Positions 1 through 64,000 of a DNA stretch of 64,000 nucleotides are shown here, piece by piece. This DNA is from Candidatus Eiseniibacteriota bacterium. Lineage in GTDB: Bacteria; Eisenbacteria; RBG-16-71-46; CAIMUX01; VGJL01. The translations under genes and the position numbers were made by a program. The notes under the pieces are model-generated. The model was not told where the DNA came from and did no database searches. It saw only the letters and a program-made list of their open reading frames with translations. Where the stretch lies: the NCBI GenBank assembly GCA_041946735.1, contig JBHGAY010000013.1, positions 68,140 through 132,139 of the forward strand, in the 5' to 3' direction. How positions within the stretch are numbered: position 1 is the stretch's first letter; the number at the start of each line of letters is the position of its first letter.

Positions 1-214
1 TGTGGAGCGCGACGCCGATCTGATTCCCCATCGTCCCGCTCGGGACGAAGAGCGCCGCCTCCTTGCCCAGGATCTCCGCTACCCGGGCCTCGAGCGCCTG
101 GACGGTCGGGTCGTCGCCGAAGACGTCGTCCCCGACCTCCGCCTCCGCGATCGCTCGCCGCATCCCGGGCGAAGGCCGCGTCACGGTGTCGCTTCTCAGA
201 TCGACCATGGCCAT
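1..214 (-). CDS. ltaE: Low-specificity L-threonine aldolase, 5' part (runs off the window edge)
   Basis: Manual translation [42 protein letters not shown]...[10 protein letters not shown] matches the family N-terminal motifs. GGAGG RBS upstream. Not in the ORF track. Confidence 0.92.
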
Positions 215-301
215 CGAGACCCTCCTCTTCCCCTTTCTTCCCCTCTCTTCTCTCTTCCTACTCTCTTCCCTCTTCTCTCTTCTCTCTTCGACGCCGCGGC
301 G

Positions 302-1165
302 TCAGGCGCTTTCGCCCGGCGCGTCGTAGAGCTGGCGCACCTTCTCGCGGAACAGGCGCGTCCATTCCCCTTCGCGGCCCGATCCGACCGGCCGCCCGTT
401 GTAGCGCGTCACGGCGATCGCCTCCCACGACGTCGAGGTCAGGAAGATCTCCGTCGCGCGCTCCAGCTCCTCCGGCGGCGCCTCCACCTCTTCGACCCCG
501 ATCGAAAGCTCGCGCGCGATCGCCACGATCTTCTTGCGCGTGATTCCGGGGAGGATCCCGACGCGGAGCGCCGGCGTGTGGAGCGCGCCGCCCGCCGTCC
601 GCCAGAACAGGTTGCTGTGCGCCCCCTCGGCGAGCCATCCCTCCGGATTGAGGAAGATCCCTTCCTGCGCCCCCGCGTGCAGCGCTTCCCGCCTCGCCAG
701 GACGCTGTTGAGCAGATTGCTCGACTTGATCTCCGGATTGAGGCAACGCACGCCATGCCTCGATACGGAGACGAGGATGGCGGCGATCCCCTGCTCGTAG
801 CGCTCCGGCGGGACGCCGCGGAACGGCTCCGCCAGCACCACCCAGGTCGGAACGAAGCCATCGAGCTGCTCGGGCCCACCGGCGCCGCGCGTCAGGACGA
901 TCCGCATGCGCGCCTCGTCCAGACCGTTGCGGCGCGAAAGCTCCTTCAGGATCCCGAGAAGATCGTCCGCGGTGCGATCGAGCGGGATCTCCAGCAACGA
1001 GGCGGAGCGCGCCAGGCGCTCGAAGTGATCGCGCCAGAACAGCACGCGGCCCGCCCGGCTGCGCAGCGTCTCGTAGACGGAGTCGCCGTACAAAAACCCT
1101 CGGTCGAGCACCGGGATCGTCGCCTCGGCATCGGGAACGAAGGAATCGCGAATGTAGAAGATCAT
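302..1165 (-). CDS. PLP-dependent aminotransferase class IV (branched-chain/D-amino acid aminotransferase or ADC lyase)
   Basis: [20 protein letters not shown] (PLP Lys), [16 protein letters not shown] motifs. Confidence 0.9.
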
Positions 1166-1190
1166 GGCTCCCCCGGACCGCCGGCGTCGG

Positions 1191-2537
1191 TCATCGCCGT
1201 GAAATGTGCAGGATCGCGATCGCGACCGGGCGAGGACCGAGCGAGAGCGAGGCGGTCCGCTCGCCGCTCTCCCCGAAGACTCGCAGGCCCGAGAGTCCGA
1301 CCGTCCAGAGCTTCCCCTGCTCGTCGTCCCAAGCGAGACCGAGCACCCCGTCGACCGCGATCGAATCGATCACCGCGAGGCCGGCGTCGAGGTGGATCAC
1401 CTGCGCGCGGCCCGGGTCGGCGACCCACGCGCCGTTCCCCCCGTCGCGGCAAATGTCAACCGCGTCGGCGAAGAGAGCCTCGCTCGTCGCCTTCGGCTCG
1501 CCGGACGGATCGTAACGATGCACCCTCCCCGTGCCTCTGTCGAGCAGAAGGACGTCGTCGGCGCCAGAGCGGGCGAGTGCGACGGGACGCGTGAATCCTT
1601 CGATCGTCTGTCTCTCCTGATCACGGTAGACGTTCGCCTGCCCTTCGGAGTTCACCGCCCACAGCCGCTCGTCGAATTGCGCAGGCAAGGAGAGGAGATC
1701 CTCCACGTGCCCGGCGGTGGAGTCGGCCCAGAGCAGCTGTCCGCCGCCGGTGCGCCTCTCGAGCGTCGCGGACGGATAGAGCGCGACCCAGCAGCCGCCC
1801 CCAACCGGCGGCACGGCGACAGCGCGCGCCCCGAGCGCCTCGAACTCCCGCAGGAGTTCGCCGTCCCACGAGTGCTCTCGCACCGCTCCGAGCAGGTAGT
1901 CGGCCGACCAGACGCTCGACGAGGCGGAGTCGGCGACCGCATCGAGGACCCAGCTACCTCCCAGGCGCTGCTGCACGACATCCCGTCCATCGGGCGAGAT
2001 GCGGACGAGGCCGCCGCCGTCGGCGTCGGCGACCCACGCGACGGTGGTGCCCGGAGTGGCGAGGTCCCATTCCGTCTCCTGGCTTGTGCCGCTGTCGAGC
2101 TGCAGCCGCAGGCGGTAGGCATACTCCGTCCCGTTTTGAACGGACGGATCGACCAACGATCCCGACACGGGGTCGAGCCCCGAGGGAACGAGGCTCGTCA
2201 CCGCTCCGCCCGGATCCCGTCGCAGGATCTCGACGGTCCGGATCCCCTCGAGGTCGCCGATGTTCCAGCGCAGCTCGACCTCGCGATCGCCGGCGATCGC
2301 GTGCAGCAGCGCCGGCTGGCCCTGAGTGTCGGGATTGTCCGGATCGAACGGATTGCTGTGATCCCGTTCGGAGCAGCCGCCGCCCGCAAGCAAGAGCACG
2401 AGGAGCGGAAGCACGATCAGGAGCAGAAGCGGGAGCACGAGCGGGAGCGGGCCTCGCAGACGGCAGGACGGCAGGGCGCGCGCGATTGCACCGCAGGCCG
2501 GGCGCCTCACGGTCCCCTCCGCGGCCAACCGGCTCAC
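1191..2537 (-). CDS. Lipoprotein with FN3-like domain and NHL/beta-propeller repeats
   Basis: Hydrophobic stretch and lipobox (LAGGGC) followed by NPFDP, FN3-like VQNGTEYAYRL, repeated WVAD motifs. GTG start overlaps the upstream TGA. Confidence 0.7.
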   Translation of the reverse strand: MSRLAAEGTVRRPACGAIARALPSCRLRGPLPLVLPLLLLIVLPLLVLLLAGGGCSERDHSNPFDPDNPDTQGQPALLHAIAGDREVELRWNIGDLEGIRTVEILRRDPGGAVTSLVPSGLDPVSGSLVDPSVQNGTEYAYRLRLQLDSGTSQETEWDLATPGTTVAWVADADGGGLVRISPDGRDVVQQRLGGSWVLDAVADSASSSVWSADYLLGAVREHSWDGELLREFEALGARAVAVPPVGGGCWVALYPSATLERRTGGGQLLWADSTAGHVEDLLSLPAQFDERLWAVNSEGQANVYRDQERQTIEGFTRPVALARSGADDVLLLDRGTGRVHRYDPSGEPKATSEALFADAVDICRDGGNGAWVADPGRAQVIHLDAGLAVIDSIAVDGVLGLAWDDEQGKLWTVGLSGLRVFGESGERTASLSLGPRPVAIAILHISRR

Positions 2538-3337
2538 CGCCGCGCCTCCGGCTCGCCGACCGCGCGGCCGTTCCCCTCGGGAAGGATCCAGGCGAACACG
2601 GCGCTCGCGAGCGAGACCTCCGCGCCGATCCAGAGCCCGACCGCCCACCGGTCCCGGCGGCTCGCCTCGTCGTAGAGCTTCCCGATCCGCGCAGGATCGG
2701 TCGCCCGCTCGTAGCGCCGGTACGACTCGTCGGCGTCGTCCTTGACGATCGCGCCCGCGGCGGCGAGACCGACCGCGAGGCCGGGGAGCAGATAGCGTCC
2801 GACGCGCCGCCAGGCGGGAAGCTCGCGCCGCGCCCGCCCCGCGGAAACGAGCGACGCCCCTCGCCAGGTGAACGAACCGTTCGTCGCGAGGGAGTCGCGC
2901 GGGACGGCGACGACCCCTTCGGGAGTCAGGATCTGGAAGGAGCCGAAATCGCCGGGCGGGACGCGGAGCGACAGCGGCGTCCGGCCGAGCGCCGCTCCGT
3001 CGCGCAGGACCCGCAGCCCGTACGGAACGCTGAGGATTCGTACCGGAACGCCGATCTCGAGATCGAGCCGGACCGTCTCCCCCGCCACGATCTGAAGGAG
3101 GGTGTCGACGACCGGAGCCTGGAAGAGACGATCTTGGATCGGGACGAGGCGCACTTCCACCGGACCCGGAGGGAGCGAAGCTTCCAGCGGCGTCTTTCCC
3201 AGGTAGCGCTCACCCGCCCACGCGTCGATGCCGGACGGCCGCGTCGCGATCGCCACGGTCCCGGTCTGCGCAGCCGCGAGCGACGCCACGCAGGCGGCGA
3301 ACGCGCACGCGAGGAGCGACGCGCGAAGGACGGCCAT
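2534..3337 (-). CDS. Exported PEGA-domain protein with C-terminal membrane helices
   Basis: Signal peptide (ending AAAQ), two PEGA-like repeats (IATRPSG...YLGKTPL; ILSVPYG...LGRTPL), two C-terminal hydrophobic segments. Confidence 0.72.
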   Translation of the reverse strand: MAVLRASLLACAFAACVASLAAAQTGTVAIATRPSGIDAWAGERYLGKTPLEASLPPGPVEVRLVPIQDRLFQAPVVDTLLQIVAGETVRLDLEIGVPVRILSVPYGLRVLRDGAALGRTPLSLRVPPGDFGSFQILTPEGVVAVPRDSLATNGSFTWRGASLVSAGRARRELPAWRRVGRYLLPGLAVGLAAAGAIVKDDADESYRRYERATDPARIGKLYDEASRRDRWAVGLWIGAEVSLASAVFAWILPEGNGRAVGEPEARR

Positions 3338-3426
3338 CGCCACCGAGGCGCGCCGGCGCGCCCCCGCCCTGCGCCCGGCTTCATCACACGTCTGCCGCTC
3401 CCACCCGGCTCCCTCGCGCGGCCGCC

Positions 3427-4569
3427 TCATCCGCTCGGCTCCATCGTGTAGACGACGACCCTCCCCCTGTCGTCCACCACGGCGTAATAGCGACCCGCCT
3501 GGGCCGGCGGGAAGAGGAGCGCCGAGCGGAACTGGAGCGTCCAGACGAGCGATCCCCGATCGCGCGTCCAGGCGAGCAGCCGCCCGCTCACGGACGGAAA
3601 CGTCCAGAGATCCTCCCATCCGACGAGCCCGGCGAAGGCCGTCTCCTTCGTCTCGAGTCCCCACAGCCGCTCCCACGTGCGCGCGTCGAGAATCTCGACC
3701 TCTCCCCCGGTCGCCACGAGCCCGAGCGTCCCGTCGAGGATGGCAGGCCCCCTCTCCTGCGGGCCGCGCGTCGCGCGCCGGCGCACCTCCCGCCCGTCGT
3801 CGAGCCGGTGCTCGACGATCCCGCCGGCATACAGAGCGCGGATCAAGGAGGAGTCCGCGGCGAGCGCCGGATCGCCGACCGAGAAGCCGTCGATCGGGAG
3901 CGACCAGACATCGTGCCCATCGGCCGGATCGAGACACCAGAGGGAATCGGTACGACCGAGCGCGATCGCGCCGCGCGAGCAGGCGACGCCGCCTGCGAGC
4001 TTCGCCTCGAGGTCGCGCTCCCATCGCTGCTCCCCGTCGCCCAGCCGGAACGCGACCGCCTGTCCGTCGGTCCCGAGCGACAGGACGGTGCTGTCGGCGC
4101 GCAGGAGCGCGACGGGCTGGGACGTGGTTCGCTTCGCCCAGCGCACCTTCCCCGTGTCCCGCTCGAGGGCAACGACTCCCGAGACGCGCGAGCTGACCGC
4201 GACCAGCAGCAGCGATCCGGCCGGCACCGGAGAGAGGACCGCCGGCGCGACGAGCGTCTTGCGCCAGTGACGATCACCGTCGTTCGCATCGAGCGAGTGG
4301 AGCTTCCGGTCGGTCCCGACCACCCAGAGCGTGTCGCCCGAGACCGAAAGGCCGACGGCCGGAGCGCGGACGACGCGTCGTTCCCAGAGGACGCGGGGGG
4401 TCTGCGCGCCGCAGGGCCGCGCGACGCCGAGCGCGAGCAGCGCGAGCCCCGCAACGCCCGCGGCAAGCGCAATCCGCGCGAGCGAAGCCGGCCCGAAGGG
4501 ACCGCGCGTCACGCCGCGCGTCACGCCGCGCATCACGCCGCGCATCAGGCAGCGCATCAGTAGTTCCAT
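3427..4569 (-). CDS. PQQ-like beta-propeller protein (BamB-like)
   Basis: Signal peptide and repeated LD..DG...W Trp-docking motifs. Start is approximate. Confidence 0.75.
   Translation of the reverse strand: MELLMRCLMRGVMRGVTRGVTRGPFGPASLARIALAAGVAGLALLALGVARPCGAQTPRVLWERRVVRAPAVGLSVSGDTLWVVGTDRKLHSLDANDGDRHWRKTLVAPAVLSPVPAGSLLLVAVSSRVSGVVALERDTGKVRWAKRTTSQPVALLRADSTVLSLGTDGQAVAFRLGDGEQRWERDLEAKLAGGVACSRGAIALGRTDSLWCLDPADGHDVWSLPIDGFSVGDPALAADSSLIRALYAGGIVEHRLDDGREVRRRATRGPQERGPAILDGTLGLVATGGEVEILDARTWERLWGLETKETAFAGLVGWEDLWTFPSVSGRLLAWTRDRGSLVWTLQFRSALLFPPAQAGRYYAVVDDRGRVVVYTMEPSG
4503..4560. repeat. Degenerate 12-bp tandem repeat (about 5 units) in the N-terminus of the BamB-like gene
   Basis: CGCGCGTCACGC/CGCGCATCACGC units encoding MRCL-MRGV-MRGV-TRGV-TRG. 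Confidence 0.7.
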
Positions 4570-7415
4570 CCGACGAAGAAGTCCCAATGATTGCGGTCCC
4601 CGAGCGTCTTGAAGTCGGTCCGCCGCGCGAGATCGAGCCGCAGGACGAGGATCCCTCCCAGCCCCATGCGCAGGCCGGCGCCGAAGCTGCCGAGCCAGGG
4701 CGGCGGCCATCCTTCGTTCCAGGCGGCACCGGCGTCGGCGAAGACGGCGCCCTGGATCATCGGGAACTCGAGCGCCCCGAGAGGGACCTGGAGCATCCAG
4801 CGTTGCACGAGAGGGAAGCGGATCTCTTGGTTCAGCAGGAGGCTCCGTTCGCCCTGCACCGCCCGCCGCGGATAGCCGCGGAGGTTGAGCGAGCCGCCGA
4901 GGAAGAAGGTGCGCGGGTTCGGGCCGCTGGAGAAGAGCCCTTGCAGGCGCACGGCGTAGGCGCTGTAGGTGCCGAGCCGCAGGTAGCGGCGGTAGTCGGC
5001 GAGGACGAGACCGCTCTCGGTCCTCCCGCGCTGGATGTCCATCGTGAGGCCGAGGGTGAAGTTCATCCGGTGCCCGTCGATCGGCCCGGTGGGCAGCCAG
5101 AGCGAGGTGTCGCGGATCCAGGCGGCGGAATGCTGCGCGACGAGCCCCTTGCGGCGGAAGCCGGTCGCCACGCGGTCGGTCTCCGCGTAGGCGAGACCGT
5201 TGATCAGCTCGAATCGCTGGAACTTCGACACGGGGTAGATGAGGATCGCCGACGCTCCCGCCCTCCGGTCGTGGTACGGGAAGCCGTTCTCGTCGAGATA
5301 GTCGCCGACGAAGTGAAACGCCGAGACGCCGTAGTTCAGGCGATGCGAGAGGTTCACGTAGCTCGCGCCGGCGGAGAAGTTCCGCAGGAAGTCCTCCGTC
5401 GAGAAGCTCGTGTTGCCGAGCTGGATGAAGAGCAGGTGGTTGCCCATCATGTCCGCCAGCATCGCCTGGATCCCCTCGCCGCTCCGGAAGTTCGGATCGA
5501 GCGCGACGCCTCCCTGGGCGACCTCGAGCGAGAGCCGCGAGGTGTAGCGCGCCTTCCGGACGGGGAAGTCGCCGACCGGGGATCGCCACTTCCAGGCCGG
5601 GTAGGCGCGCGGATCGAGCCCGGCGAGCATCGGCGGATTTTTCGGCGGGGCGTGAACGTCGGCCTTCCGCACGCGAAACTCTCCCCCCTGGTAGCAGGAG
5701 AAGAGCAGCGTCCGCCCGTCGGGCGCCATGCGCGGATCCATCAACGCTTCGAGTCCGCCGAGCACCTTCCCGCCGCGTCCCTCGAGGTCGGTGCGATAGA
5801 TGCCGAAACGCCCGTCGCGATCCGAGGAGAAGTAGAGAATCGCGCCGTCGGGCGACCAGCTCGGGCTCACGTCGTTCCACAGGCCTCGCGTCAGATAGCG
5901 CACCTGCCGGTCGCCGGCGTCGATCCAGAAGAGATTGCGGTACTCCCCCTCTCCCGGGCCGCGATCCGAAGAGAAAACGATCACGTCGGAGTTCGGTCTC
6001 CAGGCGGGATCGGACTCCTCGTAGCGGTCATTCGTCAGGCGATCGAGCAGGCCGGAGTCGCGGTCGAAGAGGTAGAGGTCGGACTCCCCGGCTCGCGACA
6101 GACCGGCGAACGCGAAGCGCCGCCCGTCGCTCGCCCAGCTCGGGCTCCGGAGCCCCACGAGATCGTCGAAGCGGTAGTTCTCCGTCACCCGCCCCTCGCG
6201 CAGCGAGTAGACGTAGATCACGTCCTCGCCGGCCCGCTGCGAGACGAACAGCAGCTCCCCCTTCGCGTTGATGTCCATCCTCGCGCGGAAGGGATGGAGC
6301 GACTCGAACTGCGCGCCGCGCTCCCCGCTCACGACGGTGCGCAGGTTCTTCTCCGCCCCCTCGATCGAGGCCGCGTAGATGTCGGTGTAGCCGCTGCGCG
6401 GCGAGAGAAAGAGGAAGGTGTTCTCCCAACCTTTCAGGCTATCCGGCACCGGCACGGGATCGAGATCGACCGGTCCCCGCGTGATCGCCTGCGTATCGAA
6501 AGTGATCGGCTCCGCCTCGAGGACGTCCGGGTAGTAGAGCTTGCGCATCGCGTAGCGCCAGCGGTCCGACAGCTCCCTCACGCTCGCGCCCAGCGCGAGC
6601 GTGAGCGCGTCGTCGAACGTCGCGACGTTCCCGGCCGCCTCGTACACTTCGCGGATCTTGTCGTCCCCGTAGGTCTTGCCGATCCAGTCCATCAGCGACT
6701 GGCCGAGCTTGTACAGCGTGAACGTCCCGTTGTAGCGCCACAGATCGCCGATGGAGGGGAGGCGGCCGGTGATCACCATGTCGCGCAGGATCATGTCCGC
6801 CTCGGTGTCGCGCGACTCCGAGAAGTGCACCGCAAGCCCCTCGACCCACCAGAGCGGGAAGCTCGGGATCGAGCTTCGCGACCGGCGAGCGAAGAGCCTC
6901 TCCTCGAGCGAGAGCTGGAAGACGTGGACCAGCTCGTGATGGATCGTCGTCCGGAAGTCGTTCAGCGATCCGCCGAACGGGATCAGCACGCGCCCGCGCC
7001 CGAACTCGGTCAGCCCCGCCACGCCCTCGGGCAGCATGAAGGGGGTGATGTTCGTCTGCTCGAAATCCTGATGGCTGCTGTAGATGATCAGTGGGATCGG
7101 ATGCGGAACCTCGTGGACGAACAGGCGCCGCAGCCGGTCGTACCCCTCCTCCGCCATCTCCAGCGCGATCCGCGCGAGATCCTCTTCCTCCAGATAGAAA
7201 TAGAGCCGGAAGTGCTCGCTTTCCAGCACGTGCCAGTCGAAGTTCGTGTACTGGACCTTGTTTTTCCCGAAGGTGAGGAACTGCGCCGGCGCTTCGGCGG
7301 CCGTGCCGAGAAGCAGCAGGAGAAGGAGGAGCGCCCCGGCCGCGACAGCCGGCGCGAACCCGAACATCCGGCACCACCCGGAGAAGAAGCGGGGACGGTC
7401 CGAGCGTCGCTTCAC
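4557..7415 (-). CDS. Peptidase-MA-like + PD40/TolB propeller + Omp85/BamA barrel fusion (WD40-Omp85 type)
   Basis: Signal peptide, FGKNKVQY, HHELVH zinc motif, PD40 repeats (PSWSPDG, FSSDR), barrel with LRGY and FADAG motifs, terminal aromatic residue. Confidence 0.85.
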   Translation of the reverse strand: MKRRSDRPRFFSGWCRMFGFAPAVAAGALLLLLLLLGTAAEAPAQFLTFGKNKVQYTNFDWHVLESEHFRLYFYLEEEDLARIALEMAEEGYDRLRRLFVHEVPHPIPLIIYSSHQDFEQTNITPFMLPEGVAGLTEFGRGRVLIPFGGSLNDFRTTIHHELVHVFQLSLEERLFARRSRSSIPSFPLWWVEGLAVHFSESRDTEADMILRDMVITGRLPSIGDLWRYNGTFTLYKLGQSLMDWIGKTYGDDKIREVYEAAGNVATFDDALTLALGASVRELSDRWRYAMRKLYYPDVLEAEPITFDTQAITRGPVDLDPVPVPDSLKGWENTFLFLSPRSGYTDIYAASIEGAEKNLRTVVSGERGAQFESLHPFRARMDINAKGELLFVSQRAGEDVIYVYSLREGRVTENYRFDDLVGLRSPSWASDGRRFAFAGLSRAGESDLYLFDRDSGLLDRLTNDRYEESDPAWRPNSDVIVFSSDRGPGEGEYRNLFWIDAGDRQVRYLTRGLWNDVSPSWSPDGAILYFSSDRDGRFGIYRTDLEGRGGKVLGGLEALMDPRMAPDGRTLLFSCYQGGEFRVRKADVHAPPKNPPMLAGLDPRAYPAWKWRSPVGDFPVRKARYTSRLSLEVAQGGVALDPNFRSGEGIQAMLADMMGNHLLFIQLGNTSFSTEDFLRNFSAGASYVNLSHRLNYGVSAFHFVGDYLDENGFPYHDRRAGASAILIYPVSKFQRFELINGLAYAETDRVATGFRRKGLVAQHSAAWIRDTSLWLPTGPIDGHRMNFTLGLTMDIQRGRTESGLVLADYRRYLRLGTYSAYAVRLQGLFSSGPNPRTFFLGGSLNLRGYPRRAVQGERSLLLNQEIRFPLVQRWMLQVPLGALEFPMIQGAVFADAGAAWNEGWPPPWLGSFGAGLRMGLGGILVLRLDLARRTDFKTLGDRNHWDFFVGWNY

Positions 7416-7494
7416 GACGCCATTCTAGGAGAGCCGCACGGCCAGGAGAAGGGACCCCCGCTCCCGGGCGTTCGCCGGACGGGCGACGGGAGGA

Positions 7495-10014
7495 TCAGAA
7501 CGTCACCCAGCCGTCGTCGTAGTCGTCCCGCTGCGACTGGAAGACCCGGATCTCCTGAGGGTCGAGCGGGCGCACCATCTGGGACGGATCGCTCACCCAC
7601 GCCGGGATCAGGCTCTGCGATCCCTGGACGCGCATGAGCCCGAAGGCGCCCGGAAGCCTTCCCCTCAGGCGGATGCGAGGCTCCCCGTCGATCGGCACGG
7701 CGCGTCCGGAAGGCTCGATCCTCTCCGCGGCGATCCTCCTCGAGAAGATCGGGATCGGTCGAACCAGACGGGAATCGGCGAGCCGGGGTCGCGACGCGAG
7801 GGCGTCGAAGCGGTAGCTGGACAGCTCGTAGGCGTTCTCGAAGAAGGCGGGCATCCGGACGATCCGCTGGGGATCCGGGTCCCCGCGTTCGGGCGCGCGC
7901 CGGTCCAGGAACAGATCGACCGAGCCGCCATCGGACGAAGCGAGGACGACCTCGAGCCGCAACTTCGAGGAACCGAAGGCGAGCTTCGGATCGACCGGGA
8001 TCCGGTACCACTGCCGGTAGACGTCCCAGCCCGCGTCCCGCATCCCGGCGTGGCGGCGGACGAATCCTTCCAGATGCCGCCGCATCGAGCGGACGATCCG
8101 GTCGTAGCGGTGGTCGAGCGAATGGATCTGAGGATCGAGGAGGAACGCCTGCTCGCTCGACTCGGGGCGCCCGCGGAATCGCTCGACCTCGGTCCCGTTG
8201 ACGCGGAAGGAGAGATCGAACCGCCCGCGGGGGCTCGCGAGCAGATCGACGTCGAGCTGCGCCTGCTCGAACAGCTCGGGGGCGGCGGCGCCGGGAAGCT
8301 CGAGGGTCAGCGCCACGCCTTCCCCCGCGCGGTCCAGACGGACGATCCGCTCGTCGGGATCCGGATCGTTGGCGATCAGCGCGCTGGAGAACAGCGCGAG
8401 AGGCGCGAGAAAGACGGCCGCACGGATCCACGCCACCCGCGCCGAGCCCCCGCCGAAGAGCCGCGCGGCGAGCGGCGCCCACCCGGCCGCGGCGACCCAG
8501 GGAGCGAGCGCCGCGGGCCCGCTTCCCTTCAGCGAGAGCAACAGAAGACCGGCGATGCTCCCCGCGATCGCTGCGCCTGCCGGAACCAGCCACGGCCGAA
8601 ACGAGGCGAGAAGCGCCCTCCCCCGCTCGGCCGCCCGTCCGCTCGACGCCTTGCCGATCGCGCCCCGCGCGCCGCGCACCATCGCAATCATCCCCGCCGA
8701 CCCGTAGAGCATCGCGAACGGGATCGCGGGGACGTCGTAGCGCGAGACGAGATGGGTTGAGGCGTGCAGCAGCGTCAGGTAGACCGGGAACGCGAGCGGG
8801 AGCCAGCGCTTTCGAGGGCCGCCCACGCAGCAAAGAGCGATGCCGAGCAGCGCGGCGACCGCCAGCGCCGGCTGCACCCGCGCCGGCGGCGGCAGCGAGA
8901 GCGGCCCGGCCGAGACGTAGGTCTTCACGGCCGGGAAGATCCAGAAGATCGACGCCTTCGACAGCACGAGCGCGGCCATCCCGCCTGGGTAGTTCTCCAG
9001 CGTCTGGAAGAAGGCCGCTCGGTAGAGGGCCGCGTTGCGCTGTCCCTCGGGCACCCCTTCGATCTTCTCCAAAGCGGCGATGACCTCCGGGGTGTAGGCG
9101 TCGCCCGCTCCGACCGTCTCCCATCCTCGATCGGGGACGTAGTTGCCTCGGTAGATCCACATCCAGTCGTCGCCCGTCTTCGCCAGCGGGTTCGCCGAGA
9201 GACCGAAGCCCCAGAGGAAGGAGAGCCAGAGCAGCTGCACCGCCATGTAGCCGGCGAAGCGGTACCCGGCGCGGAGGAGCGCCTCGCGCCCGCCACTCGG
9301 CCGGTCGAGCAGCGCTTCGAGCAGGATCCAGGGGATCGCGAGGTAGCGCAGCGTCGTCTTCGTCAGGACGAGCAGGGCCAGGACGGCGCCGCCCGCGATC
9401 CAGCCGCGCCGCGACCGGCGCTCCCCCGTCTTGAGGAGGGCGTAGCTCGTCGCGAGCGCGGCGAACGCGACCGGCAGCTCCGTCAGGATCGCGGGAGCGT
9501 AGAACCAGTGCGCCGGCCAGAAGAGATAGAGCAGCGCGGCCGCCAGACCGACGCCGGGAGAGAAGAGGGCGCGCCCGAGCAGGAAGAGCAGCGGGGCGCC
9601 AAGCACGAAGAGGAGCGTCGTCACCGCCCGTCCCGCCGCGACGTCGTCTCCAGGAAGCAGGTGGACGAGCCCGAGCAACGCCGTGTACGCCGGAGCGTGC
9701 GCGAGAACCCAGGAGTCGAACCCGTAGCGCCGGAGTTCCTCGGCCGTCGCCGCGTGCCCGATCCAGAGGCGGAACCCCTCGGCCGGATGCGAGAACAGCC
9801 GGGCGAAACCGTTCGCGATCGTCTCGTACTTCTCGCTGTCCCCTTCGACGGGATAGAGGGGCTCGCCGGGCGCCGCCAGGCGAAGCACGCCGATCAGCAG
9901 GCCGAGCAGGAGCAGGAGGGCCGGAAGCAGGGGCCCCCGGCCGAAACGCTCGGGGGAAGGATGGGGAGCCGGCTGTAAGCCGAGTTCTGTTGCGGGCGTT
10001 CCCGCTGCGGTCAT
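7495..10014 (-). CDS. Multi-TM glycosyltransferase (GT39/ArnT-PMT-like) with C-terminal soluble domain; start uncertain
   Basis: DSEKY, PAY, ILTE and VSRY motifs with many TM helices. The ATG at 10014 lies inside rnpB. Confidence 0.72.
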   Translation of the reverse strand: MTAAGTPATELGLQPAPHPSPERFGRGPLLPALLLLLGLLIGVLRLAAPGEPLYPVEGDSEKYETIANGFARLFSHPAEGFRLWIGHAATAEELRRYGFDSWVLAHAPAYTALLGLVHLLPGDDVAAGRAVTTLLFVLGAPLLFLLGRALFSPGVGLAAALLYLFWPAHWFYAPAILTELPVAFAALATSYALLKTGERRSRRGWIAGGAVLALLVLTKTTLRYLAIPWILLEALLDRPSGGREALLRAGYRFAGYMAVQLLWLSFLWGFGLSANPLAKTGDDWMWIYRGNYVPDRGWETVGAGDAYTPEVIAALEKIEGVPEGQRNAALYRAAFFQTLENYPGGMAALVLSKASIFWIFPAVKTYVSAGPLSLPPPARVQPALAVAALLGIALCCVGGPRKRWLPLAFPVYLTLLHASTHLVSRYDVPAIPFAMLYGSAGMIAMVRGARGAIGKASSGRAAERGRALLASFRPWLVPAGAAIAGSIAGLLLLSLKGSGPAALAPWVAAAGWAPLAARLFGGGSARVAWIRAAVFLAPLALFSSALIANDPDPDERIVRLDRAGEGVALTLELPGAAAPELFEQAQLDVDLLASPRGRFDLSFRVNGTEVERFRGRPESSEQAFLLDPQIHSLDHRYDRIVRSMRRHLEGFVRRHAGMRDAGWDVYRQWYRIPVDPKLAFGSSKLRLEVVLASSDGGSVDLFLDRRAPERGDPDPQRIVRMPAFFENAYELSSYRFDALASRPRLADSRLVRPIPIFSRRIAAERIEPSGRAVPIDGEPRIRLRGRLPGAFGLMRVQGSQSLIPAWVSDPSQMVRPLDPQEIRVFQSQRDDYDDGWVTF

Positions 10015-10374
10015 TTGTCTGGGACGGCCGTCACCGGCCGCCTCGAGCGACCGAACCCGGGAGTGATGACGAGACGGGCCACCTCTCCTCCTCTATTTGG
10101 TCTTGCTCCGGGTGGGGTTTGCCGAGCTGCCCGCGTCGCCGCAGGCACTGGTGAGCTCTTACCTCACCGTTTCACCCTTACCGCATCCCCTCGCCGCTCG
10201 GATCGAACACCATTCCGGGCCGTCCGGGCGACGAGATGTGGAACGCGGCGGTCTATTCTCTGTGGCACTTTCCTTGGGATCGCTCCCACTGGGGGTTACC
10301 CAGCACCCTGCCCTGTGGAGCTCGGACTTTCCTCGAGATCCTTGCGGATCCCGCGACCGCCACACCGGCTCCCC
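9963..10374 (-). ncRNA. rnpB: RNase P RNA (bacterial type A)
   Basis: Minus strand has GAGGAAAGTCCGAGCT, GAAAGTGCCACAGA, GGGTGAAACGG and ACAGAACTCGGCTTA. The terminal P1 helix is GGGGAGCCGG/CCGGCTCCCC. Confidence 0.97.
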
Positions 10375-10425
10375 GATCAACGATCCTAGCGAACTTACTC
10401 TCCGCCGGTCGACTTCCCGACGGAT

Positions 10426-11139
10426 CTATTCCTCGACCGCCAGCAGGATCCGCCCGCATCCCTCGCAGACGACCAGGTCGCGGTTGCGCCGCAGCTCCTG
10501 CAGCCGCTGCGGCGGCAGGCCGTAGCCGCATCCGCCGCAGGCGCCCGCCTCGACGCCGACGATCGCGAGCCCGCCCTTGCTCCGGCGGATCCGGTCGTAC
10601 TTGGCGCGGAGCGAGGGGGTCAGCTTCTCGGCCGCCTGGTCCCGCAGCTTCTCCTGTCCGTCGAGTTCCTTCTGCACCTCGGCGAGTTCCGCCCGCAGCC
10701 TCTCGCTGGCCGCGTCGTGCTTGCGCTTCTCCTCGTCGACGATCTGCCGCAGGCGGTCGATCTCCTTCTGGATGACCTCCTCCTGCTCCAGGATCTCCAG
10801 CGACTTGTCGTCGAACTGGCGAGCCTTCTCCTTCATGTTCTCGATCTCGCGGATGTTCGCCTGGTACTCCTGGTTGTTGCGGATCTTGTACTGCTGCGCC
10901 TCGAACTCGCGCCGGCGCGTCTTCGCCATCTCGACCTCGCGCTCCGCGGCGCGCCGGTCCATCCGCAGATCCTGGAGCTTGCGCTCCTCCTCGTCGAGCA
11001 TCTCCTGATGGACGCCCAGTTCCTTCTCCAGCCGCTCCAGCTCGCGCGGGATGACCAGCGCGCGCTCGCGCAGGCGGTCCGTCTCCCAGTCGTAGATGCG
11101 CAGGGACCGGAGGATCTCCAAGTCTTGCGTGCCGATCAT
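10426..11139 (-). CDS. Coiled-coil protein with C4-type zinc ribbon (DUF164/CdsZ-like)
   Basis: Long coiled coil, RNNQEY, CGGC...CEGCGRIL. Typical position next to rnpB. Confidence 0.9.
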   Translation of the reverse strand: MIGTQDLEILRSLRIYDWETDRLRERALVIPRELERLEKELGVHQEMLDEEERKLQDLRMDRRAAEREVEMAKTRRREFEAQQYKIRNNQEYQANIREIENMKEKARQFDDKSLEILEQEEVIQKEIDRLRQIVDEEKRKHDAASERLRAELAEVQKELDGQEKLRDQAAEKLTPSLRAKYDRIRRSKGGLAIVGVEAGACGGCGYGLPPQRLQELRRNRDLVVCEGCGRILLAVEE

Positions 11140-11280
11140 GGGCTAGCGCTCTCTCTTCCTTCGAAAGAACGGCCAGGGGGGGCGCCCGCCACCGGGTCAC
11201 CCCCCCTGGTTGTCATCGATGCGACGACCGACCGGGGCCTCCTCGCCTGCAACGTCGGGAGGGATCGACCCCGATCGGAA

Positions 11281-11356
11281 TGGTGGGCGGCACAGGACTT
11301 GAACCTGTGACCCCCGGCTTGTGATGCCGATGCTCTGCCAGCTGAGCTAGCCGCCC
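11281..11356 (-). tRNA. tRNA-Val(CAC)
   Basis: GGGCGGC acceptor stem, TAGCTCAG, anticodon loop AT-CAC-AA, GTTCAAGTC, encoded CCA. Confidence 0.93.
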
Positions 11357-11381
11357 TCGCTTCTGCACGGAACCTGCCGAT

Positions 11382-11454
11382 TGGGCCCACTTGGATTCGA
11401 ACCAAGGACCAGCCAGTTATGAGCCGGCGGCTCTGACCTCTGAGCTATGGGCCC
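11382..11454 (-). tRNA. tRNA with CAT anticodon, probably tRNA-Ile2 (lysidine type)
   Basis: GGGCCCA acceptor stem, loop CT-CAT-AA, GTTCGAATC, CCA not encoded. Acceptor sequence and location after rpoD fit Ile2. Confidence 0.88.
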
Positions 11455-11549
11455 TCGCTCCGAACTCCCGGGACCGGAAAGTACCTACCAGACGTCCCCG
11501 AACGCGTCAAGGCGGCGCGCCGAGGACGGCGCGGAAACGATTCCCGCGC

Positions 11550-13427
11550 CTATGTCATCTCCATGAACGCCTTCAGCCGGCGCTTGCGCGTCGGATGCTT
11601 GAGCTTGCGCAGCGCCTTCGCCTCGATCTGCCGGATCCGCTCGCGCGTCACGTTGAAGAGCGCGCCGACCTCTTCGAGGGTCCGCGGGCAGCCGTCCTCC
11701 GTCAGGCCGAAGCGCAGCCGGATCACCCGCGCCTCGCGCTTGGTCAGCGTCTCGAGCACCTCGTTGACCTCTTCGCGGAGCATCGCGTAGGTCGCCGAAT
11801 GCGCCGGCGACACCACGGAGGTGTCCTCGATGAAGTCGCCGAGGTTCGAGTCGTCGTCCTCGCCGATCGGGCGGTCGAGCGAGATCGGCTCCTGCGCCGC
11901 CTTCAGCACCAGCTTGATCTTGTCGACCGGCATCTTCAGCCGGTCGGCGATCTCCTCCGGGGTCGGCTCGCGGCCGAGGTCCTGGACGAGCCGGCGCGAG
12001 GTGCGCACCACCTTGTTGATCGCCTCGATCATGTGGACCGGCACGCGGATGGTGCGCGCCTGGTCGGCGATCGCCCGCGTGATCGCCTGCCGGATCCACC
12101 ACGTCGCGTAGGTGGAGAACTTGTACCCCTTGCGATAATCGAACTTGTCGACCGCCCGCATCAGGCCGCTGTTCCCCTCCTGGATCAGGTCGAGAAATTC
12201 CAGCCCGCGGTTGGTGTAGCGCTTCGCGATCGAGATGACGAGCCGCACGTTCGCCTCGATCATCTCCTTCTTCGCCTGATCGCGCCGGATCTCGCCGTCC
12301 TCGATCAGATGGACGACCTCGCGGAGCGATGCGGCGCTCATCTTGATGTCGTTCTCGAGACGGCGGAGCTTGCGCTTCTCGTCCTTGCATTCGGTGTCGA
12401 GCTGCGCGATCTGCGCGAGCGCCTCGGTTGCGAGATCGTCGCTGTGCGCGCCATGGCCCCCATGCGCGCCGTGGGCGCCGCGGGCCGGCTTCTTGCGCTC
12501 CGTCTCCTTCGCCTTGGCCGAGCGTCCCTTCGCCGACGCCTTCGACGCGGCGATCAGGCTCCTGCGGTGGTCGATCTCCCGCTCGAGCGTCCGGATGCGG
12601 AACTCGACCTCGTCGAACCGCTCCCGGTCCCGCTTCAGCCGCGCCGAGAGCTTCTCCAGCAGCTTCTGGCTCACCTGGAGCTTCAGCACCTCGTCGGCGA
12701 GCTTCTGCTCCTTCTTCTCCGCCTCCGCCAGGAGCTGCGCCTTCTTCGCCGCCGGCGCCCGCTTCTCGGCGACCCCTCGCGCCTCCACCCAGATGTCGTA
12801 GGCCTTCTTGATCCGGGCGACGCCGTTCTTCGCGCGGGTCTGCTCCTTCTTGGGCGACACCTCGGCGTCCCAGTTGCCCATGTCGAGCTGCACGATGTCG
12901 CCGAGCTGCCCCTTGCCGGCCTTGTACTTCTCGTGCGCGTGCTCGAGCTCGGCGACCGCGATCGGCGTCTTGAACATCGCCCGCGCGATCTGATGCTCGG
13001 CCGCTTCGATCCTCTTGGCGATCTCGACCTCGCCCTCGCGGTCGAGAAGCGGCACGCGGCCCATCTCGCGCAGGTACATACGGACCGGGTCGTCGTAACG
13101 GACGGTGGGGGTGGGCTGGAGCCGGGTGTCCTTCCGCGCCGCCTCGGCGGCGGGGGTGCCCCGGGCGACCTTCAGGTCGCGCATCGCCTCTTCGGTCGAT
13201 TCGAAGACCTTGATCTGCAGGTCGCGCAGCAGGACGAACGCCTCGTCCATCTGCTCGACCATCTCGTCGGGAGCCGCCGAACTGCTATTGATCGCGCCCT
13301 CGATGTCCTCGTAGGTCACGTACCCTTGACGGAGGGCGAGGCCCTTGAGGTTCTGCAGGTTATCCCCGCGAGGACGTTCCTTCATGGGTTGGAGGCTCCT
13401 TTCCGGCCCATTTTCGTAAGATGCCAT
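11550..13427 (-). CDS. rpoD: RNA polymerase primary sigma factor
   Basis: [56 protein letters not shown]. Confidence 0.98.
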
Positions 13428-13444
13428 TCAAGCACCCCGCGTGT

Positions 13445-15229
13445 CTATAGGAAGTTCCCCTTTGCGCCCCCCTCGATCGCCGGCAGATCTCGCAACTCTG
13501 TCGCGAGTTCCTGCTTCGCGCGCAGCAAATCGGCCACGTCCTCCCCGCGATCCTGCATGCGCCGGATCCGATCGGTGAGATCCCGCATTTTCTGGCGTAG
13601 TCCTTGCTCACGAAGCCGGCGCACCAGGTCCGTCGGGATCTCCTCCGGCTGCCCCGTCTCCTCGTGCAGGAAGGCGAGGGCCCGCAGCAATCCCGGCTCG
13701 TCGGACGCCCGCGAGAGCAGCCCCGCGGCGTCGATGACCCCCTCCTCGTACCGTTCCTCGATCCAAGCCAGCAGGCGCGAGCAGGCGGGGGAAATCGCCG
13801 GCACGCCCTGCGACGCCTCGAGAATCCGCGCCGCCGTGCGAGGAGCGCGGACCGCCGCCGAGACCACCTCCCGCTCGTAGGCGGTCAGCCGCGCCTCCGG
13901 CGCTCCCCGGGGCGGCGTCGCCGGAGCGGGGCGCGTCGCCGCCGGTCCCCGAGGCTCGGCCGCGCGCGCCGCCGCGGCGATCGCCTCGGCGAGCCGCTGC
14001 TCCCGGACGCGAAATCGGCCCGCCGCCTCCTGGATCCAGAGGTCGCGAACCAGCGGGTCGCGGACTCGCGCGAGAAGGGCGGCCACCCGGCCGAGCGCCT
14101 CCTCGGCCGGCAGTCCCGTCTCCGCCGCCCATTCCTCCAGGTATTGAAGGGGGGACTGCGCGCGGTCCAGCGCCTCGCGCACGCTCTGCGCCCCCTCGGA
14201 ACGGACCCAGTCGTCCGGATCCTTGCCGGTCGGGCAGAGGGCGATCCGCACCCCGGGATGCACGGGAACCGCGGCGTCGAGAGCGCGCAGCACCGCCGCA
14301 CGGCCGGCCGCGTCTCCATCGAAGAGGAGCGTCCATCGATCCGAATATCGCCGGAGGAGTCCGGCCTGATCCGGGGTCAAGGCGGTGCCGCAGGTTCCGA
14401 CCACCTCCCCGATCCCCGCTGCCGAGAGGGCGATCACGTCGAAGTACCCTTCGACGACGAGGACGTTCCCCGCCCTCCGGATCGCGTCGCGCGCCTCGCC
14501 GAGGCCGAAGAGAACCGTCCCCTTGCGATACAGCGGCGTCTCCGGCGAGTTGATGTACTTCGGCTCCTCGGCGCCGAGCGTGCGGCCGCCGAAGGCGACC
14601 GGACGTCCCCCGGCCGTGCGGATCGGGACGATCACCCGCTCGCGAAAGCGGTCGTACGGTCCGCGCGTCCCCTCGATCGCGAGTCCGGCGAGGATCAGGA
14701 TCCGCTCGGGAAGGAGACGGCGCGCGTGCCGGAGAAGCGAGTCCCAGCCGGCCGGAGCCCAGCCGAGACCGAAGCGCTCGATCGTTTCCGGCCCCAGCCC
14801 GCGCGCCTGCAGATAGCGACGCGCCTGCGCCCCGTCGTCCGCCGCGAGCCGCTCCCGGTAGAAGCCGGCCGCAACCTCCATCGCCTCGCCGAGCCGCTCC
14901 TCCGTGCTCGCCCCTTCGCCGCGCTCCCGCCGTTTCGGCATTGGAATCCCGGCGCGCTCCGCGAGGCTTCGCAGCGTCTCGGGGAACGTCATCTTCTCCA
15001 TCTCCATGAGGAAGGTGAAGACGTCGCCTCCCTGCTGGCATCCGAAGCAGTAGTAGCTCTGGGTCTCGGGATTGACGAAGAACGACGCGGTCTTCTCGCC
15101 GTGGAACGGGCAGAGTCCCTTCCAGCGGCGCCCCGCCTTCTTTAGCTCCATGTAGGAGCCGATGACGGCCAGGATGTCGCTCGCCAGACGGACCTGTTCC
15201 ACGAACGGGTCGGCCCCGCGAAGACCCAT
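13445..15229 (-). CDS. dnaG: DNA primase
   Basis: CPFH...CFGC zinc domain, FGGR, PKYINSPET, VEGYFDV, FDGDAAG. Confidence 0.98.
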   Translation of the reverse strand: MGLRGADPFVEQVRLASDILAVIGSYMELKKAGRRWKGLCPFHGEKTASFFVNPETQSYYCFGCQQGGDVFTFLMEMEKMTFPETLRSLAERAGIPMPKRRERGEGASTEERLGEAMEVAAGFYRERLAADDGAQARRYLQARGLGPETIERFGLGWAPAGWDSLLRHARRLLPERILILAGLAIEGTRGPYDRFRERVIVPIRTAGGRPVAFGGRTLGAEEPKYINSPETPLYRKGTVLFGLGEARDAIRRAGNVLVVEGYFDVIALSAAGIGEVVGTCGTALTPDQAGLLRRYSDRWTLLFDGDAAGRAAVLRALDAAVPVHPGVRIALCPTGKDPDDWVRSEGAQSVREALDRAQSPLQYLEEWAAETGLPAEEALGRVAALLARVRDPLVRDLWIQEAAGRFRVREQRLAEAIAAAARAAEPRGPAATRPAPATPPRGAPEARLTAYEREVVSAAVRAPRTAARILEASQGVPAISPACSRLLAWIEERYEEGVIDAAGLLSRASDEPGLLRALAFLHEETGQPEEIPTDLVRRLREQGLRQKMRDLTDRIRRMQDRGEDVADLLRAKQELATELRDLPAIEGGAKGNFL

Positions 15230-15233
15230 CCGA

Positions 15234-17753
15234 CTAGCCTCCTACCTGCGCGGAGCGGACGCGGACCACGGTCGCTCCCCATCCCCCTTCGCGCGGCTCG
15301 CCGATGCGGAACGACTCTACGACCGGCGAGGAGGCGAGCAGCGCTTCGATCTCGCGCTTGAGGATCCCCTTTCCCTTTCCGTGGATGATCCGCACCTCCG
15401 GCACGCCGGCGATCGCCGCGCGGTCGAGATAGCGCTCCACCTCGGCGACCGACTCCTCCGCGGTCCTGCCGCGAAGGTCGATCTGCCGCTCGACCGTGCC
15501 GACGCTCTCCGGCTCCGGCCCCCGGATCCTGTCCCGGCGCGGCCGGACGGCGACGCGCGTGGCGTCGCTGGCCGCCGCTCCTTCCCGCTCTTCCGAGCCC
15601 GGAAGGGTGAGAGAGGCGAGCGGCACCTGGATGCGGAAGCTGCCGTGCCACACCCACACCTTGCCCGAAGGATCGGGAGGCGAGTCGATCCGGACGGTGG
15701 CGCCGAGGTCTTCGCTGTACGCCGCGACTCCCGCGCGCGCCTGCTCGGGCGCGATCCTGGGCCGGCTGCGGTCCTGGGGACGGCGCAACCGCGCGCGCGC
15801 GGCGCGCAACCGCTCCTCGAAGCTCGCCGCCTCGCCCGCCGCCGTCGACGACGCCGCCGCCGGCGTCGCCATCCGGCCGGAGCGATCCCGCTCGCCGCGC
15901 TCCCGCTCCGCCTCGAGCCGCCGCTTCTCCGCCTGCGCCCGCTCCCGCTCCGCGTCCATTCGCATGCGGCGCGCTTCGCGCAGCAGCGATTCCGCCTCGG
16001 CGATCCACCGTCCCGTCGTCTCCCACCGGCTCTGGCGAAGATCGTGAATTCGCTGCTTGAGGCGCAGCGCCAGCTCCTCGCGCCGCCGCGTCGTCTCGCG
16101 CATCTGCTCGGCGGCACGGCGCGCCGCCGCGATCTCCTCGGTGAGCTGGCCGCGCTTCTGCTCGAGGTCGGACAGCAGCTCGTCGAGCGCCGCGGTCAGG
16201 CGATTGCGGTACCGCTCGGCCCGCTCGAGGAGCTCGTCCGCCGGAAGCACGCGCCGCGCCAGCTCGAAGGCGCGCGAGCGGCCCGGCGCGCCCGGGCGGA
16301 GCCGGTAGGTCGGCTTCTGCGTCGCGGGATCGAACTCCATCGCGGCGTTCGCCATCCTCGGGTGCTCGTGCGCGAGCATCTTCAGGCCGATCAGGTGCGT
16401 CGTCGCGAGCAGCAGGCAGCCTCGCTCGGTCAAGAGCTCGAGCGCGGCGCGCCCGAGGGCCGTCCCTTCGTCCGGATCGGTCCCGCCCCCGAGCTCGTCG
16501 AGCAGGACGAGCGAACGGGACGTCGCGCCCTGCCACGCGAGGCCGAGGTTCCGCAGGTGGCCGGCGAAGGTGCTCGTCTCCTGCTCGATCGACTGCTCGT
16601 CCCCCAGATCCGCGAAGAGTCCGTCGACGAAAGGAAGATCTGTGCCGTCGGCGGCCGGGATCGGCAGCGCCGCCTGCGCCATCGCGACCAGAAGCCCGGC
16701 CGTCTTCAGCGCGACCGTCTTGCCGCCCATGTTCGGGCCGGACAGGATGAGCGTCCGCGCCTCGCCCGACACCTCGAGATCGAGAGGAACGACCGGCGAG
16801 CCGCCCCGGCCGGCCGCGTCAGCGAGGAGCGGATGGCGCGCTCCGACCAGGCGCAACCGTTCCCCGTCGTTCCAGACCGGCATCCGGCCATCGAGATCGC
16901 GGCCGAGGGCGGCGCGGGCGCGCAGCAGGTCGAGGTCGGCCGCCGCTTCGTCGCTCTCGGCGATCTCCTCGCGCCGGGCGCGGACCGCCTGCGTCAGCTC
17001 GCGAAGAATCGCGACCCGCTCCTGCAGCTCGCGCGCCTCCATCTCGGCGATGCCGTTGTTGCGCTCGAGCACCTGCAGCGGCTCGAGGAAGATCGTCTGC
17101 CCGGAGCCGGAATGGCCGTGGACGATGCCGGGCAACCGGGACCGGTCCTGCGCGCGGACGGCGAGCACGTAGCGCCCCTCGCGCAGCGTCACGAAGCTCT
17201 CCTCCGGGTGCGAGCTCTCGCGCCTCGCCAGCTCCGCCAGCGCCTCTCCCGCCTCCGCGCGCGAGAGGCGGAGCTGGCGGCGCAGCCGCCCGAGCGTCGG
17301 GCTCGCGCTGTCGAGGAACTCCCCCGAGGGATCGAGGACCTCGCCGAGCCGCCGCAGCCACGCGCCGAAGTCGCCGAAGCGGAGCCCGAGCGCGTGCATG
17401 TCGGGAAACCGGGCGGCGACCTCCTCGCGATCCAGCGTGCGCCGCGCGCGCGTGCTCACCTCGAGGAAGCGGCCGAGATCGAGAAGCTCGAGCGGCTCCA
17501 TCGGCTCCTCGCCGTGGCGCAGGCGCGCGAGCAGCGGAGTCAGGTCGCCGGCGTCGATCGCTCCGGTGTCGTAGCCGGCCGTCCAGAGATCGGAGATCTG
17601 GCGGACCCGTTCGATCTCCCGCTCGACCGCCTCGCGATCGGTCGAAGGGCGTAGCTCGAGCGCCCTCGCCCGGCCACGGACCGAGGAGGCGCGGTCCGCG
17701 ACCATGCGGCGGACCTTGGGAAAGTCGAGGAGTGCGAGTACGTGCTCGTTCAC
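15234..17753 (-). CDS. mutS2: Endonuclease MutS2 with Smr domain
   Basis: LDFPKV N-terminus, SGPNMGGKT, LLDELGGGTDP, C-terminal IDLRG...IIHGKG. GTG start chosen downstream of rpsU. Confidence 0.95.
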   Translation of the reverse strand: MNEHVLALLDFPKVRRMVADRASSVRGRARALELRPSTDREAVEREIERVRQISDLWTAGYDTGAIDAGDLTPLLARLRHGEEPMEPLELLDLGRFLEVSTRARRTLDREEVAARFPDMHALGLRFGDFGAWLRRLGEVLDPSGEFLDSASPTLGRLRRQLRLSRAEAGEALAELARRESSHPEESFVTLREGRYVLAVRAQDRSRLPGIVHGHSGSGQTIFLEPLQVLERNNGIAEMEARELQERVAILRELTQAVRARREEIAESDEAAADLDLLRARAALGRDLDGRMPVWNDGERLRLVGARHPLLADAAGRGGSPVVPLDLEVSGEARTLILSGPNMGGKTVALKTAGLLVAMAQAALPIPAADGTDLPFVDGLFADLGDEQSIEQETSTFAGHLRNLGLAWQGATSRSLVLLDELGGGTDPDEGTALGRAALELLTERGCLLLATTHLIGLKMLAHEHPRMANAAMEFDPATQKPTYRLRPGAPGRSRAFELARRVLPADELLERAERYRNRLTAALDELLSDLEQKRGQLTEEIAAARRAAEQMRETTRRREELALRLKQRIHDLRQSRWETTGRWIAEAESLLREARRMRMDAERERAQAEKRRLEAERERGERDRSGRMATPAAASSTAAGEAASFEERLRAARARLRRPQDRSRPRIAPEQARAGVAAYSEDLGATVRIDSPPDPSGKVWVWHGSFRIQVPLASLTLPGSEEREGAAASDATRVAVRPRRDRIRGPEPESVGTVERQIDLRGRTAEESVAEVERYLDRAAIAGVPEVRIIHGKGKGILKREIEALLASSPVVESFRIGEPREGGWGATVVRVRSAQVGG

Positions 17754-17812
17754 GGAAAAGACGGCCGGCCCGGGGAGACCGGGCCGGCCTCGCGCAGGGA
17801 AAACTCGGGACT

Positions 17813-18007
17813 CTAGCGGGACGAGGATCTCGCCGTCGCCGCCTTTCGGCGCGCGGCGTTCTCCTTCCGCTTGCGCTTCTCGCTCGGCTTCTCGAAATGC
17901 TGATGTTTGCGGACGTCGGCTAAGATTCCCGCCTTTTCGCACTTCTTCTTGAAGCGGCGAAGCGCGCTCTCGAAGGACTCACCGTCCTTCACGCGAATAC
18001 CTGGCAA
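17813..18007 (-). CDS. rpsU: 30S ribosomal protein S21
   Basis: [20 protein letters not shown]...[14 protein letters not shown] start after AGGGGGTG. Confidence 0.97.
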
Positions 18008-18302
18008 AGCTGGCAACACCCCCTAACCGTGGATGGGATCCTTGGAGGACCGTGAGAATCGAGAAATGGAGAGTGAGGGCCGTCCACGCGGCCCAGGTCC
18101 CGCAGCGGCCAACGTAGCGCGTGTTCGGCGTTGTGTCAACGGCGACGGCGAGTTCGGCGACGGCAAGTTGGAGAGCGTCCGCCCGCCGCCGCGCGCTCCC
18201 CCGCCGCGGCGCCGTTGACCGGCCGCAGAACCCGATGCTACGTTTGGCTGCCGTTGGCAGCGCCTTCCCCCCCATGTCCCGACAAGATCGAAGGAGGCCG
18301 GT

Positions 18303-19490
18303 TTGGACGGGTTCCGCGGGGTCGACTTCTACGCCCTCGACGATCTCTGGACGCCCGACGAGAGGATGATCCGCGACACGGTGCGCTCCTGGGTCGAGGA
18401 GCGGATCGTCCCGAACATCGCGGAATGGGCGCGGGACGGCCGCTTTCCGGTCGAGCTGGCAAAGGAGATGGGCGAGCTGGGCCTCCTCGGTCCCCAGATC
18501 CCGGGCGAGGGAAGCCCGGAGCTCGGTCCGGTCGCCTACGGCTTGATCCAGCAGGAGCTGGAGCGCGGTGACTCGGGGTTCCGGTCGTTCTCCTCGGTGC
18601 AGGGGGCGCTCGTGATGTTCCCGATCGCGACGTTCGGCTCCGATGAGCAGCGGCGGCGCTGGCTCCCCGCCCTTCGCTCGGGAGCGGCGATCGGCTGCTT
18701 CGGTCTGACCGAGGCGGACGCCGGCTCGAACCCCGCCGGCATGCGGACGACGGCGCGCCGCGACGGGGACGGCTGGGTGCTCAACGGCGCGAAGATGTGG
18801 ATCACCAACGGAACGATCGCCGACCTCGCGGTCGTCTTCGCGCGCACGCCCGAAGGGATCCAGGGATTCCTCGTCGAACGCGGCGCGCCCGGCTTCCGCG
18901 CCCCCGAGATCCGCAACAAGTGGAGCCTGCGCGCCTCGGTCACCTCCGAGCTGGTCTTCGAGGACTGCCGCCTCCCGGGCGACGCGGTCCTTCCCGGCGC
19001 CACCGGCCTGCGCGCCGCGCTCGCCTGCTTGAACGAGGCGCGCTACGGCATCGCCTGGGGAGCGCTCGGCGCCGCCGCCGCCTGTTACCGCGCCGCTCTC
19101 GAGCACGCGAAGACGCGCGTGCAGTTCGACGGCCCGATCGCCGGCCACCAGATGGTGCAGGAGCGGCTCGTCTGGATGCTGGCGGAGATCACCAAGGGCC
19201 AGCTTCTCGCCTGGCGGCTCGGCCGCTTGAAGGAAGAAGGCAAGGCCCGCCCGGAGCAGGTTTCGCTCGCCAAGCGCGAGAACGTCCGGATGGCGCTCGC
19301 CGTCGCCCGCGAGGCGCGCGATCTGCTCGGAGCGGGCGGGATCACGGACGAGTTTCCTGTCGGTCGTCACATGGCCAATCTGGAGTCCGTCGTCACGTAC
19401 GAGGGAACCCACAACGTCCACACTTTGATCGTCGGCTCCGCCATCACGGGGATCGACGCGTTTCGTGCGCCCGGCCCGGCGCGCGGCTGA
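18303..19490 (+). CDS. Acyl-CoA dehydrogenase (glutaryl-CoA dehydrogenase-like)
   Basis: [41 protein letters not shown]. Confidence 0.92.
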
Positions 19491-19530
19491 AGAGTCCGCG
19501 CGCGAGGGAGGGCGAGGAGGAGGAAGTTCG

Positions 19531-20768
<1,238 letters not shown>

Positions 20769-20772
<4 letters not shown>

Positions 20773-21452
20773 GGCGCGCGGGCGCCGGAGCGCGGATCGC
20801 CGCCGTCCTCGCCGTCGCGTGCAGCCTGCCGCTGGCGGCCGCCTCTCCTTCGTTCGCGCAGGAGCATGCGGCCGCCGGCGGCGAGGCGGGCATCCGCCTT
20901 TCGGCCGCGGCCGGGATCGCCTACCTGCACCCGCGCGACACGGAGCTCTCCTCTCTCTACGACGACCCGATCTCCTTTCTCGCCGGCCTCCAGGCGGCAA
21001 TCCCGAACCTCGGCATCCGCATCGGCCTCGATGCCGGCTATGCGCGCTCGACCTCGCCTCTCGATTCCCCCTTCTTCGCGTCCTCGGTCGAGTCGGAGCT
21101 GACGCGAGTTCCGATCCGCCTCACCGTGACCGCTCCGTTCGGCTCCCCGAACCTTCCGGTGCGGCCGTTCGCCGGAGCTGGGGCCGAGTTCCTCTACCAT
21201 CGCGAGACGATCCGCTACCGGCTCCTGGACGAACCGGCGAGCGAGAAGGACGAGAGCCGCTTCGATCCGGGCGCGGTGATCCTCGCGGGAATCGAGAGCC
21301 GCGGCTCCCCTCGCCTGCGCCTCGAGGGATCGGCAAGCTGGGTGCCGGTCGAGCGCAACGTCGTGCGAGGCGGGGCCACCTACCCGGCGCGGCTCGACGA
21401 CGAGCGCGACGGAGGGACCTTGGGGGTGCGGATGGAGATCCTCTGGCCATGA
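20769..21452 (+). CDS. Outer-membrane beta-barrel protein
   Basis: Signal peptide, alternating amphipathic strands, RPFAGAG, C-terminal strand. Overlaps the icd stop and the S8 start. Confidence 0.65.
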
Positions 21453-23347
21453 GGACGAGCCGGCTTCTCGCTCTGCTCCTCGCCGCGGCCTGTCTCGTCC
21501 CGACATCCGCGCGACGGGCGCAGGCCGGCGCCCTCGAGCCGTTCCTCGCCCGGCTCGCCGAGCGAGCGCGACGGGGCGGGCCCGCCGCCGCCCCCGCGCA
21601 GGGCCTGCAACCTGCACCCGCCGGGCGGCGCGCTCTCCTCGCCTGGGACGAGACGCAGGCGGCGCAAGGCCGCGCCCGGGCGCTCGTCACCGCCGCGCCC
21701 GGCGTCGACGCCGCCTCGCTGGAGCAGGCGGCGCGCGCGATCGACCCATCGCTCGTCTGGGAAGGCGCGAGCGGGAGCCTCGCGCAAGTCACCGCGTCGT
21801 TCGCGTCGCTCGCCCGGCTGGCCGCCATCCCCGGCGTCGCCTGCGTGGGCCGTCCTCCGCGGGCGATCCCCCTGGCCGAGGTGCAGAGCGAAGGGCTGGA
21901 CAGCATGCGGGTGCCGGAGTTCCGCGCGACCGGCTACTCCGGGCGCGAGGCGCGCGTCGGCGTCATCGATCTCGGTTTCGCCGGCTACGAGTCGCTCCTC
22001 GGAACGGAGCTGCCGTTCGACGTCGTCGCCCGCTCCTTCTATCGCAGTCCGAGCGGGAATGGGGACATCACGGGGGACGGAGAGAATCACGGCACCGCCT
22101 GCGCGGAGCTCGTCGCCGACGTCGCGCCCGGCGCCCGCCTCTACCTCGCCAACGTCGAATCGCCCGTCGACCTCAAGGCGGCGGTCGACTGGATGATCGA
22201 GGAGAAGGTGTCGGTGATCAGCCACTCGGTCGGCTGGTACTTCGGGAGCATGGACGGCCGCGGCCCGATCAACGACGTCGCGGAATCGGCCGCGAAGGCG
22301 GGGATCGTGTGGGTGAACGCGGCCGGCAACGAGGCGGAGCGGCACACCTGGACGATAGCGGCCGATCAGGACGGCGACGGCGTCCTCGAGTTCGACGGCG
22401 CCGGCGACGAGACGCTCGACTTCTCGATCCGCTTCGACCATCCCGACCTGACGCTCGCGCTTCTCTGGGACCGCTGGCCGCTCTCGGGAGATCTCGGCCT
22501 GCAGATCGACATCGTGGACGCCGGCGGAACGGTCCTGGCCTCCTCCGATGCCGAGTTCGCCGGATACCCCTACGCCTTCCGCTACGTCTCGTGGAGGTCG
22601 GAGTCGCCGCCCCAGGCGGTGTACGCGCGGGTGCGCCGCGAGCGAGGGAGTCTCGAGGGCGTCACGATGCACGTCTTCCGGATCGGCAGCGGCACCCGGA
22701 TGGACGAGCACATGCGGACCGACCGCAGCCTGCTCGTCCCCGCCGACACCCCCTCGGTGATCGCGGTCGGCGCCGTCGACTGGAGGACCGAGTCGCTCGA
22801 CTCCTACTCCAGCCGCGGAGCCGAAGACGCGGCGGAGCCGAAGCCCGAGATCGTCGCGCCGGTCGGCGTCTCGACGAAGACCTACGGACGGTCCGGATTC
22901 CGCGGCACCTCCGCCGCCGCGCCGCACGTCTCGGGCGCCGCGGCGCTCCTCGCCTCCTCCGGTCCGCACGGAGCCATGAACGACCTGCTCTGGGATCGCG
23001 AGGAGATCCGGCTGCTCCTGGCGCGGGCCGCCAAGCCGAGCGCGATCGTTCCGCTCCGCTGGGGGATCGTCCGGATGCCGGTGCCGGAGACGCTACGCTC
23101 GCCCGCGCGCGGGCCGGTCCTGTTCGCCAATCCGTTCGAGCGGGAGGCGCGGTGGCTCTCCCCCTGCGACGCCGTCGAGATCTATGACGTGCGCGGCCGG
23201 CGGGTCGCGCGCGCCGGCGCGCACGGCTGGGATGGCCGCAACGACGGCGGCGCTCCCCTTCCTCCCGGAATCTATTGGGCGCGCTGTCCCGAGAGCGGCG
23301 GCGTCACACGAATCGTCAAGCTGGGATCGGGCGGCGGCGCGCCGTAG
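21449..23347 (+). CDS. Secreted S8 (subtilisin-family) serine peptidase with FlgD-like C-terminal domain
   Basis: Triad VIDLG / HGTAC / GTSAAAP, oxyanion AAGN, tail NPF...IYDVRGRRV...WDGRN...PGIY. Confidence 0.9.
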   Translation: MRTSRLLALLLAAACLVPTSARRAQAGALEPFLARLAERARRGGPAAAPAQGLQPAPAGRRALLAWDETQAAQGRARALVTAAPGVDAASLEQAARAIDPSLVWEGASGSLAQVTASFASLARLAAIPGVACVGRPPRAIPLAEVQSEGLDSMRVPEFRATGYSGREARVGVIDLGFAGYESLLGTELPFDVVARSFYRSPSGNGDITGDGENHGTACAELVADVAPGARLYLANVESPVDLKAAVDWMIEEKVSVISHSVGWYFGSMDGRGPINDVAESAAKAGIVWVNAAGNEAERHTWTIAADQDGDGVLEFDGAGDETLDFSIRFDHPDLTLALLWDRWPLSGDLGLQIDIVDAGGTVLASSDAEFAGYPYAFRYVSWRSESPPQAVYARVRRERGSLEGVTMHVFRIGSGTRMDEHMRTDRSLLVPADTPSVIAVGAVDWRTESLDSYSSRGAEDAAEPKPEIVAPVGVSTKTYGRSGFRGTSAAAPHVSGAAALLASSGPHGAMNDLLWDREEIRLLLARAAKPSAIVPLRWGIVRMPVPETLRSPARGPVLFANPFEREARWLSPCDAVEIYDVRGRRVARAGAHGWDGRNDGGAPLPPGIYWARCPESGGVTRIVKLGSGGGAP

Positions 23348-23406
23348 CGCGCGATTCGCCCCCCGGCTGCTTCGCCGCAGCCTTCGAGCAGAGGAGACGG
23401 CACACG

Positions 23407-23862
23407 ATGGACAAGGAACGGATCTACCGGGAGGCGCAGGAGGAGATCGCGCTCTTGATCGAAGGCGAAACCGATCCAGTGTCGCGCATGTCGACGATCT
23501 GCGCCGTGCTGAAGGAGAGGATCGTCTGGGCGTCGTGGGTCGGCTTCTACCGCGTCGTCGAGCCGCGCATGCTCGCCGTCGGTCCCTACGTCGGCGAGGT
23601 CGGATGCCTGCGGATCCCGTTCGACCAGGGCGTCTGCGGCGCCGCGGCTCGATCGCGGAAGGCGCAGATCGTCCCCGACGTCGACGCGTTCCCGGGCCAC
23701 ATCGCGTGCGACGCCGCCGCGCGCTCGGAGATCGTCCTGCCCGTCGTGGATCGCTCGGGCGCGCTGATCGCCGTCCTCGATCTCGATTCGCATCAGAGCG
23801 CCGCGTTCGACGAGCGCGACCAGGCGGGGCTCGAGCCGGTCGTCCGTCTCGCCGTCGTCTGA
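23407..23862 (+). CDS. msrC: GAF-domain protein (free methionine-R-sulfoxide reductase family)
   Basis: WVGFY, GVCG, FPGHIACD, SEIVLP, LDLDS. Confidence 0.85.
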   Translation: MDKERIYREAQEEIALLIEGETDPVSRMSTICAVLKERIVWASWVGFYRVVEPRMLAVGPYVGEVGCLRIPFDQGVCGAAARSRKAQIVPDVDAFPGHIACDAAARSEIVLPVVDRSGALIAVLDLDSHQSAAFDERDQAGLEPVVRLAVV

Positions 23863-24115
23863 TCGCGCCACGACCGCACCGGCGGACACGCCATCGGTGC
23901 TGGTCCGCCCTCGACCCGGGCTTGTGCCGGCCGGCGAACCGCGCGTTCCGCGATCCGCCCGCAATTCACCCTATGCTGGAAGGGACAGGCCCGCCTTCCG
24001 CTGCGGGATTGTCGTTGCCCTGCCCGCCCGGGAGTGGATACAGTTCCTGTTCGCCCTTTTCGGAGGGACGGCGCGCCACGAGCGACCGCAGAGCGACCGC
24101 AGGAGGATCGCGAAG

Positions 24116-25141
24116 TTGATGAAGGTTTTGGCGGACCGGATCCGGAGCAGCAAGCGGATCCTGATGTCCACGCACAAGGATCCGGACGGGGACGGAATCG
24201 GAGCGATGCTGGCCCTCTCCAAGGGGCTGCGGTCGGCGGGGAAGCAGGTGGAGCTGTACCTGCCCGATCCCTGCCCGCAACGGTTCCTCTTCCTCGACCC
24301 GGATCATCTGCTCCGCGACCTTCCCGAGGACGCGAAGCAGGCCCCCTGGACGGAGCCCGATCTCGCCCTGATCATCGACACGCACCAGTGGTCGCTCCTC
24401 GGCCGCGTGGGCGAGCTGTTGCAGGAGGCCGGGACCCCCACCGTCTTCCTGGACCACCACCCGGTGCAGGGCGTGCCGCGGCCGGACGTCTTCGGCGACC
24501 CGAACTCCTCCTCGACCGGCGAGATCGTCTATCGCCTGATGCTCTTCTATCTCGATCTGCCGATCGACGCGGAGATCGGGGCGTGCCTCTACACGAGCAT
24601 CGCCTACGACACGCACTCCTTCCGGTACGTGCGGAACTCGCCGTCGCCGCACCTGATCGCCGCCGACCTGCTCTCGCGCGGCGTCAACGCGACCGAGATC
24701 TATCGCCATCTCTTCGCGAGCAATCCGGCCGGAAAGATGCGCCTGCTCGGACAGATCCTCCGTGGGATCCAGATCGAGGCGGACGGCCGGCTCGCCTGGG
24801 CCGTGCTTCCCAACTCCTCGATCGTCGAACACGACTGCTGTCCGGACGATCTGCGCGACGCAGTCAACTACCTGCTCGAATTCGACGGCGTGGAGGTGGC
24901 GGTCCTGCTGAAGGAAGTCGAGAAGGGACTGGTCAAGGTGTCGCTGCGCTCGAAGGGGAAGATCGAGGTCCACGAGGCGGCTGCCGCGCTGGGAGGAGGC
25001 GGGCATCCCTTCGCCGCCGGCGCCACGCTGGTCAGCGATCTCGATCGCGCGCGCGAGCGCGTCCTGACCGCGGTCCTCCCGGTCGTCCGCAACGGCCGGC
25101 CGAGCGGCGAGGAAGCGACCGTCCGGGCCCGGAACACGTAA
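24116..25141 (+). CDS. nrnA: DHH/DHHA1 phosphoesterase (nanoRNase/pAp phosphatase)
   Basis: HKDPDGD, DHH, SLRS, GGGGH. AGGAGG RBS. Confidence 0.88.
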   Translation: MMKVLADRIRSSKRILMSTHKDPDGDGIGAMLALSKGLRSAGKQVELYLPDPCPQRFLFLDPDHLLRDLPEDAKQAPWTEPDLALIIDTHQWSLLGRVGELLQEAGTPTVFLDHHPVQGVPRPDVFGDPNSSSTGEIVYRLMLFYLDLPIDAEIGACLYTSIAYDTHSFRYVRNSPSPHLIAADLLSRGVNATEIYRHLFASNPAGKMRLLGQILRGIQIEADGRLAWAVLPNSSIVEHDCCPDDLRDAVNYLLEFDGVEVAVLLKEVEKGLVKVSLRSKGKIEVHEAAAALGGGGHPFAAGATLVSDLDRARERVLTAVLPVVRNGRPSGEEATVRARNT

Positions 25142-25215
25142 CGCGCAACACGCAAACGCGACGCGAGCGCGCGGCACATACCGCGAGATCGCCCGAGGGG
25201 CGGGGAGCCGACGCG

Positions 25216-26511
25216 ATGGAACCGCTTTCCGAGGACCGTCTCATCTACGATTGGAATCACAAGGACGGCTTTTCCTTCCGCCATCGTCCCGGCCTGGAGC
25301 TGGACGACGAGACGCTTCGCGACGGGCTGCAGAGCCCCTCGATCACCGATCCGCCGGTCGAGAAGAAGCTCGAGATCCTCCACCTGATGGAGAGGCTCGG
25401 GATCCAGGGGGCCGATCTCGGGCTTCCCGGCGCCGGCCCGCGCGCGTTCGACGACGTCCTGACGATGGCGCGCGAGATCGAGCGCCACCGGATGCGCATT
25501 CGTCCCAACTGCGCGGTGCGGACGGTGAAGGGGGACGTGCAAGCCCTCCTCGAGGTGTCGCAGCAGGCGGGATATCCGATCGAGGCGGCGATGTTCATCG
25601 GCTCCTCGCCGATCCGCCTCTACGCGGAGGGATGGACGCTCGACCACGTGCTGAAGCTGACCGAGGAGGCGGTCACCTTCGCCGTCCAGGGAGGGATCCC
25701 GGTGATGTACGTCACCGAGGACACCACCCGCTCCGACGCCGACGCGATCCGCAAGCTCTTCACGACCGCGATCGAGTGCGGGGCGCGTCGCGTCTGCGTG
25801 GCCGACACGGTCGGCTACGCGACGCCGGTCGGCGTGACCTATCTCATCCGCTTCGTGCGCGAGGTGGTCGACGCGACGGGCGAGGAGGTGAAGGTCGACT
25901 TCCACGGGCACAACGACCGCGGCTGCGCGATCCCCAACTCGATGGCGGCGATCGCGGCGGGCGCCGACCGTATCCACGCGACCGCGCTCGGCATCGGCGA
26001 GAGGGTCGGCAACACCTCGATGGATCATCTCCTCGTCAACCTCCGTCTCGAGGGGATCATCGACACCGATCTCACCTGCCTCCCCGAGTACTGCGAGAAG
26101 GTGAGCGGCGCCGTCGGCGTTCCGGTCCCGGTGAACTATCCGGTGATCGGCCGCGACGCCTACCGCACGTCGACCGGCGTGCACGCCGCTGCGATCATCA
26201 AGGCGCACAACCGGGGGGCCGAGTGGCTCGCCGACCGCGTCTACGCCGGAACGCCGGCCGGGATGGTCGGCCGGCACCAGGAGATCGAGATCGGCTTCAT
26301 GTCGGGGGTCTCCAACGTCGTCTACTGGCTGACGAAGCACGGCATCGACCCGGAGAAGGACCTCGTCGACGAGATCCTTCGCTTCGCGAAGAAGCACACC
26401 CACGTGCTTTCGGACGACGACGTGATGGAGATCGTCAAGTTCCATCGCGCCCGCTCCCACGGCTTCCCGACGAACACGGTCGAGGAGTGGCGCAAGGAGA
26501 TTCGTTCGTAG
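25216..26511 (+). CDS. LeuA-family (DRE-TIM) acyl-CoA condensing synthase without regulatory domain
   Basis: DETLRDGLQ, HGHNDRG, GIGERVGN, GVHA. Confidence 0.88.
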   Translation: MEPLSEDRLIYDWNHKDGFSFRHRPGLELDDETLRDGLQSPSITDPPVEKKLEILHLMERLGIQGADLGLPGAGPRAFDDVLTMAREIERHRMRIRPNCAVRTVKGDVQALLEVSQQAGYPIEAAMFIGSSPIRLYAEGWTLDHVLKLTEEAVTFAVQGGIPVMYVTEDTTRSDADAIRKLFTTAIECGARRVCVADTVGYATPVGVTYLIRFVREVVDATGEEVKVDFHGHNDRGCAIPNSMAAIAAGADRIHATALGIGERVGNTSMDHLLVNLRLEGIIDTDLTCLPEYCEKVSGAVGVPVPVNYPVIGRDAYRTSTGVHAAAIIKAHNRGAEWLADRVYAGTPAGMVGRHQEIEIGFMSGVSNVVYWLTKHGIDPEKDLVDEILRFAKKHTHVLSDDDVMEIVKFHRARSHGFPTNTVEEWRKEIRS

Positions 26512-26590
26512 AGTCCCGCGAGGATAGTAGGGCCCGCGAGCGGCGCGGGCTCACGAAAGCAGACGAAACGCAGACCCAGAGGAGGTGCGG

Positions 26591-27760
26591 ATGGAGGAGC
26601 TGCTCACGCCGTTGAACCGCGAGTATCGTGCGCGGGCGCGCGAGGTCGCCGAGAAGGCGGTTCGCCCGGTGGCCGCGGAGTACGATCGCAAGCAGGAGTA
26701 CCCGTGGGAGGTGCTGGAGGCGCTGAAGCGCGCGGAGCTGACCGGCGTCTGGATTCCCAAGGAGTACGGCGGGCACGGCGCGGGGCTCTTGAACCTCTGC
26801 ATCGTCATCGAGGAGCTGTCGCGAGCGTGCGGCGGCGTCGGCGTCGCCTACGCGGTCAACGCTCTCGGCTCCTTCCCGATCCTGCTCGGCGGGACCGAGG
26901 AGCAGAAGAAGCGCTGGCTCCCGGGGATCGCGTCGGGCGAGAAGCTGATCTCTTTCGGATTGAGCGAGCGTGACGCCGGCTCCGACGCCGGGTCGCTGCA
27001 GTGCTCCGCGCGGCGCGAGGGAGAGGAGTTCGTCGTCAACGGCCACAAGAAGTGGAACACCAACGGCGGCGTCGCCAGCCTCTACACCGTCTACTGCCGC
27101 ACCGACCCGGACTCGAAGGGACCGCGTGGCATCTCGGCGATCGTCGTCGAGAAGCCGACCCCCGGCTTCCGGATCGGCAAGGTCGAGGACAAGATGGGGA
27201 TCCGCGCGGTGCCTGTGGTCGAGCTGGAGTTCGAGGAGTGCCGCGTGCCGGCCGAAAACCTGCTCGGAGGGCCGGAGGCGCTCGGCCGCGGCTTCCGCAG
27301 CGCGATGGCGACGCTCGATCGCGCCCGCCCCGGCGTCGCCGCGCAGGCGGTCGGCCTCGCTCAGGGGGCGCTCGAGCTGGCGGTCCACTACACGGCGAAC
27401 CGCAAGCAGTTCGGCCAGTCGATCCTCTCGAACCAGGGGATCCAGTGGATGATCGCCGACATGGGGACGCAGGTCGAGGCGGCCCGGCAGCTCGTCTACA
27501 CGGCGGCGCGCGCGGTCGACGCGCAGATCGAGAACGTCAGCAAGCTCTCGGCGATGTGCAAGGTGTTCGCGACCGACACGGCGATGAAGGTGACGACCGA
27601 TGCCGTGCAGCTCTACGGCGGCAACGGCTACATGAAGGACTATCCGATCGAGAAGTACATGCGCGACGCCAAGATCACGCAGATCTACGAAGGCACGAAC
27701 CAGATCCAGCGGCTCGTGATCAGCCGCGCGATGATCAAGGAGTTCGGGGCGCAGGTGTAG
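26591..27760 (+). CDS. Acyl-CoA dehydrogenase (short/branched-chain type)
   Basis: FGLSE..AGSD, KMGIRA, RDAKITQIYEGTNQIQR. Confidence 0.93.
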   Translation: MEELLTPLNREYRARAREVAEKAVRPVAAEYDRKQEYPWEVLEALKRAELTGVWIPKEYGGHGAGLLNLCIVIEELSRACGGVGVAYAVNALGSFPILLGGTEEQKKRWLPGIASGEKLISFGLSERDAGSDAGSLQCSARREGEEFVVNGHKKWNTNGGVASLYTVYCRTDPDSKGPRGISAIVVEKPTPGFRIGKVEDKMGIRAVPVVELEFEECRVPAENLLGGPEALGRGFRSAMATLDRARPGVAAQAVGLAQGALELAVHYTANRKQFGQSILSNQGIQWMIADMGTQVEAARQLVYTAARAVDAQIENVSKLSAMCKVFATDTAMKVTTDAVQLYGGNGYMKDYPIEKYMRDAKITQIYEGTNQIQRLVISRAMIKEFGAQV

Positions 27761-27991
27761 GGGCGGAGGATGGATCGATATCCGGCGGCGAGCCGGAATC
27801 GGACAGAGCTCACGGGCGTGGAACGAGGCGCGGAAGGCCCACTTCCCCGCCTCGTCGCGCGCCTGTCATCTCCCCCTCGATCCCCCGTTCGTGTGCGATA
27901 GTGCCGAGTCCGGCCTCACCTCGTTGTCCGAGCGACGCGTCGGGCTGCTTCCCAGTGCAAGACGACCTCACGGGGGAAGGCGGGTCTTTGA

Positions 27992-29617
27992 ATGGAAGCT
28001 GACCGGCTACTCAGCCTCGCCGTTGACGTAGCGGCGGAACGAAACCTGCAAGGCGCCTTGGAGACCATCGTCAAAGGTCTGGCGTCGCACCCCGGGGTGG
28101 CCCTGTCGCGGATCTGGCTGCGCCTTCCCGGCGACATCTGCGATACCTGCTTCCTGCGCGACGAGTGCCACGATCGCAGATTGTGCTTTCACCTCGCGGC
28201 CAGCGCCGGGACGCCCATGAACTCACCAGGCGAGGACTGGTCGCACCTTCGAGGCCGCTTTCGCCGCATCCCGATGAACGCCTTCAAGGTCGGGTCTGTC
28301 GGCGTTACGCGATCGGCGATGCTGCTTCGGGAGGTTTCGTCCGAACTCGAGCAGATCGCGCATCCCGAGTGGGTCCATCGTGAGGGTATCCGCAGCTTCG
28401 CCGCCCATCCGTTCATCTCTCGCGACAAGGTGCTCGGCGTCCTGGCGACGTTCACCCGCGAGCCCCTGGATCCGCAATCCTTCGCCTGGCTCGGCATGTT
28501 CGCCAACCAGGCGGCGGTCGCCATCGAGAACGCGCGCGCGTTCGAGGAACTCGATCGACTGCGCAGGCAACTGGAGCTGGAGAACGCCTACCTGCACGAG
28601 CAGGTGAAGGAAGGACTGGCGTCCGGGGAGATCATCGGACAGAGCCTGGCGCTCCAGGAGGTGCTGCTGCAGATCGACATGGTGGCGCCGACCGACACGG
28701 CGGTCCTGATCACCGGAGAGTCGGGGACGGGCAAGGAGATGGTCGCGCGCGCGATCCACGAACGCAGCCCGCGGCGCGACCGGCCGCTGGTCAAGGTCAA
28801 CTGCGCCTCCGTGCCGCGCGAGCTGTTCGAGAGCGAGTTCTTCGGCCATGTGCGGGGCGCCTTCACGGGGGCGGTGCGCGATCGGATCGGGCGATTCCAG
28901 CTTGCCGACGGAGGGTCGATCTTCCTCGACGAGGTGGGCGAAATCCCGATCGAGCTGCAAAGCAAGCTTCTGCGCGTGCTGCAGGAGCAGCAGATCGAGC
29001 GGGTCGGCGAAGACCGCGTCCGGCAGCTCGACGTTCGGGTGATCGCCGCCACCAATCAGGATCTCAAGCGAGAATGCGAAGCAGGGCGATTCCGCCGCGA
29101 CCTCTACTACCGCCTCTCCGTGTTTCCCATCGAGCTGCCACCGTTGCGCCAACGACCGGAGGACATCGAACTGCTGGCGAAGCACTTCCTGGACATCACC
29201 ACGCGCCGGTTGAACTTTCCCGAGGTCTGGCTTACCGATCAGGCCGTCGAACAGCTCGCCGCCTACCATTGGCCCGGAAACATCCGGGAGCTTCGCAATG
29301 TGATCGAGCGGGCCATCATCATCACCCAGCGAGGCCCCCTCCGGATCGACTCGGTGCTCGGCGTCGGCGAGACGGTGGCAGGCGGCACCCGGACGCGGCG
29401 TCCGGCGGAAACCGTGGAGACTCCGGCGCAAGCGGCCGGGAGCAAGGTGCTTTCGCGGGAAGAGATGTCTCGCCGCGAACGAGACAACATCCTCGCCGCG
29501 CTGCGCCAGGCCGGCTGGAAGATCTCCGGCCGCGGGGGCGCCGCCGAGATCCTCGGGCTCAAGCCGACCACCCTCGCGTCGCAGCTCAAGCGCTTCGGGA
29601 TCGAGCGGCCCCGCTGA
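27992..29617 (+). CDS. Sigma54-dependent enhancer-binding regulator (GAF + AAA+ + Fis HTH)
   Basis: GESGTGKE, GAFTGA, FLDEVGE, WPGNIREL, C-terminal HTH, Cys-rich GAF. Confidence 0.95.
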   Translation: MEADRLLSLAVDVAAERNLQGALETIVKGLASHPGVALSRIWLRLPGDICDTCFLRDECHDRRLCFHLAASAGTPMNSPGEDWSHLRGRFRRIPMNAFKVGSVGVTRSAMLLREVSSELEQIAHPEWVHREGIRSFAAHPFISRDKVLGVLATFTREPLDPQSFAWLGMFANQAAVAIENARAFEELDRLRRQLELENAYLHEQVKEGLASGEIIGQSLALQEVLLQIDMVAPTDTAVLITGESGTGKEMVARAIHERSPRRDRPLVKVNCASVPRELFESEFFGHVRGAFTGAVRDRIGRFQLADGGSIFLDEVGEIPIELQSKLLRVLQEQQIERVGEDRVRQLDVRVIAATNQDLKRECEAGRFRRDLYYRLSVFPIELPPLRQRPEDIELLAKHFLDITTRRLNFPEVWLTDQAVEQLAAYHWPGNIRELRNVIERAIIITQRGPLRIDSVLGVGETVAGGTRTRRPAETVETPAQAAGSKVLSREEMSRRERDNILAALRQAGWKISGRGGAAEILGLKPTTLASQLKRFGIERPR

Positions 29618-29684
29618 GTTTCCGCCCTCACCCCCTCACCCCTCGTCCCGCTTCCCTCGTCCCCGCTCCCCTCCGATCGCTGGT

Positions 29685-29739
29685 TGACGACGGCTCGTCA
29701 GGCGGAATCGCGAAGGTTCGTCACGTCACGACGCGTCGT
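29685..29739. promoter_or_regulatory. Putative upstream activator sequences: three (A/G)CGA-N4-TCGT palindromes
   Basis: TGACGA-cggc-TCGTCA (29685-29700), GCGA-aggt-TCGT (29710-29721), ACGA-cgcg-TCGT (29728-29739), 100-150 bp upstream of a -24/-12 site. Confidence 0.6.
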
Positions 29740-29836
29740 AGCCCCACGCGCCGGGCGCGGCCGTCCCTTCAGGCAGACACGCCATAACTCCCTGCAACAG
29801 CCGCGCCCGTCCACGGACGACGGACGCCGGTCTCAC

Positions 29837-29851
29837 TGGCATGCCCTATGC
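29837..29851 (+). promoter_or_regulatory. Sigma54 (-24/-12) promoter
   Basis: TGGCATGCCCTATGC has exact GG-N10-GC spacing and lies directly downstream of a sigma54 activator gene. Confidence 0.7.
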
Positions 29852-29942
29852 GAAGGAGACATTCGCGAAACCACCCCGGTTGCAGCGACCAAACGGGCGA
29901 ATGCCTCGATCTCCTGCGACCCGGCCCAAGGAGGAACAGACC

Positions 29943-30791
29943 ATGGCTACGATCACAGCCGAACGCACTGCGAGCATGATCACGACGAAAGACGGAACAC
30001 AGATCTACTACAAGGACTGGGGCACGGGCCCGGTCGTGACGTTCTCCCACGGCTGGCCCCTGAACGCCGACATGTGGGACGGACAGATGCTCTTCCTCGC
30101 ACAGAACGGCTTCCGCGTGGTCGCCCACGACCGCCGCGGCCACGGCCGTTCCAGCCAGGCGTCATCCGGAAACGACATGAACGGCTATGCGGACGATCTG
30201 GCGGCGGCCCTCGAGGCGCTGGACCTCGAGCAAGCGACCCTCGTGGGCCACTCCACCGGAGGGGGCGAAGTCGCGCGCTACATCGGCCGCCACGGGACCC
30301 GCCGCGTCGCCAAGGCCGTCCTCATCGCCGCCGTGGCCCCGTTCATGTTGAAGACCGCCACCAATCCCGACGGCCTGCCCATCGAGGTCTTCGACGGCTT
30401 GCGCGCGAACCTCATGAAGGACCGCTCGCAGTGCTACAGGGACTTTGCCGTCCCGTTCTATGGCGCCAATCGGCCCGGAGCCAACGTGTCCCAGGGCGTT
30501 CTCGATCAGTTCTGGGCCTGGAGCATGCAGGCCGGTCTGAAGAACGCCTACGAGAGCATCAAGGCCTTCTCCGAGACCGACTTTACCGAGGACCTCGAGA
30601 AGTTCGACGTGCCGACTCTGGTTCTCCATGGCGAGGACGACCAGATCGTTCCGGTGAAGGAGTCGGCGAGAAAGGCCGCCCGGCTCATCAAGGGCGCGAA
30701 GGAAGTCTACTACCCGGGTGCGCCGCACGGCATCACGGCCACGCACCAGGATGAGATCAACGCCGAACTGCTCGCATTCCTCAGGGCGTGA
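29943..30791 (+). CDS. Non-heme chloroperoxidase/arylesterase (alpha/beta hydrolase)
   Basis: [39 protein letters not shown]. Confidence 0.92.
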
Positions 30792-30839
30792 CGAACGAGC
30801 CTGCGCGGCTTTGCCGTGCAAGGCCACGAGGAGAACACG

Positions 30840-31649
30840 ATGTTGCGATCGAAGGGACTCTCAATCGTTTCACTCGCGCTGGCAATCATTGTCGAAGTCA
30901 GCGCGGCCCAATCCCCCGAGCCGGGACAGGCGAAGCCGGTGCACAACATCGTCCTGGTGCATGGCGCCTTCGCGGACGGGTCGAGCTACGCCAAGGTCAT
31001 CCCGCTGCTTCAGGCGAAGGGCTTCCGCGTCACGGCCGTTCAGAACCCGTTGTCCTCCCTGGCAGACGACGTCGCGGCGACACGTCGCGCGCTCGCCCTT
31101 CAGGACGGCCCGGTGATTCTCGTCGGTCATTCCTGGGCGGGCATGGTCATCAGCGAGGCCGGGAACGACCCCAAGGTCGTGGGGCTCGTGTACATCGCCG
31201 CGATCGTTCCGGACGACGGCCAGACGGCAAACGACGTCCTGAAGCCGTACCCGCCGACTCCCGGACTGGGACACATGGCGCCGGATGCGGCCGGCTACCT
31301 CTCGCTCACGCGCCAGGGCATCGAAGAGGATTTCGTCCCCGATCTTCCCGCCCCCGAGCGAGCCCTCGTCTTCGCGACGCAGGGTCCATGGAATTCCGCC
31401 GCACTCGCCGAGCCGGTGCCGCACGCGGCATGGAAGACCCGACCGTCCTGGTTCATCGCCGTGAACGACCGCATCCTTCCGGCGGATTACGAGCTGGCGA
31501 TCGCGAAGCAGATGAACGCGCACACGACGACGCTCGCCTCGGGTCACGTGCCGATGCTGTCGCAACCCGAGGCGGTCGCCGCAGTCATCCTCGATGCGGC
31601 CGCGAAGGCGGGCGCGACCGAGACGGCCAACAGCGTGGGCGGCCGGTGA
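30840..31649 (+). CDS. Exported alpha/beta hydrolase
   Basis: Signal peptide, LVHGAFADGS, GHSWAG, SGHVPMLSQP. Confidence 0.88.
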   Translation: MLRSKGLSIVSLALAIIVEVSAAQSPEPGQAKPVHNIVLVHGAFADGSSYAKVIPLLQAKGFRVTAVQNPLSSLADDVAATRRALALQDGPVILVGHSWAGMVISEAGNDPKVVGLVYIAAIVPDDGQTANDVLKPYPPTPGLGHMAPDAAGYLSLTRQGIEEDFVPDLPAPERALVFATQGPWNSAALAEPVPHAAWKTRPSWFIAVNDRILPADYELAIAKQMNAHTTTLASGHVPMLSQPEAVAAVILDAAAKAGATETANSVGGR

Positions 31650-32161
31650 TCGCTGTCCAGCGCATCCTCGTCCTCGCCCTTGGCGCCGCGGCGATCGGGC
31701 TCGCCGCGGCGCGCCCGCCCCCGGATCCGGACTCGAGCACACAGCGCCACCAATTCGACTTTCTCATCGGCAACTGGCTGGTCCGCGATTCGTCCGGACG
31801 CGCGATCGGAACGACCAGCGTCTCGAACGAGTACGGCGGCTGCGTGCTGGTCGAACGCTGGCGCGGGGTGGGGCACGCACGGGAGGGCCTCGGCGTCATC
31901 GGTTACCAGGCGGAGAGCGGGAGCTGGCATCGGGACTTCATCGACGACGGCGGTTTCGTGCTGGCGTTCGATGGGCGACGCGAGGGAGCAGCCATGGTGA
32001 TGACGGGGAAGGAGTACCGGCCGGACAGCGTGCAGATGCATCGCGTGACCTGGACACCGAAGGACGGCGGCTCGGTCGAGGAGCGATGGCAGATCTCGAC
32101 CGACGACGGCCGATCGTGGCGCACACATTTCAACGGCGTGCTCGAGCGCATCGCGGAGTAG
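31646..32161 (+). CDS. Exported protein, DUF1579-like
   Basis: Signal peptide, QFDFLIGNW, STDDGRSW. GTGA overlap with the previous gene. Confidence 0.65.
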   Translation: MIAVQRILVLALGAAAIGLAAARPPPDPDSSTQRHQFDFLIGNWLVRDSSGRAIGTTSVSNEYGGCVLVERWRGVGHAREGLGVIGYQAESGSWHRDFIDDGGFVLAFDGRREGAAMVMTGKEYRPDSVQMHRVTWTPKDGGSVEERWQISTDDGRSWRTHFNGVLERIAE

Positions 32162-32217
32162 GACCGCGCAAGCGCGCCGACAGGCTGGCGGCCACCCCGC
32201 CAGAGGAGACGAACACG

Positions 32218-32937
32218 ATGGGATCGCCATTCGCACCGCGTGAGGATCGCGCGCTGACACAGCCGCCACCGTCAGCCGCGCCGATCGTCGAAGGCAGGAG
32301 GACACGCGTCCTCGCCGGGATCACGGTCATCGACACCCCCCTGATCACTCGAGCCCTGGACCTTGCCCGGGAATGTTCCGAGCCGGTGCTCTTCAACCAC
32401 GCCGTTCGATCCTGGCTCTTCGCAGTCCGGCTCGGGCAGCTCCGGGGCATTGGCCACGACGAGGAAGTCGTCGCCGTCGGCGCGCTTCTCCACGACCTCG
32501 GCCTCACGGACCGCTTCTCGGGTGGTCACCGGCGCTTCGAGGTCGAGGGAGCCGACGCCGCGCGTGGTTTTGCCCGCGAGGAGGGCCTCGACGAACACCG
32601 CGTGCGGCTCGTGTGGGATGCGGTAGCGTTCAACTCCACTCCATCGCTCGGCCTGCACAAGGAGGTCGAAGTCGCGCTCTGCACCGCCGGGATCGCGCTC
32701 GATTTCGGCGGCCTCCAGTACGACCAGATCCCACCGGACGACATGAAGAGCATCCTCGCCGCCTTCCCCCGTCTCTCGATGAAGCGCTCCTTCACCGATT
32801 CCGTCTGCCGCATCGCGGGGACCCGGCCGGAGACGACCTACGACAATTTCGCGCGCGACTTCGGGGAGCGGTTCGTGCCGGGGTACAGAGCGCCGTCGAC
32901 GGTGGACTTTCTGATGAACGCTCCCTTCGAAGAGTAG
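32218..32937 (+). CDS. HD-domain hydrolase (cyanamide hydratase-like)
   Basis: FNHAVRS, LLHDLG, RFEVEGADAA. Confidence 0.85.
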   Translation: MGSPFAPREDRALTQPPPSAAPIVEGRRTRVLAGITVIDTPLITRALDLARECSEPVLFNHAVRSWLFAVRLGQLRGIGHDEEVVAVGALLHDLGLTDRFSGGHRRFEVEGADAARGFAREEGLDEHRVRLVWDAVAFNSTPSLGLHKEVEVALCTAGIALDFGGLQYDQIPPDDMKSILAAFPRLSMKRSFTDSVCRIAGTRPETTYDNFARDFGERFVPGYRAPSTVDFLMNAPFEE

Positions 32938-33033
32938 TCCAAGGCGGTTTTGCTGACGGAGTCGCGGGGCAGCGCGTGCGCGCGAGAAACGCGCGGACGC
33001 GGATCCCATACATGCAGCCAACGGAGGCACATC

Positions 33034-33792
33034 ATGAAGATCGTCGTCATCGGCGGCACCGGACTGATCGGATCCAAGCTTGTCCCGAAGCTTCGGGAGC
33101 AGGGTCAGGACGTGGTGCCTGCGTCACTCGACTCCGGCGTCAACACGGTCACGGGGGAAGGCCTGGATGAATCGCTGAGGGGCGCCTCGGTAGTCGTCGA
33201 CGTGTCGAACTCCCCCTCTCTGGACGGCGCCGCGGCGTTGGCGTTTTTCGAGACGTCGACCCGCAATCTCCTCGCGGCCGAAACCGCCAACGGGGTACGG
33301 CATCATGTCGCCCTGTCGATCGTGGGAGCCGAGCGCATGCCCGACAGCGGCTATATGCGCGCGAAGGTCGCCCAGGAGAAGCTGATCAAGGGCTCGACGA
33401 TTCCGTATTCGATCGTCCATGCCACCCAGTTCTTCGAGTTCACCAAGAGAATCGCCGCCGGCGCGAGCGACGGCGATCAGGTCCGTCTCGCCCCGGTGCT
33501 CATGCAGCCGATGGCGGCCGATGACGTGGCAAGCGCTTTGTGCAGGATCGCCGTGGGCGAGCCGGTGAATGGCACCGTCGAGGTCGCCGGGCCCGAGCGC
33601 TTCCGCTTCGACGAGTTCATCGGACAGGGCCTCAGGGCGTTGAGCGATCCACGCGAAGTCGTCGTCGATCCGCAGGCGCTCTACTTCGGCGCGGAGCTGA
33701 CCGAGCGCACCCTCGTTCCCGATGACGGCGCGCAACTCGGCGAGACTCGCTTCGAGGACTGGCTCGACCGGCAGGTCGCTCAGAGGCGGTAG
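33034..33792 (+). CDS. NmrA-like/atypical SDR NAD(P)-binding protein
   Basis: MKIVVIGGTGLIG, YMRAK, ATQFFEF. GGAGG RBS. Confidence 0.9.
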   Translation: MKIVVIGGTGLIGSKLVPKLREQGQDVVPASLDSGVNTVTGEGLDESLRGASVVVDVSNSPSLDGAAALAFFETSTRNLLAAETANGVRHHVALSIVGAERMPDSGYMRAKVAQEKLIKGSTIPYSIVHATQFFEFTKRIAAGASDGDQVRLAPVLMQPMAADDVASALCRIAVGEPVNGTVEVAGPERFRFDEFIGQGLRALSDPREVVVDPQALYFGAELTERTLVPDDGAQLGETRFEDWLDRQVAQRR

Positions 33793-34359
33793 GTTGGCCG
33801 CGCCGGAGCCCACGGTCCTCCGGCCCGGCGGCTCCGCGCTGGATCGCAAGAGAGCGGCCCCGAGTCCGGGGTCGGGCTAAGCTGCGGGGCGGTCGGACCC
33901 TCGGCCGGGGGGCAGGTGGCCACCCACTCCTGGTCGCTCCATCGGCCTTGTCCTCGAACACCTTCAGAGCGGCGAGCACCGCCTCGCAGGCCGACTGGAC
34001 GGCGCTCACGAGCTTGGGGTCAACGCCGTCGCCGAGTAGCGCAGGCGCGGGCAGTGACAGCCCCCCGCTTCGATCTGGGTTCATTCCGCTTCCTCGGGTT
34101 CATTCCCGCTTCCTCGTGGCCGATGGCGTGATAGGCTCCCCCGATTGGGTTGAAGGGGGTGATTTGCACGGCCCCCGGTTCTGATCAAACGGACTGGGGA
34201 ACCACGCCACCGCCTCCTCGAGGACAACTCTCCAGCGGCCGCGTGGGAGGCGACCTTGTCCACTTCGCCAGACCGCGAACCGATGGAGACGTGCGTGTCC
34301 GTCGACATCGGCAATCCTGCTGTAGAGATCGAGCACCTGATCGTGGTTGAGCCCCGACC

Positions 34360-37300
34360 ATGACTCCCGAGCCCACGGATCGCTTTGCCCGGTTGAAGCA
34401 GATGTTCCTCGAAATGCGTGAGCACTCTCTCCAGGAGAGGGCATCCCGCCTCAGCGAACTCGCCCGTTCGGATCCCGCCCTTCGTGCCGAGATTGCGTCT
34501 CTGCTGGCACAGGACTCGATGAGCTTCGACATCGCTCCCGTTCGGGACCTGGAAGACCTTCTGAGATCTCTGCACGTCGATTCTCCGGACGTCTCCGAAC
34601 CGCCGGACAGGATTGGCCCCTATTCGATCAAGGGGATCCTCGGTAGCGGCGGCATGGGCGTGGTCTATCGCGCGGTCCAGACGGAACCGATTCGCCGAGA
34701 AGTCGCCGTCAAGGTCGTCCACAGGATCCTCGACTCCCGGCAGGTGATGAGCCGTTTCGAGTCCGAGCGTCAGGCCCTGGCCATGATGGATCACCCGCAC
34801 ATAGCCAGAGTGCTGGATGCCGGCTCCGACCAGCGCGGACATCCCTACTTCGTGATGGAGTTAGTGAACGGGGTACCGATCACGGAGTACGTGAAGAGCG
34901 CGCAGCTGTCCGTCCGACGGCGCCTGGAACTGTTCCGATCCGTGTGCCGGGCGGCGCATCACGCCCATACGAAAGGGATCATCCATCGGGATCTGAAACC
35001 TTCGAACATCCTGATCTGCACCCACGATGGGTGCCCGATTCCCAAGATCATCGACTTCGGCGTCGCCAAGGCCTCCGAGGTCCGGGAGCAGGCTGCGACC
35101 CTGACCCGCCAAGGTCAGCTCCTTGGGACCCTCGAGTACATGAGTCCCGAACAGGCAGGGGGAGCGCCAGGGGACGTGGACACCCGAAGCGATGTCTATT
35201 CGCTGGGCGTGGTTCTCTACGAGCTTTTGACCGGCTCTCTACCTTATGACATTCGAGGGCTTTCCCTGATCGAAGCGGTGCGCACGATAGCGACTGCTCC
35301 ACCGCGCGCGCTTCACGCGTCGGCAGAGGGGGGCCAACGATTCGACCCCGATCTCGAGACGATCGTCGGGAAGGCGCTCGAGAAGGTTCCCGACCGCCGT
35401 TACGGCAGCGCGGCGGCGCTCGGCGAGGACGTGGATCGATTCCTCCACTCGCAGCCGATCCTGGCGCGACCGCCGAGCGCGATCTATCAGCTTCGGAAGC
35501 TCGCGGCGCGCCACAGGGCGGGCGTGGCCGTCGCCGCAACAGCGGTGGTTCTCCTGATCGCCTTCGGCGCCGCCATGTCGATCGAGGCGGGGGCGCAGCG
35601 GCGGGAGCGTGCTCGGGCCGAGGCCGAGGCGCGCAAGGCGGAGCGGGTGAGCACGTTCCTGCAGAACATGCTGGCCTCGGCGGACCCGGCGGTGAAGGAC
35701 GTCGATGTCCGCGTCCGTGACGTTCTGGACGACGCGGTCCGCGAGGCCGACTTCAATCCGCCGGAAGATCCCGAACTCGAATCCGCGGTGCGACGCACAA
35801 TCGGCAACACCTATCTCGCGCTCGGGCTGTATGAGAAGGCCGAGAGTCAGCTCCGCCTTGCGCTCGATCTCAGCAAGCAGATCGTTCCCCGAGACCGAGG
35901 ACTCATGGCGCAGAGTCTGTCCGATCTTGCCGAATGCCGGTTGAGCGGCGATGTCGATGTTTCGGACCTGGCCGCTGCGGACACGTTGGTCGAACAAGCC
36001 CTCGCGATCCGGCTCGATCTCCGAGGTGCGGAGCACCCGGAAGTGGCGGCCAGTCTCTTTCAGCTCGGACGGCTCCGCGATGCACAAGGGAAGATCTCCG
36101 AAGCCGAGTCCCTGCAGGCGCGCGTTCTGATCCTCCGGGAGAGGATGCTGGGGAGGACGCACCCTGATGTCGCCAAGAGCCTCATCACGCTTGCCTATCT
36201 GGTGCCGGATCCCGAGCAGGGGGTGGCCCACATGCGCCGGGCTCTGGACATCTGCCTGTCCAACCACGCAGGAGACCACCCGGACGTCGCCTCGGCCTTT
36301 GCCAATGTCGCCAACTTCGTGGCGTACAGAACGGGCAACACTGCCGAAGCCGAGTCGCTCCAGATTCGAGCGCTCGAAATGCAGCGCCGGATGTGGGGAG
36401 ATCGGCACCCGGAGACGGCGGGAGCCATGGGGCAGCTGGGTCATATCTACGCCGATCAATCGCGGTTCGCGGAAGCAGAGTCACTCATGCGGCGCGCGCT
36501 CAGGATCCAGGTCGAACTTCATGGCGCGAACAGCGTCCCCGTGGCCCTCGCCCACCAGGATCTTGCGAGGGTCATTGCACTCGAGGGAGACCTCCAAAGT
36601 GCAGAGTCGAGCTACAGGAGATCGGTGTCCATCCTGCGGGAGAAGCTGCCCGGAGGCGAGCCGCTGGCGATCGCGCTGCACTACCTGGCCTCGGTCCTGG
36701 GAAACGAGGAGAAGGACGGAGAAACGATCGATGCTTTTCGGGAATCCGTTCAAATCCTGAAAGCCATCCGGCCCAATCACAGTCAGTTGGGCTGGCTGAA
36801 CACAGCCATGGGTAACTTCCTCATTGTTCGAGGTCGATACACCGAGGCTGAGCCCGTCCTCCGCGAGGCGCTCGCACTTCACAAGGCCGCTTTCGGTGAG
36901 AGAAACTCCGGCATCGCGCTGATCTACGCCAACCTCGGTCGCGCCCTCCACGGGTTGGACAGCCTCAACGCGGCAGAGACCATGTACAGAACCTCCCTCG
37001 CCATCCACGAGCGCGTGGACGGCGCGGACTCGTGGAGCTTCAACCACATGATTACGTTGGGAAACCTCGGCAGGTGCCTGAACCACCAGGGACGGCTGGA
37101 AGAGGCTGAGGCGGTCCTCCGTCAGACCGAAGCGCGATGGCGTGCCGTCGCACCTGAACATCCTCAGCACATCTTCACGCTGGTGTCCCTTGGGTCGCTT
37201 CTGGTCGACCGCGGCATGTATGCGGAAGCCGATTCTACGCTGCGCCGAGCCCACAGAGCCCTGGAGCGCATCGCCGATCCGCGCGTCGGAGACCTCTCCC

Positions 37301-37500
37301 ATTGTCGCAACGCCCTGGCCGCCTGCCGCGCGGCCCAGGGAAGGACCGCAGAGGCGGACAGCCTCTTTCGTCTCAGCTCGCCACAAGCGTGGACTGCCAG
37401 GCTCTCCCCAGCGGCCCGGCGGATCGCTCGTGCGCGAGCCCTGCGCTTCTACGAGGGGCAAGGAAGCGCGGAAATGGTCGGGCGCATCCGCTCGTCATGA
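34360..37500 (+). CDS. Membrane Ser/Thr protein kinase with C-terminal TPR repeats (paralog 1)
   Basis: GSGGMG, VAVK, HRDLKPSN, DFG, YMSPEQ, one TM segment, HP.VA TPR units. Confidence 0.95.
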   Translation: MTPEPTDRFARLKQMFLEMREHSLQERASRLSELARSDPALRAEIASLLAQDSMSFDIAPVRDLEDLLRSLHVDSPDVSEPPDRIGPYSIKGILGSGGMGVVYRAVQTEPIRREVAVKVVHRILDSRQVMSRFESERQALAMMDHPHIARVLDAGSDQRGHPYFVMELVNGVPITEYVKSAQLSVRRRLELFRSVCRAAHHAHTKGIIHRDLKPSNILICTHDGCPIPKIIDFGVAKASEVREQAATLTRQGQLLGTLEYMSPEQAGGAPGDVDTRSDVYSLGVVLYELLTGSLPYDIRGLSLIEAVRTIATAPPRALHASAEGGQRFDPDLETIVGKALEKVPDRRYGSAAALGEDVDRFLHSQPILARPPSAIYQLRKLAARHRAGVAVAATAVVLLIAFGAAMSIEAGAQRRERARAEAEARKAERVSTFLQNMLASADPAVKDVDVRVRDVLDDAVREADFNPPEDPELESAVRRTIGNTYLALGLYEKAESQLRLALDLSKQIVPRDRGLMAQSLSDLAECRLSGDVDVSDLAAADTLVEQALAIRLDLRGAEHPEVAASLFQLGRLRDAQGKISEAESLQARVLILRERMLGRTHPDVAKSLITLAYLVPDPEQGVAHMRRALDICLSNHAGDHPDVASAFANVANFVAYRTGNTAEAESLQIRALEMQRRMWGDRHPETAGAMGQLGHIYADQSRFAEAESLMRRALRIQVELHGANSVPVALAHQDLARVIALEGDLQSAESSYRRSVSILREKLPGGEPLAIALHYLASVLGNEEKDGETIDAFRESVQILKAIRPNHSQLGWLNTAMGNFLIVRGRYTEAEPVLREALALHKAAFGERNSGIALIYANLGRALHGLDSLNAAETMYRTSLAIHERVDGADSWSFNHMITLGNLGRCLNHQGRLEEAEAVLRQTEARWRAVAPEHPQHIFTLVSLGSLLVDRGMYAEADSTLRRAHRALERIADPRVGDLSHCRNALAACRAAQGRTAEADSLFRLSSPQAWTARLSPAARRIARARALRFYEGQGSAEMVGRIRSS

Positions 37501-37784
37501 GGCGAGCCTGACGCGCCGCTGGGAACCTGTCGCACGAAGCTGCCGTATCGAACGTCCGGCCGGCCGATGAGCTGAGGAACCACGGCCGCTGGCGGGTCTC
37601 GCCTTCGGTCATCGGGCGAAATCCTCGGTCGCCACAACTTCATTTGCGTACTCCAGCCGGGTTCCACGCATGTCGAGCAGTAGCCGTCCTGGCATTTGCC
37701 TTGCGGCGAAAGCGGCCGCCGACTTGCAGAGGACCCCGGGAATCGCCTCGCTTCGCGGAAAGCGACGGCGATCGTGGAGGAACG

Positions 37785-39044
37785 ATGAATCGACTCGCAA
37801 CCATGGCGCGAGGACAGACGGCCGGGCGGACCCTGCTCGCCTTGATGTGGACGGCTCTTCTGGCCGGCTGCGCTGAACGCGACCCCGAGCGGCTGCCGAC
37901 GGAGCCGCAGACCGTGGAGACGGACCAGATCCTGCCACCCGCCTCCCCGTCTCCGGGATCGACATCCTCAGGAACGATGGACGCTGATGAAGAGCAACCA
38001 GGAACGCCCTCGACCGAACCGCCCGCGACGGTTGAAGAAGAGGCCACAGAGCCCGGGCCTGTCGAGGAGGTGGAAGCCGATCGGATGGCCGAGTCGGGAC
38101 CATCGAGCCGGCTTCCCTCCTGGGAGGACATTCGCGAGGACGATTTCGGCCTGCCACCGGCAGAGCCGGAAGTCGACCCGGGCTGGATCCACAATCTCGA
38201 GCCAGGCGAGCTTTGTGGAACCTATCAGCGCTACGTGGCGCAACTCGCCCTCCAGGGAATGAGCCCGCTCACGGGAATTTGCGAGTTGGGCGCCTGCGAT
38301 GACGCGGTCACCCGCGACCTGTCGATCCCGGATCCGAGCGCCCCGTTCAAGACCTACTTCCTCAGCATCCACGTCTTCTGCGAGAAGAACGGCACGAACT
38401 GCACCGCCACCCAGGCGGCGATCGACGCGGACATCAGCCAGCTGAACGAGAACTTCGCGCCATGGCGCATGCGCTTCGAGTATGAGACCGACTTCATCCG
38501 CGACGCCAAGTATCGAGTGCTGAGTTCCAGCGAGGAAGGCTCGATGAAGCGTCGCTACGCGAAGTCGCCGGCCACGAAGCTGAACATCTACGTGGTCGAC
38601 GTGGAAAACGTCGGAATGTCCTGGGGAACGTTCCCCTGGGATTCTGGCGCGCTGACTTACCAGGGGGGCATCGTCCTCGACATGGCACATGTCGGGCGCT
38701 ATCAGATTCTCTCGCACGAGGTCGGACACTGCGTCGGTCTCTGGCACACCTTCCACGGGGTCTCGGAGGTCGAGCTTTGCTCCGACTGCTATGAGCCGGC
38801 CGGTCGGAGCCTGGAGCAGGGGGACGTGACGGGCGACCTGTGTTCGGACACCGCTCCGACCCCGAGCTGGAGCGGCTGCTATGACCCGGGCACGGGCGAT
38901 ACGTGCACCCTGCTCCCCTGGGGAGAGACTCCTTGGCAGAACTACATGGGATACGGCCACGCCTGCAGGATCGAGTTCACGCGGCAGCAGGCTGGCCGGA
39001 TGCACTGCTGGACGGAGGATCGACTGAACGGCTGGTTGCGCTGA
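37785..39044 (+). CDS. Lipoprotein zinc metalloprotease, M43 (pappalysin/ulilysin) family
   Basis: Lipobox LAGC, acidic/Pro linker, LNIY, HEVGHCVGLWHTF, Met-turn NYMGY. Confidence 0.88.
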   Translation: MNRLATMARGQTAGRTLLALMWTALLAGCAERDPERLPTEPQTVETDQILPPASPSPGSTSSGTMDADEEQPGTPSTEPPATVEEEATEPGPVEEVEADRMAESGPSSRLPSWEDIREDDFGLPPAEPEVDPGWIHNLEPGELCGTYQRYVAQLALQGMSPLTGICELGACDDAVTRDLSIPDPSAPFKTYFLSIHVFCEKNGTNCTATQAAIDADISQLNENFAPWRMRFEYETDFIRDAKYRVLSSSEEGSMKRRYAKSPATKLNIYVVDVENVGMSWGTFPWDSGALTYQGGIVLDMAHVGRYQILSHEVGHCVGLWHTFHGVSEVELCSDCYEPAGRSLEQGDVTGDLCSDTAPTPSWSGCYDPGTGDTCTLLPWGETPWQNYMGYGHACRIEFTRQQAGRMHCWTEDRLNGWLR

Positions 39045-39119
39045 TCGAACCGCGAAGGGGCAAGCGGCTGTCCGTCGCCCCCGCGACGGGCAGCCACATG
39101 TGAGAGACAAGGAGGCACC

Positions 39120-40115
39120 ATGCGAGCCCAAAGTCTGATACCGAGGTTCTTCGGGACTCTTTTGTTTTTGGCTTTCACCGCACCGGCCGAGGCGGTCCTG
39201 CTCTACGACGTGGACTTCGGAACCCCGCCGCACACGGCCGGGCAACCGCCCGTCACGGGGACCGGCCCTGCCCCACGGGAGACGCCGACGGAGATCCGTT
39301 TCGGCGACCCGAAGGTCGTCGCGGTGTTCGCGGACCTGACCGATCAACCGTGTGGTTTCGGGAACGGCACGCCCGGGTACGACCAGCTCAGATTCGGCGT
39401 CGGCACCAACGACGCGGATGGCTTCCCCGAGGACTACGATGACTACTACTTCTCCCTCGACGTGGTGATCGGGGTCCTCGAAGGCGACATCTTCATCGTC
39501 TACTTCGATGCACCCACCATCAACAGACTGGATTTCCGGGACAACGGTGACATCCGGGAGTACAGCAGCGACACGGTCATCGGCTCCTGGGACGCAGGCG
39601 TCACGGTCCACGTGGAGATCCACTTCGACCTGGCGAACGCGATCTGGGAGATCTGGCTGGACGGTGATCTTGCGTACACCGGCCCCGTGTCGACGGACGG
39701 GAAGCTGCGTTCGATCCGACTCCACCAGCGCGGGACGAACGCGGCGAACGGCGCGGCCGCCGACGACTTCCTCCTCTACGGCGGCGAGCCTCCCACAAGC
39801 GACGTGCATGCGCTTGAAGGAGCCTCCGCCTTCGCCCTGGGCCGGACGCTGCCCCCGCTTCCGAATCCCGCGACCGATGCCGTGACGATCCGCTGGACGG
39901 CGAGGGAGTCGGTGGCGGTCCAGCTAGAGATCACCGACTTGGCCGGACGGCGGGTGTGGACGAGCAGGGCGGGCGGCGGCCCGGCGGGCCTCCTCTCCGC
40001 GAGGTGGGACGGCCGGGACGCACAGGGCCGCGTGCTACCCTCGGGCGCCTACATTGTCCGGGTCCTTGCGGAGGGCGAGATCCTGGGCGTCGAGAAGATC
40101 GTCCTGCGGCGCTGA
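39120..40115 (+). CDS. Secreted beta-sandwich protein with FlgD-like C-terminal domain
   Basis: Signal peptide, tail PNP...DLAGRRV...WDGRD...SGAY. AAGGAGG RBS. Confidence 0.8.
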   Translation: MRAQSLIPRFFGTLLFLAFTAPAEAVLLYDVDFGTPPHTAGQPPVTGTGPAPRETPTEIRFGDPKVVAVFADLTDQPCGFGNGTPGYDQLRFGVGTNDADGFPEDYDDYYFSLDVVIGVLEGDIFIVYFDAPTINRLDFRDNGDIREYSSDTVIGSWDAGVTVHVEIHFDLANAIWEIWLDGDLAYTGPVSTDGKLRSIRLHQRGTNAANGAAADDFLLYGGEPPTSDVHALEGASAFALGRTLPPLPNPATDAVTIRWTARESVAVQLEITDLAGRRVWTSRAGGGPAGLLSARWDGRDAQGRVLPSGAYIVRVLAEGEILGVEKIVLRR

Positions 40116-40249
40116 GGGGTGTGCGAAGGAGCATGCGGGCCAGCGGGCCATTGCGGCCATTGCGCGCCGAACATTCGAAGATGCGGCCCAACGTGCGGGT
40201 AGGCGGCTCGCGCCTCCACGGGTCAGACTGAAGCCGAGGAGGTGACCCC

Positions 40250-40402
40250 ATGATCCGCAAACTGAAGTCCGGCGAGTACCGCCTTTATTCGCGCAAGAAG
40301 GATCCGAAGACCGGCAAGCGGCGCAACCTCGGGACGTTCAAGACGCAGGCCGCCGCGCGGAAGCACGAGCGCGCGGTCCAGTTTTTCAAACGGAGGGGTT
40401 GA
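40250..40402 (+). CDS. Small basic protein (50 aa), below the ORF-track cutoff
   Basis: GAGGAGGTGA RBS then MIRKLKSGEYRLYSRKKDPKTGKRRNLGTFKTQAAARKHERAVQFFKRRG*, GC3-rich codons. Confidence 0.85.
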   Translation: MIRKLKSGEYRLYSRKKDPKTGKRRNLGTFKTQAAARKHERAVQFFKRRG

Positions 40403-41100
40403 GTTGAGTCCTCAGGCGCGTCGGCCCTTCAGCGGTAGTTCGCCTTGATCCGTCATCCTACGAATCGGGGCATCCCCGCCGCCGATCGGCTGGAATGCCC
40501 CGGAGATGTTGGATCAGAGCGACTCGAAGGCGCCGCAGACTGATCCCCGCCAGCCGTCAACGGTGCCGTTTCGTCCGTGCGGCCAACTGCCATGAGGGTC
40601 AAGATCGACATTGTGGCCTAGCATCGTACTCCGCATTGTTTCGCTCCTCTGAGCGACATCGACCTTCATGGTCGAAGATGATTGTAATGATCCGCACAGC
40701 CTCGATCGGTCGCGCTACCGGGACTGAAGACTGCTTCTGTCTCCCGCAACATCCCGTGCTGAGAGTCGGTTCAACGGAGGCATGCGTCTTTCCGGGCGCC
40801 GAAGCGCAAGCGGATGATCTGGCGGCCGGGCGGAGCCGGTTCCGTGTTCGCCTCGACCGTGTTCGGAACCGTCACCGGGCCAGCTGGGGGTCTGTCTGGG
40901 CAAATTGCTGTGCCGCTCCGGGATGCCCTCCTGTGCAAGGGGTCACGAAGAAGCTGGGCACCGCCGGTAGCGCAGGTGCTGCGGCGAAAGACAGAGTGCC
41001 ATTGCTCCCGGGCTGTGCTACCTTCGTCGGTTTCGGAAAAGACGGATGGATGTCAACGCGCATCGAGAACGTACGTCGCGTGAATGGGAGCGGCCGTTTC

Positions 41101-41676
41101 ATGAGCACTCGGCAGCGTCCGGAACTGACGAACATGCTGCTTTCGATCGTCCCCGGGGACTCGACCAGAGACGCGCAGGAGGAGATCTTCCGGGAGGTGT
41201 ACGACGAGCTCCGCGGGCTGGCGGCGTCGCTCCTACGCCGTGAGCGTCCCGGACACACCCTCCAGCCGACAGCCCTTGTCCATGAAGCCTATCTCCGATT
41301 GGTCGATCACGATCGCGTCCCCTGGCACGGACGGGCACACTTCTTCGGTGCGGCCGCCCGGGCGATGCGTCAGATCCTGGTTGACCATGCACGCAGGAGG
41401 AACGCCGCCAAGCGGAGCCCCGGGCGATACCGAGTGACCCTCGACGACAATCTGGCGGGACCGCCGGACTCTGCGATCGAGATCCTCGCTCTCGACGACA
41501 TGCTGACCCGGCTCGCGGCCCTGGATGCTCGGATGGCTCGGATCGTCGAGCTTAGGATCTTCGGCGGGCTGTCGATCGACGAGTCCGCCCAGGTCCTTGG
41601 AGTGTCGGCCCGAACCGTCGACGGAGACTGGTCTATGGCGAAGAAGTGGATTCGCCGGGAACTGACGAGGGAATGA
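41101..41676 (+). CDS. ECF sigma factor of the kinase-associated type (TIGR02999/ECF43-like)
   Basis: VYDELR.LA, HTLQPTALVHEAYLRL, AMRQILVDHAR, VELRIFGGL. Directly upstream of a kinase. Confidence 0.93.
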   Translation: MSTRQRPELTNMLLSIVPGDSTRDAQEEIFREVYDELRGLAASLLRRERPGHTLQPTALVHEAYLRLVDHDRVPWHGRAHFFGAAARAMRQILVDHARRRNAAKRSPGRYRVTLDDNLAGPPDSAIEILALDDMLTRLAALDARMARIVELRIFGGLSIDESAQVLGVSARTVDGDWSMAKKWIRRELTRE

Positions 41677-41762
41677 TGCGCGGGACCCGAGCCGCTTCCT
41701 GCGCCTGCCGCGGCCCAGCGAGCGATGAACTTCCGGGAAGTCTCCACTAGAGAAGCCCTACC

Positions 41763-44700
41763 ATGAACAAGGCCCGCATGGATCGATTCGCCCGCCTGAA
41801 GGAGCTCTTCCTCTCCCTCGCCGACCTTCCCCTGCAGGAACGCGCTCCCCGGCTGGACGAGCTTGGCCGTTCCGATCCTGACCTCCGGGCCGACCTCGAT
41901 TCACTGATGGCGCAAAGCTCCCTGACCCTGGGCATCGCTCCGGTCCAGGACATCGAGAAGCTGCTGCGATCTCTAGCGACCGATCCACTGGATGATCTGC
42001 CGGAAACGATCGGACCCTACCGGATCGCCGGCATCCTCGGAGCCGGCGGGATGGGCGTGGTCTACCGAGCCATTCAGGTCGAGCCAATCCGCAGAGAGGT
42101 CGCGCTCAAGGTCGTGCATCGGGACCTCGACTCCCGGCGCGTGATGGACCGTTTCGACTCCGAGCGCCAGGCCCTGGAGATGATGGACCACCCGAACATT
42201 GCCAAGGTCCTGGATGCCGGCGGAGACGTGCACGGAAACCCCTACTTCGTGATGGAGCTGGTGCCGGGGGTTCCGATCACGGATTACGTTCAGACGACGG
42301 GGCTCACGATTCGCCAGCGGCTGGAGCTGTTTCGTTCCGTATGCAGAGCCGCGCACCACGCACATACCAAGGGGATCATCCACCGGGACCTGAAGCCGTC
42401 GAACATTCTCGTCAGCACACAGGATGGTGTTCCGGTGCCCAAGGTGATCGACTTCGGCATCGCCAAGGCGATCGAGGTGATGGATCACGGGGCAACCTTG
42501 ACGCGAGAAGGCCACCTGCTCGGGACACTTGCGTACATGAGTCCTGAACAGGCTGGGGCTGGCAGAGTAGACACTCGAAGCGACATCTACTCGCTGGGCG
42601 TGATCCTCTACGAGCTCTTGACCGGCACGCTCCCCCACGACATTCGAGGCCTGCCCTTGATCGAATCGGTGCGCGTCATCGAGAGCGAGCGCCCGCTGCC
42701 TCTACGCGGGTCCGGCGAACGCCGGCGGCGATTCGATCCCGACCTCGAGACGATCATCGGCAAGACGCTCGAGAAGGCGCCGGACCGGCGCTACGGAAGC
42801 GCGGCCGAGCTGGCGGAGGACATCGATCGCTTTCTTCACGCGCAGCCGATCCTCGCCCGGCCGCCGAGCACGCTCTACCAGATCCAGAAGCTGGCGGCGC
42901 GTCACAAGGCCGGAGTGGCGGTTGCCGCATCGGCGCTCGTTCTGCTCGCCACCTTTGCACTCTTGATGTCGATCGAAGCGGGCGCGCAGCGCCGGGAACG
43001 CGCCAGGGCCGAGGCCGAGGCGCGCAAGGCGACTCGCGTGAACGAGTTCCTGCAGCAGATCCTGGCGTCGGCAAACCCGGCGGTGAAGAACGTGGACGTT
43101 CGAGTCCGTGACGTTCTGGACGACGCGGTCCGCGAGGCCGATTTCAACCCTCTGGAGGATCCCGACCTCGAGTCCGCGGTGCGCCGCACCATCGGAAACA
43201 CCTACGTGGCACTTGGACTGTATGCCGATGCCGATGTCCAGCTACGCCGAGCCCTCGAGCTCCGCCGGGGGATCGAGCCTGCGGCCCCGGGCCTCGTGGC
43301 GCAGAGTCTCTACGATCTGGCGGAGTGCCGACTGAGCGGCGACCGCGACGCCTCGAATCTGGCCACAGCCGACACGTTGAGTGAACAGGCCCTCGCGATC
43401 CGGACAGATCTCTGGGGCCCGGAGCACCCGGAAGTGACCATCAGTCTTTTTCAGCGCGCTCGCATCCGCCGCACCCAGGGAAGGATTCCCGAGGCCGAGT
43501 CACTGCACACCCGCGTTCTGGCGGCTCGGGAGCAGCTGCTGGGCAAGAGCCACCCCGACGTGGCCCAAAGCTTGACCGCACTGGCTTGGCTGTCACCCGA
43601 TCGCGAGAAGGGGGAGGCGTACGTCCGCCGAGCCCTGGAGATCATGCGGTCCACATACCCCGGCGACCATCCGGACGTGGCCTTCGCGCTGACCGATGTG
43701 GCCAACTTCGTCGGCTCCCGAATGAGCAAGCAGGCCGAGGCTGAATCGCTCCAGACTCTAGCCCTCGAGATGGAACGCCGGCTTTGGGGGGATCGACACC
43801 CGAGAACGGCCGAAGCGATGAGCCTGCTGGCCGTCATGTACTCGGAAAGCTCTCGCTTCGCGGAAGCAGAGCCTCTCATGCGTCGCGCGCTGGAGATCCA
43901 GACGGAATTCCATGGCGAGAACAGCGTCCCTGCTGCCTGGGCCCACTATGGCCTCGGAAAGCTCCTCGGGCAGCAAGGGCAGTTCCGGAATGCGGAAGCG
44001 AGCTGCAACAGGGCGGTGTCGATCTTCCGGGAGAAGTTGCCCGGAAGCAGCAGCCTGGCCCACTCGCTGAACGCCCTGGCCATCGTCGCGGGGCCGCTGG
44101 GGAAGGACGAAGAGGCCATCCATGCCTACCGGGAAGCCGGTCAGATCATGGAGAGCGTCTGGGGCCCGAATCACCCTCTGGTGGGGTTGACTCAGAACAA
44201 CCTCGGCACCTTTCTCGTCGATCGTAGTCGATACGCGGAGGCGGAGCCGTGCTTCCGGAAGGCTCTCGCGCTGTTCCAGGCCGCCTACGGCGAGCGAAAC
44301 CACCGGACCGCGATCACCTGCACCAATCTGGGCGATGCCCTCCAAGGGATGGGCAAGCTGAACGAGGCGGAGGCGATGTACAGGAAGGCCGTCGCTGTGC
44401 ACGAGCAGGTGGACGTCGGGGACTCCTGGAGCGTCGGCCGCCTGATCACATCATCGAGACTCGGGAAGTGCCTGCACTACCAGGGGCGTCTCGACGAGGC
44501 CGAGGACGTCCTCCGGGAGACGGTGAGGAGATTCCGTGCGATCGCCCCCGAACATCCGCAAGCCATATCCGCTCAGGTCGGCTTCGGCTCGCTTCTGGTC
44601 GATCTCGGGAAATACCCCGAGGCCGACCGGACGCTGTGCGGATCGCTCGAGTTTCTGGAGCGAGAGGCTGACACCCTTGCCGGACAGCTCTCGTTTTGTC

Positions 44701-44897
44701 GCAATGCTCTGGCCGCCTGCCGCGCGGCCCAGGGAAGGACCGCGGAGGCGGACAGTCTGTTTCGCCTCAGCACGCCGCAGGCGTGGACTGCATCCAAGCT
44801 CAGCGCCGAGGCCCGTCGTATGGCGCGGGCGCGAGCCCTGCGCTTCTACCAGACGCAGGGCCGGCCCGACATGGTGGCACGCATCCGTTCGTCCTGA
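41763..44897 (+). CDS. Membrane Ser/Thr protein kinase with TPR repeats (paralog 2)
   Basis: Same motifs as 34360..37500 and colinear with it end to end. Confidence 0.95.
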   Translation: MNKARMDRFARLKELFLSLADLPLQERAPRLDELGRSDPDLRADLDSLMAQSSLTLGIAPVQDIEKLLRSLATDPLDDLPETIGPYRIAGILGAGGMGVVYRAIQVEPIRREVALKVVHRDLDSRRVMDRFDSERQALEMMDHPNIAKVLDAGGDVHGNPYFVMELVPGVPITDYVQTTGLTIRQRLELFRSVCRAAHHAHTKGIIHRDLKPSNILVSTQDGVPVPKVIDFGIAKAIEVMDHGATLTREGHLLGTLAYMSPEQAGAGRVDTRSDIYSLGVILYELLTGTLPHDIRGLPLIESVRVIESERPLPLRGSGERRRRFDPDLETIIGKTLEKAPDRRYGSAAELAEDIDRFLHAQPILARPPSTLYQIQKLAARHKAGVAVAASALVLLATFALLMSIEAGAQRRERARAEAEARKATRVNEFLQQILASANPAVKNVDVRVRDVLDDAVREADFNPLEDPDLESAVRRTIGNTYVALGLYADADVQLRRALELRRGIEPAAPGLVAQSLYDLAECRLSGDRDASNLATADTLSEQALAIRTDLWGPEHPEVTISLFQRARIRRTQGRIPEAESLHTRVLAAREQLLGKSHPDVAQSLTALAWLSPDREKGEAYVRRALEIMRSTYPGDHPDVAFALTDVANFVGSRMSKQAEAESLQTLALEMERRLWGDRHPRTAEAMSLLAVMYSESSRFAEAEPLMRRALEIQTEFHGENSVPAAWAHYGLGKLLGQQGQFRNAEASCNRAVSIFREKLPGSSSLAHSLNALAIVAGPLGKDEEAIHAYREAGQIMESVWGPNHPLVGLTQNNLGTFLVDRSRYAEAEPCFRKALALFQAAYGERNHRTAITCTNLGDALQGMGKLNEAEAMYRKAVAVHEQVDVGDSWSVGRLITSSRLGKCLHYQGRLDEAEDVLRETVRRFRAIAPEHPQAISAQVGFGSLLVDLGKYPEADRTLCGSLEFLEREADTLAGQLSFCRNALAACRAAQGRTAEADSLFRLSTPQAWTASKLSAEARRMARARALRFYQTQGRPDMVARIRSS

Positions 44898-45280
44898 GCT
44901 GCGGTCTCCGACGGAGCGGTACGGGATAAACGAGGCGGCCAGCGCAACGTCCACACGATGCAGCGGGCCATGTGCGCGCTCCGCTCGATCAGAAGCGCGA
45001 AGGTAGCCCGATCTCCGCTGTCCGTTCGACCAGCCCCGCGATCTCGTCCACAGACTCAACCTCTCTTCCGTTCCAAGGCTTCCAATGGGTAGGACGCATC
45101 CCGCCCGGACTCGTGACAATGGATCCGGACGCCGACTCCTCGGCAGCCCACTATCCCGGCGGGCCGCCGGTCCGCGGCACCGATGGAGCGTGATGCATTG
45201 AGCCGCGACGCCGGACAGAGTATTCTTTTTTGCGTACCGCGAACGCTAACTCTCGACAGCCGCTGGAGAGGAGGCCAACC

Positions 45281-47035
45281 ATGCGCCGCTCGTCGTCGCT
45301 CGCTCTGCTCGCCTGCCTGTTCGTCCTTCCTGTCGCATCGCCCGGCGTCGCCTCGGGGACCATCCTTAACGTTCCCGAGTCATACCCGACCATCTCGCAA
45401 GCGATCGACTTCGCCGCGGAGGGCGACACGGTCCTCGTCGCTCCCGGCACCTACTATGAGAACCTCCAATTCCGGGGAGTCGACATCGTCCTACTCTCCT
45501 CCGGTGGAATGGAGGTGACGACGATCGATGGCGGGACGAACGGTCCGACGATCGTGATCGACCAGGGAGAAGGGCGGGGGCTCGTGGTGGAAGGGTTCAC
45601 GATCACCGGAGGTCAATATGTCCTCCAGATCGACCAGCGCGGGATCGTGATCCGCGATTCCTCCCCGACGATCCGTCACAACTGGATTCGCGACAATTGC
45701 ACCGGGGACATCACCCAAGCGCTCGGGGCCGGGATCTACGCGGGCGGCGCATCCTCCCCTTGCATCGAGAACAACCTCATCGAGTCGAACATCGCCTACC
45801 AGACCTTGCTCATCCCGGCGGGAGGCGGCATCTACCTGGAGTCGTACCTGCCGCTCCCCTTCCCCGCGCGGATCGTCGGCAATGTGATCCGCGACAACCG
45901 TGTCACCGGCAGCTTCGAAGTGAGCGGAGGTGGAGTCTACGTCGAGGTGGCCGTCCCGACCGACTGCGTCTTCGAAGGGAACGAGGTCACCGGCAACCGG
46001 GCAGCCGCCGAATCGGCGGGGTCCGCCTCCGGAGGCGGCATCTACGCGAACTGCGACCTGCGCAACTGCGTCGTGAGCGGCAACGTCGCAACGGGCGGGA
46101 AGGCCTATGGCGGCGGAGTGTTGAGCCTCTCGCCGGGGATGTGCGAGGGGCTCGTCGTCGAGGCGAACGAGGTCCACGCGAACAATCTCTCCTACCCGAC
46201 CGCGACGGGGGGGGGGATCAAGTCGAACTCGCAGGTGATCGGATGCGTGATCGCCGGCAACCGTGCCGCGGTGCAGGACCTGCCGGGCGGGCTGCGGAGT
46301 TGGTCGATGTCGAAGGGGGGAGGCGTCCTCTTCACCGGGACGCGGCTCGAGGGATGCACGATCGCCGGCAATGTAAGCGGGGGTGGGACGGATCAGAACT
46401 GGGGCGCGGGTCTTTGCATCGAGGCTGCCGGCGCCATGGTCTCCCGCTGCATTCTGTCCGGCAATCGATTCGAGACACCCGGACAGGGGAGCGGCGTCGC
46501 CGGTTCCCCGGCTTCGTTCGCCTGCAACGATGTCTGGGACAACGACGGCGACGACTTCTACGGCTTCCCCGACCCGTGCGGTCAGGACGGCAACTTCTCG
46601 GCCGATCCGATCTTCTGTCCAGTCGAGCCCCCCGATTACACGCTGCGCGACGACTCTCCCTGCGCGCCCGGCAACCATCCCGGCGGGTGGGACTGCGAGA
46701 CGATCGGCGCACGGGGTGTCGCCTGCGTGGCGGCCGGGGCCGCCGATGCCGGCGTCGCAGGACGGTTCGATCTGCGGCTCCTCCCGATCCCGGCGAGAGA
46801 GACGGTCGAGATGGAACTGACGCTGCCCCGCGCCGCTGATCTCCGCGTCGAGGTCTTCACGGTGGACGGTGCGCGCGTCGCGACCGTTCTCGATGGCCCT
46901 CGCGAACCGGGCGTCGTGCACGCCTCGTGGGACGGTCTGCTGTCGGGTGGCCGGCGGGCAGCCCCCGGTGTCTATTGGGTGCGCGCGGACGCAGGCGGCG
47001 AGGTCCGGACCGGCAAAGTCGTGCTCGCCCGGTAG
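45281..47035 (+). CDS. Secreted right-handed parallel beta-helix protein with FlgD-like C-terminal domain
   Basis: Signal peptide, VP..YPTI..AI...GDTVLVAPGTYYE, GGGI/N-ladder repeats, DPIFC...DSPC, WDG...PGVY. Confidence 0.88.
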   Translation: MRRSSSLALLACLFVLPVASPGVASGTILNVPESYPTISQAIDFAAEGDTVLVAPGTYYENLQFRGVDIVLLSSGGMEVTTIDGGTNGPTIVIDQGEGRGLVVEGFTITGGQYVLQIDQRGIVIRDSSPTIRHNWIRDNCTGDITQALGAGIYAGGASSPCIENNLIESNIAYQTLLIPAGGGIYLESYLPLPFPARIVGNVIRDNRVTGSFEVSGGGVYVEVAVPTDCVFEGNEVTGNRAAAESAGSASGGGIYANCDLRNCVVSGNVATGGKAYGGGVLSLSPGMCEGLVVEANEVHANNLSYPTATGGGIKSNSQVIGCVIAGNRAAVQDLPGGLRSWSMSKGGGVLFTGTRLEGCTIAGNVSGGGTDQNWGAGLCIEAAGAMVSRCILSGNRFETPGQGSGVAGSPASFACNDVWDNDGDDFYGFPDPCGQDGNFSADPIFCPVEPPDYTLRDDSPCAPGNHPGGWDCETIGARGVACVAAGAADAGVAGRFDLRLLPIPARETVEMELTLPRAADLRVEVFTVDGARVATVLDGPREPGVVHASWDGLLSGGRRAAPGVYWVRADAGGEVRTGKVVLAR

Positions 47036-47209
47036 GTTCTTCACCTCCGGATTTCAGCCTTCCTTCAAGCGACGGGAGGGCGGCGGAGGAGGCTTGGGTC
47101 CTCCGCCGCTCTCCCGTTCCTCTTTGCGGTCTCGGGTCGGCCATGGTGTCGCCGATCGTTGTCAGGACTGTCGCCGGAATGTTCCGGTCAGCGGCACCGC
47201 GGTGGCGCA

Positions 47210-48105
47210 TGCTGGGCTGCAAACACTACTGCACGCGCGTGACCTGGTGCATGCAGCGCTGCAAACACTACTGCACACGCGTGACCTGGTGCTTGCAGGG
47301 CTGCGGGACGCCCGGCTCGCGCGTGACTTCTGCCTTGCAGCGGCGATGGAGGCATGGTCCCGGACGATTCCGGAGGCTGTCGGCACCGTCCGACGTGTTG
47401 TTCCGGCGCATCCGGGGTCCTGCAGCGCCGTCGGACCGTGTGTTCCCGCGTGACCGCCGGTCTGCAGCGCTGCATGCGACCGGTTCCGTGCCGTCCACGA
47501 GACATTCTGCGCCTCCGTCACAAAGTTCCCGGGTCGGACTCGTGCCAACTTCTCCTGCACGCGCCAGGAAAAATCGGGAACATAGTGCTTGCAGTGCTGC
47601 ATGTACCAGGTCACGCGCGTGCCATAGTGTTTGCAGCGCTGCATGTACCAGGTCACGCGCGTGCCATAGTGTTTGCAGCGCTGCATGGGGCAGGTCCACC
47701 GGGGGCAGGAGTGCGCGCGGCGCTGCATGCGGCAGGTCCACCGGGGGCAGGGGTGCGCGCAGCGCTGCACGCGGCAGGTCCACCGGAGGCAGGAGTGCGC
47801 GCGGCGCTGCATGGACAAGGTAAAACGGGGAACCTGCGGCCGCCGGCGCTGCATGCGGCGGGTCCACCGGGGGCAGGAGTGCGCGCGGCGCTGCACGCGG
47901 CAGGTCACGCGGGAGACATAGTGCGGGCGGCGCTGCATGCGACGGGTCTACCGGGGGCAGGGGTGCGCGCAGCACTGCACACGGCAGGTCACACGGGAGA
48001 CATAGTGCGGGCGGCGCTACACGGACAAGGTAAAACGGGGAACCTGCGGCGGCCGGCACTGCATGGCGCTGGTTACGGCGTGAACTCCGTCCCGCGGCGC
48101 TGCAT
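47210..48105. repeat. 42-bp-period array with palindromic TGCAGCGCTGCA core and inverted arms
   Basis: Cores at 47210, 47252, 47294, 47336, 47421, 47463 and every 42 bp from 47590 to 48052, plus one near 48093. Confidence 0.9.
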
Positions 48106-48268
48106 GGCCCAACTCACGGCTCGATCGACCCTTCCATGGTCTCCGTGTAGTCACCCTGGGACACACCCTCGGAGTCGATCGTGAGATTCCCCTCGGCCAC
48201 GAAGACGAAGCTCCCGGTTTTGCGCGGCCGTCAGCGCGGCCGTCAGCGCCCGATACGCGCCTGCCTCG

Positions 48269-48550
48269 ATGGAAGGAAGTGCTCTTTCCGGCGGGAGTCT
48301 GCTGGCGGGCGTAGGTGAGAACGACATTGTTGGAATCGAGGCACCACTCTGGAGTGAGACGGTCGCTTGCATGGCAGATGCCGAGTACCTTGCGTTTCCG
48401 CGCCTCATCGCGGTGGCGGAACTGGCATGGACCCGAGAGACGGGGGAGCAAGGCTGGAACGGATTCCGTCGGAGGATCGGGGCGCATGGCACTCGGCTAA
48501 CGGCACTTGGAATCAACTACTACCACACTCCTGAAGTCGAATGGGAGTGA
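48269..48550 (+). pseudogene. C-terminal remnant of a GH20 beta-N-acetylhexosaminidase
   Basis: IVGIEAPLWSET...EYLAFPRLIAVAELAW...LGINYY is the GH20 barrel end. No upstream catalytic part is present. Confidence 0.8.
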
Positions 48551-48688
48551 GTCCGCGCGGTCATCAGCTGGACGGGTCGGCTCCCGCGCAAGTAGCCTGC
48601 GATCCCGTCCGAAGGGATCTCCGGATTCGCTGCTCGGTACTGCGGGCACGACCGACTTGCAGCCTCGCCGAGGATTTGGACTGAGCTC

Positions 48689-49663
48689 TCACTGCGCGCC
48701 CGCCTCCCCGTTCGCGAGCCGGATCTTCATCGAGACGTCGAGCCCCTCCGGCATCGAGAAGGACCGCCCGCCCCGCCGTCCGCCGGGGAACATGTCGCCA
48801 TCCCGTCCCCCGCCGGGGAATCCCCCTTCGCTCTGCGCAAGGACAGGCGCCGCTTCACGTCCTTCAGTCATGGCGGAGAAGCCCCCCGGAGCGCCACCAG
48901 GGCCACCAGGACCACCGCGCCCGCCTCCCTCCGGCCGCTCGCGGAAGCCTCCTTCGGGCTTGCGCACCTGCAGCGACACGTCCACGACGCGCTCCGCCGT
49001 CTCCGCGGCGATCCCGATCGCCTGCGGATGCTCCGCGTCGCGCCGCAGCGGCACCTTCATCTCGACCAGGTAGTAGGCGTCTTCGTAGCCAGCCTTCGCC
49101 TCGATACCGCGCCGCGCCGCTTCATCCCAGGAAAGGATCAGGCTGTCCTCCCCCGCCTGCGAAAAGACCTGCAGCTCCTTCGGCATGTCCCGGATGGCGG
49201 CGAGGATTCGGTCCTCATCGAGACCGCGGCCGCCGCGGCCCCCTTCCTCCGGCGGCTCTTCGGCAGGCCGCTGCGCGCCGCGCGGGCCGTTGCGCCCTCC
49301 CATCCCCAGCGCGCGCGGGCACCCGATCCACAGCCCCGCATCCTTTTGCTGCTTCCCCTCCTTTTCGGGACGGAAGCGGACGCGCAGCCCCTGCCGCAGC
49401 TCCTGCGCGATCAACGCCTTCTCGGAGCTGCCGAGCAGCAGGTAGAGCGAGCTGTCGTCGTTGCCGACGCCGACGAAGACCTTCTCGTCCTCGAACTTGT
49501 AGACGGAGAGCCCCTTCCAGTCGGCCCTGGAGCCGTCGACGACGATCGCGCGGTCGAGCCAGAGGCTCGAGACGGTGGGACTCCCGCAGCCACCCGCGAG
49601 GGTCAGGGCCGCGAGCGCCGGCGGAGCCAGGACGTGCAGTAGCCGTCTTGCTCGGATTGTCAT
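48689..49663 (-). CDS. Hypothetical lipoprotein with Gly-rich segments
   Basis: Lipobox LAGGC, IVVDG...DW, ND...LY, VEMKVPL. Confidence 0.75.
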   Translation of the reverse strand: MTIRARRLLHVLAPPALAALTLAGGCGSPTVSSLWLDRAIVVDGSRADWKGLSVYKFEDEKVFVGVGNDDSSLYLLLGSSEKALIAQELRQGLRVRFRPEKEGKQQKDAGLWIGCPRALGMGGRNGPRGAQRPAEEPPEEGGRGGRGLDEDRILAAIRDMPKELQVFSQAGEDSLILSWDEAARRGIEAKAGYEDAYYLVEMKVPLRRDAEHPQAIGIAAETAERVVDVSLQVRKPEGGFRERPEGGGRGGPGGPGGAPGGFSAMTEGREAAPVLAQSEGGFPGGGRDGDMFPGGRRGGRSFSMPEGLDVSMKIRLANGEAGAQ

Positions 49664-49753
49664 CGAGTCTTCCTCTCCTCCGGCGGCGGCCCCCCGAGGA
49701 GTGGATCGGCGGGCAGCGGCCCGGAGCCCGCGCTCCGCGGGACTCGCGGCCGC

Positions 49754-50758
49754 TCAGCGCCGCACAGGCGGTTGGCGGTGTCCGAGAATCGGGTGCGGAA
49801 CGTACGGCTCCTCGAGCCGCGCGATCTCCTCGGGCGACAGCGCGATCTCGACCGCCGCCGCCAGATCGTCCAGATGCTCGAGCCGCGTGACGCCGATGAT
49901 CGGGGCGGTCACGCCGGGCACCGACAAGAGCCAGGCGAGCGCGACCTGCGCCGGCTTCGCCCCCCGCTCCTTCGACACCTCGAGCAGCGCGTCGAGCACC
50001 CTGTAGTCCGGCTCGCGGAAGTACATCTCGTCGGCGAACGGATCGGACTGCGAGCGGACCGTCTCGCGCGGGTGCTCGCGCGTGCGCGAGCCGGTCAGGA
50101 AGCCGCGGGCGAGCGGGCTCCAGGGGATGACGCCCACGCCCTCGTCGATGCAGAGCGGAATCATTTCCCGCTCCTCCTCGCGGTAGGCGAGGTTGAAGTG
50201 ATCCTGCATCGAGACGAAGCGGGCGAAGCCGCGCCGGTCGGAGGTGTGGAGCGCCTTCGCGAACTGCCACGCCGCCATGCTGCTCGCGCCGATGTAGCGG
50301 ACCTTCCCGGCGCGCACGAGGGAGTCGAGCGCGTCGAGCGTCTCCTCGATCGGCGTCCCGAAGTCCCAGCGGTGGATCTGGTAGAGGTCGATCCAGTCGA
50401 CGCCGAGGCGAGAGAGCGAGGCGTCGCACGCGGCGAGGATGTGCTTGCGCGAGAGGCCGCTGCGGTTCTTCGCCTTTCCCATCGGGTGGAAGACCTTCGT
50501 CGCGAGGACGTAGTCGTCGCGCGGCAGCATCGCGCGCAGATGTTTGCCGGTGATCTCCTCGCTGCGCCCGATCGAGTAGACGTCGGCGGTGTCGAAGAAG
50601 TTGATCCCCAGCTCGATCGCGCGGGCGAAGTGGTCGCGCGCGGTCTCCTCGTCGAGCGTCCAGGCCCGCCATGCGGGATCCCCGTAGCTCATGCAGCCGA
50701 GAGCGAGGCGCGAGACGGTGAGGCCGGTGTTGCCGAGGCGCGTGTACTGCATCGTCAT
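49754..50758 (-). CDS. Aldo/keto reductase
   Basis: LGCMSYG, FDTADVY, DLYQIHR, WSPLARG. Confidence 0.95.
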   Translation of the reverse strand: MTMQYTRLGNTGLTVSRLALGCMSYGDPAWRAWTLDEETARDHFARAIELGINFFDTADVYSIGRSEEITGKHLRAMLPRDDYVLATKVFHPMGKAKNRSGLSRKHILAACDASLSRLGVDWIDLYQIHRWDFGTPIEETLDALDSLVRAGKVRYIGASSMAAWQFAKALHTSDRRGFARFVSMQDHFNLAYREEEREMIPLCIDEGVGVIPWSPLARGFLTGSRTREHPRETVRSQSDPFADEMYFREPDYRVLDALLEVSKERGAKPAQVALAWLLSVPGVTAPIIGVTRLEHLDDLAAAVEIALSPEEIARLEEPYVPHPILGHRQPPVRR

Positions 50759-50789
50759 CGAGGCGGGAAGCGGTCGGCCGAGGCGAGCC

Positions 50790-51314
50790 CTAGAGGCTCG
50801 CCGCCTTCCCCGTCTCCTTGATGTACGCGCGGAGCTTGCGGAGGACCATCGACCGGTGGAGCGGGTTCAGGTAGTCGATGAAGAGCTTGCCGTCCAGGTG
50901 GTCGATCTCGTGCTGGAGCACGCGGGCGAGCATCTGGTTGTAGCGCTCCTCCCGCGGCTTCCCCTTGCCGTCGACGAAGCGGACGAGGACCTCCTCCGGG
51001 CGCGTGATCTCGGCGGTCGCGCCGGGTACCGAGAGGCATCCCTCGTCGAAGATCCATTCCCCCTTCGCCTCGACGATCTCCGGGTTGATGTAGATCTTCG
51101 ACGCGCCCTTCGGGTGGCGGGACCCGGCGTCAGCGACGAGCATCCGGATCGGGCGGCCGACCTGCACGGCGGCGAGACCGACGCCGTCGGCGTCCTTCAT
51201 CGTCTCGAGAAGGTCGAGCGCGAAGGCGAGAATCGAGTCGTCGATTCTCTCGACCGGCTTGCTCGTCTTTCGAAGGATCGGGTCGCCGTAGACCCGGATC
51301 GGCAAAACGGACAT
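50790..51314 (-). CDS. def: Peptide deformylase
   Basis: GVGLAAVQ, EGCLS, QHEIDHLDG. Confidence 0.96.
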   Translation of the reverse strand: MSVLPIRVYGDPILRKTSKPVERIDDSILAFALDLLETMKDADGVGLAAVQVGRPIRMLVADAGSRHPKGASKIYINPEIVEAKGEWIFDEGCLSVPGATAEITRPEEVLVRFVDGKGKPREERYNQMLARVLQHEIDHLDGKLFIDYLNPLHRSMVLRKLRAYIKETGKAASL

Positions 51315-51396
51315 GGGCTCCTTCCTCGCTTCGGCCATCCGGCCGGCGCCGCGGACCGCCCGCAGCGCCTCGTTGCTCTTATCCTACCCCTTACCC

Positions 51397-53079
51397 CTAA
51401 AGGTTCGTGTAGATCGGTCCTCCGCCGCCTTCGGGGGGCACCCAGGTGATGATCCCGTACGGGTCCTGGATGTCACAGGTCTTGCAGTGTACGCAATTCG
51501 TGAAGTTCACGCGGATGCGCGTGGTCGAGCCGTCCTCGGTCGGCGCCATCTCGTAGACGGCCGCGGGGCAGAAGTACTGGCACGGGTTGCCGAATTCCTC
51601 GCGGCAGCGGCCGTTGCAGATGTCGGTGTCCGCGATGATCAAGTGGCTCGGCTGATTCTCCTCGTGCTTCGTCCCGGAGGCGTAGACGTCGGTGAGCTTG
51701 TCGAACGTCCGCTCCCCGTCGTAGGTCCGAGCGGGCGGGAGGACCGGCCGGCCCTCCTCGCGCATGCGATCGAGCTTCCACATGTGATCCGGATCGGGAA
51801 TGAGAGGCAGCCGCGCGCGAATGCCGCGCCCGCCGGTCACCATCGTGAGGCCCGTGTGCATCATGCCGGTCCAGAGTCCCTTGGAAAATCCCTGGCGGAA
51901 GTTGCGGACCGAGCGCAACTCGGAGCCGACCGGCCCGCTCGCGACCGCCTCCTCGAAGCGCGCAAGCGCGGCGCGCGAGGTGTCGCCGGAGGCGAGGGCG
52001 CCGGCGACGGCGTCGGCCGCCAGCATCCCGGTCTCCATCGCGAGATGGATCCCCTTCAGGCGGGCCGCGTTCAGGAAGCCGCCCGCGTCGCCGATCACGA
52101 GCGCCCCGTCGACCGCGCACTGCGGGATCGAGAACCATCCCCCTTCGGGGATCGTCTTTGCGCCGTAGTGCAGCATCTTGCCGCCGTCGAGGAGGGCGGC
52201 GATCAGCGGATGCGTCTTCCAGTCCTGGAAGAGGCGGTGCGCGTCGGTCCAGGGATTGTGATAGTCGAGGCCGAGGACGAAGCCGAGCGAGACCAGCCGG
52301 TCGCGCATCCCGTAGGCGAAGCCGCCGCCGTACTCCTCGCTCGCGAGCGGCCATCCCATCGTGTGGATCACGTCGCCGGGCGCGATGCGTCCCTCCGGGA
52401 CCTCCCAGACCTCCTTCACGCCGGTCGCGTAGATCTGCGGGTTGCGGCCCTCGTCGAGGTGGAGGCGGCGGACGAGCGTCTTCGTCAGGCTGCCGCGCGA
52501 ACCTTCCGCGAGGATCGTGACCTTCGCGCGGATGTCGACGCCCGGCTCGAAGTTCGGCTTGGGCTTGCCGTCCTTGTCGATCCCCTTGTCGCCCGTGCGC
52601 ACGCCCGCGACGCGGTCGCCGTCGTCGTAGAGCAGCTCCTGCCCGGGAAAGCCGGGCAGCAGGTCGATCCCCGCCTCCTCGACCTTCGTGCCGAGCCAGG
52701 TGACGAGGCGGTTCAGGCTGACGACGTAGTTGCCGTGGTTCGCGAGCATCGGCGGCAGGATCGGGAAGCGGAAGCGGCCGCGTCGCGACAGCATGTAGAG
52801 CGCGTCGCCGGCGACCGGCGCCTCGACCGGGCATCCCTGCTCGAGGAAGTCCGGCATCAGCCTGGCGATCCCGCGCGGATCGAGCACCGCGCCGGAGATC
52901 GCGTGCGCGCCGATCGAGGAGCCCTTCTCGAGCAGGACGATCGAAGCGTCGGCGAGGGGGGAGCCCTCCGCCGCCTTCCTGCGCGCGAGATCGAGGGCGC
53001 AGGCGAGCCCGGCCGGGCCGCCGCCCACGATCAGGACATCGACTTCCATCATCTCGCGCTCGATCGGCTCTCCCGCCAC
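51397..53079 (-). CDS. Electron transfer flavoprotein-quinone oxidoreductase
   Basis: VGGGPAG, ISGA, KGIHLAM, FCPAAVYE, NCVHCKTCDI, PEGGGGP. Confidence 0.95.
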   Translation of the reverse strand: MAGEPIEREMMEVDVLIVGGGPAGLACALDLARRKAAEGSPLADASIVLLEKGSSIGAHAISGAVLDPRGIARLMPDFLEQGCPVEAPVAGDALYMLSRRGRFRFPILPPMLANHGNYVVSLNRLVTWLGTKVEEAGIDLLPGFPGQELLYDDGDRVAGVRTGDKGIDKDGKPKPNFEPGVDIRAKVTILAEGSRGSLTKTLVRRLHLDEGRNPQIYATGVKEVWEVPEGRIAPGDVIHTMGWPLASEEYGGGFAYGMRDRLVSLGFVLGLDYHNPWTDAHRLFQDWKTHPLIAALLDGGKMLHYGAKTIPEGGWFSIPQCAVDGALVIGDAGGFLNAARLKGIHLAMETGMLAADAVAGALASGDTSRAALARFEEAVASGPVGSELRSVRNFRQGFSKGLWTGMMHTGLTMVTGGRGIRARLPLIPDPDHMWKLDRMREEGRPVLPPARTYDGERTFDKLTDVYASGTKHEENQPSHLIIADTDICNGRCREEFGNPCQYFCPAAVYEMAPTEDGSTTRIRVNFTNCVHCKTCDIQDPYGIITWVPPEGGGGPIYTNL

Positions 53080-53087
53080 CGCCACGC

Positions 53088-53738
53088 CTACGCCCCTTCC
53101 TCTTCCTTCTCCTTCGTCTTCTTGCGCTTCGGACCGAGATGGCCGTTGCCCTTCACCTGCCCCTGCGCCCGCTGCTGCCGGCGAAGCAGCGGCAAGAGCC
53201 TCTTCAGATACTCGCCGAGAGCGCGCATGCGCGCGTTCTCGCTGTTGAGCTCGAGGAGCTGCTGGCGGCGGTCGTCGGAGAGCTGCAGCCGGTCGGCGAT
53301 CCGGTAGCTCCAGCGGGCCGCGCGCGGCGGGATCTTGCCGCGAAGCGCCGGCACGAGGCTCACCACCTCCCGGAACATCTTCTCCACGCGATCCTCGAGC
53401 GCGTGATCCCCCTCTTCCGCCTCGTCCGGCACGAGCGTCACGTCCGCTTCGAGGTAGCCGTCCGCGTGCTTGCCGACGATGCCGATCTGCAGGCGGTCGT
53501 GCCCGCGGACCTTCAGGTCGAGCCGCCCGTCGTCGTAGCGGCGCACCACGCGCAGGATCGAGGCGTCGCACCCGACGGTGGCGATCCCCTCCTTCACCAC
53601 GCGCACGATGCAGAAGCGGATCGGCTCCTCGCTCACACGGGCGATCAGCGCCTTGTAGCGCGGCTCGAAGATGTGCAGCGCGATCTCGCCGCCGGGCAGC
53701 AGCACGAGATCGAGCGGGAAGAGCGGGACGAGCGGCAT
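53088..53738 (-). CDS. Stand-alone LON peptidase N-terminal (substrate-binding) domain protein
   Basis: PLFPL..VLLPG..IALHIFEPRY, DGR, Q.LLE. Confidence 0.88.
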   Translation of the reverse strand: MPLVPLFPLDLVLLPGGEIALHIFEPRYKALIARVSEEPIRFCIVRVVKEGIATVGCDASILRVVRRYDDGRLDLKVRGHDRLQIGIVGKHADGYLEADVTLVPDEAEEGDHALEDRVEKMFREVVSLVPALRGKIPPRAARWSYRIADRLQLSDDRRQQLLELNSENARMRALGEYLKRLLPLLRRQQRAQGQVKGNGHLGPKRKKTKEKEEEGA

Positions 53739-54379
53739 CAGCCCGCCTCCCCCGCGGGACGGCCGTCTCCGCCGACCTCGCCTCCGTTCGCGTCACCGCC
53801 GGCGGGCGTTGCCGGTGGCGAAGGCGCCGGCTGCGCGGGCGAAGGCGCCGGCTGCGCGGGCGGAGGCGCCGGTTGCGCCGGCGCGGTCTGCGGCGCGAGG
53901 TCCGCATCTTCCCATACGTGCGTGGCGCGCGCCTCGGCGGCCTCGAGAAAGCGCGTCGCGAGCCCCTCGAACGCTCCTCGATCCCAGCCGGTGATCCTCT
54001 CGACGACGCGGAGGCCGGCGTCGAGCCGGATCAGCGTCGGGACTTCCACGATCCCGTAGGCGCGGAACGTCCCGCCATCCTCATCGATCAGGATCGGGAG
54101 CGTGAAGCTGAAGTCCTCGGAAAGCTCCATCGCGTCGCGGAGCCGGTCGCGCGTGATCGCGAGGATCTCCGACTCCCGCCTCTTCGCGCGGCGCATCAGC
54201 CGCTCGACGAACGGCAGGAGGAGCCGGCTCGTCGAGGACTCGCGGGTGAGGAAGACGAGGAGCACCGTCCGGCGGGCGTCGGGCTCGCCGAGGATCCAGT
54301 AGGCGTTGTCGATCCCCCGCAGCCGGAATCCGGGCGCTCGCTCCCCGATCGCCGGGCCTTGCGGAGATCGCGGGCTCAC
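53738..54379 (-). CDS. Redoxin/TlpA-like thioredoxin-fold protein with no cysteines
   Basis: GERAPGFRL, LLVF..SSTS..LP, LPILID, AYGIVEVPT (cis-Pro), GWDR. Confidence 0.78.
   Translation of the reverse strand: MSPRSPQGPAIGERAPGFRLRGIDNAYWILGEPDARRTVLLVFLTRESSTSRLLLPFVERLMRRAKRRESEILAITRDRLRDAMELSEDFSFTLPILIDEDGGTFRAYGIVEVPTLIRLDAGLRVVERITGWDRGAFEGLATRFLEAAEARATHVWEDADLAPQTAPAQPAPPPAQPAPSPAQPAPSPPATPAGGDANGGEVGGDGRPAGEAG
53817..53879. repeat. 21-bp tandem repeat x3 encoding an AQPAP(S/P)P tail
   Basis: GGCGAAGGCGCCGGCTGCGCG twice plus one variant. Confidence 0.8.
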
Positions 54380-54433
54380 CCGAGCACCCGGGATCGCAGC
54401 CCGATCGGGCCGCGCGCGTTGGCGATCAAGCGG

Positions 54434-55363
54434 CTAGTGCCCTCCCGAGAGGAACCTCTCCGCGTCCAGGGCGGCCTGGCAGCCCGAACCGGCGGCGGAG
54501 ATCGCCTGGCGGTAGACGTGGTCCTGCACGTCGCCCGCCGCGAAGACTCCTCGTACGCTCGTGATCGTCGACTTGCCGTCGGTCAGCAGATAGCCGTTGC
54601 CGTCCATCTCGATCTGGCCGCGGAACGGCGCGGTGTTCGGGACGTGGCCGATGCCGAGGAACAGACCGTCGAGCGGGAGGATGTCCTCCTTGCCGGTGAC
54701 GGTGTCCTGCAGCCGGACGCCGGTCACCTTCTTCTGCGCGACGTCGAGGACCTCGGTGACGATCGAGTTCCAGCGGAACGCGATCTTCTCGTTGCGCTGG
54801 ACCCGCTCCTGCATCGCCTTCGAGGCGCGCAGCGCTTCGCGGCGGTGGATGATCGTCACCTTGCTCGCGAACTTCGTGAGGAAGCTCGCCTCCTCCATCG
54901 CCGTGTCGCCCCCGCCGACGACCGCGATCTCCTTGCCGCGGAAGAAGAAGCCATCGCACGTCGCGCACGCGGAGACCCCGCGCCCCATCAGCGCCTGCTC
55001 GGACGGAAGCCCGAGCCAGCGGGCGGACGCTCCCGTGGCGATGATGAGCGCGTCGCAGGTCACGTCCTGGCCCGACACGTTCATGTGGAACGGCCGCTGG
55101 GAGAGATCCGCCTCGCTCACCTCCCCCGCCTGGATCTTCGCGCCGAAGCGCTCCGCCTGGGCGCGGAAACGGTCCATCAGCTCCGGCCCCTGAATCCCGT
55201 CGGGGAATCCGGGGAAGTTCTCCACGTCGGTCGTGATCGTCAGCTGGCCGCCGGGCTGCGAGCCGTCGATCACGAGCGGATCGAGGCTTGCGCGGGCGGC
55301 GTAGATCGCTGCGGTGAGTCCGGCGGGGCCGGTCCCGAGGATCACGAGGCGATGATGGCTCAT
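54434..55363 (-). CDS. trxB: Thioredoxin-disulfide reductase
   Basis: [32 protein letters not shown]. Confidence 0.96.
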
Positions 55364-55373
55364 CTGCGGCACC

Positions 55374-56894
55374 TCAAGCTTTCCAGGAGCGGAGCATCTC
55401 CGTCACCAACCGGACGCCGTACCCGCTCGGCCCCTTGGGGAGGTACGGCCGGTCCTTGTCCCACCAGGCGGTCCCCGCGATGTCGATGTGCGCCCAGGGG
55501 ACCGAATCGACGAAGCGGGCGAGGAACGCGCCGCCGACGATCGTCCCGGCGCCCGCGTTGCCGTCGCCGATGTTCTTGATGTCGGCGAAGTCGCTCTTGA
55601 GATGGTCCCCCATCTCATCCCACATCGGCAGGCGCCAGACCCGCTCGCCGGTGCGCGCCGCCGCCTCCTCGATCCGCTTCGCGAGCGCGTCGTCGTTGGC
55701 GAGGAGCCCCGCGCCGTAATGGCCGAGGGCGATGACGACGGCGCCGGTCAGGGTCGCCATGTCGACGATCGCCGCCGGCTTGAAGTTGCGCGCGACGTAG
55801 GAGAGCGCGTCGGCCAGGATCAGCCGGCCTTCGGCGTCGGTGTTCAGCACCTCGATCGTCTTGCCGGAGTACGAGCGCAGGATGTCGCCCGGCTTGTAGG
55901 CGCTCCCTCCCGAGAGGTTCTCCGTCGCGGGAACGACGCCGACGACGTTCACCGGGACCTCCAGCTCGGAGAGGATCGAGCAGATCCCGAGCACGGCCGC
56001 GCCGCCGCACATGTCGTACTTCATCTCGTCCATCTTCGCGGCCGGCTTGATGGAGATGCCGCCCGAATCGAAGGTGAGGCCCTTGCCCACGATCGCGACG
56101 CGCGGAGCGTTGGCGTGGCCGCAGTCGTACTCGAGGACGATCATCTTCGGCGGCTCGTTGGACCCGCGGGCGACGCCCAGCAGCGCGCCCATCCCCAGCT
56201 CCTCCAGCTTCGCCTTGTCGAGGATCGTGCAGGTGAGGCTGCCCTCCTTCGCGATCCGCTCGGCCTCGTTCGCGAGGAAGGACGGCGTGGCGTGATTGCC
56301 CGGGTGCGCGGCGAGCGTGCGGACGTAGTTCGCGGCGCGGGCCAGGATCTGGCCGCGGCGGAAGCCGGGATCGGCCGCCTCGCGGACGAGCACGTCGGGG
56401 ACGGTGATGTCGAGCCGCGACAGAACCTTCACCTTCTCGCGGTCTTCCGTCTTGTACTCGAGATACTGGTAGGTGCCGAGCATCACGCCTTCGGCGAACG
56501 CCTGCCCCGCGTCCTCGGCGGAGATCGGCGCCCCCTGCCCGAAGAGGCCCGCAACCGCCCGCTCCGCGCCGAGATCGCGCGCGCGACGCGCCGCGACCGC
56601 CGCCGCGGTGCGGACCTTCTCGGCGTCGAGCGACTCGCGCTTGCCGAGGCCGACGAGCAGGATCCGCCGCGCCGGTCCCTTCGCGGGATAGAGCACGAGG
56701 ACGGAGTTCGCCTCGCCGCGGAAGTCCTTCGTCTCGAGCGCGCGGGAGACGACGCCCCCGGCCGCCTGGTCCAGCTCGCGCGCCGGCCCTTCGAGGGCGA
56801 GCCCCTCGTGCAGCCCCACGATCGTGACATCGGACTCGATTTTCGCGGGATCCCCGACTGCCAGCGTCAGGTCACGGACCGCCTCATAGGTCAT
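55374..56894 (-). CDS. pepA: Leucyl aminopeptidase (M17)
   Basis: [38 protein letters not shown]. Confidence 0.96.
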
Positions 56895-57126
56895 GGAGGT
56901 TCCTCCCCTCGGATGGGCCCCACGCGTCGGACCCTCGGATCTCTCCGGATCACCCTCTACCGTAGCCGGTCGCGGGCAGCCATCGCGCGCCGGACGATCG
57001 CTCGCATCCAAGCCGGACGTTCGATGCGCGCGCCGGCCCGCTCGAGAGCACCGCCCGCGCAGACGATGCCCGAGGAGGCCGTAAAGACAGACATCGTTGC
57101 ATGTTAGGCGGCGGCGACGAATCCTG

Positions 57127-59085
57127 TCAACGCGGAATCGGGTCGGTGCGCGGGGTGAGGGAACTCCCCGAAAGGATCCACTCCACGATCCGTCCGTGGA
57201 CGGCCTGCTCGGAGAGGCCGACGCGATCCAGCAGCAGGGCGCGCCGGCCGTGCTCGACGAACGCGTCAGGCAGACCGAGATGGAGCATCGGCACCTTCGC
57301 CCCGCGCTCCTGCGCGAAGGTGGCGACGGCCGCCCCGAGGCCGCCGCGAACGCTGTTCTCCTCCAGCGTGACGATCCGGCCCGCGCGCGCGAGGACGGAG
57401 GCGAGCAGCTCCTCGTCGAGCGGCTTCAGGAACCGCGCGTCGATTACCCCGACGCCGTCGACCACCGCCTCGAGCTGCTCCGCGCAGGCGAGCGCGGCGG
57501 GGATCATCGATCCGATCGCCAGCAGGACGAGCGAGTCGCCCGGCCGCAGCACCTCCCAGCTCCCGATCGGGATCCGCTCCGGCGGGAGGTCGAGAAGGGC
57601 GTCGATCCCGAGGGAGTCCGGGATCGTGTCGCGCGGGTAGCGGACCGCGAACGGGCCGGAGTCGTGCGCCAGCCCGGTCCGCAGCAACGCGCAGAGCGAG
57701 CGGGCGTCGCGCGGCGCGGCGATCACCATCCCCGGAACGCAGGAGAGGTAGGAGAGGTCGAAGTCGCCGTGGTGCGTCGGACCGTCCTCCCCCACGAGGC
57801 CGGCGCGATCGATCGCGAAGAGCACCGGCAGATGCTGCAGGGCGACGTCGTGCAGGATCTGGTCGTAGGCGCGCTGGAGGAAGGTCGAGTAGATCGCGGC
57901 GATCGGGCGCATCCCTTGCGCGGCGAGACCGGCGCAGAACGTGACGCCGTGCGCCTCCGCGATGCCGACGTCGAAGAAGCGGTCGGGATGCTCCCGGCTG
58001 AACGAGACGAGGCCCGTCCCCTCCGCCATCGCCGCCGTCACCGCGACGACGCGCGGGTCCTCGGCGGCGAGCCGCGCCGCCATCGCCCCGAACACGTCCG
58101 TGTAGGTCGGCTTGGGCGCCGCTGGCTCGAGCTTGCCGTTCTTCTGCGCAAGGGCGGGCGATGGGGCCGCCGCCTTGACGCCGTGATACTTCTGCGGATC
58201 GACCTCCGCCGGGGCGATCCCCTTCCCCTTCGTCGTGACGACGTGGAGAAGAACGGGATGGTCCATCGCCTTCACCCGATCGAGGACGTTGACCAGGCCC
58301 TTCAGGTTGTGGCCGTCGATGGGCCCGAGATAGCGGAAGCCGAGGTCCTCGAAGAGCATGCCGGGAACGAGCAGCCCCTTCACGCTCTCCTCGATCCGCC
58401 GGACCATCTTGCGGAAGACCTGCGACTTCGGGAAGTGCTCGGACAGTTGCCAGACCTCGGCCTTCGCGCGGTTGAAGCGGGGGCTCGCGATGATGTGCGT
58501 CAGGTAACGCGAGAGGGCGCCGACGTTGGGCGAGATCGACATCTTGTTGTCGTTCAGGATGACGACGATCCGGCGACCGGACGCGCCGGCGTTGTTCAGG
58601 CCCTCGTAGCAGAGCCCGCCGGTCATGCCCCCGTCCCCGACGACAGCCACGACGTGGTAGTCCTCGCCCTGGAGGTCGCGCGCCGTCGCCATGCCGAGCG
58701 CCGCGGAGATGGCCGTGCTCGCGTGTCCCGCGCCGAAGGCGTCGTGGGGGCTCTCGGTCCGCTTGCAGAAGCCGGAGAGACCGCCGAACTGACGGATGGT
58801 GGGGAGCTGATCGCGCCGGCCGGTCAGGACCTTGTGGATGTAGGACTGGTGCCCGACGTCCCAGACGATCCGGTCGCGGGGCGTGTCGAAGAGGTAGTGG
58901 AGCGCGACGGTCAACTCGACGACTCCGAGGCTCGCCGAGAGGTGGCCGCCGACACGAGTGATCGTGTCCCAGACGTAGGTGCGGATCTCGCTGCACAACG
59001 TCTGGAGCTCCTCCAGGGAGAGGGCTTTCAGGTCGTCGGGATTGTCGACGCGGGAAAGGATCGAAGGCTCCGGGGACTGCGACAT
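57127..59085 (-). CDS. dxs: 1-deoxy-D-xylulose-5-phosphate synthase
   Basis: GGHL, WDVGHQ, GDG...NDN, GIAE, DRAGLVGEDGPTH. Confidence 0.97.
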   Translation of the reverse strand: MSQSPEPSILSRVDNPDDLKALSLEELQTLCSEIRTYVWDTITRVGGHLSASLGVVELTVALHYLFDTPRDRIVWDVGHQSYIHKVLTGRRDQLPTIRQFGGLSGFCKRTESPHDAFGAGHASTAISAALGMATARDLQGEDYHVVAVVGDGGMTGGLCYEGLNNAGASGRRIVVILNDNKMSISPNVGALSRYLTHIIASPRFNRAKAEVWQLSEHFPKSQVFRKMVRRIEESVKGLLVPGMLFEDLGFRYLGPIDGHNLKGLVNVLDRVKAMDHPVLLHVVTTKGKGIAPAEVDPQKYHGVKAAAPSPALAQKNGKLEPAAPKPTYTDVFGAMAARLAAEDPRVVAVTAAMAEGTGLVSFSREHPDRFFDVGIAEAHGVTFCAGLAAQGMRPIAAIYSTFLQRAYDQILHDVALQHLPVLFAIDRAGLVGEDGPTHHGDFDLSYLSCVPGMVIAAPRDARSLCALLRTGLAHDSGPFAVRYPRDTIPDSLGIDALLDLPPERIPIGSWEVLRPGDSLVLLAIGSMIPAALACAEQLEAVVDGVGVIDARFLKPLDEELLASVLARAGRIVTLEENSVRGGLGAAVATFAQERGAKVPMLHLGLPDAFVEHGRRALLLDRVGLSEQAVHGRIVEWILSGSSLTPRTDPIPR

Positions 59086-59236
59086 CTCCGGACGAACCTA
59101 GGCCGCGCCCGACAAGGGTGTCAAGGTGCCCTTACGCCCGCGGGACCGGGCGCGGCAGGGTGTTTCGCGCCTACGTCGACCGCCCCCGCCGCGAGCGTTC
59201 GGCCGCGCGCGCTTGTTCCACCCGCGCCGCGGAATC

Positions 59237-60907
59237 CTACGGCAGCCGGACGAGGCGCCCGGTCGCCGTCCCGCCGTTCGAGCGGATCCGCACGAGGTAC
59301 AGCCCGCGCGGGACCGCGCGCCCGGCCGCGTCGCTCCCGTCCCAGTCGATCTGCGCCGTGCCTCCGCCGCCGGCCGGCGCGACGCCGTCCCAGCCGCGGA
59401 TCCATCGTCCCTGCAGGTCGAAGATGGCCACGGATGCGGCGGAGCCCGGCGCGATCCGGAAGCGCAGCTCCGTCGCGGCCGAGAACGGGTTCGGGAACGC
59501 GCGCAGGCCGGCGGTCTCGCCGGCGATCGCTCCGGCGAGACCAGGGTCGGCGATGGACGCCGGGTCGTGCGCCGGCACCGCTCCCGTCTTGAGCGCGTCG
59601 TGGCGCCACTGGCCCCAGACGAGCGAGGAGGGGTCGTAGGTGCCAGGCCCGAGGTCCCAGCAGTAGATCCGCGTGTCGTTACAGCCGACCAGCAGCTCCA
59701 GGCTCCCGTCGCGATCGAGGTCCTCCAGCAGCGGGGAGGAGTAGATCGTGTAGGTCGGGTCGGTAATCGGGAAGCCGGGGAGCGAGGAGCCGTCGACGTT
59801 CCACCCGTAGACCTTCCCCGTGTTCTCGCCGATCACGATCTCCGGCGCGCCGTCGGCGTCGACGTCGCCGATCGAGGCGGACGATTTGACCGTGTAGCTC
59901 GTCGGGCGCGGCCAGCCGGGGAGCGGCGAGCCGTCCGGCTCGAACGCGCACACCTGCGAGTCGTTCATGCCGACGACGATCTCGAGGCCGGCGTCGCCGT
60001 CGAGGTTCGCGAGCGTCGGGCTGCTCTCGCAGGAGTACCCGGCGTCGAGAGGCCAGCCGGGAAGGTACGCGCCGGCGCCGTCGAGGACGTGAATCGATCC
60101 GTCGCGCGCGCCGGCGACGATGTCGAGGTCGCCGTCCGCGTCGATGTCGCCCAGCGCCGGCGAGGAGATCGCCCCGCTTTGCCAGAGCACCTTGGGGAAT
60201 CCGGGAAGGTTCGTCCCGTCGCCGCGGATGGCGTAGAGCTGGTAGTCGGAGTTGTCGGCCGTGCAGACGATCTCCGCGATGCCGTCGCCGTCGAGATCGC
60301 CGAGCGCCGGCGAGGAGCGGACGACGTACGGCGTGTGGTACGGGAATCCGGGGCAGAGCGTGCCGTTGCCGCGTAGGGCGTAGATCCCGCCGTCGTTCGA
60401 GCCGAAGACGATCTCCGGATGCCCGTCGCCGTCGATGTCGCCGATCGCGGGAGTCGAGAAGATCATCCAGCCGGTCTGGAACGGGAAGCCGGGGCGGACC
60501 GATCCGTCCGGCTCGAAGACGTGGAGCTTGCCGTCGAAGTTGCCGGCGATCAGCTCGGGTGTGCCGTCATCGTCCAAGTCCGCGACCGCGGGCGAGGAGC
60601 ACTGGTTCACCCATTCGTCAGGACCGAGCGCGTCGCCGAGGAAGCGCGGCCACCCCGGAGCGATCGACCCGTCGTGCTCGAAGACGTAGAGATAGCGATC
60701 CTGGGAGCTGATCACGATCTCGAGCTCGGGGTCGGCGTCGAGCTGGGCGGCGACGGCGGACTGCGAGACGCTGTACGCGGTCGCGACCGGCCAGCCCGGC
60801 TCGGGGACCGGAACCCCGCCGGCTGCGGAGGCAGCGACCCCTGCGAGGCCGAGCGCGACGACGAAGAAGACGGCGACGGCGGGAATGGAGACGCGGAACC
60901 GATCCAT
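59237..60907 (-). CDS. Secreted FG-GAP/VCBS-repeat propeller protein with FlgD-like C-terminal domain
   Basis: Signal peptide, repeated SSPA.GD.DGDG..EIV and PG(W/F)P units, PNPF...WDG. Confidence 0.9.
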   Translation of the reverse strand: MDRFRVSIPAVAVFFVVALGLAGVAASAAGGVPVPEPGWPVATAYSVSQSAVAAQLDADPELEIVISSQDRYLYVFEHDGSIAPGWPRFLGDALGPDEWVNQCSSPAVADLDDDGTPELIAGNFDGKLHVFEPDGSVRPGFPFQTGWMIFSTPAIGDIDGDGHPEIVFGSNDGGIYALRGNGTLCPGFPYHTPYVVRSSPALGDLDGDGIAEIVCTADNSDYQLYAIRGDGTNLPGFPKVLWQSGAISSPALGDIDADGDLDIVAGARDGSIHVLDGAGAYLPGWPLDAGYSCESSPTLANLDGDAGLEIVVGMNDSQVCAFEPDGSPLPGWPRPTSYTVKSSASIGDVDADGAPEIVIGENTGKVYGWNVDGSSLPGFPITDPTYTIYSSPLLEDLDRDGSLELLVGCNDTRIYCWDLGPGTYDPSSLVWGQWRHDALKTGAVPAHDPASIADPGLAGAIAGETAGLRAFPNPFSAATELRFRIAPGSAASVAIFDLQGRWIRGWDGVAPAGGGGTAQIDWDGSDAAGRAVPRGLYLVRIRSNGGTATGRLVRLP

Positions 60908-60948
60908 GGCGCTTCCTCCTGGGAGACTGTCGGCGGCCCGTGATCCCG

Positions 60949-62592
60949 TCACGGCAGCTTCACGAGCGGGACCGACCCGCCCGCGTATCCGATGATGTAG
61001 ACGCCGGGGGGGCACACCCTCCCGTGCGCGTCGCGGCCATCCCACACGAATCCTGCGGCGTCGTCGAGAGAACCCGAGCGGTCCGCCGCGTCGAGCGAGC
61101 GGATGCGGCGGCCGGCGACGTCGAAGAGGACCGCGCGGACGCCGGCGGGGGCGCTCCGGTCCCCGCCCGCGTCTCGGAGGACGATCCGCACCGGCTGGCC
61201 GGCGGCCGACGGGTTGGGGATCGCCGCGAGAGCGCGCCGTGTCGCGGGCGGCGCAATGGCTGGATCGCGATCGTCCACCGCGGACGTCGCGGCCCACGGC
61301 GCAAAGAGGACGTGATCGCCGACCTCGTCCCCCAGCCCGCCGGGATTGGCGGTCGGATGGTAGGGACCGCTCGCATGGCCCCAATAGCTGTTGCGCGCGT
61401 CGATGTCCATCTGCGTCTCGAAGGCGGACACCGCGAGACCGTTGCCGACGAACTCCCCCTCGACCGCGGAAAGACGCCCGCCCATCACGAAGAGACCGCC
61501 CGCCCACTCCGTCGCTTCGTTCCGCAGGACGGAGCAGCCGAGGAGCGTCCCGTTCGTGTCGCGCAGAAGGCCGGCTCCTCCCATGCCATCGCAGCGGTTC
61601 TCGACGACGCGGCAGTCCTCGAGCGCGAAGGCGGAGGCGATCGCGCGAATCCCTCCCCCTTCGAGCGCCGCGACGTTGTCATGAATCTCGCAATCGATCA
61701 GCTTCGCCGCCTCGGCGCAATCCATCGCGAGCGCCCCGCCGAGTGACGCCGTGTTCTCCTCGAACGAGCAGTTCTCGATGCGGGCGGTCCCAAAGGTCAC
61801 GGAGGCTCCTCCGCCCGATTCGGCGGTGTTCCCGCGCAAGACGCATCCGGTCATCGAGGGAGTTCCCGATCCGTCGAAGGCGACGCCTCCGCCGATGATC
61901 GTCGCCCGGTTGCCCTCGAAGACGCAGTTCTCGATCCTGGGGTCGCTTTCCGAATAGAAGAAGCAGACGGCTCCGCCCTGGATGCCGGAGGTGTTCCCGC
62001 GGAACACGCAGTTGCGGAGGACCGGCCGTCCGCTCGCGACATAGAAAGCCCCGCCATGATTGTCCGCCCGGTTCTCGATGAAGATGACCTCCTCGAATCG
62101 AGGAGAGGCTGCCACGCAGCGGACCCCGCCGCCGGAGCAGTACGGTCAGGTGCCCTCCGCAGCTCCGTGCTGGATCGTCAAGCGGCGGATCATCGCGGTC
62201 GAGTCGATCAGGCCGGCCACCTCGAGCACGGAGAGCGTGTCGCGGCCGTCCAGGATCGTCTGCTCCGCCGCGCCGGGTTCCCCTTCGAGCACGAGCCCCT
62301 GCTTGACGGGCCAGATCAGGTTCTCGTAGTAGACGCCCGGAGCGACCCGGATCGTGTCGCGCGCATTGGCCGCGACGAACGCGGAAGCGATCGTCGGCTG
62401 CTCGCTCGGGACGTGGATGACATGCGCGGCGGCGATCCCAGCCGCGCCGGGGAGCGCAGGAAGCGCCGCGAGGATCGGAAGGATCGCGAGGATCGGAAGG
62501 ATCCCGAGGACGGGCAGGAACTGGACCCTCGTGAGGGACGAGAAGCGCGGGGCGATGGCCGCACGCTCCTGCGGGCGGGATTCGATCGACAA
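60949..62592 (-). CDS. Secreted parallel beta-helix/FlgD protein with in-frame TGA at 62146-62148 (candidate selenoprotein, U-P-Y-C)
   Basis: ORF-track pieces 62146..62736 and 60949..62115 share a frame and are separated by one TGA. TTG start after AAGGAG, signal peptide, beta-helix repeats, FlgD tail. Confidence 0.82.
62116..62132 (-). promoter_or_regulatory. Candidate bacterial SECIS hairpin
   Basis: GCGGCGG-GGT-CCGCTGC with the loop 21-23 nt after the TGA. Confidence 0.7.
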
Positions 62593-62794
62593 CGGCTCTC
62601 TCCTTGGTTTGTGTGGGCTCTCGCGTGCGTCGGGTCGCAGGGACATTCGTCGCGCCGGCCGTCCATCCGCGGTGCGGTCCGCCGGCCAGACAGGTCCGCA
62701 GCCGGAGACGATCGGAGCGCCGGAACGAGGATACACCGGCCGCGCGGCGGAGAGAAGACGCTCGTTCGCGTGCGAAAGGCGGGAGACGGAGGTC

Positions 62795-64000
62795 TTAGGG
62801 AAGCTTCACCACTGTGCCGGACCGCGCCGCCAGCCGGACGACGTAGACACCGGGAGCGCAGGGGTTGCCCGCCGCGTCGCGGCCGTCCCAGCGCAGGATC
62901 CCGTCGGGCGAGGCGGCAAGCACGCGCACGCGCCGGCCGGCGACGTCGAACACGGCGCCGCCACCCGCGTCGCAGGCGCGCCCGAGAACGATGCGAACCG
63001 GATCGCCGGCCTTCGAGGGGTTGGGGAGGATCGCAAGCGCGCCGGAGCGCGGCGCCGGGCCGGCAGGCGCCCCCGGATCATCCGCCGCATCCGAAGACGC
63101 CTCCCAGGGATCGAAGAGGACGCGGTCGCTCACCTCGTCGCCCAGCCCGTCCGGGTTGGCGATCGGATGGAACGGCCCCGTCGCGTCGCCCCAGAAGTTC
63201 GCGCGCGCGTCGACGTCGAACTCCGGCTCGACCGCCGAGAGCGCGAGACCGTTGGCGATGAACTCCCCCTCGACCGCCGCGAAACGTCCGTGCAGGAGGA
63301 GGAAGCCGCCCGCCCATTGCGCCGCGACATTGCGCAGGACCGATGATCGGAGCAGCGTGCCGGAAGAATCCCGGAAGTACCCCGCGCCGCCCGTCCCCTC
63401 GGTCGTGTTCTCGACGATCCGGCAGTCTTCCGCTGCGAAGACGGAGGACGAGCCATGCAGCGCTCCGCCTTCCGATGCGGCGCGGTTGTGCAGGAACTCG
63501 CACGCCACGAGCTTCACCCCTTCCCCGCTCTGGAGGTCGATCGCTCCCCCGTAGGTTGCGCCATTGGACTCGAACCGGCAGCCGGTGATGCGCGCCATAC
63601 CGGCCGAAACCGAGACGGCGCCGCCCGCATCGCCGAAGTTGGCGCGAAGGGTGCAGCCGGTCATCGACGGCGTGCCATGCCCCTCGAAGGCGACCGCGCC
63701 CCCCATTCCGATCGCTGCGTTGTCCTCGAAGAGACATTCCTCGACGCGAGGACCGGCGTGCGTGTCGAAGAGGCTCGCGCCGCCTCCGCTGCTCGCCCGG
63801 TTCCGCCGGAAGACGCATCGATGGAGGATCGGCGCGGCGCCGGCCTCGGCGTAGAAGCCGCCTCCGTTGTTCTCGGCGTCGTTGTCCACGAAGATCACTT
63901 CCTCGAAACGGGGAGAGGAGCCGAGGCAGCGGACCCCGCCGCCCGAGCACCACGGTCACATGCCTTCGGCGTGCCCGTGCTGGAGGGTCAAGCGCCGGAT
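62795..64000 (-). CDS. Paralogous beta-helix/FlgD protein with in-frame TGA at 63956-63958 (candidate selenoprotein, U-P-W-C); 5' end outside the window
   Basis: Manual translation IRRLTLQHGHAEGM*PWCSGGGVRCLGSSPRFEEVIF continues in frame into ORF 62795..63898. Confidence 0.82.
63924..63944 (-). promoter_or_regulatory. Candidate bacterial SECIS hairpin
   Basis: GGGCGGCGG-GGT-CCGCTGCCT at the same spacing from the TGA as in the paralog. Confidence 0.72.

Follow-up and report, generated by a model that had tools for sequence, protein, structure and literature searches.

At the end of the window, the 64,000-nucleotide stretch of a Candidatus Eiseniibacteriota contig analysed here, lie two tandem paralogous genes on the minus strand, each interrupted by one in-frame TGA that we propose to be a selenocysteine (Sec, U) codon. 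Around this codon, the translation of the first, complete gene (gene 1) reads IRRLTIQHGAAEGT-TGA-PYCSGGGVRCVAASPRFEEV (window 60949-62736, minus strand), and that of the second (gene 2), which is cut by the contig end, reads (I)RRLTLQHGHAEGM-TGA-PWCSGGGVRCLGSSPRFEEV (window 62795-63997, minus strand). The most probable start of gene 1 is the TTG at 62592, which gives a protein of 547 amino acids in which U is residue 149. The features of the two genes are the following:

60949..62592, minus strand: gene 1 in full, read through the in-frame TGA, 547 codons followed by a TGA stop of its own (60949-60951)
62590-62592, minus strand: likely TTG start of gene 1, behind the Shine-Dalgarno-like AAGGAGAG
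62425..62592, minus strand: putative signal peptide of gene 1, residues 1-56
61393..62415, minus strand: predicted N-terminal cap and right-handed beta-helix of gene 1, about residues 60-400 (PF13229, AlphaFold2, Foldseek)
62146..62148, minus strand: in-frame TGA of gene 1, proposed Sec codon U149, motif G-T-U-P-Y-C-S-G-G-G
62114..62134, minus strand: candidate bacterial SECIS hairpin of gene 1, nt 15-35 from the U of UGA onward, stem with at most 9 bp, GGU/GGGUC loop, -14.1 kcal/mol (nt 13-40)
60952..61233, minus strand: C-terminal beta-sandwich tail of gene 1, about residues 454-547, homologous to the FlgD_ig-like tail of gene 2
62795..64000, minus strand: gene 2, tandem paralog, TAA stop at 62795-62797, truncated on its 5' side where contig and window both end
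63956..63958, minus strand: in-frame TGA of gene 2, proposed Sec codon, motif G-M-U-P-W-C-S-G-G-G
63924..63944, minus strand: candidate SECIS hairpin of gene 2, nt 15-35 from the U of UGA, -17.3 kcal/mol (nt 13-40)

At the start of contig C42 lie a signal peptide and a cap belonging to a paralog that runs off the contig edge, and this fragment is probably the absent 5' part of gene 2. The neighbours of the pair in the window are an FG-GAP protein, dxs, an M17 peptidase and ETF-QO.

The initial annotation, made from the letters of the window, had placed a single TGA at the same aligned codon of both genes, and this is what we find: the codon lies within a common G-x-U-P-x-C-x-G-G-G motif, the quoted peptides are reproduced exactly, and neither frame contains a further internal stop, so that the claimed absence of other lesions also holds. 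The two proteins have diverged to 57% identity (413 aligned residues), yet the TGA, the Pro and the Cys are kept in both motifs, as had been noted. A degenerate pattern of the motif matches twice in the window, against 0.00 matches expected from 100 shuffles, which indicates that the motif common to the two genes is not due to chance.

The same codon is conserved far beyond this pair, since the loci fetched, both within the host phylum and outside it, include 26 distinct Sec-form sequences, every one with TGA at the motif position. When 206 genomes of the phylum were searched with the pattern, 38 matches resulted, of which 19 are family genes (in 10 genomes), all with TGA, and 19 are unrelated, with TGA in 5 and TGC or TGT in 14. 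The unrelated status was checked by translating the loci for 17 of these 19, while G024:C274 and G071:C2 were judged from 52 nt alone. A control pattern, shifted 2 nt out of register, gave 13 matches in the phylum, none of them in a family context. In alignment A3 (14 sequences, with homologs 26-56% identical to gene 1), T139, U149, P150, C152, G154 and G155 are invariant and form the sole invariant block around the TGA; U is invariant in alignment A4 as well.

Selection and independent sequence were both considered in relation to the integrity of the genes. In seven pairs, dN/dS is 0.12-0.72 for the part upstream of the TGA and 0.33-0.57 for the part downstream. These ratios, several of them rough because dS exceeds 1 in the pairs concerned, point to purifying selection on either side of the codon. 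A contig assembled from run X2, the metagenome of another study, shows no differences across 61700-62209, and a second X2 contig includes the TGA region of gene 2; the TGA is therefore recovered in an independent assembly and is not an assembly error. Coverage from runs X3-X5 stops short of the TGA, and a look-up of RNA runs listed none for this stretch.

According to domain searches and the structural model, the predicted product begins with a signal peptide and an N-terminal cap, continues as a right-handed parallel beta-helix and closes with an Ig-like tail. The signal peptide of gene 1 was read from the sequence (a charged n-region and a long hydrophobic stretch, ending in AAA before H), and a comparable hydrophobic N-terminus is present in all 12 complete homologs of alignment A3. 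The N-terminal region of gene 1 also contains an ILPILA tandem repeat. Pfam PF13229 (Beta_helix) matches gene 1 with 60.5 bits and gene 2 with 51.7 bits (cut-off 25.9), and the AlphaFold2 model of gene 1 is a continuous beta-helix with block-mean pLDDT of 85-99 over residues 71-350. Foldseek matches of this model are beta-helix lyases, epimerases and tailspikes, with E values of 4e-5 to 1e-3 to 6c72, 4ozz, 7bz0, 9ozl and 9cdu. In the model, strands 139-141 and 157-160 flank the Sec loop, with U149 and C152 predicted in an extended loop on the first rung of the helix.

The domain order is the one initially described, with the signal-like N-terminus and the cap before the TGA, and Beta_helix (PF13229) and Chlam_PMP repeats, then the beta-sandwich, after it. 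The FlgD-like nature of the tail holds only in part: the C-terminal beta-sandwich is present, but the FlgD_ig match is weak and confined to gene 2 (E 3.6e-4, below the Pfam cut-off). As regards a C-terminal sorting domain for type IX secretion, the tail gives this match and a weak one to NCBIfam PorZ (15.3 bits, below its cut-off). The NosD model TIGR04247 reaches 21.4 bits against a cut-off of 300. Neither Pfam nor NCBIfam detects a thioredoxin-like domain in the two proteins, the motif being placed in a beta-helix loop. The cap-plus-helix module itself is extremely widespread: at E<=0.001 it matches 167,168 proteins of the library.

The expectation that homologs would carry TGA or Cys at this column is supported by close family members. 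A profile scan of species genomes identified 18 members at HMM E<=1e-50 among the first 120 matches listed (the next best match has 2.6e-7), and in this sample the codon is TGA in 14 and TGC or TGT in 4, the Cys forms being L131, L135, L156 and L183 (records labelled 'bacterium' twice, 'Fibrobacteraceae' and 'Zixiibacteriota'). In each of three genomes (G206, G207 and G208) the two forms occur together and have nearly the same flanks, as in DGS-C-PECEGGA and DGS-U-PACDGGA, and the Cys-form paralogs are single uninterrupted proteins. We infer that the loop exists in Sec and Cys versions carried by paralogs within a single, widespread family. The pattern search of the host phylum revealed a Cys form in none of its 206 genomes, and C-P-x-C-x-G-G is absent from the 54 matches of a word-based search with alignment A3. 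It is also absent from the best 150 of 167,168 matches in a profile search with alignment A4 against 1.84 billion representatives, a search that is dominated by giant multi-module proteins and uninformative on Cys forms.

In relatives at a greater distance, the Sec column is occupied by Trp, Tyr, Asp, Thr, Gly or Met, or the loop is missing altogether. The presence of other residues at this site had been named at the outset as evidence against selenocysteine, and to this extent it does occur; however, these relatives mostly lack the Cys three residues on, and no family member with W-P-x-C was found in 35 genomes of the host's order, where the single match is an unrelated sequence, as judged from 52 nt. 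For these two reasons the Sec reading stands despite such relatives.

The Sec machinery, whose absence from a near-complete genome would have spoken against the proposal, was found in the host genome (94.8% complete). The tRNA-Sec scores 72.1 bits and is called SeC by ARAGORN, with anticodon TCA, while selA (478.9 bits), selB (349.1 bits, model positions 2-575 of 581) and selD (388 bits, with one TGA within) complete the set, and all four exceed the family cut-offs. The reading frames of selA and selB are free of internal stops, so TGA does not serve as a general sense codon in this genome. Co-occurrence of the family with selA is uninformative, as almost every genome of the phylum has this gene (183 of 206).

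Downstream of the TGA, both genes can form a hairpin whose 9-bp stem begins 11 nt past the UGA. Pairing is possible in 87.2% of the cells of alignment A5 (26 sequences), compared with 40-64% when the 3' partners are slid by 1-3 columns. The covariation score is 0.266, against 0.154 in shuffles, and none of 500 shuffles reaches it, although this test overstates the significance because the sequences are related. The pair 21-29, for instance, is CG in 11 sequences, UA in 8, AU in 2 and GU in 1, such that a synonymous third position of Gly covaries with the second position of an Arg, His, Tyr or Leu codon. Part of the conservation of the stem is nevertheless protein-driven, as it is composed of Gly codons, and three Sec forms (G005, G010 and G023) need a shifted pairing register.

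The mean folding energy of nt 13-40 is -13.6 kcal/mol for the 26 Sec forms, compared with -6.1, -7.5, -2.2 and -6.3 kcal/mol for the four Cys forms and -1.8 kcal/mol for a Met form. The Sec forms thus have a hairpin with compensatory changes that the Cys and Met forms lack. Energy alone is unremarkable in sequence this rich in G+C, with z of -1.3 for gene 1 and -2.1 for gene 2 relative to shuffles (-0.95 and -1.47 for 81 nt). The selD gene of the host has a hairpin at a comparable place. An Rfam scan of 60900-64000 at E<=10 returned no relevant match and two chance snoRNA matches.

On this comparative evidence, we consider it likely, with a probability of roughly 0.87, that each gene encodes one whole secreted selenoprotein and that the in-frame TGA is its Sec codon. 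The UGA would be read as selenocysteine by Sec-tRNA(Sec) and SelB, with SelB recruited by the coding-sequence hairpin 11 nt further on, which is built from the codons of x-G-G-G-V-R-C; the terminal UGA of gene 1, which has no such hairpin (-4.5 kcal/mol, z +1.3), would end translation. The U-P-x-C pair may form a reversible selenylsulfide, and could act as a redox-active or metal-binding centre in a surface loop outside the cell.

The function of the pair is the part of this scheme with the strongest competitor. Selenocysteine could be inserted and U-P-x-C serve as a structural cross-link of the first rung, neither catalytic nor metal-binding. This would agree with the modelled position of the loop between two strands, with the tolerance of relatives for W, Y, D, M or a short loop at this place, and with the lack of a conserved redox partner gene near the 16 family loci. 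The neighbours of these loci (106 open frames scanned) are heterogeneous, the sole recurring type being another FlgD_ig-tailed protein, and the adjoining genes give no functional hint. Against a purely structural role, no residues of the protein are more strictly conserved than U, P and C, and selenocysteine, whose insertion is expensive, is as a rule retained where its reactivity is needed. In addition, Sec and Cys paralogs are kept side by side in the same genomes, which suggests a functional difference between them. We regard the structural role as unlikely, while giving it real weight.

A reading of the TGA as an ordinary amino acid, whether as Trp by way of a near-cognate tRNA or, with an altered genetic code, as Trp or Gly, is improbable. 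TGG is one base from TGA, and distant long-loop relatives do have W-P or Y-P at the aligned position, but no TGG member with the P-x-C context appears in the 35 genomes of the order, and TGA is never replaced by TGG in the 26 Sec forms, whereas Cys codons replace it in paralogs. Moreover, gene 1 and many homologs terminate with TGA, selA and selB carry none in frame, and a hairpin specific to the TGA forms would have no role.

It is also quite improbable that the TGA ends a small secreted N-terminal protein and that the beta-helix is made separately from a downstream start. Gene callers do begin a 388-aa protein at the GTG at 62115, 31 nt past the TGA of gene 1, and the database proteins P0005, P0006 and P0008 likewise start just past the TGA, a splitting by standard annotation that the initial annotation had foreseen. 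Such a break, however, would split one folded domain, as the beta-helix is continuous in the model, and would leave the downstream piece with a secretion-type tail and without a signal peptide; the frame is also kept across the TGA in all 26 genes, and the Cys-form paralogs are each encoded as one protein. That the TGA is a nonsense mutation in two pseudogenes, or a sequencing or assembly error, is very improbable indeed: a fresh pseudogene does look like one in-frame stop, and public protein sets hold only truncated C-terminal pieces, but 26 distinct genes have the TGA at this codon, among them homologs with 26-56% identity to gene 1 and genes from lineages outside the phylum, other lesions are absent, selection is purifying on both sides, and the identical sequence was obtained from another study's metagenome.

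The preferred reading, decoding as selenocysteine, relies on a known mechanism. Bacterial selenoprotein genes of the SelB/SECIS type, for which E. coli fdhF is the prototype of a hairpin within the coding sequence, share with the present genes the in-frame UGA, a stem-loop 11 nt on with G and U in the apical loop, Cys homologs, and the presence of tRNA-Sec, selA, selB and selD, and the host's own selD has the same layout. Sequence features by which such genes are recognized, namely a conserved UGA, Cys homologs, the four Sec genes and a covarying downstream stem-loop, are found here. The difference lies in the hairpin, which is family-specific, arises from a Gly-Gly-Gly-Val-Arg-Cys coding block and has no Rfam match, and is described here as a candidate SECIS.

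The active sites of the glutaredoxin and DsbA type are C-P-x-C, and U-P-Y-C and C-P-x-C in the present family resemble them. Thioredoxin-fold selenoproteins with U-x-x-C or C-x-x-U (Trx, Grx, DsbA-like, Prx-like and TlpA-like; listed in Table 1 of PMC13188914) share the U-x-x-C motif and the Cys-form homologs, and several of those families are also exported. In contrast, the proteins described here have no thioredoxin fold, and their motif is predicted in a beta-helix loop, followed by G-G-G, rather than at the start of a helix. With right-handed beta-helix proteins (PF13229, Chlam_PMP, polysaccharide lyases and epimerases, phage tailspikes, Rhombotarget A and NosD) they share fold and repeat pattern, and no report of selenocysteine in known beta-helix proteins was found in the literature searched.

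Selenoproteins of the envelope have been predicted in a 2026 catalogue, namely a TonB-dependent receptor of FCYXU type (NF049945) and an outer-membrane protein of the MtrB/PioB family (NF041027) (PMC13188914). These too are predicted Sec proteins that leave the cytoplasm, put forward on the same comparative logic, but they are beta-barrels with other motifs, whereas the present family is a beta-helix. PF13229, PF02415, PF05048, PF13860, 'helix' and 'repeat' do not occur in the accessible text of the catalogue, and no beta-helix family is listed in the accessible passages of its Table 1. The NCBIfam selenoprotein models have no match in P0001 and P0002, which give only generic repeat, NosD-like and PorZ-tail matches below cut-offs. 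The suggestion that this is an undescribed selenoprotein class thus agrees with the catalogue table in its accessible form, with NCBIfam and with the literature searched. Within these sources, the decoding mechanism is a known one and the family itself is new.

These findings would place selenocysteine on a fold and in a location, a secreted beta-helix, for which we found no earlier description. Every family member is cut in two by gene callers and only fragments are found in public protein sets, so the annotation of these candidate phyla is likely to understate both their selenoproteins and their intact surface proteins. The hairpin, present in the Sec and absent from the Cys forms, offers a clean training case for models of the bacterial SECIS in G+C-rich genomes, and the side-by-side Sec and Cys paralogs offer a natural comparison of what selenium adds outside the cell. 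As a tentative view, which we hold as a possibility with the balance somewhat against it, no selenoprotein family before this one may have combined a right-handed beta-helix scaffold with display outside the cell; the family would have up to four Sec paralogs per genome beside Cys versions in candidate phyla of soil and sediment. Its glutaredoxin/DsbA-like C-P-x-C loop on the first rung would then serve an uncatalogued, selenium-based extracellular chemistry, either redox or the capture of metals or chalcogens, and selenocysteine may have arisen from a pre-existing [W/Y]-P loop rather than from a site of thioredoxin type.

The two genes are arranged head to tail on the minus strand, and translation of 60949-62736 and 62795-63997 returned peptides identical to those of the initial annotation, which had described one in-frame TGA per paralog in otherwise intact frames. 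Our translations confirmed this for both genes, with 0 other lesions. The features are as follows:

59237-60907, minus strand: secreted FG-GAP repeat propeller protein, 41 nt past the gene 1 stop, with AGGAGG in front
60949-62592, minus strand: gene 1, complete
60949-60951, minus strand: terminal stop TGA of gene 1, from translation
62146-62148, minus strand: in-frame TGA of gene 1, from translation
62795-64000, minus strand: gene 2, the paralog
63956-63958, minus strand: in-frame TGA of gene 2, from translation

The most probable start codon of gene 1 is a TTG at 62592, preceded by AAGGAGAG; this start gives a protein of 547 amino acids with the TGA as residue 149 (U149). Gene 2 stops at a TAA, and its other end is lost where contig C5, and with it the window, ends. 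Bases 1-~330 of contig C42 of the same genome, G000 (locus L062), encode a signal peptide and cap that share 54% identity with gene 1 and continue past the contig end; this fragment is probably the absent 5′ part of gene 2, in which case ~30 codons are unassembled between the two contig ends. The gene 1 TGA was also confirmed in independent data, since sequencing run X2, from another study, contains a 559-nt contig that matches 61700-62209 without a difference, TGA included, and also a 1220-nt contig carrying the gene 2 flanks (coverage in runs X3-X5 does not include the TGA codon). Selection was compared on each side of the TGA, and dN/dS is below 1 on both sides in all 7 pairs (0.12-0.72 upstream, 0.33-0.57 downstream); in the two pairs with the lowest saturation (dS about 0.64-0.71), the ratios are 0.31 and 0.26 before the TGA and 0.50 and 0.44 after it.

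The organism can make selenoproteins. G000 (completeness 94.8%, 72 contigs) encodes all the components that the initial annotation proposed to look for, namely tRNA-Sec (72.1 bits; SeC with anticodon TCA by ARAGORN), selA (478.9 bits), a full-length selB (349.1 bits) and selD (388 bits). Neither selA nor selB has an in-frame stop, and the genome therefore does not read TGA as sense in general. The selD gene (G000:C2:108941-109867, L009) has one in-frame TGA of its own and is itself a selenoprotein gene (...MAACAG-TGA-ASKIAPGD...), with a G-rich-loop hairpin shortly past the UGA, placed comparably to the family hairpin described below. Across the phylum, selA is present in 183 of 206 genomes and in 116 of the 121 good-quality ones, a tally that takes in G079, a genome flagged as unpublished; the other claims are independent of it.

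To follow the TGA among relatives, we searched 101 related genomes at the protein level and found homologs in 37 (E<=1e-20), many with one TGA within the match, which on alignment falls exactly at the Sec column of G-x-U-P-x-C-x-G-G-[GA]. Relatives lacking the TGA either have no loop (a gap of 5-6 residues) or carry W, Y, D, T or G before the Pro, with no Cys after it. A degenerate DNA pattern allowing TGA, TGC or TGT at the codon gave 38 matches in the 206 phylum genomes, of which 19 are family genes, all 19 with TGA; their 10 genomes (G000, G005, G007, G010, G015, G019, G020, G022, G023 and G024) belong to one order. The remaining 19 (5 TGA, 14 TGC/TGT) are unrelated sequence, 17 of them checked through translated loci and two (G024:C274 and G071:C2) judged on 52 nt alone; one match, L099, translates as a valyl-tRNA-synthetase-like zinc finger and was rejected as a family member. 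The same pattern 2 nt out of register gave 13 matches, 0 in family context, and is therefore usable as a chance control. A TGG version, run on the 35 genomes of the order, gave a single match, to unrelated sequence (judged on 52 nt). In an alignment of 14 sequences, where the homologs share 26-56% identity with gene 1, T139, U149, P150, C152, G154 and G155 are invariant and form the sole invariant block around the TGA.

Sec-form tandem duplication is not unique to the window, since G015 carries two such genes 3.4 kb apart on one contig (L078 and L102, G015:C6:470849-474309). G020 and G022 have four Sec forms each. One G020 locus (L051, contig C39) is an 855-codon open frame with two tandem cap-plus-helix modules, the first without the Sec loop (GGWVEWTGGGGILC) and the second reading T-U-P-D-C-Y-G-G-A.

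Cys forms, with TGC or TGT at the U149 column, were found neither by the pattern search of the 206 phylum genomes nor among the 54 matches of a word-based search, which returned fragments starting right past the TGA, among them the 388-aa piece of the window. Giant multi-module proteins dominated a profile search of 1.84 billion representatives, and the family motif was not found among the 150 matches listed. The initial annotation had proposed checking homologs for TGA or Cys at the Sec column, and a scan of one genome per species (family membership at HMM E<=1e-50, next best match 2.6e-7) revealed both: at least 18 family members among the matches listed, 14 with TGA and 4 with Cys codons. 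The Cys forms are L131 and L135 (labelled 'bacterium'), L156 ('Fibrobacteraceae') and L183 ('Zixiibacteriota'), and new Sec forms include L111 and L181 ('Candidatus Eisenbacteria'), L142 ('Candidatus Fermentibacteria') and L112 ('bacterium'); selA was present in 5/5 genomes behind the loci searched. Three genomes (G206, G207 and G208) each have a Cys form alongside a Sec form whose flanks are nearly the same, as in ...DGS-C-PECEGGA... versus ...DGS-U-PACDGGA..., and G206 has in addition a Met form (L236, G206:C2, locus 1762-1821; GD-M-PDCFGGG) that keeps P-x-C. The Cys forms and the Sec/Cys paralog pairs thus provide the classical Sec/Cys signature, with Cys forms in the minority.

In the profile search, the loop between T-I-x-N-G and G-G-G was either short (4-5 residues) or long (10-11 residues, often with [YW]-P). 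Sec-less long loops, often with Trp or Tyr at the Sec position, before the conserved Pro (GDYPDIF, GYWPTSR, LTWPGAF), occur in L027, L030, L034 and the top 150 library matches, and this makes TGG, besides a Cys codon, a conceivable origin of Sec in the loop. A short-loop relative, L058 (G045:C29), has a TGA at locus position 1825, right behind a Cys (...AASGSC-TGA-SGGGLAC..., a C-U pair), with a 7-bp hairpin beginning 12 nt downstream (−13.5 kcal/mol), and possibly represents a further Sec variant of this loop, independent of the first.

Past the UGA, genes 1 and 2 are near-identical in nucleotides, synonymous positions included. The 26 distinct Sec forms share a candidate hairpin here, in which up to 9 bp (columns 15-23 paired to 27-35) close a GGU/GGGUC loop; the sequences from G005, G010 and G023 pair in a shifted register with a GGUC loop. 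Paired cells amount to 87.2%, and fall to 40-64% if the 3′ side is shifted by 1-3 columns. The covariation, initially noticed on 14 sequences and then scored on the 26, is 0.266 versus 0.154 in shuffles, 0/500 of which reach the observed value. Pair 21-29 is CG in 11, UA in 8, AU in 2 and GU in 1, and a synonymous Gly third position covaries with the second base of an Arg/His/Tyr/Leu codon. The best control comes from within the family: over nt 13-40 the Sec forms fold at −13.6 kcal/mol on average (from −17.3 to −7.6), compared with −6.1, −7.5, −2.2 and −6.3 kcal/mol for four Cys forms and −1.8 kcal/mol, with no hairpin, for the Met form; the hairpin therefore tracks the TGA and not the protein motif. 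Against the hairpin stands its folding energy, which by itself is not exceptional at this high G+C content (z of −1.3 and −2.1 over 28 nt, −0.95 and −1.47 over 81 nt). The terminal TGA of gene 1 has no hairpin (−4.5 kcal/mol, z +1.3), and Rfam gave no match to the family hairpin. We take its spacing and G/U-containing loop to resemble the E. coli fdhF element.

Pfam assigns both proteins to Beta_helix (PF13229; 60.5 and 51.7 bits, cut-off 25.9), and also matches Chlam_PMP repeats and, weakly and below cut-off, a FlgD_ig tail in gene 2 (E 3.6e-4). The N-terminus (charged, then ~30 hydrophobic residues and AAA|H) is read from sequence as a predicted signal peptide, whose hydrophobic core, ILPILAILPILAALPALP (gene 1 residues ~27-48, window 62440-62520, minus strand), corresponds in the DNA to a short tandem repeat with imperfect copies, ggaaggatcgcgaggatcggaaggatcccgagg on the plus strand. 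The AlphaFold2 model of gene 1, built with 14 homologs as input (mean pLDDT 74, block means 85-99 over residues 71-350), has a right-handed beta-helix, a disordered linker and a C-terminal beta-sandwich, and places U149 and C152 in the loop joining strands 139-141 and 157-160. Foldseek matched generic beta-helix proteins alone (E 4e-5 to 1e-3), among them tailspikes, the alginate epimerase AlgG, PL6 lyases, RbmB, pectin methylesterase and Rhombotarget A. The FG-GAP propeller gene has a FlgD_ig-like tail of the same kind, and forms with genes 1 and 2 a small cluster of exported proteins, beyond which lie dxs, an M17 peptidase and ETF-QO. Across 106 open frames near 16 family loci, no partner recurs except other FlgD_ig-tailed proteins, and the neighbourhoods are of no help for the function of the Sec site.

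The selenocysteine reading of the TGA is supported by the Sec machinery, TGA conservation, Cys forms, hairpin and selection; these establish that one continuous gene, coding for a secreted beta-helix protein, contains a Sec-type recoding site that is conserved and under selection. Decoding would follow the known bacterial mechanism, with SelB binding the hairpin and inserting Sec at the UGA. The initial annotation's view that this is not a described selenoprotein class holds for the sources covered: most of Table 1 of a 2026 review (PMC13188914) has no helix or repeat family and no PF13229, PF02415, PF05048 or PF13860, the new families named in the covered part of the deep-Sep paper (PMC12013277) include no beta-helix, and a portion of the BSepDB supplement (PMC13326102), possibly exclusive of table S2, has no helix, repeat, outer membrane or polymorphic entry. 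NCBIfam has no model for the family, and no bacterial selenoprotein of this kind, beta-helix or secreted, was found in the part of the literature covered.

As to function, a purely structural cross-link between U149 and C152 is the main alternative to a redox or metal-binding role, and we consider it unlikely. The family is new within a known group, the bacterial SelB/SECIS-decoded U-x-x-C selenoproteins, and is unusual in its beta-helix scaffold, predicted extracellular location, several paralogs per genome and rare Cys forms. In these proteins U149 and C152, which have the spacing of C-P-x-C redox sites, may form a selenylsulfide that would act at the cell surface in redox reactions or metal binding.
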